Below the pieces are notes generated by a model. That model saw only the letters and a list, made by a program, of their open reading frames with translations, had not been told where the DNA came from and searched no databases. A stretch of 56,374 nt of DNA, filler included, from Sluysia triapertura (taxonomy: Eukaryota), in assembly GCA_046118255.1 (NCBI GenBank). It is 3 parts of 3 records of this genome, joined end to end, with 100 filler letters (N's around TTAATTAATTAA, not from the genome) between each part and the next. Parts side by side here need not be neighbours in the genome. Positions count along the whole stretch, not along the records: positions 31,367 to 44,258 come from JBJNIA010074053.1; 2 more parts are not named here. The stretch is one strand, 5' to 3'. Position numbers and translations under genes: made by a program. Positions 1-56,374 of this stretch are shown piece by piece (position 1 is the stretch's first letter; every line of letters starts with the position of its first letter).

Positions 1-417
1 TTGAGACCGCCAGTACAGCAGTAATTTCATCTCCTGCCACAATGACAAAAATTTCGCTTCAGTCAACCGTCTCAGCCCAAATTTTTCTCGTGAGTACCAT
101 TTGAGCAGAAATTATGCTTGAGACTGCCGTCACTGCAGTCAATTCGGCTCATTCTTCCATGATGACAAAGATTTTGCTTCAGTATACCGTCTCAGCCCAA
201 GTTTTGCTCGAAACTGCCTTTTGTGAACAAATTTTGCTTGAGACCGCCGTCATAGCAGTAATTTCGTCTCCTGCTGCCATAATGACAAAAATTTCGCTTC
301 AATCCACCATCTAAGGTCAAATTTTGATGGAGATTGCCGTTTCTGCAGAAATCATGCTTAAGACCGCTGTCACAGTAGTAATTTCGGCCCACGCTGCCAT
401 AATGACAAAAATTTCGG
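1..417. repeat. Tandem repeat, ~120-bp unit built from ~30-bp subunits, ~3.5 copies, truncated at window start
   Basis: 'gagaccgcc...cagcagtaatttc...aatgacaaaaatttcgcttc' recurs at about 1, 118, 238 and 358. The 30-nt sub-periodicity gives 10-aa repeats in translation (e.g. minus-strand DGGLKxNxxx). Confidence 0.85.
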
Positions 418-781
418 AATTGAAGCTAACCCTTTAGCAACAATTTTCTGGTGCACGTTAATTATCGAAAAGCATTCTCTTGTTCAAATAGTTCTCACCA
501 ATATTGCGTGTTCCATAAATTTATGTTGTCTATAAAACATTTTTTACGAGATTACTGATCTGTTTTTAAATCAGTCTTTATGTTTTTACTTATAAAACAA
601 CGCTAAAGAATTTTGGTTTACAAGATTTAGATGTAACTAGTTTAGATACTTTATCAAATAAAAGGCAAAAGTGTGGTTATCATATTTATCCAAGCAATTA
701 TAATATTTTACAACTGAGGAAGATCTCTACTTCATTAAGATTTCCATGCTATTTCTCACTGTAGAGATTTTTACATAATTC

Positions 782-928
782 ATCTCTCCGTGCTGCTGCT
801 CACTTCAGGAATCACTACTTTCCTCAGATGTCTGAGCTATTCCTCACTGTATGGATGAGTTGTGTCTACTCTCTGCGCTGCTCCTCACCTCAGGGATCAC
901 TACTTTCCTCAGATGTCTGTGCACTGTA
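782..928. repeat. Short direct duplication (~55-bp core, 2 copies)
   Basis: 'ctcacttcaggaatcactactttcctcagatgtctg' and 'ctcacctcagggatcactactttcctcagatgtctg' lie about 87 bp apart. Confidence 0.7.
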
Positions 929-2124
929 AGTATAACCTGTGTCTACACTGTGAACTCCGTGCTTCTCTGCAATCTTGGAGAGACCTTGTCTACACCGATC
1001 TCTATATTATGCCATAGGAATGAAGTGCTTATTGGCATCGTTCAAACAATGCAGTGCATTGTTTGCTTTCACTTTAAAAAATGTAGGGTCATCATTACTT
1101 CACAAATGCCGTAAGCTTGCATTTGCTGACCAAGATGAATGCATCCAATACTTTAGTATTATTATAAGATATCATAATTTATCTATAATTACAGTCAGTA
1201 AATAAAACAAGCTGAAAATACGAATTTTTTATCACCAAAACATGTCTGCATATATAGATTTATCACACATTATTTGAATTAATTATAGACTTAAAAAATA
1301 TAAAGCTCGGAAAGAAGGAAAACCCGAAGTTGACATTCATTTTTAGCGAACGACGCCAAACAATGCTTATGAAGATGCGCATTACATTATAAATATGCCT
1401 GTGCACTTGAAAATCCGACACACAATTGTCTGTGTATTAGACAACTCGGTAAGAATGCGACTGGGCACAAATCGGTAATAAATACGTCTAACATTCAAAC
1501 AAAGCATGATTAAATACGTCTAGCGTGCAAACTTCCTCCCCAAACTGTTCTTATTCCAGCATCGTGTGTCAACGGCTAAAAAATACATATGAGTAACAGA
1601 ACTGTATGAAGTACGGGACCTTGTTTCTATCAACTATATATTTAAAGTATGTGCAGCATGAAAACCACAATCCTCAATTATAAAAAATAAACTATTACAT
1701 AACTCTGCAGTTACCCTTATTTCGGCTAACACTTTTTACAAAGACATTATGCAATTAGAGTAGTCGAGCGTCCACTAAATGTTAAATGCGATATATAGAA
1801 AAGTGGATGTTTTAGTAGCAGTTATAGACCTTCTACAAAATAATTTGATCCTATAATGGAAAAGTAACAAAGGAAACAACTAAAATACATTTGTGAATAA
1901 CATCGCCGTGTGCATTAGCTGGTTCCAAACAAAATTTAACGCTTATAAAAATAACCCGTTACCAATAACAGATTACAATTTCAATGCATGAGAATAGCTA
2001 ATGCAAGCCACGTTTGAACATACAATAAATTACAAGCACAAGAAGTTAATAAATCACATTTCATTAAGAATAATTTACATGCTAAATATAGACAATTTTC
2101 AAAATGACTAATTTGTCGTCATTC

Positions 2125-3505
2125 TCAAACAGAATAGATGTACCGCAGAGGTGCTGATCATTCATAAACAAATGCGCTGCAGAGATGCTAATCACCCATG
2201 AACAGAACAGGTGTGCTGAGGTGCTAATCATCCATAAACAGATGTGCTGTTCAATGCCTACATACGCGACCTGCCCGAACCGCCCGCGGTAATAAGTGTG
2301 GTGTCATAAGCAGATGACATCACCGTTTTCACGAGCAACACTAAAGTTGAGGTCATGAAAGAACGACTCAACGGTTATCTGGCGCGCTTATCCACCTTTC
2401 TAGCAGACCTTGATCTGGTAATCTCAGCCGAGAAGTCCACATCTACTTTATTCTCCACCGAAACAAAAGCAGTCACTTCAGCTTAACGTCGTTATTAACA
2501 ACAAGCGACTACTCACAGAGAAACACCCAAAAATCTTCAGTGTAACGTTCGATCCAAGCCTTGCTTCAACCCTCATGTTGAAATTGTGAGACAGAAGGTT
2601 CGGAAGCGCAACATCTTGAAAGCTTTGACTGGACGAACGTGGGGCGCACAGAAGGAAACTATCATTGCGACATACAAAGCGATAGGCCGCTCAACTATGA
2701 ATTATGCAGCACCAGTCTGAACACCTACTACAAGAAAATCAAACCTCGACAAACTACAAGCTTGTCAAAATGCAGCTCTCCGTGCGGCCACCGGATGCCT
2801 GCTTCTCACGCCGATCGGTCACCTGCACAGCGAGAGGGGGGATGATGTCGGTCATCGACCACAGTCGGCTCCTATCCGACCAATATTTCGTGGCGTGTCT
2901 GCATGAGAACCAGCCGTGCAGATAGCTATTTGGTGGACCCGGCCCTCCCTGTCGACGCCGGCGAAATTTTTGAGCATTTATTCTGAAGCCCGAACGCAGC
3001 GCCAACTTCGAGCCCTACCGCCCAATGCCACTAAACGGTAACAGGAAAAGAAATTGCACAAGAATGCAGTGGCGGCAAATCGCCACCGCTTCATCACCCC
3101 ACATCCTATCATCAACAGTCGTCCGTCAAATGTTGCGCGGTCCGAGGCCACACTTCGCCGAGCCACAAGGACAAAGCTGGCCCAACTTCGCAGCGGCTAC
3201 AGCTACACTCTGGCGTTAGCCCGTTGCCGACTCGACGGCAGTGGCCAGACATCCGATCTCTGCCCTCGCTGCATGGGTGCGACAGAAGATACACTACACC
3301 TCTTCAGCTGAACTGCGCGGTCGGTTCGGGCGGATGTTATGATCTGTGGAGGTGGCCTTTGGTTGCTGCGGCTGAATTGGACATCTGAGACGATCGATAG
3401 AATCCCACGCCCCGACAATAACAACAACTACAACATCCATAAACAGAACAAGAGTGCTGCAGAGGTGCTGATAATCCCTAAATAGGTGTGCTGCAAAGGT
3501 GCTGA
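2125..3505. repeat. Degenerate minisatellite (~30-37 bp; catccataaacagaacaggtgtgctgcagaggtgctgat) split by a LINE insertion
   Basis: Units occur at ~2125-2248 and again at ~3434-3505, on either side of the retroelement. Confidence 0.75.
2243..3433 (+). mobile_element. 5'-truncated, frameshifted non-LTR retrotransposon (RT C-terminal half, zinc knuckle remnant, (CAA)n tail)
   Basis: Translation gives LFNAYIRDLP...VVS*ADDITVF (YADD motif), later CPRCMGATEDTLHLF. The 3' tail is acaataacaacaactacaa. Flanking duplication catccataaacaga at 2229-2242 and 3434-3447. Confidence 0.88.
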
Positions 3506-4004
3506 AGTAACAATCTTGCGATTGAGCTACTGAGTGAGGGAATGGTCTCCAGTAAATTATAAACAAGTACCAATACCACACTAATTAAATTTACGTCATA
3601 AATTCTATATACACTTTCAGTAACATATAAAAAATCATGTAACATGAAACAAATCGGCTAAATTAGAAATAAAGCACAAAACAAATAAAAGATAAATTTC
3701 AGTAAAACGCTGTAAGTGAACATTAAATGATCTAACGTATAAAGTTTTCCTGGGCAGTACAGCACACGCAATATAATCACTGCAAAGATTATAGCCTTGA
3801 AAAAATACAACGTTGATTTCAATAGTTAACGTACGTGTTGTCTTCTGGCAACGTCTTAATACATCTTCCGCAAAAAATTGAAGTTAAAAAATAATGGAAT
3901 AACAAAATTTAACGAGTAAGAGAGAAAATATGATACTATAGACTTAATTAATATTGAAGCAGCACATTTCAGCGTCAAAACGCACTTTTGAGAAAAAACT
4001 TTAT

Positions 4005-4233
4005 TCCTGTTATGTACACAAAAATTAAAAAGATTAAAATTTAAACAAAAAGTAAATTTTTCTAGTACATTTTTCACCAGTCATCACAAAATGGACAGAT
4101 CATTAAGATAAATGAGTAGTCTTTCTCATAAGAGCGAAATGCAAGTCACTGGCAACTGAGATCTACAAATAACAAATAGAAAGATTATGGATAATGTTAC
4201 GGATTCTAACACGACAAATAAACTAATCACATG
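4005..4233 (+). repeat. Long-range direct repeat, copy 1 (partner at ~31040-31266)
   Basis: 'tcctgttatgtacaca...gatcattaagataaatgagtagtctttctc...gagatctacaaataacaaatagaaagatta...ggattctaacacgacaaataaacta' is shared with the end of piece 1. Confidence 0.9.
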
Positions 4234-5266
4234 ATAACATATTTCTGCGTGAACGCAAGCAGAGTTATGTAACAAAATACATGGAACACAAACTTAGTTG
4301 TGAAATTAACAAAATATAAACATTCTGATGATCGCATAGTTTTGAATGCAAATATTGAATACGCAGTTAGGTTAGAGTCAAACACCGTTGCATTAAACTC
4401 AATTCAGAAAAAGAAGTAATTAAGTATTAGTTGACTAGCACCAGCCAAGTGAAGACAAACAGGCAGCAAATTCTGAAGCTGCCTCCTCGGGACTCTTGAA
4501 CAGTCAGAGCAGCGATGTGTATATTGCTCATAACCTGAGGAAATATTTGTTAAATTGTTATGTGTACAAAAACCGAAAAAGTGGCCAAAGACTGAGCACA
4601 ACTGTATAATAAGTAACAAAGCACGAATTGAATTATAAAGTACATCGTACATTACAACATTCAGCAGGCCTCTATGATTATGTCCTGATAGATGTAGCAG
4701 TAAGTCTTCCGGACGCTGCTGACCGGCTCTGTGTTGGCCCCCGTGCTGCCGGTGGAGCTGCAATATTTACTCAGCACCATTGTAGGACCCCGAGTTGCCA
4801 ACCGGGGACTAATCACGTCCCACTTGCTGCTTGGGCCAACCTAAACAATAAAATAATACAAGAGTTGCGTGTAAATTGAAAGTAAAACTTCTTCTCGTTC
4901 AACGAAAGATTTGCAGCAAAAAAATTCTATATCAAGATATTTACAAAAAAATTCCGACAATTATTATGAAATTTAAGAGGTATATCGAATGATTTATCTT
5001 TTCATATAAGAAATAACTAATCAGAAACAGATTTTTGTTGACACAGACAAATGACAATTAACTCTCCATACACCTTTCGAAAAAATACCTGAAAGTTTAA
5101 AACAAAGTAATAATGCTCAGAGTAAAACATCTTTGTACCTTTTTCAAATAAGAACAATTTTACCTTACAACACCATTATTCTATTTTCAAATTAGCAGCA
5201 TTTTAAATCACATCTTCGACATTTAATTCATAGTTATGATAAATCAATCAAATTAAAGATATTTAT

Positions 5267-5322
5267 TGTTAATCTGACGTTTCGGCCGGAAACCTCGACC
5301 ATTATCAAAGAATCTGTCAACA
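5267..5322 (-). ncRNA. Inverted copy of the same hammerhead-like motif
   Basis: Reverse complement reads TTGATAA-t-GGTCG-aggtttc-CGGCC-GAAACGTC-aga. Helix II is kept with a G-U pair. Confidence 0.72.
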
Positions 5323-6171
5323 CGAAAAAATATATTGGAAGAAGTCATAGAAATCAAAATACACTTGCATATAGACTACACGAGGTCTTAATTCTGAACA
5401 GTTATTGGTATGATTGCATATAGAAATTATGAGGTCTTAAAAATAAACAATTATATGTATCTAAGAACACGTAAAATATTTATTAAAAGAAGTCATAGAA
5501 CTCTAAATACACTTGCATGTGGAACCACGAGATCATCATACTAAACAATTATTTGTGTAATTACATGTGGAACGTATGAGATCGTAATACTAGACAATTA
5601 TTTGCATAATTGAAAACAATTGGAACATTCGTTAAATTTAACATTTATTACAGGCTTCTGTTCCTTTATTAACAGAGCCTCGGATATCCGAAATTTTTTT
5701 GACACAATTGTTCGAGAATAGTACTGAGAAACACTCCTGGTGTTCTGCGGGTAGGCCACCATGCTCCGCTTATCTATTCTCGAGCTTATCAAATTTCGCG
5801 TACGTTCGCAACAATTGGGGAAATCGTCCGAAGTCGTCTTTACGTGATCTCGAATTACCTGCTTCAATACTTTTGTGTCATTAAGGAAGGAGGAGTTGTT
5901 GAGTAGTTCAATGTAGAAGGTAGTGCAGTTAGTGTTTGTAACAGTCCTCTTTGTAAGAGTGTTTTCGATTACTTTCCTTATGGTTGTTTCGACCATTCTT
6001 TGGGGAAATTGACTATTTGCGGCGATTTGCTTTATGCGTTCAATTTCTTCATGGAATAGGTGCCAATTAGATGTGTACCGTAGAGCCCTGTGTACTAGGG
6101 TCTTGATTGTAGACTTCTTGTATTGCAGTAAATTAGATGAGTGAAAGTTTTCCAGTAGAAGTGGATCTATT

Positions 6172-8230
6172 GCAGAAATTATTAAAGCAGTACATGTCCG
6201 ATGCAATCCTCAAGCATCAAAGAAAACTATCGAACTTGCATGGCAGCAAATTCTTTTTCCCCACCGCAGATCAGTTACAAAACCTCTCCAGGAGAGAATT
6301 AACACAAGAAGAATCCTCTATTTTGAACCTAGGGCTAAACTACTCCCTACCAAAGAAAACAACAAAACTAGAACAAAAAGTCAACTTAGAAAATTTGTAT
6401 GCAAGCAAAGATAACAGGACACGTAACCATCAAAGACGAGGATGATCTCAAACATAAGCTCAGGTGTTTTGGAATCAAGCGCACCAGAAAAGACCGCAAA
6501 CTATTAGACAAAGAAAAGCACCAGCGCCAAATAATTAAAGCGTTACAGCAAGACCCATCAATAGTCATCAAAAGACAAGATAAAGGGCAAGGAGTGGTTA
6601 TCACGAACACTGACGACTATAATGACAAACTACAAGAAATAATAGGTGACAACACAAAGTTTCGGGAATGTAAAAGCAAATGCAACATTGAACTAAAAGA
6701 CTCAATTAATAAACTAAGCAGAGGATTAGAAACAAAAAATCCAAACCATGCCAGGCAGCTCAAAAGAACAGGTGACTATTCACTTGGACATCTATATGGA
6801 CTTCCTAAAATACACAAATCCCCCACAAATCCTCCACTCCGACCAATTATAAGCCTGTCAGGAACTGCTTCACATGACGTCGCAAAGTTGCTTAATAAGA
6901 TCATTCGGCCATATTTAGACTGTACATACATAGTAAAATCAGGAACAGAAGTACTTGCCGTAATTGAAGAAATCAAATTAAAGAACAATGAAACAATAGT
7001 CTCTTTGGACGTAGAATTACTATTCACAAATGTTCCGGTGATTGAAACAACAGATTTGATCATCCATGCTGAATACAACCACCCGAACAAGCCGCCACCA
7101 GAGATCGACAAAAAAACCCTACGCCAATTACTACTCATAGTAACAACAAAAACCCCTTTCCACTTCAACGGAAAAACATACATGCAGCACGAGGGTGTTA
7201 GTATGGGCTCTCCACTAGGGCCAACATACGCCGACTTCTATATGTCACACATCGAAAAAACAGTACTAGAAAGATGACCCCACGCACCAAGACTATATCG
7301 ACGTTACGTAGACGACATATTAGCAGTGTTCCGTGGAAGTGATGATGTCAGCAAATTCATTCAAGCACTAAAGTCTGGCTCAGTATTAAATTTCACGGTC
7401 GACCAAGGCAACCTAAAGACCTTCCACTTTCTTGATATCCTATTCCACTTCAAACCAAATTCTGTTGAGACAACTGTATACAGAAAATCAACTGATTCAC
7501 TTCTACTGGAAAACTTTCACTCATCTAATTTACTGCAATACAAGAAGTCTACAATCAAGACCCTAGTACACAGGGCTCTACGGTACACATCTAATTGGCA
7601 CCTATTCCATGAAGAAATTGAACGCATAAAGCAAATCGCCGCAAATAGTCAATTTCCCCAAAGAATGGTCGAAACAACCATAAGGAAAGTAATCGAAAAC
7701 ACTCTTACAAAGAGGACTGTTACAAACACTAACTGCACTACCTTCTACATTGAACTACTCAACAACTCCTCCTTCCTTAATGACACAAAAGTGCTGAAGC
7801 AGGTAATTCGAGATCACGTAAAAACGACTTCGGACGATTTCCCCGTTAAATTGCGAACGTACGCGAAATTTGATAAGCTCGTGAATAGATTTACGACGCG
7901 CACTCCAAAGGACGTCTTGAAAAGAAACAACGTTGTGTATTTAAATAATTGCCCCCGAGTTGGTTGTGATGCCAGCTATACCGGTTACACGACCTGCGCT
8001 CTTTTCAAGCGTATAAAGCTACACAGATACCAACAAAGTAGCATTTACAAACATCGCGTCGCGGAGCATGGTGGATTACCCGCAGAACACCAGGAGTGTT
8101 TCTCAGTACTATTCTCGAACAATTGTGTCAAAAAAACTTCGGATACCTGAGGCTCTGTTAATAAAGGAACAGAAGTCTGTAATAAATGTTTAATTTAATG
8201 AATTTTCCAATTGTTTTCAATTATACAAAT
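6172..8230 (+). pseudogene. PLE RT + GIY-YIG endonuclease coding region, interrupted by a few frameshifts and stops
   Basis: ORF-track pieces 6137-6445, 6399-7277 and 7326-8150 join into one Penelope-type polyprotein. Confidence 0.9.
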
Positions 8231-8507
8231 AATTATCTAGTATTACGATCTCGTACGTTAAACCTGTAATTACACAAATAATTGTTTAGTATTAAGATCT
8301 CGTGGTTCCACATGCAAGTGTATTTAGAGTTCTATGACTTCTTTCAATAAATATTTTGCGTGTTCTTAGATACAGATAATTGTTTAGTATTAAGACCTCA
8401 TAATTTCTATATGCAATCATACAAATAACTTTTCAAAATTAAGAACTCGTGTATTCTATATGCAAGTGTATTTTGATTTCTATGACTTCTTTCAATATAT
8501 TTTTTCG

Positions 8508-8563
8508 TGTTGACAGATTCTTTGATAATGGTCGTGGTTTCCGACCGAAACGTCAGATTAACA
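8508..8563 (+). ncRNA. Minimal hammerhead-ribozyme-like motif (U3/A8 core variant) in PLE pseudo-LTR
   Basis: tct-TTGATAA-t-GGTCG-tggtttc-CGACC-GAAACGTC-aga. Helix II is GGTCG/CGACC. Helix I is tct/aga, extended by tgttga/ttaaca. Confidence 0.75.
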
Positions 8564-11210
8564 ATAAATATCTTTAATTTGTGCTGTAAGTTTTACTCAC
8601 AAATAATCTTAAGAAAGCTAAGCGCCTACAACTTAGCACGCTTCAGAAAATGCGAAAAACTATCGAAGAAATGTATCAAGTGCCAGGCCGACATAAGTTT
8701 TCTAGATAAATCAATCAGTTTACATGGCAGTACAACAGTACAGATCAATGAACTGGGCGGTCTCACGTGGACTGACCGATTTCTTCAGGTCCAACGACAG
8801 TTCAAACTTGCAGGTTGATACATATTAAAACTGTGATGACCTGGGAAGTTCGTGTGCAAGACAAATTACTTCACTTGGTGGGAATTTGCATCAAAGAGAA
8901 CATCCTGTGATCCAAGAAAATAATTGAACAATTAATTAGCATAAAGCAAAATTGGAACAGTGCACGGCTAAGAAAACTCCTTTTATTATGTAAGCAAATA
9001 TTATCCAAATATGAGACACCAACGAATCCAAAAGTGATATAATTGAAAAAGTAATCAGAATAAATGAGTTTGTCGTTTGACGTTTTGGATCATTCTGTCT
9101 TCGCTTTTATAGAACACTCTAATGAGAGACCCAAGATTGCTTATCACTGTTTGGTACAACTTCTTGAGCAGAAAAGTCAAAGGCATCCCTTGTACCTGTC
9201 TATTAGAACTTGAGAAACAACAAACAGTCAAAATCCACAAACATTACCTTATTCAAAATCTCTTCTTGTCCAATCTAGAACACTACTTAGAAAAAATCTT
9301 CAAACTGACAATAAGCCACTGAAGCAGCTTTGATGCCTATGGTTTTGTTCTTCTCCATGAGAACAGTTATAGAATCGAGCTAGATGTGATCGGGCTAGTG
9401 AGGAGGACTCGGTGCTCGTGCCGCTCACAGAGTCTTGCCAGCATAAATTTGCAGAGATGAGACTGGAACCTGCTGGTTAGAAGCTCCACTCTGGAAAATT
9501 AAGGTACTATTACTTTTACATAATTGAAAACGACATTGTCAATTTATAAGTGCTGTATTTATTCGGCCAAAAGTAGTTGAAAAATATAATGAATTAATTA
9601 AATAAAAATCAGGACCAGGAAATGTAAGAAAAAGTTCTTACTTTTCGTCATCAAAATGTTCAGGGTGAGTAGCTCGAAATACTTTACCAAAGCGAATGCG
9701 GATAGGTCGCGGTTTCTCCAAAAGAATGCGATCGCAAAGCAAACATATCTTTAATTAGTATTTTAGAAATAAAAAATGCTAAACCAACCCATAAGTTAGT
9801 TTGACCAGTTTCATGTTCACGACACGAATGAGCTTCAGTGAATCAAAAACAAGTATGATTCCATCTTGCGAAAGATAAAGAACAAGATCGCTTTCCAACG
9901 GAACCTATAAAGAGAGGATAATTAAAAACAAAACACAATATTCAAAATTTGTCCAAACATAACATAATAACGTTAATTTAATTATTAGTAATCAAATAAC
10001 CACAGCTTGATTGTAAATAACATATATTCCTCGAATGAATGGAGCATGCTGTTGTAGCATAGTAACTGCCTGGCTAAAATGCATGCCTCAAAACAAGAGA
10101 AAAGTTTAGTCTAACATCACAACTCAACCTCTGAAACCCTCTGCCATTATTAAAACTCACTCACAAAGAAACTCCACTTTTTGTTACTCAAAGACTAGCA
10201 AGGATTAACTTCTAATTCAAGCATGACTATTTAAAACCTGCTGATAGCTGTAAAAATATAGCCAGTAAAAAAATTTATCACAATTAAAGTAAGGTGTAAT
10301 ACACCCAGTGTGGGAAAAGATTTTTTCGAATATGTCAAATAAATTGAATACACAAAGAAGTACGAAATCCTTTTTTTAAAATAAATAAGTATGGATAAGT
10401 AACACAAATGAGAATGGAAATGAAACATTAATTTAATCAAGTATTTAAACTTTACAAAAATAAAACTGAAAATTTTAGGGCTTCTGTACGACTGTAGCTG
10501 GAAGACTTTGACAATGAAGAGTTCTTGAACTAATACCGTTCTGCGCGTATGCTATAGAATTACGAAGAGATATACGGTGACAGAATGTGTACAAACTGCT
10601 TGGAGCTGTCAGTGAAATTTATATAACTAATAGAATCATAGATCAAGCATGAAAAAATCAACGAGGCCAACAAGATTTACATTAAGACTAACAAAGAACC
10701 AATATAACACAAATTGAATATGTCTCTAATGAGATAACGAATGCCATAGACAAAAACTGCATATTTACAGAACAACACTTTATTTTGTGACAGAAGTTTA
10801 GTAACTTCATCATCTCCATAAACACAGGCCTAAACGCCAAACTTGCGGTTACAATAAACGTACATACTTGAACGTGAAACAGCTTTCTAAATTTCGGTAA
10901 AAAAGCCTTTTCCAATGTTTTAGAGTTACACAGAACAACAACAGGTATTTTATTTCTGTACTGCTTACGACTAATTTAATACGTGTTTTATTTGAAATAA
11001 ATATTCGATAAGTGCACATAAAACTGGAGTGTTCATTATTTTATTAGAAAACCATATCCATTAAAGAATGCTTTATCTTGACGTATTTTTTTAATTGCCA
11101 TATTTTTACCAATGAGTTTTGTCTGCAGCCAATAACATTTGTAACGTATAAGAAAATCTACTATCGCTGTAAAGGGTAGTTGCTGGCAGTATTATTTATT
11201 GATATAACTC

Positions 11211-14030
11211 GAATAAAAGTGAATCTTAAAATCGATGTCTTAATCTACACATACAAGTTTAAAAGTGCAAATTTCATTGAATTTCCAATTAATTGAGGGC
11301 TTTTCATTGTAAACAGATATGAACTCGGCTATACGAAGTCCGTTAGGGCAACTATTGCGATAAAGAACTTTAAAATTTAACAACAACCTATCACTTGCGG
11401 GAGGACTCATACTATGATCAAATGCATAATGTTAAACAATACTAATGGAGGCATATATATGCTGTTTGCAGCGGGTTTCCAGCAGTTAAAAGGTATAACC
11501 AATGTAGGACGCCTTACAACGTTCCTCTTATAGTTAAACTTGTATACCCCACAGCAGCTTTCCATGTTGCCCCGACGCTGTATTGTGCTAAACAGATCCA
11601 CCAATTTTGTGGGCGGTCATAAGCTCTGATTGCAATAGAGGTTCTAACTGAATTTGGTTTTATATGGGCCGAAACTATTTTCTGGAGCAGTTCTTGATCA
11701 CGCTTGAAGCTACTTAAATTATTCAACATGACAAAGTACCTTACTCATTCTTCGTGTGGGGCTTCCTACTTATTCACATACTTGTTCAGTTTCATTTTTA
11801 TAATATTTTCTACTAGGGCCTGCGGAAATGAGTTGTTAGACAAAACTGTTTTTATGCGCTCCAACTCACAGCTGCACTGCATCCAACTAGAGCTATGAGT
11901 CAGTACCCGGTTAACCAATGATTTTATAGTACATTTCTTGCAGCAGTCGGGAGTGAAAGAGGTAAAATTTGCATGCATTCCTTAGCCTGATGATGCTTAC
12001 TGTTTGTACCAGAACCGGAAATTTTAAATTCTATGCCTGCATTAAATTCTTGGGAAGAGTTATCGAGTAGTAAGGATGTGAAGTTCTTCATTCACAAACC
12101 GGAAAGTATGGTGGAAACGTTCTTCTGCCGCACACAAGGAATAAAATTACAAATTTGTCGAAGTACAGTCTTTCTGATATAGAGTTTAGAGTACTGAATA
12201 GAGGTCTGAACTTCGGCATAAAGAGGAAACACCATGGGATTAAAAGTAAAATCGAAATGGAAAAGTTTAATGGTAACATACTTAGGACAAGTAGAAATAA
12301 CGAAGTGACTGTGACAGAACCTGAAGCATTAAAAAGTAAGTTAAAAACGTTTGATTACAGGAGCCACAAGGACCAGAAGAGGGACAGTTTAAGCAGAGAA
12401 GAAAAGGAGGCATTGAAAACACTTCGGAAAAAACCGGAGATTGTTATCCAGCGACTTGATAAGGAAGGAGGCGTAGTTGTCTTAGATCGTGAGAAATGCA
12501 CTGAAAATCTTAGGCAGTTAGTCAGCGATCTCACGAAGTTAGGCAGAGCACAATCGGATCAAACAAAGAGGTTGAAGCAAAGAATAAACGAAATAGCAAG
12601 AGAATACAAGCACACCTCTGAAGCTACGTATCAAAAGTTGCACAGGTCAGGAAACCACTCTCCAGGCCACTTGTATGGGCTGCCTACAGTGCACAAAGAT
12701 CAAATAGATCCACCGCTAAGACCAATAATTTCGATGATAGGAACAGTAACGCATGAAATTGCTCAATTTGCAAACGACCTAATCAGATCATATATAAACA
12801 GGACCGATATTGTTTCATCCAGTGAGGAATTCATTTTTAGACTGGGAGGTGCAGCTGTCCTTTTAGGCTTCAGAGTGGCATCACTGAATGTTGAATCACT
12901 ATTTACCAATGTCCCAGTGCAAACTACAATAGACATCATAGTGCAACGGGTATATCATCATAAAAGCTTGCCTCCACCTGCCTTCCCAGCTTCAACTCTG
13001 CGGGAAGTACTGGTACTGTGCACTACACAAATTCAGATTTTGTTTGATGAAATAGAATACATCCAGAGTGATGGAGCGTCGATGGGTTCGCCGTTGAGTC
13101 CCCCATTTGCTCATTTTTATAGTGCTGACTTGAAATCGAGATTATTTGCACAAGACAAAACTTCAAATCTGAAATTTGACGTCAGATGTGTTTTTGAAGC
13201 CTGATGAACGGTTCGAAACAGGAGTCTACATAAAACTAACGGACAAAACAATGTATGCTAATTTTACCTCTTTCACTCCATACTGCTACAAGAAATGTAT
13301 TATAAAATCATTGGTCAACCGAGCACTGACTCATAGCTCCACTTGGATGCAGTGCAGCAGTTTGTTGGAGCGCATAACAACTCATTTCCGCAGGCCCTGG
13401 TAGAAAATATTATTAAAATGAAAACTGAACGAGTATGTGAAAAAGTAGGAAGCCCCCACCCGAAGAATGAATATGGTACTTTGTCCTGTTGGATAATTTA
13501 AGTAGCTTCAAGCGTGATCAAGAACTACTCCAGAAAATAGTTTCGGCCCATATAAAACCAAATTCAGTTGGAACCTCTATTGCAATCAGAGCTTATAACC
13601 GCCCAGCAAAATTGGCGGATCAGTTTAGCACAAAACAGCGTCGGAGTAACATGGACAGCAGCTCTGTGGTATACAAGTTTAACTGTACGGAGGAACGTTG
13701 TAAGGCGTCCTACATTGGTTATACCACTGAACTGCTGGAAACCCGCTGTAAACAGCATATATATGCCTCTAGTAGCATTTTTCAACATTATGCCCTTGAT
13801 CACAGCATGAGTCCACCCGCAAGTGATAGGTTGTTGTTAAATTTTAAAGTTCTTTATCGCAATAGTTGCCCTAACGAACTTCGTATAGCCGAGTCCATAT
13901 CTATTTACAATGAAAAGCCCTCAATTAATTATAAATTCAGTGACATTTCCAATGTTTTAAACTTATATGTATAGATTAAGACATCGATTTTAAGATTCAC
14001 TTTTATTCCAGATTTTAGCCCGATGATTCC
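11211..14030 (+). mobile_element. Penelope-like element, family B, with ~770-bp inverted 5' arm; decayed, with the YxDD region deleted
   Basis: ORFs 12155-13204 (LYGLPTVHK, PLRPIIS, SLFTNVP, GASMGSPLSP), 13176-13403 and 13489-13974 (VVYKFNC....CKASYIGYT). 11211-~11980 is the reverse complement of ~13250-14008. Confidence 0.93.
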
Positions 14031-17000
14031 ATAAGATCCTGACATAAATACAAAAGGGACAATACAAAACAAATAGGCTACAAACAAACTATTTTTAAAA
14101 TGAAGAGGTGAAAGAATGTTTGAAAGTAAGAATATAAATCTTACACTCATAACCGACCTTAAATATTGAAGCTCTTCTTTTAATGTCAGGAGGCGGCACG
14201 AAGATCTGGCGATCAAACCAGCCAAGACGCAGCAGGGCCTTGTCCTGTATGTCAATAATGTTAGTGGCAGCCAATACGATAACAATGCTTGCGGTGTTAA
14301 ATCCTGCCAACAAACATTCCAGGTGCATAAGTAAGGCATGAAATATCATAACATATACTACTCTTATGGCAGTAACAGTACCTAGACAACGTTTCTATCA
14401 ACAAAGAGCACTCCATGTGGAAAAACAGCATTAGTAGATGGGTTTAATAAAATAGATGTAAAAATAAATTTTTACACATTTGGATGATCTGAATATTTTA
14501 CAGCTTACGTCCATAAGAAACTTCGTTTACTAAACCAGGCTGAATTACAAATCTGGCATCAACTAAAACGAAAACGCACAGATTATGACAAAACACTTGT
14601 AAATAGTTAAAATGAAAGAAGTCCAACATTTCAGAGAGAACCCTTTAAAAAGTAAAATTATGGTTTCAAGAAATCTAAATTTCAAATTTAAGCTGAGAGA
14701 AAGATGTTTTCCAGAGAATACGACAATACGTTATTCTAAAAAACCTAAGGACTATACGTCGTTTGACATGACCTTATAACGATAAAAGAGCTTGCAGCAA
14801 AATAGTAAGTAATTTTCTTTCCGACCACATACAAGGAGCAGCAGAAAACTCGAGAATTTCTTACCATCCATTTCCACGAGGAGCTGGTTAAGAGTGCTCT
14901 CCTGCTCGCTGTTCCCTCCAAAATTTCTTCCGCCCCGCATATGATCGACAGCATCGATTTCGTTCATGAACAGAATACAAGAAGCGTTCTTACGGGCCAC
15001 AGCAAAGATGTCTCGCACATACAGGCTAAATCAAACAGAAATTCAAATCTGAACATTTTTTCTTATTGTCTTTTGAAGATGTACACAAATAATCAAAATC
15101 TAATTGCTGCCATTAAGAATGAAAGTTACATTAAGAAAACAAGCGAACTTGATTCGAATTGAGTTAGATCTTTAAAAACTAAAACAAATAATCCGTTAAA
15201 CCGACAAAAATATAACATCAAAAACAATACAATCAATGCATTAATGTTCAGAAAGAATATCTTTATTGCAAACCGGAAATAAACACATTTTGATATAAAT
15301 TTGACGAAATAAGAACTCACTCGAGAGGGTCCAACACCCACAGACAGAAATTCAGAAGCAGAGACAAACGGGATATCAGCTTCCCCAGCTACGGCCTAGG
15401 CAAGAAGTGTCTTACCAGTACACGGAGGACCTGTAGGAATGCAGTTACAAAACATATTAGAATAATTTGAATACAGTTTGAAACACAGAAAACAGATGCA
15501 CAATCGTAGTATTAACTGTTCAGTTAAAATTGCTCCTTTGGGCATTTTTGCACCAAGGTCAGTGTGCTGTTGGGGATTTTTCAAGAAATTTACAAATTCT
15601 AAAATTTCTATATTAGCCTCACCACAGCCAGTAACTTTCCGGCGATAAATAAACAAAATATTTTCGAAAATTAGCAAGCCAACTTAAAGATTATAACGAA
15701 CGATTTCGGCCCTTGCTGAAGTCTTTAATATTATAAGATACTCTAAACAGCAAATGTTCTGCAGTTCGTGGAGAAGTCTGTAAAATACAATTATTTCTGC
15801 TGATAACTAGTAAACACTTTTACATAACATTTCATTTAACAAACTTACAGTACGTGGTTACAGTATATTAAATCCGCAAGATAACTCACATTTTACAAGC
15901 TAAACTTGAAACACGGTGCGCATATAGGATTACCAAAACACAAGCAAAGAACATTTTTTTATTACTTCAAAATGGAAACAAGACGCTTGCAATTAAAAGT
16001 AAAAAACAATAAGCATGTGCTTTTCTGGCCTGTATTGAACAAAAAACAACTCATAGTAAAAGAAATGTATATTCACAACAACAATGTACAGTATTTGAGA
16101 TATAAATACTCATCTACAATCATATTACAATCACAAATGTTCAAAGATGTTATTGTTATTATTTCACAATACTTATAGGTGAATAAATAGAATTCCTGGC
16201 GAATTCGAAATACTTTTCAGTGTTAAGTAATTAAATATTTATTATTTAAAGAACATGCTATACTTCTACAGAATGCTTTAGTGTTGCAGTTCTTTCGTAG
16301 TTGTCAAGAATTTCAGATTTCAAATTAACTCATATCACACTTTAATCTATGAATCAGCCAATATGCAAAAAAAAGATTCATTTCACTCAAACAATTTGAG
16401 TAGATTTTATTCACAACTTCAACAGAAAAAGTAAAACAGATATTGCAGCAAAAGTCATTGAACAAACTTCTTTTTAAAAATTAGCTAAGAACGTTTCGAT
16501 CAACAACTATTTCCTACGAGCGAAAAAAAATTATCTACAATGTACAAGAGAGGAATTTATACTTCAAAAAGTAGCATGCGCCAAATTGCACTACACAGAG
16601 AGGCATGGCGCTTTGCGTGTCACAGAGCTTCGGCATCGTTCATATTTTAAACATTTAAATTGCAGCTGAATAACGTGCAAAGAGACTTTCCTTTCAGTAG
16701 TTTGAATAGACGAATATTAATTTATTTCTATTGATTGCTTTTAATATACGTCATTGTTGCAGAGCTTTTTCGCTGATGAACAATGGTTGTTAGTTCTTAA
16801 ACAACGTTGTTAGTTTTTAAAAACTCGTTTTAACAATGACTTTAGCGAAAGCCTTCATCCAACAAGAGTGGTTCTTATCAGTCTAACTCTATCACGCAAT
16901 TTTCTCTTGTGCAGATGTTTGGAAATAATTAGCATAAAATATTATGAGTTTACAAGTTTCTTTCAGAATTCTAGATATTTGTTCGATTAATATATTATTT

Positions 17001-17546
17001 TCAGTTACCCGAAATCAAATTACTTTTAATATAATCTGGCATTCACGGCTCAAAGATCGCATCTGATCTCTTGAAAAAGCATGCTACGTTGGATACAAGT
17101 ACTTATTTTCAATGACAAAAACCAACAAATATGTATGTAGATAATTAAATGGGCACAAGGCGTTACCTGTACCGAAACATAATATAGCAATACGTTTTCT
17201 TGTTCAGTTTCAAATACAAGGATGATTGGTAAATTATGTCATCTTTCATTGATGAAATATTTGTTTACATTTATATAGATCACAACACACAATTGAACAG
17301 AAGAGGAGCAAAACAGAATTCATAAGCTACATAAATGTGATAATAATTATACTGAATTTATAATACTGAAGTTACAGCAAAAACCTTTGACAAAAAACAT
17401 AGTTGAGTACAATGAGTTACATAGCAACAGACAAATAAAGAGCATTATGGAAAAAATAAAGTACGAATTGACGCTATCGTCTACCTGAGCAAGATCTTGA
17501 CAATTACTTTATCACGGATAAGCAACCAAGCCCTAAAGCAAAGCAG

Positions 17547-17905
17547 CAATACAAAATTGANNNNNNNNNNNNNNNNNNNNNNNNNNNNNNNNNNNNNNNN
17601 NNNNNNNNNNNNNNNNNNNNNNNNNNNNNNNNNNNNNNNNNNNNNNNNNNNNNNNNNNNNAACTTCAAGCATCAATCAACAATGAAGAAGATAGCTTCAA
17701 TACCACTTCAATAGGACAAACGATGTAAAAGCAGGTTCTTTCAAAAACTACGTTACAGCGAAAGCAAAACCACACAATACAAAATTGAAACTTCAAGCAT
17801 CAATCAACAATGAAGAAGATAGCTTCAATACCACTTCAATAGGACAAACGATGTAAAAGCAGGTTTTTTTTCAAAAACTACGTTACAGCGAAAGCAAAAT
17901 CACAT
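17547..17905. repeat. ~128-bp tandem repeat adjoining a 100-N scaffold gap (17561-17660)
   Basis: 17661-17788 is repeated at 17789-~17905. The unit end 'caatacaaaattga' also precedes the gap. Confidence 0.9.
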
Positions 17906-18462
17906 AAGAATTAATACAATCACTTTTAAATGCAAACCCACAAAATGCTGTAGGAATTTTTGGGCCACGGCTTTGAGATGCTTGCCAACGGAATATCGAA
18001 TATTAAAAACTGGAAGAAATATTAATGGTCAGTACCGCAAACACTATAATACTGCACACTGATGAGTTATATTTTATTAACCATTGCGATAAATCTTTTA
18101 TATTTACTGTTTAATTTGCTTTGCTCAAGCGTTGCAAGACACGAACAAACAGGCAGTTGCTTCAACTTTATTGATCACAAGTGTTTTTATTATTTATGGT
18201 AGTAACTATGTACATCCCTTTGATAATCTTGAATGACATTTTTTAATGATGTCCACACCGCAACCACGCTTGTACGTCAAAGAACAATCGTGATTATTAA
18301 ATAACGCAGGGAGATATCAAAGCTATAGATACGAAGATAAAAATCAGCGAAACAACTAAATATGTAGTGACCAATTGATACTTTGTATCGACTCAATTTT
18401 AAGCAAAGTATATTTTTTCTTTTACTGCTATTTCCAAATATTTTTACCGCGTTGTATTGGTC

Positions 18463-18810
18463 AATTTTGAAAGAAATAATATTTACTCACATTCTATATT
18501 GTTAATACACACGATTACAAATATTTGGAGTAAATTTGAACATAATTTATATTTGTCACAATTGCAAGAACGTCAAACTTCAAAACGCAAAATAACTATT
18601 ACAAAAATAAGTTCATTTTCTCAGAAATTACGGGAGAACAGCGGCAAAGATATTATCGAAAAATTCAATCGGATTGTTCGTATACGGTTTGGGAAAATAT
18701 ATATCCAGTTACAAATTTTATCGTATATCTGTTATCTCGATATCTGGCTAAAATTAATCTCCTGGAAACGTTCATCTTTAGAACTGACAATGAGAATACA
18801 ACTCAATGAG
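18463..18810. repeat. Interspersed repeat, copy 1 (partner at ~20452-20808)
   Basis: Nearly identical sequence in both copies; ORF-track peptides at 18457 and 20487 align over their length. Confidence 0.9.
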
Positions 18811-19866
18811 TTAACTTTTCCTTCCAGATATCAATCCCATTCCAGGAGCCCGCACTGCCGACATAGTGATCCAGCCTATGCAAAAGTATCATAATCAGTG
18901 ATAAAATGAGGGATTACACCACTTGAAACAGATCTATGATTCAAATGTTATTAAAAACTACCGTTACTACAAACAAGCAGCAAAGTACAAATCTTATGGA
19001 AGTCTGTTCGCAACTTACAACTTTGCGCTTTCAAAGATATAACTGCTAGAATGCTGTAAACAAAAAAGGGGTATAATTTCATAATACACGTCAGCAACAA
19101 CAGACAGCTAAAATTTTCTATGAATTTGAAGAAGAAAGAATAAAAATAGAATGAAAAGTACCGGTAACGAGGAGAAGAGTCAGCAATGGCAGTGAGGAGC
19201 CGACCCAAATCTCGTTCACCATGTTTTGAGTCACAACGCCGAGCTCTGCCAGTACTGCGTCCAGGATCCTTTCGGAGCTATTTACGCTGCCGACGATAAA
19301 CCTTAAAATTCTCTGCAAGAAATAATTGATATATATCAACAGAAAATTAGAAAGATGTTTCAGCAAGTCAAAAAATTAGTTGTACACATAAACAACTCAT
19401 ATTAATGAAATATTACCATCGACAAATTAGCATGCAACCAGAACCTCATGCGATGTTCAATACATACTGAATAATACAAACTTACGCGTCCATCAACAAA
19501 CTGATCAGGAACCAGTTTGACACGAACCCATTGTTTGTTGACCACCTCCAGCTTTTCAACCACTCCCCTACTCATATAATTGCAAAGAAATTCCTCAACT
19601 ACCAATACACAATTATATATAAATAAAATCAAAAGTCCTTACAACCAAATCAAAGCATTAAAAATAATGACTAACTTTGATGTGATGAGTAATTTTCTCA
19701 CAAGAAAAATTATACAATAAAGCAGAGGCAAACATAAGAAAGGCGACAATCCTAGCTAACTTGATCAGTTTCTCACTGTCCGGACCTCTCCCTCCTCCTC
19801 TGAGACTCCTAATGATTTCTTCCCAGAGTCACTAAAATTAATTTATAATATGTTACCGAAAATAAT

Positions 19867-21559
19867 GTGTTGAAAATATTATTAAACATTCATCACATAT
19901 TAAACAGCTAAGTTATGGCAGCATAACTGGAGTGTGACATAAAAATTACCCCAATTTCCAATCGAAAAGACTAAAATCCTCCGAAGAATCCGATTTTGAA
20001 GGTTTTCAAGGCCTTTTTGATTTTTCTTCTAAGCATTAAAGCTATAATAGAAACAGCAACTACAACGCATTAAAACGCACATTTTCAGCTATTCTTAGTT
20101 CAATACAGTCATAAGTTGTGAATGCATAATCAACATTCATCAATGATTAGCAATTTAGAATGATCATTTTAACGAATTATTTTAACTAAAATAGTTGGTA
20201 CAAAACTTAAGAGTTTTCATTAAGTGTTTCAAATTATAAAAGAACACCGAAATAATAATAAAAAATTATGCAAATAAGTTAAGATGTCCCAAAAAAAAAA
20301 CAACGCTTACAGGTTCAGACGCAGCACTTCCTTCTCTGCAGAACTTTGCAAAGACTTTCGGCGGTTGGCAAAACAGTTTTTCGATCATATTTATCATATT
20401 ACCGCTGGCTATTTTAAATTACAGACCTTCAGTAAGCTTACTCCAATGGCCAATTTGAAAGAAATAATATTTACTCGCATTCTATATTGTTCGTAAGTTA
20501 TAAAGACACGATTACGGATATTTGGAGTAAATTTGAACCTTATTTATATTTGTCCCAATTGCAAGAACGTCAAACTTTAAAACGCAAAATAGCTGTTACA
20601 AAAATATGTTCATTTTCTCAGAAATTATGGGAGAACAGCGGCAAAGTTATTATCGAAAAATTCAATCGGATTGTTCGTATACGGTTTGGGAAAATAGATA
20701 TCCAGTTACAAATTTTATCCTATATCTGTTATCTCGATGTCCGGCTAAAATTAATCTCCTGGAAACTTTCATCTTTAAAACTGACATTGAGAATACAACT
20801 CAATGATTTCACATTGAACCAACGAAAGAAACAGATTAAAAATACTTGACTGAAAAAAAAACGGAATGAAGACTTGGTTTGAATCAACGCCAATTTCGCC
20901 AGGGTTCACAATTTTCCCAGTAGACTGCCAAAACCGTGTTTAAAATATAATTACATATTCATCACATAATAAACAGCTAAGTTACAGCAGCACAACTGGA
21001 GTGTAACATAATTATCCCAATTTCCAATCAAAAAGACTAAAACCCTCCGGAGAATCAGATTTTGAAGGTTTTCAAGAACTATTGGATTTCTGTTCTAAGC
21101 TTTGAAGCTATAGGAGAAACAACAGCTACGACGCATTAAAACACACATTTTTAGCTATTCTTAGCTCAATGCAGTAATAGGTTGTGAATGCATAATCAAC
21201 ATTCATCAATGATTAGCAATTTAGAATTATCAGTTTTAACGAATTATCTTAAATAAAATAGTTGGTACAAAACTTAAGCGTTTTCCTTGATATCAACAAT
21301 GAAATATCCAAACTCAATACCTTTGTACATTGAAATATAAAATATTTCAAAATATTAAGAACATCGAAACACTACTCAAAAATTATGAGATTAAGTTAAG
21401 ATATTCCAAACAACAATGCTTACAGGTTTAGACGCAGCACTTCCTTTTCGGTAGAATTTTTCAAAGCCTTTCGACGGTTGGCAAACAGTTTTTTGATCGT
21501 ATTTATCAGATTCCCGTTGGATATTTTAACTTATAGCCCTTCAGTAAGCTTTCTCCAAT
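19867..21559 (-). repeat. Local direct duplication of ~600 bp (19867-20448 vs 20936-21559) covering AFG3L2 5' exons
   Basis: 'taaacagctaagtta...gtgaatgcataatcaacattcatcaatgattagcaatttagaat...gacgcagcacttcc...ccttcagtaagctt' occurs twice. Confidence 0.9.
20452..20808. repeat. Interspersed repeat, copy 2, at the junction of the AFG3L2 exon duplication
   Basis: Matches 18463-18810. Confidence 0.9.
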
Positions 21560-22873
21560 GTACTGGAGATTTTACATTAGCTAAAAGTACAGTATTATGA
21601 ATAAACTCATTAAACAGTGTACACGCTTGATTGGAAAATATCGGATTTTTGCGATCTGTATTAATTTTATCATGATGTACCGATTCTGTGCTTGTCAAGT
21701 TATTAATTGACACAGAATTCATCACACGCAAGACTGGAAGCGTCTCGTATGGTGTTCCAGAAATGATAGTGTAGGAAGGCTCTGACGACTAAGAGCTGAA
21801 AGACGTCAGTCCGGAACGAACAAATCTGATAGACTGGATACCCTAAAAACAAATTAAATTAATATAAGAATTACGTATGTACAGAATTAAAGCTAATATT
21901 CAAGCATCCAACAATCAAACAAGCACTACCTGTCCAAAAATCAGTTTATGCAAATAAAATTGTTTTGAGCAACGTCCAGCAAATCGATAAGCCATCGCGC
22001 ATATTAGTTAATTCTCAACGCGTTTAAATACTATAATAGTTTATTAATCAATAGGCATCTGTAACAAAAACGCCGAATCATTAATCGTTATAATAAAACA
22101 AAACGACAATTCTTGGTTATTTAACGACAATTAATTCTTGGTTATTTCATTCGCTCTATTCAAGCGCTTTAATTCTAAATACGACGGAGATGCAAAATTT
22201 TTCATTTATCTGAACAGTTTGTTTTATCTATTGTCTTTACTTAATTTACAAACTGTATTTTTTATCACTGCCACTGTACACATGTCAGAACTAAAAGATT
22301 TAATTTAATAGCCTACATAACTCTCTCCATTTCCATATGTAACATGTACAAAGCAACGTCAAAACTATTATCACCGCAGTACAAAGTTGAAATTATTTAT
22401 ATTATTAGGATATAAAATGAGGAATATATTTTCATCAATAATTTTTTAGGATACAGTCGCCAGCAAGATATTTAACTATTAAGCAAATACTTCACGCCAG
22501 CTTCAATTTTGCACACTAGTGTTAGAGACTTCTCAACATTCCTAAATAACTTTTTTTCGTTCAGACTCAATATTCTAAAAACTTTCGGGAATAAAAACTA
22601 TAAAGAGCTCCGTTAACTACCATCATATTGTAAAAGTAGGTACATTGAACAGTACAATACGGAACTGCTCAATTCAAGAACGACCTAATCAGAACATATA
22701 AACAATACGCACATTTATTGTTTCACCCAGTGAAGAATTCATCGGTAGACTGTAACAACATAATGCAACGAGTATATCATGAAAGTTTGCCTCCAACAAC
22801 ATTCCCAGCTTCAACTCTGCGGTAAGTGCTGGCACTGTGCACTACCCAAACTCAGGTTCTGTTTGATGTCATT

Positions 22874-23154
22874 CAGTGTTTCCCAAACTTTTTTGCAACG
22901 TTGACCACGTAAGCCATTACTTAATTTTCCTTGGACCACCTGTTTCGACTAATTTAAAATGTTCTCATTATTATTAACTTTTAATAATTTTTTTGACAAA
23001 AGATATGTTTATTGTAGGTACTTTAAAAATTAAATAATATAAAATTCCTATTAAAGATTATGTAAATTGAATATAAAATTATTGAAAAACAAAATAAACA
23101 TGTTTTCGTGGACCAACAGCAAGTCGAAATAGACCACCAGCTTGGGAATCACTG
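22874..23154. mobile_element. hAT-type MITE nested in the PLE RT
   Basis: TIRs CAGTGTTTCCCAA and TTGGGAATCACTG. 8-bp TSD atgtcatt (22866-22873) / atgtaatt (23155-23162). Removing it restores colinearity with the other family-B copy. Confidence 0.9.
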
Positions 23155-24043
23155 ATGTAATTGAATACATTCAGAGTCAGAGTATCGATGGGTTCGCCGT
23201 TAGGTATCATATTTGCTGATTTTTACATGGCTGTCTTGGAATCATGACTATTGGCTCAAGGCAAAATATCAAATCTAAAACTTTGAGTCAGATATGCCGA
23301 TGACATTTTTGCAATTTTCAAAACACCTAATCACGCTAGATTTTTTGTTCAATTAATGAAAAATAGTTCAGTAATTGTTTTTGAAGCCTAACGGACGGTT
23401 TGAAACGGGAGTCTGCACAAAACCAACTAATAAAGGAATTTATACAAATTTTATCTCTTTCACTTCCGGCTGCTATAAGAAATGTGTTACAAAAACATTA
23501 GTCAACCGTGCACTGACTCATAACTCCACTTGGATGCAGGGCAGCAGTGAGCTGAAACGCATAAAAAAGGTATTGTCTAACAACTCTTTTCCGCAGGCCT
23601 TGATAGAAAACATAATAAAAAGAAAACTGGACCAGGATGTGAACAAGCAAACGGCCCCACCCGATGAATGTTCAAAGTACTTTGCACAGTTGAATAATTT
23701 AAGTAGCTTCAAGCGTGACCAAGAACTACACCAGAAAATAGTTTCAGCCCATGTAAAACCAAATTCAGTTGGAACCTCAACTGCAATCAGAGCACACGAT
23801 CGCCCATCAAAATTATCCGGACAGTTCAGCACAAGGCAGCTTCGGGGTAATATGTACAGCAACTGTGTGGTGTATAAGCTTAACTGTACAGATAAGCGCT
23901 GTAAGTTACCTACATTGGTTACACCATGTAACAGCTAGCAGTATTTTTCAACATTATGCCCTTGACAATAGCATGAGTCCCCTCGCAAGTGATAGGTTGT
24001 TGTTAAATTTCAAAATTCCGTAACAATGTACATATTTTCCACA

Positions 24044-24082
24044 TTTTAGCCAGATGATTCCCACAGTTGTGGCGAAACGTTA
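24044..24082 (+). ncRNA. Degenerate hammerhead-like motif of PLE family B
   Basis: ttttagc-CAGATGA-ttc-CCAC-agtt-GTGG-c-GAAACGTT. Sister fragments read CCGATGA (~14021) and CTGATGA (~11987), which implies an ancestral CTGATGA core. Confidence 0.6.
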
Positions 24083-27000
24083 CTTTTACAAAACGACGGT
24101 AGTTTACAGAGCTCTTTACATTTTTATTCCCGAATAGTTTCTAGAAAATTGAGTCTGGATGAAAGAAAGTTACTTACGAATGTTGAGAAGTCTCAAACTA
24201 TTAAGCAAGTAAATATTCATATGAAGAAAAATATACAACAATTCTGTAAGAGCTTTGGTAGCACAATTTTACAGTATTGAAATGAATAATTTAAGTTGGA
24301 GATAATATTAAGATTTATTAAATGTATGTCTATATTAAACAATTTTTAGATGGTGAAAATATAGCATAAAAAATAATTAAATAAATTCGAGGCATGCACT
24401 TTGCAGTAGCAAAAGTTTTGAACATATTCAAAAAATAATTATGCTTTTTAAGTAAATATGCATTCAAACGAACTCATTATTTCAAAAACTAACTACAAAC
24501 AATGTATTACAATTCAACTAAAAATTATGAATTAAGATAAGAAATAAAAACGTACAAAATTAAAAATAGTAGAGATGTATCGATAGTATTGGCAAAATTG
24601 ATAACTGACCGATTACTATTGTCGGTGTCACTGAAATTGCTAACAAAAGTTAATACTTCAATATTAGAGGCTTTCCGCAGATAATTCATCGAAAAATAAT
24701 CAGATGTTAAATCAAATACCAAAAATCCGCCAATTTTTAACATTTTACCTAGCAGATTTTTCTTCAGTTATACGATCAACAGAAGCAAATTTTCCACTCA
24801 AAAAACACACGACCACCAAAGATAACGAAAAGCGAGGTATTATTTTACACTCTCAAAACATTTCGAACAATAACAATTCATTACCAAATTGTTATAGTAA
24901 ATTAAATGCAAACCGATGATGATTAATTATTTAAAGCATCTCGTTACTTCAATGCTCGTAATGACGTCATAACAACACTGCCATACAATAAAAATTCAGA
25001 ATCGGAAGCATTTCGCGTTTTTTATTTGTCGCAAATGCATACTCAGTTTAACAATCCCTTGTTGAAGCTCGACGGCGCATGTAGTCTACATGAAAATTTG
25101 TTACAACGGGCAGTCTGTAACATAAGAATTCCGTAAAATCTGTTCTAATTATTTTTGTATTAAACGGGTAGGAGTATGAGAAGCGATGTACAATTCATTT
25201 CAACAGTTTAAAGTGCTTGTAATATTGGGTTAGAATTTTACGGAAAGACTTTTAGTGTAAGCAAACATGAGAGCGCAAAATCTCAGAACAAACAATATTA
25301 CAGAGATTTTCAAATTACCAATTACTATTCATTTGTCTCGCAAACGGCAAGTAGACATATTTTTAAATATACAGAGAAATACAGTCTCTCAACCATTTGA
25401 CAGAAAGTATACTAACTATTCTTTAGTAGTGGCACGCTACGTAGTTCACTACAAGATGCCTACTCGCGTTTAAATCGAACCTCCTTAACTGCCCATGTAA
25501 TGTAGCATCCTGTACCGCTTCCTAAGCCATTAAGTTTACCATTTATAATTCTGTTCTTCATGCTTTTTTAATAGATAATATCACAAAAATTGTTTAACGG
25601 TTTGCATTAACACACAACTGTCATTTTTGCGCTGAACTCACGAATATTTATGGTTATATTAACCATAACACGGTACTGAAAAGTATGCACGTTTCATCAA
25701 CATGTCGACCTGGCTTGAGACGGCTAACTTATACACAATCTATAGAGTTCGTCATCACTGGAAAGAAAATATTTAATGCTTTTCATTTCAGCACGTAGTA
25801 TGTCCAAATTTACTTTTAGTCCAAATTTTAAGTCGTACTTTGTAAACTTCAACAACCAATTATTCACATCGACGTTAACTATTAGGAAGCGCATTTTCAA
25901 AATATATTTTACAAATTTTAAGTATTGCAGCAATTTTAATGGCTCTTGCACTTCTAAGGACTCAAGACCTACGGTCCAGAATTTGTATGAAATCTTCGAC
26001 CTAGGAAAAGTATCAAAGCAATGGTCGGCATTATCAAGCAACAGAAACAAGACATCTTGAATGTAATCATTAGTTAGTCATAGGTTTATATCAGTTCATA
26101 GACTGGAATTCTATAATCAACTACGTTGCATATCATCTCAAAAATTATTACGTGTAACAATCAGAAATCATAGAAATCTGTAATTAAAACGCCGCAATAA
26201 GAAAAATTTTCATTATTAACTTGTGTCTTATCCATAACAAATTGTTGTAAATTTGAAAATCCATTTCATTTGATACCTTGTTCTCTAATAACTAAAAAAT
26301 CACCTCAAAATCTAGAGTGCAGGATGCCGGGTTTGGAATCTGCTAACTGCACATGTCGTGCACGTCAAGAATAAAAAACAAACTCTATGAATGATTTATT
26401 GTTTTGAATACACGAATATGAATGCATATCCCAGAATGATTTTTTTTAATATTTTTTTTCTGTCATAGCCATTTAATTGCTGCTTATTTTTGTACAGTGT
26501 TGCCTCATAATTAGTGCAAACGAGGACATAAACAAAAGTAACTAATATGTATATTAAACGTTTTCTAGCAATGAAACCTTAAAATGTACAGACAAAATAA
26601 GTACACGTAAACTACCATCACGCTGTGAGACAACGAGAAGCAGTACATTGCTATTCCTACAGCCGCTGTAAAATGAAATTCGCAAAATAAAATAAATGAT
26701 GTTATTAGTACGTTACAATGTAATGCTTTAGTTATTATTTCATAATTCGCTTGAAGGAAGTAATAATTAGGAATTTATTTCAAATTATTCTGTTAAAAAG
26801 AACTTAATTAATATAATGCACTATCGGTGACTAGTGAATGCAGGGACAATGTTATTCTATTGGATAGAGCCGTACCTAAGTAGCGAAGCTTACAACAAAA
26901 AACATTCTAAAAGGGCTATTCCACATACAAACGAAAAAAATATATCTTGCAACAAGAAGAATTTAGTAGTAAAAGCTACTAAAATGTTATCCATTCATTA

Positions 27001-28129
27001 GTCATGTTAAAAAAAAGATCTCTTGAAATATATCTCAACATCGTAACATCACAGTTTTTTAACAGAAATCCCAAATTATCATGTTAAAATAAACATTAAT
27101 TTGGGAGCTCATTTAACATAGGGGAAAACGAAAAACAGACAGAGAACTAATTGCTACGTTGCAGCATTACAATACAAATCACAATGTCTCAATAAGCAGA
27201 AAACCAGCAATGAACCAACCAAACCATAATTATGTCAAAGTCACTTAAATAATGTAATAAATATTGAATTACATAAAGTGCTTATATTTATCTATTACCC
27301 CACCTCAAATTCGCACTATACGCACTAATTAGTTTTCGACTGACAAACAAGTGACTGTCGGAGAGCGAACCACAAGGAAACTACTTTTTAATATTTTCAG
27401 ATTAAATTTTTACATTACATGCAGGTGACATTCACTAAACGAAATCAAGTAATAATCGTTCAGGAATGTATTTAAAGTCTGAAAAGCACTACAAGATATT
27501 TAAACATTTTTCACACTACAGTAGAGCAACGTAGAAGTTATGAATGAGTCATGGAACATGCGCAGAGCGCAACTTAATTTTGTTGTATTTCATGCAGCTT
27601 GTAAAAAGATTTTTCTCGAAAAATAGTGTACAAAGTTATCATATTATTTGATATGTAATAATGCAATAATAGTACTTACACTGCTGCACAAATAAAATGA
27701 TAGACCTCTCAAGAAAGTCTTTTGTCAGCTGACTCCAAGTTGCATCAATGAATAAAATTAAAATAGATTTACTTTCGCCAAGTTCACAATCATAAATTAC
27801 AGAATGTTACATGGATGTAAAAAATGCACGCCGAGATGAAAAAATACAAATAAACCTTGGAGTCTGCTGCAGGTGAGTATTACCAAGAATTAAATGAAGG
27901 AAGGCCGTCATTTTGTACAGAACAATAAGCCTAAACATGTCAATTTTAGGGAAAAATAGAGAAAAAATGTAAACAAACCTAAAAAAACCCTGCAAAATTA
28001 GAGAAATTAGGGTAAAATGTTCGTATCCTAGATACAGACAAAAAGTATAAAAAGGAAACGGGTAAAAATAAAATTTTCTTATTTTCGCTGTGAATTCATA
28101 TGCTTAAATAACGAACGGTTGTTTCAGAG

Positions 28130-28777
28130 ATGGGATTCTTCCGAGCCCTTTTCTGCTGTTTCTGCTGCAAGTCTAGGAGCGGCAGCCGACGCTCTAGACG
28201 ATCGCAGGAGAGGAAGGAGTTAGATCGCCATAGAAGCGGCATCCGACGCTCTAGGCGATCATAGGAGAGGAAGGAGACGGATCGCCATAGAAGCATTAGC
28301 CGAAGCTCGAGGCGATTTCAGGAAAGGAGGGAGATAGATCGCCTTAGAAGCGGTAGCCGATGCTCCAGGCGATCACAGAATAGGAGGGAGGTCGATCACG
28401 GCTACCGATCGTCACGGAGTAAGATGCTGGAGCGTGCAAAACACAGATAAGTAATCAAAATTATATTTTATAATGGTGGAAGACGCTCAGCCTCCGCTCC
28501 TCGGCGACATACTTCGAGACAGGTCTCATTTGATCTTGGAAGAAATCAGGAGCGGAGGTTCTATTGGAATGAAGAATTCACAAATTTCGACAGTAAATCT
28601 ACCTTCCAGCATTCGTCCATCGTGCGGAACTTCGCATTCGCGGAAGCTGCACGACTCGAGTTGTTGGCGAAGGAAGGTGAGACGGCGAGCTCTATGGGCT
28701 CTCGGTTCAAGAACTTGATCGACAGTATAGTGGTGAAGACGCAAAATATAGGGAAAAAGAATAGATCTGTGTGGTGA
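28130..28777 (+). pseudogene. Orphan RS-rich ORF (215 codons, 2 internal stops) with N-terminal MG..CCFCC and an RQVSF motif
   Basis: One frame reads MGFFRALFCCFCCKSRSGSRRSRRSQERKELDRH... and ends at TGA 28775-28777. Internal stops at 28262 (TAG) and 28448 (TAA). The stretch is GC-richer than its flanks. Confidence 0.55.
28175..28400 (+). repeat. 57-bp tandem repeat, 4 copies (19-aa RS-rich unit)
   Basis: Unit aggagcggcagccgacgctctagacgatcgcaggagaggaaggagttagatcgccat. Confidence 0.92.
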
Positions 28778-31039
28778 AGAACAGACGTATGATAGAAAGT
28801 ATCAAGAGGAGCACCCAAAGAGCAATGAGATTGAATTATGTCGTAATAATTTTTAAATATGAATCATTTTAATAAAATGGGCAGTTACCTTGCTATATTC
28901 ATTACCTAACCCGAGCAGAAAACCAAAATTGTATTATTACTGCGTTACTTTTTGAAATTAACGGTTAGTAAGTAAACACAGTTTGTGATAAAAAGCTTAT
29001 TTCTCTATTATTCCTATTACTCAATGGATGACGGCTAGAGAATTTCAACGCTGATTGACTGAAATATGTAGCTCACTCATTGATTTAGTTGCCTGAATAC
29101 ACCAACTTTCTTGAAACTCAGAGTCGCTGTCATATGGACGGCTAAGCAGTAATGTTGTTGGTAAAGAAACTGCAGTCACTTAAGGTCAGTTTCAACCTTT
29201 CATTGCAAGCTATGAAATGCACGACCAATTTTAGTAATATAATGGTAGTGTAGGCAGCTCAGGTGGCGATATGACACTGGAGGCAACTCATAGTAATGAT
29301 GAATGCAGTACTGTATAATACTGTTGGAGTCAGCTCTGGTGGCTATTTAATACTGGTGCTGACAACACAGGTGGCTGTATAGCATTTGTGGACGCAGCTA
29401 AAGGTGGCTATACACGTCCAATAATGATGTCAGTCGCTGTTTCGACAGGTACATTGAAAACAGTGACATTGTTCCCAGTCATACCATTATTGTGTCAGGG
29501 TTTAAGTAAAATATTTATACTAATAAGAATTTTAGAACTGAAGAAGAACTGATGCATATTATATTCAGTTGTATAAACTGTGTACTGTTAAGTAAATAAT
29601 TATTTCGCATCATGTAAACTCATAGTAGACGTATCTCATTGTAATCCAAGTATACAGGCATACATGTGACAGTAACACGACCAATCAGACACTTGACAGG
29701 GCAGTCTAATCAGACGCTGGATAAGGTATGCCACACAGACGGTGGATATGGTGGATACGGAACACATAAATACTCACCTCTCATGGCTTCACTTAAAATT
29801 ATTCACATGATGCTAAAATTTTTGCAGACTCTAGTGTGTTGTTTTTACTTTGAGTGCAGCGTTGACAGGCAACTCAGAGTGATCACGGGACCCACGCACT
29901 GAGAGCTCTTGTTTGTTCACAAACAGAACAGAATAAGCAGATGTGTGGGGGCTGCAAACAACATTCTCTACGCTACTGCATTTCTATAGACAGTTTTTGA
30001 TTGATGAGGCGCTGGTAATTGCTGCTCATCGTCTTTGTTCAGCTGTCGCTGATTGCCTGAATGTGTTATACTCAGCAGCGACGCTTCATGTGGATATTAG
30101 TTCTGCAACGACTAATTGAGAAGTTAATTCACTAATTCTTCTTCGTGCTTTCTATGTGTCTTGCGCAACACTAGGGTCTGTACTGCTTGATACCTCGCCA
30201 TCTGCCTTATTGGATGAGGATCTCAATTAATAATAAGTTAATATCAGCAGCTGCGTAATATCCACTATTTACGATTTTATTTTGCACTTCAGTATGGAAT
30301 TTACACTAATTCTGCAAAGTAAATTTCAGAAAACCTAACAGAAATATTACCATGAGCTTATCAAATATATGCCTATGGATTTCCGTGAGAGCGAACCTGA
30401 TGAATTGTTTATAGAAGAATGAGAACACAATATAAGACTAATATGCCTTGTATTTTCCGTACGAATTCGACTGCCAACTTATTTGCTGGTAAAGCTCTTC
30501 AAAAATTTAAATTATTAACACTTATTATCTCGACTGACGGCACAAAACTGGTTTTTGATTATTTAAGTTCCAGTAATGCTCACATAAATTAAATTTTAAT
30601 CCAGAGGCGAATACTCAATGGGATTTCTTGCATGCTTCGATTTGTAGAGAAGAAAAGACAATCAGATAGAAAGCAAACCTTCACAAGGCGACTAACTAAT
30701 TATTCCAACAATGCACTAATGACTTACAAATATTGGTAAGGAAGTCTTGTATTTGTGGAAAATTTAAGTAATGTACGAATTTTCATCTGTTTTTTGAGCA
30801 GTTACTATTTTCAGAATCCTGCGTTGCAAAAAAATGAGTACCCTAACAATGTTGATGCTGCACATGATTTAAATTCAACATCATATTGAAGAACTATGCC
30901 TACGCTGTGGAGATTCTGCAAAATCACTTTTAAAAAATTCAACGGAAAATCAAACACATAAATCCTATTTTGCTTATTGCTTTACATACAAAGATTGAAA
31001 TTTATACGGAATTTGAAGCTCACTCGAGCAACAATTTTC

Positions 31040-31266
31040 TTCCTGTTATGTACACACAAAAAAATAAAATTTAAACAAAAAGCAAATCTTTCTAGTACAT
31101 TTTTTTTCGCGTGTCATCAGAAAATGAACAGATCATTAAGATAAATGAGTAGTCTTTCTCGTAAGAACGAAATGCAAGGCACTCACACTTGAGATCTACA
31201 AATAACAAATAGAAAGATTACGGATAATGTAATGGATTCTAACACGACAAATAAACTAAACACGTG
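31040..31266 (+). repeat. Long-range direct repeat, copy 2 (runs into the contig end)
   Basis: Matches 4005-4233. Confidence 0.9.
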
Positions 31267-31366
31267 NNNNNNNNNNNNNNNNNNNNNNNNNNNNNNNNNN
31301 NNNNNNNNNNTTAATTAATTAANNNNNNNNNNNNNNNNNNNNNNNNNNNNNNNNNNNNNNNNNNNN
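31267..31366. other. Artificial contig linker (N44-TTAATTAATTAA-N44)
   Basis: Six-frame stop spacer between N runs. Base composition changes across it. Confidence 0.97.
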
Positions 31367-32365
31367 TGCATCATTAGGATCATTATAATTAGGCACTAGT
31401 ACTTTAGTATTAGCAACATAATAATTTGCATATGAACCTTTATGTTTTAATTGTACACCATTAGGTAAAGTAACAATCGATGAGGACAATGGTATTTCGA
31501 TGATTTTATATTGATTTCCATCATAATTTTTCGCTGAATATATCGTATTAACGTCTTTTTCACTTACCAACCATTCATTCGTTAAATCACTTTTATTCAT
31601 AGTTATTAATGTTGTGTAATTAACCAATCTAACAAATCCATCAATATGCATATCGGTTACATCAAGTCCAGGTACACCATCAATCCAAATAATATTGGTA
31701 ACACCGAAATATGTTTTTATAAAATTCTGAAATTGTTCTTCAGTCATTCCTGAATTACGATTTTTATTAATAGTTGAACTTCTTGTCATCATAACCGTAT
31801 TTTTATCATCAATTTCTATTGAACCGCCTTCATTAATTATTTGCAATGAAATATCAATTAACAATACATTTTGTTGCTTAGCAACTTCAGTTGCAACTTG
31901 TTTATCATTTTTATATTTCATTTTACCACCCCAACCATTAAAACCAAATTGTACTATTATAAATGAACCATTTGTACCATTTCTTACATAAATCGGACCA
32001 ACATCGCGTGCCCAAACATCATCAGTTCGTATAATATAGAAATCGACTTTTGTTAAAGAAATATGAGCATTTGTCAGTAATCTAATTATACGATTTTTTT
32101 CGGTATTATCATAAACAATTAAATGAACGTTTTCACTGTCCACCAAAGCTTTAGTCATTTCAATCCATATTGGATCTAATTCATCACGATATTCTTCACC
32201 ATATGTGTATTGGTGTGGCCATATTAACCAAGTCCCTTCATGAGGTTCTTTCTCATCTGGAAATACGTAATTGTATTGTTGACCTTGAATAATTAATATT
32301 TGGTTATACGTAAACCATAACGATAGTAAAGATAACAATCGTATTGGTAAAATGAATTTTTTCAT
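31367..32365 (-). CDS. Porphyromonas-type peptidylarginine deiminase / agmatine deiminase family protein with predicted signal peptide; 3'-truncated by the contig end
   Basis: 333 uninterrupted codons from ATG 32365. Motifs FPDEKEPHEGTWLIWP, DDVWARDVGP, FNGWGGK, EGGSIEID, DMHIDG and SYANYYVANTKVLVPNY. N-terminus MKKFILPIRLLSLLSLWF is basic then hydrophobic. The C-terminal catalytic Cys lies outside the contig. Confidence 0.93.
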
Positions 32366-35034
32366 CTGCAAATATGCAACTGTATTGGATTATATTAAAT
32401 ACAATAATTATTATGAGAATGATGATCTACTTTTCTATAAAATAGAAGTAAACAAGTATTGTAATTAGTGAGATAGAGTAAAATGCAATCGTTTTATACG
32501 CCTTATTTATTTTTAGTAACGAAATTTTAAGTAATGTTCTTTTGTTTAATAAAATGAAATTTTTCTCTAATAGAAACAGTTTCATTGTATTATCATTTGA
32601 ATTATTCTACAATTAAAATAAAAAGGTACAGATATCATCAATTACACTTGTGTTATTTAATAATTAATTACATTTTGTTTAAACAAATAGAATTTTATCA
32701 ATAGTTTAGTCTTCAAATACAATTATAATAAATAACTATCGTTTTGTTGTGTATTTCATTAATAATATTTCAAAATTATTATTTTTGTTAATCCTCTGCT
32801 AATCCCACAAATCTATATTAAAATTAAACAATATTTAATCATTTTAATATAAAAACAACAAAGTTAGTAAATGTAATTAATAAATAAAATAACCTAACAT
32901 AAATGTATAGATTAAAACAACTTATTATTACTTAACATTAAAGCATAATAAATTACGAAATATTAATAATAACAAAAGGAAATTGTTATTATTAATGTTT
33001 ACGAAATTTTTACAACTCCTTTTACAATCATCTTTGAGCTTAATGATTTAGTATTCCTTGTGCAAATCATATGAACATCTTTTGAGAATCGAGACGACAA
33101 TGACAGTTCTGATAACCCCAGAATTAGAATTCATTAATTAATTGATTTAATTAATGATCAACAAATATTTTTCTCTACTTTAACTCGATATAATTTTATT
33201 TAAATTACTTTTTAAATTAAAATAACAATTATTATAATTAACAACATATTTAAAAATAACTATTTAATTTAATTAATTCAATATTCAATTATTCGTAACC
33301 AATTTTCTAATGAAAAATTGTTTTAATGTTCTGCAAACAGTTTTATCTAATAAAGCTTAACTTACACTAATATGATAATTACTTATGCTTTGCTTCAAAA
33401 ACTTGTCTACCATAATTCGTAACTTACAAAAATATGGATGTTTTATTTATAAAGTAATGTAAAGAATAAACGTTAAGTCAGCCTGTTACGGTCTGACAAA
33501 TGCGTCAAAATTTAAAGAAATTAAAGCTTAATAATAAAATAACAATTAGCAATTACATGTATTCGTTATGAACAAAAACTTAATTAATTCAATACTAAAA
33601 ATTTAAAGGAATTCAATATATCAATAATAATACAATATAATAATAATAATAAGGGACATAGTCGCTTAGCACTTAAAATTTTAGGATGATTTTAACCTAA
33701 CCTTTTTAAAGTCCAGGAAAGTTAAGAAATTTTAGGTCCTTCTTTTTACAGTAAGGATTTTAAACTTATAAAAATAAATTTACATTTATGGAATTGCTTG
33801 AAAACTGAAATTCTCCAAATTTTTTCCTTTTGAATTTTTATTCTGATTTTCTTCACCTAAATTTCCCCATTTATATGAAATTTAGGCAGACATCTTGAAT
33901 ATTTATTTCTCTGTTTCAACAAAACAAAATTATATTTTAATTTGTTAAAACAAAGAAATATTAAATATTTTATTTTAATTTTAACTTTAAATATTTTATA
34001 TTAAATTTTACATATATCAAATTTAACTTTAAAATTTAATTTATATTTGTTTTTTAACGTTAAATTTTTTTTATATTATAATAAAAATAATATTTAAACA
34101 TTAAATAAATAATAAAAATTATCTTTATAAAAATAATATCAAATGTCTAAATGCTTACAATTCAACAGTTCTTATTTTCAAAAAAAACATTAGATAAACA
34201 TTTCAAACCCAAATCCAAATTATTTCCATTCGTACTAATCACCTAAGTATGAAAAATTTAATATTTTTAGTTAAAAAAATTAGTTAAAATTTGACTTTGA
34301 CCAATAATATGGTGTCTTTGCAAGAACTCGGACAAATTATATCTATGTCAAAAGATCTAACTAAAATACATCATACATAGTCACGATAATATTATATATT
34401 GTGGTTTTTGAACAGAGTCGGGTTACATTAAACGTCTTATGTCGTAAAGAGGGCGTTCCTCTAACTAAATAATTTAATTATCTATCTAAATAGCAGTACT
34501 CCTTAATGAAGGTCTTATTAAATGCTCAATTAATTACGTAATTAACTGTTTAAAAAAAATTAATTTAATCTACAAATTCTATTAAATGAAAACAAGATTA
34601 TAACTTTATTGCACAAAAAACGAATAATTAAACGTAAAATACAAAGATGATGTTTTAAAATTAAAGCTCCAAGAGCGTTTAAATTATAACTACAATATGT
34701 TAAATGTAGTTTAACCCTCAATATATCGGGAACTAATATTTAAAATAAATGTCATTTTGAATGTATTTTATAATTTTAACTTTGAAAGTTGAAATTTACC
34801 TTAAACAATAAATATTTACCAACACATGGAAAAAAGGAATCCCAGAATTATCGTGAATTGAAGAACTGATCCGTAGATGATGCCAAATTATGAGGTTATT
34901 GAATCAACTAGTAGCTGCGACGGTTAACTAAAAAATTCCACGAAATTTTCCATATGCTGAATTGTAAAAATCAAAATGGCGATGTTCAGTAAACTGATAC
35001 TAGTTTACATACTAGTCATCAGCCAGGAATCGAT

Positions 35035-35069
35035 GGAATGTTCTAGAATCTTCTAGAACATTCTAGAAG
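35035..35069. promoter_or_regulatory. Heat-shock-element array: 7 perfectly alternating nGAAn units
   Basis: GAAtgTTCtaGAAtcTTCtaGAAcaTTCtaGAA at 35036-35068. Confidence 0.65.
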
Positions 35070-35310
35070 CGACTATTTGTTTTTAAAAGCGACTTTTCTT
35101 TTTTCGAAAATAATTTTCTTTTTTGAAAAGAAAATTTTAAATGATGAAACGCATATAACGATGTTTTAAATGATTTTAGAGGGTTGTGAATACAGCCAAA
35201 AAAGGATCCAAATATCAAGAGAAATGAGTGAACGCTATGATTTTATCTGGACGTAGAACAATTTCATTTATAGAACTTTCAAATATTGCAGTATTATTGT
35301 TATTATAAGT

Positions 35311-35360
35311 GTTAGACTGACCGGGAATCGAACACGGCACATCTCGCTGCACACCTGTGC
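35311..35360 (-). other. tRNA 3'-half / B-box-like remnant (possible SINE head fragment)
   Basis: Reverse complement reads GCCGTGTTCGATTCCCGGTCAGTCT, with the T-loop consensus GTTCGATTC. No 5' half or A-box is visible. Confidence 0.35.
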
Positions 35361-35529
35361 ATTTCGATGAATTTATAACGTATTTTAAAATTATGACAAG
35401 TATTTACACGTATAGTATAAATATGAATAATGCATATAAGAGATCAAAGTATCTAAATAAGAATGTTTGGTCCAGGATGAAAAATTTATTGTCTATGGTG
35501 CTACTGTTGTTGCTAGTGCTGCTGTTGAT

Positions 35530-38500
35530 TGTTTATTTATTTATATACGTTCGCAACAATTTATTACATAAAAGGAAAAATTGAAATATTTACAAACATT
35601 CATAGTTATAGTTGTAGTCGTATTGGAAAATTCAAAGGATTTTATTAATTTATTAAAGGGCGGAAAAGAAAGAAACATAATATTATTCACAACGAAAAAG
35701 AAAAGGAAACCGAAAGGTAAGAAAATTAATAGTTAAGTGGGATATTGAAGAGAATGGTCTTTATTAATATTAAAGGAAGATTCTAGGGATAGTTTGATAC
35801 ACTGGCATGCCAAACCAGTAATATCAGCTTTACGGAAACCTAACTTTTTAAGGACAGAAGCATTTTCTGGATCCCACGAGGCAAAACTCCAACTACAAAT
35901 ACGTCTAGGGAGGCGGAACATTTGAGTTGGTCTTGGAGTTTTTGCCTCAGGTCAGAATACTTGGTAATAATCATGAATAGGGGATTTGATGTCTATGAAA
36001 AACAGTTGGGAAGAATTAGTACCTTGCTCTTGAATATCAGGTCTCCTATAATCTCCAACTAATGGGTTTTGGATATCTTTTTTTCTTTGTTTTATTTTAT
36101 TATGTCTTACGCCAGTGATGGTATGTGGGCAGAAACACACCAAGGAGAGGTAAGAGGAAGATTAAGTCGAATGTTTGGGGATAAAAATTAAGTTTCAAAA
36201 TATTATTTCTGGCTTTAGTCATGAAAATCCAACACTGGTTTCTTAATTGTAGGGAAAAAGAACGACCGGATAAAGGACTTTTCATAAAATATTCGACAAT
36301 GCGACCTTGAACTTTACGGGATTTCTAGGAATTGGTTTTGGAAAGGTTAATCAGCTCATGCAGATATTTCCCCACTTTATCTTTATAAAACCGATTAAAA
36401 GTGACTTTATAATCACCAAGGATGTCACATTTAAATTCAGCTTAGTGCGTTCCTCACAATAAACGAAGCTGACATTGATTTTATATTTTCGGAACAGGTT
36501 TAGGATTGATTGGCGAATTTTTGTCTACCATATCTGGACTCTTGAGCGTTTGTCGGCTTTAGCATCATCAGACGTATTCCGTCTGTCAACCTTATTCAGT
36601 CTGGCAGAAGCGACACGAAGTATTTCTTGTAAAGCTATTAAAAAGTCAGAAGGTACAGACTATATTCTGGTGGATGCAGTCATCATACGAGGAAATTAAA
36701 CTGAAGCCACCATGATTTTTATGAGCAAATAAAAAGGAATTTTTAAATGGAAAGTTTTTCAGACCGAGGAAGCCCTTCGGTATATGATATAATTTCTCAT
36801 CATATCCAGTAGTTTGTGGAAGGTTCATGGATTTCCTTGCGTGAGGACTAAGTAATGTTTGGGTGTTTATATTCATTTTGCGAAAATGAAAGGGAAAGCC
36901 AGAGTGAATAAAGTTGCGAAACATGATGAATTTGTTTCTGTAACTTAAAGTAGAGTCCTGTATTTTACGGGCCAGAGTTAGGTCTTCATTGATAAGGTCA
37001 GTCAAATAATGTTTCTTGGTTTCGCCAAATGAAACACCAAGGTAGATCATGTTTTCTCCATCTTCCATGTTCACAATAGGTATATCATTGATAAGATGGG
37101 AAAGGTTTATATTACATTGGATATTGTGAAAGTAAAAACATTTGTTGGAGCGAAAGATAAGATTTGCAGATTTCAGATGTTCTACTATGGATGTAAGTAT
37201 TCGCTGGAGGTAATTATGTGAAGTAGCAATTAGTGAAATATCATCTATATTCCACTAAGTGATATAGAATATTGACCAGAATTAAATATGTGAAAGAGAT
37301 AATCGATGGCTAGACAGAAAAGGGTCATGGAGATATGACAACCCTATTTAACTCTATATTTGATTGGAACGGGATCCGTTACAAGTTAGTTACATTTGTA
37401 ACTCCTAGTACTTCATCACATACATCTTTGATATGGTTAGGGTATGTTGGTGTGGATAGAGCCAAAAGCCTTGGCTAAATCAAGAAATATTACGTATCGC
37501 TCAGTTTCATTAAGAGACTCAGTAATTTCCTGAAGGGGGTGTGGTGTGGAATTATGCTCAGTGCATCCATCAGAACGTAACAACATGGTTTATTAAGTTA
37601 CCACTATGTATCCACGATCGTTTAATATCTTAGTAAAGATACGATATGTACAGTCGAGTATAGCAATTGGTAGCCAGGATGATAAATTTATTCGGTTTAA
37701 TTATAAGTAAGGTGGTGACGGTTTTCCAGGCCCATGGTATTTTTTGAAGGGAAATAATTTTATTAAAGAAAAGACCTCGAAATGTAGCCGATGGATCAAT
37801 ATTTTTAATATTTTGTTTGATCCGGAACAGATATTTTTACAAGATTTTAGGGTGATTTGGATTTCTCTTTCAGTTATTGATGTGTCCATACAGTAAAGCA
37901 GCATTCCAATGTGAGATGGATCGAAAGGAAGAACAATCCCAAATCCATGGTATTTACAGATTTCAATCACCGATGGAATAATGGGAATGATGTATCTGTA
38001 ATCAATTGGAATGCTTTAGTCTGATTCTTTCTGTTTAAGATGTGATCTAATTTTAAATTGGAATAGGATATTGTGAAATTTGGTTGGGAAAAGTTTATGT
38101 ATCAAGTCACAAAATTCTGAAAGGTTATCATTATGAATTATATTACAAAGCGATTGAATAGAGGGATGTGGGTATTTACTTTTTCTGTTCGACGATTGCT
38201 TAATACAGTGGACTCAATGTTGATTATTATTTCCCTTGTGGCAGAACATGAGAATATCAGGTTACGTTTGTATTGTAGAGCGATATTAAAGGGATCACAA
38301 TCAGTAGGACCAACCTTGTATGGATGAATATACTGGGAATGTAGTGTATGCGGTCAAGTCATTTCTAAAAAAAGTCACGCAGGAGATATAAATGACGGTG
38401 CAATAAAAATTGTTATCTATGTTAAAGATAAGAAGAATCCAGTGATTCTGAATGTTTAGGACCAAGTAGAAACGTTACCAAATTGCGCATTTTGGAAGGG

Positions 38501-40470
38501 AAAAATTGTTTAGAAATGCTTGTTCATCGTTGAACAATGCAAAGTTGGCAACAATAGAATGGATCACTACTGAGTTAGCGTCAGAGATGTATGCATCAAA
38601 GAAAGTCATAACTGCGTCCAAAGATAGTCAATCTGACTCTGGTTGTGGAATCCAGATCTTTGGTATCTGGGACAAAATTAAGGTTATTGGAGGTAGTATG
38701 GGTTAGTAAATATTGGAAAAGCAAAGTTAGGTTTTCAAAGACAAGGGAATAGAAATATATAATAACTAGCTGGGTACAAATAAGCTTATGTTAATGTCGT
38801 TTAAGGATATGGATATCGTTAGGGTTCAGTTTTTGGTAATCCCGCAGGAGGTACACTGAACCATGTAGGAGAAGATACAGAACAAAGGATTTGGATGTCA
38901 TGCTCCGGTACACAGGGCATGGGAGTGATCCTTTTCCCTGCGTCGCGGATGTCACTGTTTAATACATTAGTCTGCTCAGTGTGAGACATGGTGAAATCTT
39001 CCCAAGTTTTGATTGCACCACAGGTGCACTTTACCTTTAATTCATTCATAGTGGTGGTGAATTGGTGTTTCCCGATAAAGTGTCTATGGAGTTAGCTATA
39101 ATCAAAGAGTTTCTTAATTTTAAAGCCCTTCATATTACAGTCGAAGAGAGAACATTTAATATAACTATTAGGGGAGATAAAGATGTGAGAGTCAAATCTA
39201 AGTGATACAAATGTTGAGGTTTAGTCATCGAGGTCAGCCGATTCAGAAATTGATTGGTTCTCAGTAGACTTTCAGGAACTTTCAGGACACTCGTTAGGGA
39301 TAAGATCAACAGGATCGTGGTGCAGGATAAATTTACATCAGAATCTTGTAGTGGTGCATCTTCTGTAACGCAAAGGCTTTCTAGGATTACCTTTAGGGAA
39401 ATAGGAGGTAAAACAGTAGTCGACGTGGGAATGGAAGTATCAATATCTTTAGGAAGAGGAGGAGAAGGAATAGGCAAATGTCCTGTGTCATTGAGTTTGA
39501 CACAGAAATATGTATTATCATTTAATGTGATAATAAAGTTGTTGGTGAAGAAACCTTTAGTAATATATAGGAGAGGTTTCATCACTGCTTCAGTATGAGG
39601 CGCCACTTTTATCTGAAAATTATTACTTTTGAATGGTTCCTCTTTCAACTCATTATATATACGTGGTAAGTGAGGTCTAGGTCGATTATGCCTGACATTT
39701 TGAAGACGCTGGTTGTATGGAGCCACTGAAGAATTAGAGTGGGTAGTGTCATTGATTTTGTAACTTGGGTTAGAGTTATTTTCCCTTTGATATCCGTCCA
39801 TTTTGGAATACAGACGGGTGTCAAGTCCTTGGGTTTTTTTCTTTGGCACTGGTTTCAAAATCCCCCTATTTTGTACCTCAGAGTATGGCTGAGGTGCCGA
39901 TTGAAATCCCAAAAGTAGGGTGGGACGAAGTTTCGGTTTTCCTTTAAGGAAAAGCGGTTCAGGTCGAAGAAAAGCACGAATTGCCTGAGGATCAATTTTT
40001 AGAAATGAGCGCAAAGGTCTCCAAATACCCACAAACCATGACATCAGTTGGTTGGTCTGTAATTGAAATGGAATGGGGCATTTAGGAGAAATATGATATC
40101 CCTAAGATTTAGTATGGTTCAATTGCGCTGACAGAGTCCTTTCTATATAGCATTTGTATTTTGATCATTGTGCCGTCGTAAAGAGTCGAACATAGGCTCA
40201 ATCGTCATTAGTATCAATAACAACGAGAGAGAAATGAGCTCTAGTGTAAATAATTGTGCAGATAGTGGGTTAACCGGGACATATCCTAGTATTGATCTTT
40301 TAAAAAGATAAGGAATTTTGTAGTAGGATTCTCATAATGAAGTAATGAGGACCTTCCCCTATGAGTGGTTTAGAATGGATATAAGTTTTTATTGATAACA
40401 ACCCCTTATAGAATGGGAGAATAAAGATGGATGAATGGACAACTCCTTATATCTTTTACAAAGGTGGTAC
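35530..40470 (-). mobile_element. Decayed R2-group non-LTR retrotransposon with Ulp1-like protease (NeSL-like architecture)
   Basis: Minus-strand order: zinc-finger remnants (~39100-38990); Ulp1/C48 motifs *LSLDAV, LNIQNHWILL, GPTDCDPF (~38630-38290); RT motifs WLPIAIL, VIFLDLAKAFG, VK*GCHISMTLF, IDDISL, YLGV (~37700-37030); REL motif RHN..RPDI..IDIKSP (~36110-35980); then AATAAA and a (TAAA)n 3' end. Element ends are approximate. Confidence 0.85.
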
Positions 40471-41519
40471 GACAATAAATAAATAAAAATAAAAATGATT
40501 TGCATAAATAAATGATAAAAACATCATACAAACAATTAAAATTCAAATACTTCAGAAATAAAGATAGCATCACAACATTGTGGAACTTTTCAAAGCAGCT
40601 TGGTAGATGCAATGGTACTTTGCATTATTATCGTGATAATTTTGAAGGATGTGATTTGACTCGGTTGGAGGAATATTCTCCGGAAAATGTCCCAAAAATA
40701 AAAATGAAAATTTAAACATGTTGAAACAAATTTATTTTCGCTCGTCAATTATTACGCGGGCAATTGTTAGGGAATTGACGCAACGCCAGTGCTCATTACT
40801 GCAAGATAAACAGGACACATATGTTAAATTTCAATAACGAGTAAGGATTAAGGAACTAAATTATTGGTTAAAGAGAGGGAAACTTATTATAGAGATGTTA
40901 TATGATGAAAATTCTGAACAGAGAAAAATGGTATGAAAACATCAGAATTATTGATAATAGATTAATATTATTTGATTACATATATCACTATTCATTATCG
41001 AAGAATACATTTTGATTACAGATGTTACTGTTTGAATGATAAAACATTATTAGAAAATGATTTTGAAAATTGATTATGCAAACTTTCCCAAATTAGTAAT
41101 AAATGCAACATAAATTAAAATAAAATAACTCATAAAATATTATTGATATAGGAGTGGCCAGTTATTACATTGTTAATTAGTTTTGTTGCAATTTTGATAA
41201 ATAACATTTTATAACAACTTAGTGTAAATTATTACATTTTAGACAACATTTCCATTTCCGTTATTAGTGGGACAAATTAAAACTCAAATTAATACACTCA
41301 AGACTCAAATTATTAAACATATAAAATTATAAAACCTCTAAAAAACTTAAAATAAGACAACGAAATTCCTATAATAACCTTCTTTTTTTATTTTTCTTTC
41401 TTTTAACTCGCATTTTATTTCTTTCAACACTTTTGCCAACAGGAATTTCATCTATATCTTCTGCTTTGAAATTTTTACATCATACTACTCTGTAAAACAA
41501 TTAAATAAACTGCGGGAAA

Positions 41520-42802
41520 ATGTTGACTAGAAACTCTTCAATTAACAAATAAAGACATAATCATAAGTTGTATGAACACTTACAGAAAGAATGCGAAAAT
41601 AAGTGTAATCGAATGTACGAATGTACAACTGCATAAATAAACATTTGAATCGAAGGAAGATTCCATAAAAGTTAAAGATAAACTTAATAATGCATTTTCT
41701 GAACTGAAATATAAATCAAGTTCTACTATGAAATTTGGTTTGTTAAAAAGTTACAGCTTAAAAAAGAAAAACTAAAAAAAGCCTTAAATGATGAAAGATT
41801 CAAGTCTCAATTAAAATAACTGAATTAAATTCTTTTTTGGTATCGAGTTTGGAGAACATGATTTCAAATATAATCAGCTTCAGTTGGAGCTAAGCAATGA
41901 GGGTCGAGAATCATTTAAAAAGATTATTAATTCGATGATTGATCAGAAAGTAAATTTATGAAATGAATGCAGGGGCGAACTAAGGTCTAGGCAACCTAAG
42001 CAAGTGACTAGGGCCCGAAAATTAGGTTTTTAATTTTTATAATTAATTTTTATTTTTATTTAACAGAAAAACGTGATATTCATAATTATTGTCGAATCGT
42101 TGATTGATGAAGTCGATGTGTGTAAATACAATCGACCCTTTACTATGCACATGTTTAAAAAGTCATGACTAAAAATAGGCCAGCTTTAATCTTAGTCCGC
42201 CACTGAATGAATGCGATCATCGTATCAGAAAAATGAGAACATAATTGGACAGTCGCATTCGACAATTCATGAATCAAATTCATGAATTGGAAGTGAAAAT
42301 GAAACTTGGAATCAAAAGTGCAGAAGTACTGAAATTAAAGAATCATTTGGAAGTATCGAATTCTCATTTGTCTGAAGAGAACAATATGATTCATAATCAG
42401 AAACAGACACTCTACAAAGAAATCAGATTGAATAAAATGGTAATCAAAGAAGTGTCTTCAACAACACTACCAGAAACAATTCATACAATCAAATATGTTA
42501 ATACAAATTCCATAGCTACTGCCGCTACAGATTCAGCAACTAATATTGTACAAAATCGATTAAATTTTATTCTATGCTGTAATAGTTTATCAGACCGGAT
42601 TCGTTACTATGGACCAGACTTTGTGAAGGGTCTGAAGCATATCAAATTATTAAAGCATTATCAACAATACTTCTCTTATATCCAGAAGATGAGAACAAAA
42701 TTAAGCATATATTGGATACTCGATTTTCTCGGTTTTCTACTGCCAACAAATCTAACTCGAATTCAAAGTCAGGAAATTGAGGAAAAAGAAACAAATTCTT
42801 AA
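41520..42802 (+). pseudogene. Decayed coiled-coil-like coding region of unknown family
   Basis: After removing the MITE and one TSD, the frame QLELSNEGRESFKKIINSMIDQKVNL*NECDHRIRKMRT*LDSRIRQF runs into ORF 42245-42802. Confidence 0.4.
41970..42205. mobile_element. hAT-type MITE, 236 bp
   Basis: TIRs CAGGGGCGAACTAAG and CTTAGTCCGCCACTG. Perfect 8-bp TSD AATGAATG at 41962-41969 and 42206-42213. Confidence 0.93.
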
Positions 42803-42833
42803 CTATCTCAATTATCTATCGTTTAATTGACTT

Positions 42834-42880
42834 ATAATAATAATAATAATAATAATTATTATTATTATTATTATTATTAT
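42834..42880. repeat. Head-to-head (TAA)n/(TTA)n microsatellite forming a palindrome
   Basis: ataataataataataataat is followed directly by tattattattattattattatt. Confidence 0.9.
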
Positions 42881-43024
42881 GATAACAACAAAATAATTAC
42901 TGCATCGTAATAATTACTGATACCCAAATTAGAAAAGCTCACTTAATTTTTGTTATTATAAAGAATTTTAATGATTAAAAGTCAAAAAATCCAAGCTCTA
43001 GTTAAAATCAGTGTCATCATATTA

Positions 43025-43221
43025 AAGCTAATTAACATAAAATATGAAACAAATGAAATAAAGCTACATTATACCAAAGTTAATTAACATAAAGTATAAA
43101 AGGAATGAAGTAATGCTCATTGCACCACAACTAATTAACATGACGTATGAAACAAGTGAAATAAAGCTCATTGTACCGAAGCTAGTTAACGCATTATATA
43201 TAAAACGTGAAATAAAGCTGG
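43025..43221. repeat. ~51-bp tandem repeat, ~4 copies
   Basis: Unit approximately agctaattaacataaaatatgaaacaaatgaaataaagctcattgtaccaa. Confidence 0.85.
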
Positions 43222-44258
43222 ATAACGAATCAAACCTACCAATAGAAGGTGTTAAACCATAACTATCAATCCAAGCCTGCAGATCTTGTCATTTCTCATA
43301 GCATCATATTGCAAAAGAGATTAAAATAAGAATCGGTAATTATTCTGATTCATTCTATTGTAAAATAAAATTTTGTCTATAAAACATTTATTTGTTATCT
43401 TAGTTTGTTTTTCATCCTCCCTAATTTATCAAATAACGTCACGATATTAATTTTTATAATTTTGAATTAACAAAAGTATTAATTATAATTTATAATCAGA
43501 TAATTTATAATCTTGTCTAAATAGCGTTACAATAATATTAAATAATAACATAATTATAATATCCAATTTAATGTCTCCAAACTCTTATTTAAAATAGAGC
43601 ATAAGAATGAGCACTATATTTTATACGAGAATGATCAATAGTACAACACTGTCGGAAACTCAAAGTTGATATTTTAATCAAGTAGGATTAAAAACAGTGC
43701 ATCATAAATAAAATAAAAAAAATATAAAATAATATTATTTAAAAAATAATTAAAAATAGATTTTTCATGGATTTCATCACTGTTTTAAATATAGCTAATT
43801 GTCAAATAATCTAAACTGCAGATAACTTTGATAAGCGAGAAACTAATAATTTAACGCAATTTTTTTCTGTAAAGTTGTAACCTAGTATATNNNNNNNNNN
43901 NNNNNNNNNNNNNNNNNNNNNNNNNNNNNNNNNNNNNNNNNNNNNNNNNNNNNNNNNNNNNNNNNNNNNNNNNNNNNNNNNNNNNNNNNNNNNNNNNNNN
44001 NNNNNNNNNNNNNNNNNNNNNNNNNNNNNNNNNNNNNNNNNNNNNNNCACTGACATGAGATAAAATTAACTGTTTATATAAAATGTAGACATTTTTTAAA
44101 AAATAATAATTCCAACTGTGAACCATTAAATGTCTGACCTGACAAGTTATATATTATTATATCTGATATATTTCTAATTTTTTTTATCAATAGTCCTTAT
44201 ATAATCTAATTAGTAAAATAATTTATAATACTTTTTAAAATTTGTATAATTCTTAATT

Positions 44259-44358
44259 NNNNNNNNNNNNNNNNNNNNNNNNNNNNNNNNNNNNNNNNNN
44301 NNTTAATTAATTAANNNNNNNNNNNNNNNNNNNNNNNNNNNNNNNNNNNNNNNNNNNN
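44259..44358. other. Artificial contig linker (N44-TTAATTAATTAA-N44)
   Basis: Same spacer as at 31267-31366. Confidence 0.97.
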
Positions 44359-44668
44359 TTTATTCCATCTTTTGACACTATATGTCCTAAAAATTCAACT
44401 TTTTCCTCAGCCCATACACATTTAGTTGGTTTAATTTTCAGTCTAGCTATTTCCAATCTGTTTAAAATGTTGTCGATATCTTTTATGTGTGTATCGAAAT
44501 CTTTAGAAAATATTATTATATCATCTATGTACACCATAACATTTTTACATCCAGACAATACGAAATTCATACATCTCTGAAAAGTTGCAGGTGCGCCAGT
44601 TAACCCGAATGGCATTTTTTCACATTCGTATAATTCGTCACCACAAGTGAATGCGGTTTTATGTTTAA
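44359..44668 (-). mobile_element. Ty3/gypsy LTR-retrotransposon RT fragment
   Basis: KHKTAFTC..MPFGLTGAPATFQR..VYIDDIIIFS..KC...VEFLGHIVSKDGI. Confidence 0.92.
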
Positions 44669-46986
44669 ATAAAATAAATAAATGTTAAACAATTGCAATG
44701 ATATAATATGTAACAATAAGTAAATTTATTTTGACTCAGGATTAATTATTGAGTTCTTGAAAGTATTAAAAATTATTTCAAGTGTACTTTAACTCTAAAA
44801 TATTATAGATTAACTTATAATCAATAAACTTACGAGATCATCAACATTAGTAAGAAAATTGTAATATTCTGTTAAATCAATATCTCCGGATAGAAAATGC
44901 CTTTTTTGTGCAATGATTCCAAATGAAATAATTTTGAATACCAATCACCAGAATAATGGTTCCAAATGAAATTTCGAATACTGTTTCCAAATTATTAATT
45001 TCTGCGAGTGTGAATTTGAGTGCAAGTGTGAGTGAGCGAGTGTCTTCTGAATACTGCAATTCTCTAATTAAAAGATAAAAAATTACCAAAATTAAACCAA
45101 AATAAAATAAAATTGAATATTAATTATAAGTGTTTAATAGAATTAAAATTGATTGATTTATAAACATTGCCATTTTTTCTAGAGATAAACTAAAAATGAT
45201 TCATAAACATAATAATTCATGATATAGATAAAATAAATTTATTTATAAATATTGTCATTTTTTCAAAAATGATTTATAAACAAAACGTCACTTTTGAATT
45301 GTTTATTAAAATAAGAATAATTTTAATTATTATTTTAAATTTATTATTTTTCGTAAATATTTAATTTTTTGTAAATTTTAATTATTTTAATAGCCTTCTA
45401 CAAATTTATTTTTACAAATCTACAATTATTTACAAATTTAATTAACAAATACTTAGCTGCTTACAAGTCTATTTACTCTACAAATCTATTTAATCTTGCA
45501 AAAATTTGTATTTAGTTTATTGTTAGAATCTTTGTAAATAAATTATATATTCTTGTTATCATTATTTTAGTAAATAAAATTTAGTAGTTCTTTACTGTAA
45601 TCTCATTGAATTTTAAAACTACATACCGTTTAATCGACGCAAATCACTATTGTGCTAATATAATTTAAAATCGCTAATGTACAGACCCTCAATTTAGTTA
45701 AATTTGTCGGAAAATTTACAACTACAAATTTAGGCCGTAGATTTTAATCGAACCCATAAGGATTTAATTTATTTTGCTTAGGTAAGAAATAGTAAGAAAA
45801 TAAATCCAGCATTGTTATAAAAGAATTTTCATTGTATAATTGTGATTTTATTAAAGAATATATCGAGATTCCGAATTCGTTTAATTACTGGGTTATAGTT
45901 TGATAATTTAAAGTAAACGTATAAAAGACACAATATATCGAATGAGTATATACGTATTCCTCATCAGTTTTTATCTGATAAAATCAATGCTGAAAAACCT
46001 GTTAAAATTATTATTATTATAATAGAAAATTATTTTTATTATATTACAATTATTTTCGATTTACTATAATAATAATAATAAACATAATAATAATAAAGAC
46101 GTTAGTTTAACGTTTTTTAAGATTTTTAAGATCTTGACATTTCCTTAAGCGTATTACTAAATATATCTTTCATTACAATGTACTAATTATTAATGTAGGT
46201 AACAACATCATTAATCAAATTTGTAAGTTTCTTTTACTTGTCAACTCAAAATTAACCTAGAGAACTTGACTTTCTCTTAAGAATTCATATTCTTTTGAGT
46301 ACTTCTGCATATTTAATTTAAAGATACTTTTTTCTTTAACTCCTTAAAAAAACTATTGTCTCCAGTTTTCCAATATTGTGTTAATCTACGAAGAATCACA
46401 ATTTTTGATCGTTATATAATTTTTTGTCAAAACAGTTGATTAGTTGATTATTCCTGATTTACATTAATTTTGAGATTATCAGTTCATATCATCTAATATC
46501 TTGTTAGTGTGATTACACATATTTAGATTCTGTGTTAGTTATTTTCAATTGATAATTAAGTTAGATATAATACTATCAAGTACAACATATTAATATGTTA
46601 ATCATTAATTATTTGAGAAAATAATATATAATTAAATAATGTAACTAAAATAATACAAGTTAACTATGCAAGATATTTTACTTTTGACACCTGTTAAAAA
46701 TACGTACTTAAATATAATCTAACTTCAAAATTATATAAATAATAAGTTACTTTTTTCTAAGTTTCTGGTATTTTATACTTCTAATCGAGGTATAAATATA
46801 TTATTTCTTTATTATCATATCTCTAAAGAAGCAGGACAAATGTATAATAAAAATGCAGAAAATAGTATTAACATAGAGATATTTTTTTGGATATATAAGG
46901 AAACTACTTGTTAGATAGCTATTTTTTTAAGTTTACATATTTATAAATTAAATATATATTAAAAATTTAAAATCAATAAATATAAC

Positions 46987-47383
46987 ATGGTTCGGAAAAG
47001 AAAATCACAATGTAAAAATAAAAATATTAAAGTTAAAAAAACAATTAAACAAAATTTAGAAGGGCAACCAGAATCTAATCAGCAAACTAGTACTGTGTTA
47101 AAATATTGCTTTTTTGAGTATATATTTTTAAAAATTGTGTAATATTTAATTATATTTAGGTTCAATTGCTCAACAGAAACATTTATGCGAAGAATGCCAC
47201 AAAAAAGTTAATTATCTTGGAATCATATGTAAATGTGGTAAATTGGTTTGTTCACGACATAAATTTAATGACATGCATAACTGTACTTATGATTGGAAAG
47301 AACATGGTAAAAAAGAAATTGAAAAACAAAATCCAGTTATTGTAGCAAAGAAGATCGACAAAATTGTCAATGAATCTAATTAA
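46987..47383 (+). CDS. AN1-type zinc-finger protein (ZFAND5/6-like C-terminus), two exons 46987-47089 + 47160-47383, 108 aa
   Basis: Exon 2 reads CEECHKKVNYLGIICKCGKLVCSRHKFNDMHNCTYDWKEHGKKEIEKQNPVIVAKKIDKI. A phase-1 GT-AG intron of 70 nt joins it in frame to the ATG at 46987. Confidence 0.88.
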
Positions 47384-47666
47384 CAGTAACTATCTTAATA
47401 TTGTCCTTGAATTATGTTTTAATGGATTCTTAATTTATAAAAAATAAATATATTAAATGTTTTCTATTTTATAAATTATGGTTTTTATGGTGTTACTAAT
47501 TTAAGTAAAAATAAAATTTTGTAGACCAATCATTTTTGTAATAAATTGTGACATTGTTGTATTTGAAGGTAAACATTTAATTCTACTTAATTAAAATTTT
47601 TTGAAATTAATTAATGTTACATCTAAATTAAGGAAAAAATGAATTAGAGTTATACGTTTTTTTGTA

Positions 47667-48467
47667 ATGGATCGTCAATATCGCAATAGTGTTGTTAAGC
47701 GTTTAGAGCGCTTAATTGGTATGATGCAACATCCTGAGACAGGAGTGCCATTCAAGTAAATATTTATGTAAAAAGGAATTAACATTTTAATTATAGGTCA
47801 CAGAAAATGTTCTTAAGTACAATTCCAGCTGCAGTATCAGGAGCTGATTTTATAACTTGGCTAATGGAAAAATTACAAACAGATGATATAGCTGAAGCAA
47901 ATACAATTGCGAATTTATTTTGTTATTACGGTTATATTTATCCAATTGCCGATTATAAATCATTGGTAGTCAAAGATGACCCAGGAGTATTATATCGGTT
48001 CCAGGCACCATATTTTTGGTTATCCAAAGTCAGTAAACCAGACGCAATGGATTATGCTATATATCTAGTGAAAAGATCTTTACGTGGACGACAAAAATAT
48101 AGTTTAGAAGAATACGAACAAGGGGCTTTAGATCGATTACAGAAGATGTTGTGTGACAAATGGGAATTTATTTACATGCAAGTAGGTCTTATACAGTTAC
48201 TATTGTTTATTAATTTACATTGAAATATTTAATTCAATGAAATAATTTATTTGAATTAGGCGGAAGAACAAGTTAGACTGGGCAAAGAACGGAAAAAAAG
48301 TGACAGAACAGTTATTCATGCCCAAGAAAGGGCATTTTGGCGTATACATAGACCTCCTCCAGGTCGGCCTTGTCGTGTGGAAGAAAGCCTTTCAAGAAAT
48401 ATTCCATTATCACAAATGTTTAGTAAAAAAGAAAATTTGCGAAAGAAAATGATGCGCAAAGATGAAG
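47667..48467 (+). CDS. R7-family regulator of G-protein signalling (RGS6/7/9/11-like), DEP + DHEX exons only
   Basis: Exons 47667-47755, 47797-48181 and 48260-48467 with GT-AG introns of 41 and 78 nt. Motifs YRFQAPYFW, DYAIYLVKR, KWEFIYMQ|AEEQV and QERAFWRIHRPPPG. Confidence 0.93.
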
Positions 48468-51400
48468 GTAGTATATTTTGTAATATGAAACCATTTTACC
48501 TTTGAATATATATTTACGTTCAAGGAAGAAGGTTTACCGTTGTAATAAAGACAAATCCCGCTAGATATTTTAATTGATATTCTACGCATAAACAAAATTT
48601 TATTTGATAATTAAAGAAATTTGAAGTGATTCATAACTGAGTTTTAGAAAAAAATTCATTATATCAAAATATATCTGCTTCTATTCATAAGTAACCTCTC
48701 ATCTTCGAACTGGTATTAAGTATATGTGATTGTATTAAATTATTTTTCCATAGCTTTTCTCTTTGTTAAATCGCGTTTTTAGTATAAGTGTTTTTGTTAA
48801 GTTTTGTTTTTTTTAATGAATCTTTTGTAATCTCTCCTCCATTCCAAAACTTTATTCCATAGCGTTTGGTCGTTCCATGAATTACCTGATTAATGTTTTA
48901 TCGGAATAAAGTGCTCAAAATTGATTTTATAAAAAAACATTTTAAATAAAATTATATGAAATTGTATTACACTTTGCACTATCAATTAATACCTAATATT
49001 CAGATCATTCATCGAAAACGACCAAATGAATAAATGAATAAAGTACATATTTATTATAATATGAATTATAATACATAATGAAAATATATTACTAAAACGA
49101 TAATATATACTTTACTTTAACTAGTATACATAGAGAACTGGTTATACAGTCATAATATAAGTTGTATAATTTAGAATTAAATTATCTAGGAAGTAAAATA
49201 TTAAATTAGAGAGAAACTGGTTACAGTAATGGTCTGTTTGACGAAAATTAAATTATGAATAAGGAAAAAGGAATATAAACTTAAGAAATTTGAATAGAGT
49301 TTCATTAATTTTATTTACAAATTACTATATTTTTTGCATATTTATGTTTGACGTGTTGTATAATATATTTGGTATATTTACAGTGGGATGTATTTGTAAA
49401 ATTAATTCTAAGTTAATTAACAGGATTTTAAATGATACTAATTTTAAATTTAATTAGAATTGATTAGTTATTAATATAATCTAGTTTACCGTTATGTTTA
49501 TTTTGAGAAAGGGATGGACAACTTGAAATTATACTAAACGTAGCACTTCCATTTCTTACAAATAAGAAATAACAACTTATAATTGTAACTACAAAATTTA
49601 AAATATTGACTTATAATTAATTAAATTCAAGTAAGTAAAATAAACAATTTTCATAAAAACTATAAATCCTAATTTAAGATTTTTTATTGTCTTTCAAAAT
49701 GTCGTCTAATAAAAAATAGGTTACTAATGAATTACTTGATTTATTTTGCAGATTGTATGAATTAATAATTGGAGTACTTTGAGTGCAAAAACTCATTATA
49801 TGACATTGCATTTTCATTCTTTTTCAAGGTTTACTAAACAAATTTAAAAAGCGAAATTTAGCATTAAAATATTTAATTTAGTTGATAGTTTTCTCATGTT
49901 CTTAGATTTTCGTTGATATCAATTTTTATAACCTATAAATTTTCCTGTGCAAAACTTTGCAAATCACTATCGTATTAATTTCGTGCAAAAATTCCTTAGA
50001 AACTAAGAATTAACAGCTATTGAAAATTAACCGCGAGTTATTCATATTTTAGTAGCAATCAAATTCCATTTATTTTGAGAATGGAAATTTGCAAAAGTGT
50101 TTTATAGTTTGATACTATTTGAAGATTTAATTTGGATAGTTATTTTTGTAATACATTTTAACATTTTGAGCCAATTTATAATAATAATGAAATCTTTTCT
50201 TGTATTTTTTTGTATAATGGAAATAAGTGGAAGAAAATAGTCCGTTACCAAGAATAACGTTTATAACCAAGAAAATTTAAATGTATGGTAATCAAGTGAA
50301 TAGTAATCAATTCATGTTCAATATGTTCAAAATAATAATGTATGGAGTTAATTCCTATGGTAGCGCAGGAATTTGATCTTCGTCTCGTGAAATTAGCTTA
50401 TCTAAGTAAACAATTAAACCGAACATGTTTTAACAATAACTAATTTTTTCTTTATGTTTGACGGGTAAACTAAGTTATTAACTGAATAATTTATTGTACA
50501 AGAATTTGGAGTTGTGATATAAATCGCGCCTGCATTATAATTTATAAGATTGATGGAATTTGTAGAGATTTTTACGACATGAAATTTCAACTTCTATGGT
50601 CTTTATTTTATTCTTAATGACCTGCATCATTTTACTTTAATTTTAATAATTTTCTTAACAGACCTAATATTTTGTTTTTTAGCTTGTTTAGGGAAAGATC
50701 TACGCGCGATAAAATAGAATAATAGCAAGAAATATATATAAAACAAAACATAAATATAAGATGCTAACAAGTATTTACTAAGATAGTCATTCAATCTTTG
50801 CATTTTCGGTTTTCTTCACCTATAAAACAGTGTGATAATTCATATAATTGATGTTGCCTACGCATACCGTGACTTGCATTATTTAACAATAACTATTATC
50901 TCGAAAACTAAGTTGCGCATCATGAAAGTTGGGATTGTCGGTTGATGGATATCGCGGGATGTAGTTTATTTTGATATATCAAACGTTTAGTTGGAACCCC
51001 ATTTGGTACTGTTGTAAAGGTAAAATTCGCAGTTATTCCTCTTGATGTATAATTTGTTAATGATACCACTGAAACTGGTAGATTTTCGATCATCTTTCGA
51101 ATCAAAGAATATAAAACAATATATCAAAAAATATACTTATTTTTTATATCAGCTTTGGTATTTGTTTGTGTCTACGATATTCATCTTTTTAGCAGATTTA
51201 TTGTTTTTCCGTAATATTAGTTAGTAATGTGATAGATTCCTACCTTCTTTTATATTTTAAAGTGTTATATTTAAATATTTAGATATTCGTAAATAAATTT
51301 TTTGAGTTTTGTAACTGTTTTATTAGTTGTATAATGGATTTTTGGATATTCTCAGATTTCGTAAAATATAAGTGCAATATATTTCTTAATATTTATGACA

Positions 51401-51524
51401 ATATTTTAATGTTTAAAATTTTTTATTATTTAAAATGTTGAAATATCTTACATTTCTTGTATAATGTTTTATAGTATTTTCTACAATTTTGTGATAGTAC
51501 TATTTTTTAACGGTCAATTATTTT

Positions 51525-52640
51525 AGCCTTATCGAAATCTAAATGTACTTTAAGTTGGTGCAATTTGTCCATTCCCATAATAATGTCTTCGAAGCAATTT
51601 TCTATGAATTTTATCTCAAATTTATTTATTGTTGGTTCACAATTCCAGTATGTTTTATTGTATCTTCAGTTACGCTTCAAGATTAGGCAAATGTTCTAAA
51701 GTTCAACATTTGTTAAAATCGATTTATTAAGGATTCTGTAACTATCGCATCGATTATAGCAGAGATTATTCAGCACTTAATTCTAATTTCGACCACTGGA
51801 CACCTTGCGCCAATATAACAATTAATATCACAAATAGTAAACTAAATTTTTGGATATTGGAAATGTTGGATATAAATTCATCGAATTTTTTATTATCAAA
51901 AATATTCGAGAACGAATTGAACGTTTGTAAAATTTAAATGTTATCTGCTTCGATTAAAATGTTTTCGATATAATATAAAACGGGTTGCTACTTTGATCAA
52001 ATGCGAATCTACTACTTTAATGTAAACGCTCTTGGCAAATAATATAGTATATTTTGCTGCCTTAGTCTCAGCTTTCTGTGAAATTTCTCTTGGATTTATT
52101 AACTATACTAGCATTAATTTTATTTTAATCTATAATATTATTTATCAAATTCGAGAGCTTTTATTGTCTCTCTAATGGTTTTCTTAAACAAACTCTATTT
52201 TATTATTATAATATCTTAAATCTGGTGAGTTTTGTACTCGTTTCTGTTCGAGATGGGAGCGCTTTATCAAAAAATGAAATGTTTTCTATAACTTTTGGAT
52301 CTTATCATCAACCTCTAGTGCAATTCAATAATTTTATTCAAATCAAAGCAATATATAAATGAAAATATATAAGTTAAAATGTTAAATGAAAATTTATCAA
52401 TTTGAAATCAAATTTTAGTTAATTTACAATTATTGCCAACAAAAATTACCTTTACTAATAAAGTCTGATATTGTTTACTCCAAGTCAAAATGTATCTGTC
52501 CTGCTCAATATTTGTATTTGCACCAATATCTAGTGGATTGAATTCGAAATCTCTTTACCAACTAAATCCAGTGTTTTTTCCAAATCAAATATGCTCGCCG
52601 CAATTAATATTTGTATTCTCACTAATGTCTAGTCATGGAA
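51525..52640 (-). mobile_element. Heavily decayed retropepsin-like (LTR element protease) remnants
   Basis: Minus-strand peptides ISAIIDAIVTESLIN, DIIMGMDKLHQLKVHLDF and LDIGANTNI resemble the retropepsin D(T)G and ILGxD motifs. Confidence 0.4.
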
Positions 52641-53723
52641 CGAATTCTAAATCTCTTGTTTTTGTGTCTTTAGCTATATTTAAACTTTTCAATTCACTTC
52701 GCTTAGTATTCAATGAAATTATTTAATTCTGGTTGACAATTAAAATTATTAAATTATGTACATATTATTCAATTAACAATAAAATTATAATTCATTTCGG
52801 ACCATAGACTCAATTCAATATCAACAATAAAAGTATTCAATTCTGGTTAACATTTTATAATATACTTTAATTTGTTTAAATTTATACCATTGTATATCAT
52901 TCAAAGTCGATTGTTGTATACAATATTATCATTTGATATTTTATGTGGGTCACAAAATAATCGTTAAATAAAAAGTAAATAATGGCTCACGAAATTTTTT
53001 ATTATAATTAAAGCATTAAAGTATTTATTAAAAATTAACTGACTGATATGGCCATATGGATAAATCTTATTTGTCGTTTATAATATCAATTTTTTAGTCA
53101 TTCACTTTATTCAAATGTCGTAGCAAGTATTATAGTCGATTCACAATCAGTTAAGACGTTATTTTCAAGTAATCGATATTACATTCAAGCATTGCATCAT
53201 TTTTCAGACATTCGATTAACAATGACGCATATTACGTTTTCTTTCAACATTTCGTCAGAATTTATTAAAATATTGGATATTAATGTTGAGAGTATTGCGT
53301 TGCTTTTAATATTGTATATTAATGTTTTGAGGGCCTTACTGACGCGTGTATTTTGTTTTTTATTATAAACTTTAATTATTCGTTATTAATTCGGTAAATT
53401 TTACTTAATATCATATTTAATTTGGCATAAATTTTATTTATATTATCTAACAAAATATTTATGTTAAATTTAAATTTAGTTAAATTTAAAGCCGGCTTAG
53501 GACCTGGCAACACATGTCTCTAAATTTATTAGGGTAACGAAGCAAAATTAAAAAGTAACAAACTAGAAACTTAATTTTATAACATTTGTAACAAGTAAAA
53601 AGTGTAACAATAATAATGAAGAGATTTGTAACTGTTAGTTCAACATAACTTAGATATCATAACTTTTCTGGATCTCAACATTTCTGTTAATTTCTTTTCG
53701 GTTGTTTTGACATTATGTCTTAA

Positions 53724-53808
53724 CCCTTCAAACCGTTAAGACGAGTGCGCGTTCGTCGTTCTGGCGTCACGTGTAACATTAAATAATATTAATACATGAC
53801 TTGGAGGG
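53724..53808. mobile_element. 85-bp piggyBac-type MITE
   Basis: TTAA|CCCTTCAA...TTGGAGGG|TTAA. Internal hairpin GACGA..TCGTC. Confidence 0.65.
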
Positions 53809-54519
53809 TTAACCTATTAATGAAGCTTGTACATGATTTAGATGGCATTATTAAATTTACATAATTTTAAATAAATTTTTTTACATAAATTTTCTGACTT
53901 TTTAATCCATCATGATTAGGTTTTGTAGGATAAGCAAAATTACATATTGGATCAAAAATAATTAGTAGAATACAATTTGATGATTTCGGAGTTTTGTATA
54001 ATTCATAGAAATCAGGATATTGATTTTTATAGCCACGTAATGAATATTTTTAATTATGCAGCGCATAATTGTGCTGTTTGTTAAGATTTACTGTCCATAT
54101 TAAACGATTACAAACTAATTTTGATTATTTCTTAAGTTTTTATATCGATTCAATTATTAATAGTAATCGTCAGTAATATTTTTAATCATAATTATAGTAA
54201 TTATTATCTGCTTACCATTGTAAGTAGGTAATAATTAATAATAATTATAATAACAATGATTAAAATCGAATGCATAATTAATTTTACAATAAATAATAAT
54301 CTGACATTAATCTTCTGGAATATATTCACTTTCCTGGAAAAGGTAGGTAATATTATTAAACACAGTTTAGCATTAATAATTGAAATTAAAAGATATGTAA
54401 TCATTTCATTGGCTAAATTTTTATTTTTCTGTCGTGAACCTGAGTTTGATAATATGATTCATAGTATGAATTAAAATTTTTATTTTGATGTGAATTGCAA
54501 TGATTACATGAGGTAATAA

Positions 54520-54564
54520 TGGTGGCGGTGATGGTGATGGCGGTGATGGTGATGGTGGTGATGA
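54520..54564. repeat. (GGT/GAT)-type low-complexity triplet run
   Basis: ggtggcggtgatggtgatggcggtgatggtgatggtggtgatgat. Confidence 0.8.
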
Positions 54565-56374
54565 TTATTATTATGAAAATGTGTCAAGGTGTTTGATGCA
54601 TGTGGTTTGAAATAGAATCACCAGGGTCAAATAAATTACTTTGTAGAGATATTGAATCAGGGTTTATTGTTATTAGTGTTATTATTATTTTAAAATTACT
54701 GTTATTAAACTTATTAAATATACAATTGACATACTTTACACAACTTGATCTTTTCTGCAAAAAAATAAATAAATACATGAATGAAATATAGTTTTTTCTC
54801 TTGTAACTATTGTTGATTCATTTAAGCCTATTTCTGTAAAAAAGTATTTCTATTTTAAACTTGATTTTCCTTAGACACAATTTATCTCTTTCGAATTTGT
54901 ATTTAATTTCTTTACTCTATTCTATGTTTCGTGTTTTAGGTTTTCTAAGCTTAAACTTAATTCAAATATAAATGTAAAACGTATATAAAATTTAAATATA
55001 GTTTAGCTTTAAATTTAGATACTTTTGAAAACTCAATGATAATGACAGATTTATATGTGCTTATAATTAATGTATTCTATATTTAATTACAATCATTGTA
55101 ACTTCCCTTATGAATTCTTACTGTTATCCTAAATCCTTTATCAATATATTCACTTTACTCTAATTTTAACTAACAATTAAACTCGTTGATGCAAACTTTA
55201 TAAAATGTTATAACAAATTCTTAACTTTGTCAATATGTATTCTCGATTTTCAACAATAGTTTAAGCTGTTTCAATTATAAATTATTACTAGTTAACAATA
55301 GTTTAAAGTCTTTTAGTAGTTATTTCATCTTATGGACTCTTTATCGTCTCGTTATATAAATAATACTTATGTTTCAAATTTATTTTATACAAAAATACGA
55401 GCTCGGATACTCGTTCCGATAACTGGAATAGAAACGCAAGTAAGTTTGAATTCTATTTTTAGATTAAATGTAATGGTCAGATACTTGAATTACCAAAATT
55501 ATTTTTTTTATTATCACATAGTTTATTTGTCTATTTCTTTCTGGCAACTCTACTTTCAGTAAATATCGAACTCAAAAAAATTTATTATTTACACTTTATA
55601 AAAAAATAAAACTAGATATCGATAATACGAATATAATAATAAAAAAGATTTTATTAATAATAATAGACAATAGACTTTAATAATAATTTACAGTTTTATA
55701 AACTTTAATCAAATAATAATATAATATAATACTATAAAATTTAAATAATAAATCACATAAACAAGTTAGCTAGTAATAATTTGTTAATACATAATAATTC
55801 AATGATACTGATAATCAATACTTTCAGTCTGAATATTTGTAGATTTGTTAATGAACTTTGATTACATATAATTTATATTCAATCGCATTTTAATATGATT
55901 TTTTCCGATTATAATACTTTTAATTTTGAAATAATTTTGATATTACATTATTCTTTCTGTAATGCCAAATCTTTAGTTTAAGTTGATTTTAATGGAAAAT
56001 AATGTTATTAATTTTTAATTACACACTAGTTTTATTCAATTTCAATTTAATATAATTTTAACTCATATTAGAATGATCTTTATGTTCTTAAAATTTAATC
56101 TTATATTGTCTTTATAAAATCTCATTTGAAAATGACAATTTGTTTAATTTCAATTTAAACTAGTTACTTTTTGTCATGAAATTTTGAATTTTTACTAACT
56201 CGATTAAATCTCATTATAAATTAATACAAAGCATTATAATATTAATGATAACGATTTTAATTTTATTTTGCAATGTGTGGAGGTTATTAGCAAATATATA
56301 AATAATAATTTCCATAATACTTGTAATTGTTGAAAATTTAATCGTTGATTCTTTTGATAATGAATTTTCTGATA

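Follow-up and report, generated by a model that had tools for sequence, protein, structure and literature searches.

How does a gene of bacterial type, encoding a protein of the PAD_porph family, come to lie at the end of a contig of eukaryotic DNA, and what would its product do there? The window, by which we mean the whole 56,374-nucleotide stretch from Sluysia triapertura (GCA_046118255.1) that was analysed, consists of three joined parts. The gene is found in the part running from 31367 to 44258 (JBJNIA010074053.1), a piece of 12.9 kb whose sole run of N is at 43891-44047. A first-pass annotation had put the gene forward as a candidate for horizontal transfer, and this reading is supported by the analysis presented here. 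We consider it probable that a gene for an exported PAD_porph hydrolase passed from Bacteroidota into an AT-rich, repeat-rich eukaryote nuclear genome and has been ameliorated since. Transfer of this kind has already been described for the centipede protein centiPAD, and the present case is no new category. The gene and its product, which we refer to as the window gene and the window protein, have the following features.

31367 to 32365, minus strand: PAD_porph coding sequence (Pfam E-value 5.8e-70; 0 stops; collinear with Bacteroidota homologues of 370-380 aa).
32282 to 32365, minus strand: signal-peptide-like N-terminus, residues 1-28 (from hydropathy only).
31994 to 32026, minus strand: motif TDDVWARDVGP, residues 114-124, with the putative guanidino-binding Asp (from homologue alignment).
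31820 to 31834, minus strand: motif NEGGS, residues 178-182, with the conserved EGG acid of the family (from homologue alignment).
31634 to 31657, minus strand: motif TDMHIDGF, residues 237-244, with the putative catalytic His240 and Asp242 (from homologue alignment).
31409 to 31438, minus strand: motif GSYANYYVAN, residues 310-319, with a conserved Asn (from homologue alignment).

The reading frame begins with an ATG at 32365 on the minus strand and continues through 333 stop-free codons up to the contig edge at 31367, while the remaining five frames of the same interval have 16-52 stops each. At the base composition of the gene about 9% of random codons are expected to be stops, which gives P ~2e-14 for 0/333. 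The translation matches the Pfam family PAD_porph (PF04371) with an E-value of 5.8e-70 and 236.5 bits over profile positions 2-282 of 321, above the gathering cut-off of 25 bits. It is collinear with bacterial homologues of 370-380 residues, showing a single one-residue gap and no intron-sized break, and the visible frame is therefore read as being without an intron. The final visible codons at the edge still align with the conserved sequence VPNYNDPNDA. By the same alignment the visible protein ends about 38 residues short of the C-terminus of its homologues at the contig edge, and the GG-x-HC-x-TQQ motif with its catalytic Cys would fall past that edge, as would the stop codon and the 3' signals of the gene.

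The GC content of the gene is 29.2%, with 17.7% at third codon positions (GC3), near the composition of its flanks (21.4% GC over the approximately 2.6 kb upstream, 32372-35000), and this composition supports amelioration to the host. Both the uninterrupted, intronless frame and the AT-richness shared with the surroundings agree with the first-pass annotation. GC3 in the bacterial homologues has a median of 33.5%, with values of 15-22% in some. GC content alone was rejected as proof of amelioration, since GC3 reaches 15% in one of these homologues.

The relatives of the window protein are bacterial and rather distant. A word search of 5.8 billion proteins returned 1802 matches, the best of them 51-55% identical, and the named matches among the best 120 of the 1802 are all from Bacteroidota (Flavobacterium, Elizabethkingia, Empedobacter, Saprospiraceae). 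Scanning one genome for each prokaryotic species yielded 80 loci with 45-54% identity, which except for a few oddly labelled bins were almost all from Bacteroidota, and the nearest relatives sit in dense bacterial gene arrays. No relative more than 56% identical to the window protein was found in an exhaustive HMMER search of 1.84 billion cluster representatives, nor was there one in the 5.8 billion-protein set.

In a maximum-likelihood tree of 51 rows (LG+C20+F+G4, rooted with 12 distantly related members of the family), the window protein is placed within a clade of 25 rows with an ultrafast bootstrap of 99 and an SH-aLRT of 96, the remaining 24 rows being of Bacteroidota type only; this nesting upholds the bacterial origin that had been proposed for the gene. 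The window protein forms the basal branch of the clade, with a length of 1.11 changes per site compared with about 0.1-0.6 for the others, and its basal placement may be a long-branch effect. Identity between the window protein and each bacterial clade member is about 52%, against a median of 69% for the members among themselves. Of the 105 alignment columns with conservation of 95% or more in bacteria, the window protein keeps 86 and has changed 19 (18%), including the change of RDNGP to RDVGP.

The tree also bears on the rival explanation that survives best, namely that secreted PAD_porph proteins had long been resident in eukaryotes and that the gene descends from this older lineage, whether by vertical inheritance or by passage from eukaryote to eukaryote, and not directly from Bacteroidota. 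The case for it centres on one sequence, P0129 (L089 473-1810, JGI sample 3300017360), a 2-kb contig in which the untranslated flanks are long and the single ORF encodes a signal peptide and a Ser/Thr-rich linker, which together give it the appearance of a eukaryotic transcript. Alone among 342 homologues, P0129 and the window protein have RDVGP in common, and they also share YTYG, W-L-[IM]-WPH, EMTKAL and FYII; an AU test does not reject a clade of the two (p 0.27). However, the free tree sets P0129 outside the 99/96 clade that contains the window protein, and the identity between the two proteins is 43-46%, below the 51-55% seen with Bacteroidota. Both are long branches whose common motifs may be convergent, and the pair was named only after the tree had been seen. 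We therefore regard an older eukaryotic lineage as unlikely, and direct transfer from Bacteroidota as the better account. P0129 may itself be another eukaryotic capture of this enzyme clade.

Export is a feature of this group of enzymes in bacteria. The exported Bacteroidota proteins (from Flavobacterium, Pedobacter, Chryseobacterium, Saprospiraceae and others) are lipoproteins of 370-380 aa, or proteins of 410-540 aa with a Por_Secre_tail, which is the sorting domain of type IX secretion (T9SS) and is present in P0121 and P0125. They resemble the window protein in being 51-55% identical to it and collinear with it, in having the same visible active-site motifs and in belonging to the same 99/96 clade; the window gene differs from them in its lack of a lipobox, its RDVGP sequence, its AT-rich codons and the absence of bacterial neighbour genes. 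Among the top matches, an N-terminal extension of at least 20 residues is found in 115/117, with a Cys within it in 111/117 and a strict lipobox in 78. To judge from these signals the donor clade is already an exported one, its members being predicted lipoproteins or T9SS cargo, and the transfer would therefore have altered the type of export signal, export itself not being new.

The N-terminus of the window protein begins with MKK, followed by a hydrophobic core, LLSLLSLWF (Kyte-Doolittle values up to 2.2), and a possible cleavage site between ...IQG and QQ, a hydropathy pattern that matches the signal-peptide-like N-terminus noted at first pass. There is no Cys in the visible 333 residues, and both the lipobox Cys and the other conserved Cys are absent. 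The product is thus predicted to be secreted by way of an ordinary ER signal peptide. The first-pass annotation had seen in the gene a domesticated exported enzyme; the exported character stands, but it would not have been gained on domestication, given that the donor clade consists of lipoproteins and T9SS cargo.

The course of events that we favour would start from a bacterium of the Bacteroidota in which the exported enzyme was either a lipoprotein or a cargo of type IX secretion. The gene would then have entered the nuclear genome of a eukaryote and stayed there long enough to take on the base composition of its host. In the eukaryote the lipobox Cys would have been lost and the N-terminus would have come to read as an ER signal peptide, so that the product should be secreted. 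Once outside the cell, it would hydrolyse a guanidino group in a Cys-dependent reaction that releases ammonia.

The active-site Asp, Glu (EGG), His-x-Asp and Asn motifs, that is to say all those that are visible, are intact and align with invariant columns, and in RDVGP the window protein has a Val where bacteria usually have Asn (RDNGP). The window protein matches Chlorobium 1XKN with 145 bits, the agmatine deiminase of H. pylori (3HVM) with an E-value of 3e-25, and Arabidopsis AIH and E. faecalis AgDI with 72-74 bits. Canonical AguA proteins (E. faecalis 2JER, H. pylori 3HVM, A. thaliana AIH 1VKP) share with it the Pfam family and the WxRD, EGG, HxD and YxN motifs, but match it with only 72-92 bits and are cytoplasmic proteins without a signal peptide. 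The P. gingivalis peptidylarginine deiminase PPAD (4YT9, 5AK7), a T9SS-secreted enzyme with a Cys/His/Asp mechanism, belongs to a Pfam family of the same name, but is matched with 31 bits (E-value 9e-7) over 160 residues, namely residues 69-228 only, the visible part of the window protein ending before the C-terminus. Scores against the AguA models were under the NCBIfam curated cut-off for the equivalog TIGR03380 (131.1 bits, cut-off 381.8) and under the cut-off for NF010070 (140 bits, cut-off 483). On these comparisons the window protein is far nearer in sequence to the agmatine deiminases than to PPAD. We infer that it is an exported, Cys-dependent guanidino hydrolase that would release ammonia.

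As to the substrate, free agmatine, with N-carbamoylputrescine as the product, appears somewhat the best candidate. It is favoured because the match to 3HVM (E-value 3e-25) is so much stronger than that to PPAD (9e-7), and because one bacterial member close to the clade adjoins two aguA-like genes, a CN_hydrolase gene and an MFS transporter gene, CN_hydrolase being the usual aguB partner. Peptidyl or terminal arginine, as has been proposed for centiPAD, is possible but a good deal less probable, and another guanidino compound would be an unlikely substrate. The other bacterial homologues have unrelated neighbours in contexts that are not conserved, most of them without an aguB partner, and gene context across the homologues is for this reason of little guidance on the substrate. 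We know of no biochemically characterised member of the exported Bacteroidota clade. At one bacterial locus, L090 (2795-10525), PAD_porph occurs as three paralogues, one of which has a long extension at its N-terminus and measures 564 aa; CN_hydrolase and an MFS transporter are encoded there too. This company is a hint that the family's exported members take part in agmatine or polyamine use.

Two features describe the DNA upstream of the gene, neither of them assigned to a strand.

32366 to 33148: single-copy ORF-free upstream DNA, putative promoter and 5' UTR (~20% GC; Logan contig depth 15.3).
33149 to 35400: AT-rich dispersed and short tandem repeats (300-5700x in the same run).

No ORF of at least 60 aa occurs within 32372-35000. 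A Logan contig of 2064 nt, with a depth of 15.3, spans 31414-33497, and thus joins the gene to 1.1 kb of its flank before ending in a repeat of about 300x. One would not find in a bacterial genome 1.1 kb of DNA that lacks ORFs, has about 20% GC and leads into a high-copy repeat, which is why the setting is taken to be non-bacterial; that the flanks of the gene are eukaryote-like is supported. The assembly has no N between the gene and the retrotransposon remnant described below, and the Logan contigs confirm the 1.1 kb flank only, with no bridge to the remnant, for which the linkage is that given by the original assembly. Several claims made at first pass are sustained by these data: the non-coding upstream DNA without operon partners corresponds to approximately 2.6 kb without an ORF of at least 60 aa; the residence in eukaryotic DNA fits a repeat-rich, ORF-free, AT-rich flank of which 1.1 kb is confirmed by the Logan contig; and the gap-free stretch shared with a non-LTR element holds, the only N run being that at 43891-44047 and the remnant being recognised by motifs and a weak Pfam match. 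Directly before the ATG, the sequence 'atatttgcag' (32366-32375, minus strand) resembles a 3' splice or trans-splice acceptor, a likeness that could have arisen by chance in AT-rich DNA.

A single public run contains the stretch (0.95 of the words sampled), and this run may be the source of the assembly itself. In this run the gene is at about 15x, further unique pieces are at 5-25x, and repeats reach up to 2400-5700x. Depth departs from that of the gene in two places. Over 31367-31413, the last ~47 nt at the edge, the summed depth is estimated from the first depth bin at ~330x, against the 15x of the gene, and around 32234 it is 77x, with three extra short contigs contributing. These rises lie at the two most conserved coding stretches and may represent paralogues, or a repeat at the contig break. 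The sole variant within the coding sequence, C>A at 32234, is read as a third-position change, GGG>GGT, that leaves Gly unchanged.

The open frame, the intact motifs, the 86 conserved columns kept out of 105 and the synonymous nature of this variant argue for a gene that has been kept by selection. The long branch and changes such as RDVGP for RDNGP point to a shift in function or to relaxed constraint. A second rival explanation takes the latter further and holds that the transferred gene is non-functional, being a relic whose frame is open by accident, or a copy truncated or interrupted just past the edge. It can draw on the very long branch with 18% of strongly conserved columns changed, on the raised depth of the last ~47 nt, which might mark an inserted repeat or a break in the assembly within the gene, and on the finding that none of the public RNA runs screened contains the gene. 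Yet a frame with no stop in 333 codons, with every visible catalytic motif intact and with its last codons aligning at the edge with a conserved sequence is hard to reconcile with decay, and we think a relic improbable, a little more so than the older eukaryotic lineage.

The weakest explanation, a gene from a bacterial contaminant or symbiont misjoined to eukaryotic DNA by the assembler, has in its favour that the nearest relatives are all bacterial, that the gene is intronless and at the very end of its contig, that low-GC Bacteroidota exist (GC3 of 15-22% in some homologues) and that the sequence occurs in one run only, possibly the assembly's own source, but we judge it very improbable, given that an independent de Bruijn contig runs from the gene through 1.1 kb of ORF-free DNA into a repeat, that its depth of 15.3 resembles that of neighbouring unique pieces (5-25), that the window protein differs by 45-50% from all bacteria sampled, has a branch three- to fourfold longer than theirs and has lost the lipobox Cys and other conserved Cys, and that no bacterial genes adjoin the gene.

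Transfer from Bacteroidota, the preferred reading, has its nearest known parallel in centipedes. A PAD_porph protein of their venoms, centiPAD, was acquired from bacteria on two occasions, in Thereuopoda from Gammaproteobacteria and in Lithobius from Bacteroidetes (Undheim & Jenner 2021, PMC7864903). [quoted passage not shown] The centiPAD of Lithobius forficatus and Lithobius sp. occurs in venom and in telopodal secretion (PMC7864903, PMC11170834). It is, like the window protein, a PAD_porph of Bacteroidota descent, belonging to the Chryseobacterium/Flavobacterium-type agmatine-deiminase clade, and it too has a signal peptide without a lipobox and keeps the catalytic motifs (Supplementary Data 5, PMC7864903).

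The two also differ. CentiPAD has 38% GC, as against the 29% of the window gene, and its expression in venom is known, whereas the window gene is known from genomic DNA alone. In a by-eye comparison with the Lithobius sequences, centiPAD carries an insertion of 4-5 residues between 'KSS' and 'RN' (SS..SQ....RN), where the window protein reads SSTINKNRN and has none. Identity of the window protein to that of Lithobius sp. is about 58% over an 84-residue conserved block (a by-eye count), which is no closer than its identity to the bacterial consensus over that block. Since the window protein lacks the Lithobius insertion and is no closer to Lithobius than to the bacterial consensus, the window gene is probably an acquisition separate from Lithobius centiPAD, and not its orthologue. 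Motifs of the window protein were not found in the portions of the PMC7864903 supplement alignments that were compared, a negative that is uninformative since the alignments are gapped and cut short, and a search of the literature on horizontal transfer of agmatine deiminase in rotifers, nematodes and tardigrades found nothing relevant.

Among the bacterial homologues, the Lithobius-type insertion is found in P0121, P0123 and L059 only, with a larger one in P0128 (T9SS-cargo subclade). These three, P0121 (L087 804-2411), P0123 and L059, are T9SS-tailed Bacteroidota PAD_porph proteins that share the 5-residue SQSPA... insertion with the Lithobius centiPADs, and the shared insertion narrows down which subclade was the likely donor of centiPAD.

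Vertebrate PADI enzymes deiminate a guanidino group, as is inferred for the window protein, and have been proposed to have entered animals by horizontal transfer from cyanobacteria (PMC8826395). They nevertheless constitute a separate family with other domains; they depend on calcium, are located inside the cell, and showed no sequence match in this analysis.

A gene of the same clade as Lithobius centiPAD, found in genomic DNA beside eukaryote-type repeats and a retrotransposon, supports the chromosomal integration of an exported bacterial enzyme. The absence of the Lithobius insertion from the window gene suggests that capture happened more than once, and repeated capture of an exported deiminase would point to a ready-made extracellular function. 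A more specific proposal, which we consider unlikely, is that an animal distinct from Lithobius and Thereuopoda possesses a small set of related secreted deiminases, the window gene among them, captured independently from Bacteroidota and used outside the cell, in a venom or in a digestive or defensive fluid, on arginine residues or agmatine of prey, host or microbes. If this were true, the same exported enzyme of bacteria would have been recruited convergently for a third time, animals would have a way to citrullinate extracellular targets that does not depend on PADI, and the rises in depth around ~32234 and at the 3' edge would be paralogues.

The rest of the piece is occupied in large part by a decayed retrotransposon, whose recognisable parts are all on the minus strand.

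35700 to 40101, minus strand: decayed non-LTR retrotransposon with many stops and frameshifts (from motifs; RVT_1 E-value 2.8e-4; high copy number).
39133 to 40101, minus strand: putative N-terminal ORF of the retrotransposon (from its reading frame).
38822 to 39091, minus strand: C2H2-like finger (from its motif).
37440 to 37589, minus strand: reverse transcriptase (RT) motif FLDLAKAFGS (from its motif).
36649 to 37254, minus strand: RT motif IDD (from its motif).
35955 to 36161, minus strand: restriction-like endonuclease signature CFCPH...RRPD-x13-D-I-K, downstream of the RT (from its motif).

Pfam recognises the remnant through RVT_1 only, at an E-value of 2.8e-4 and below the cut-off. An Atlas feature search with the RT piece gave as nearest clusters eukaryotic RT fragments in every case, while a word search with a 202-aa RT piece and PDB searches with the RT and endonuclease pieces returned no match. 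In the run, pieces of the element reach copy numbers in the hundreds to thousands. Its RT and endonuclease motifs would place it in the R2/NeSL/CRE-type group, and a NeSL-like element is plausible.

No Pfam match was obtained for the other ORFs of at least 60 aa in the piece (39130-40044, 42245-42802 and others), and no Rfam match within 31367-44258. The ORF at 42245-42802 (plus strand, 185 aa) adjoins a GC-rich stretch, 'CAGGGGCG...' / 'CAGGGGCGAAC...', at ~41970. This region may be what the first-pass annotation took for a hAT element, and a search near 41970 for the terminal inverted repeats of a 'hAT MITE' found none that were convincing. Further along, at 43015-43219, a 51-nt unit occurs four times in tandem, with copies that match the reference copy at 71-80%.
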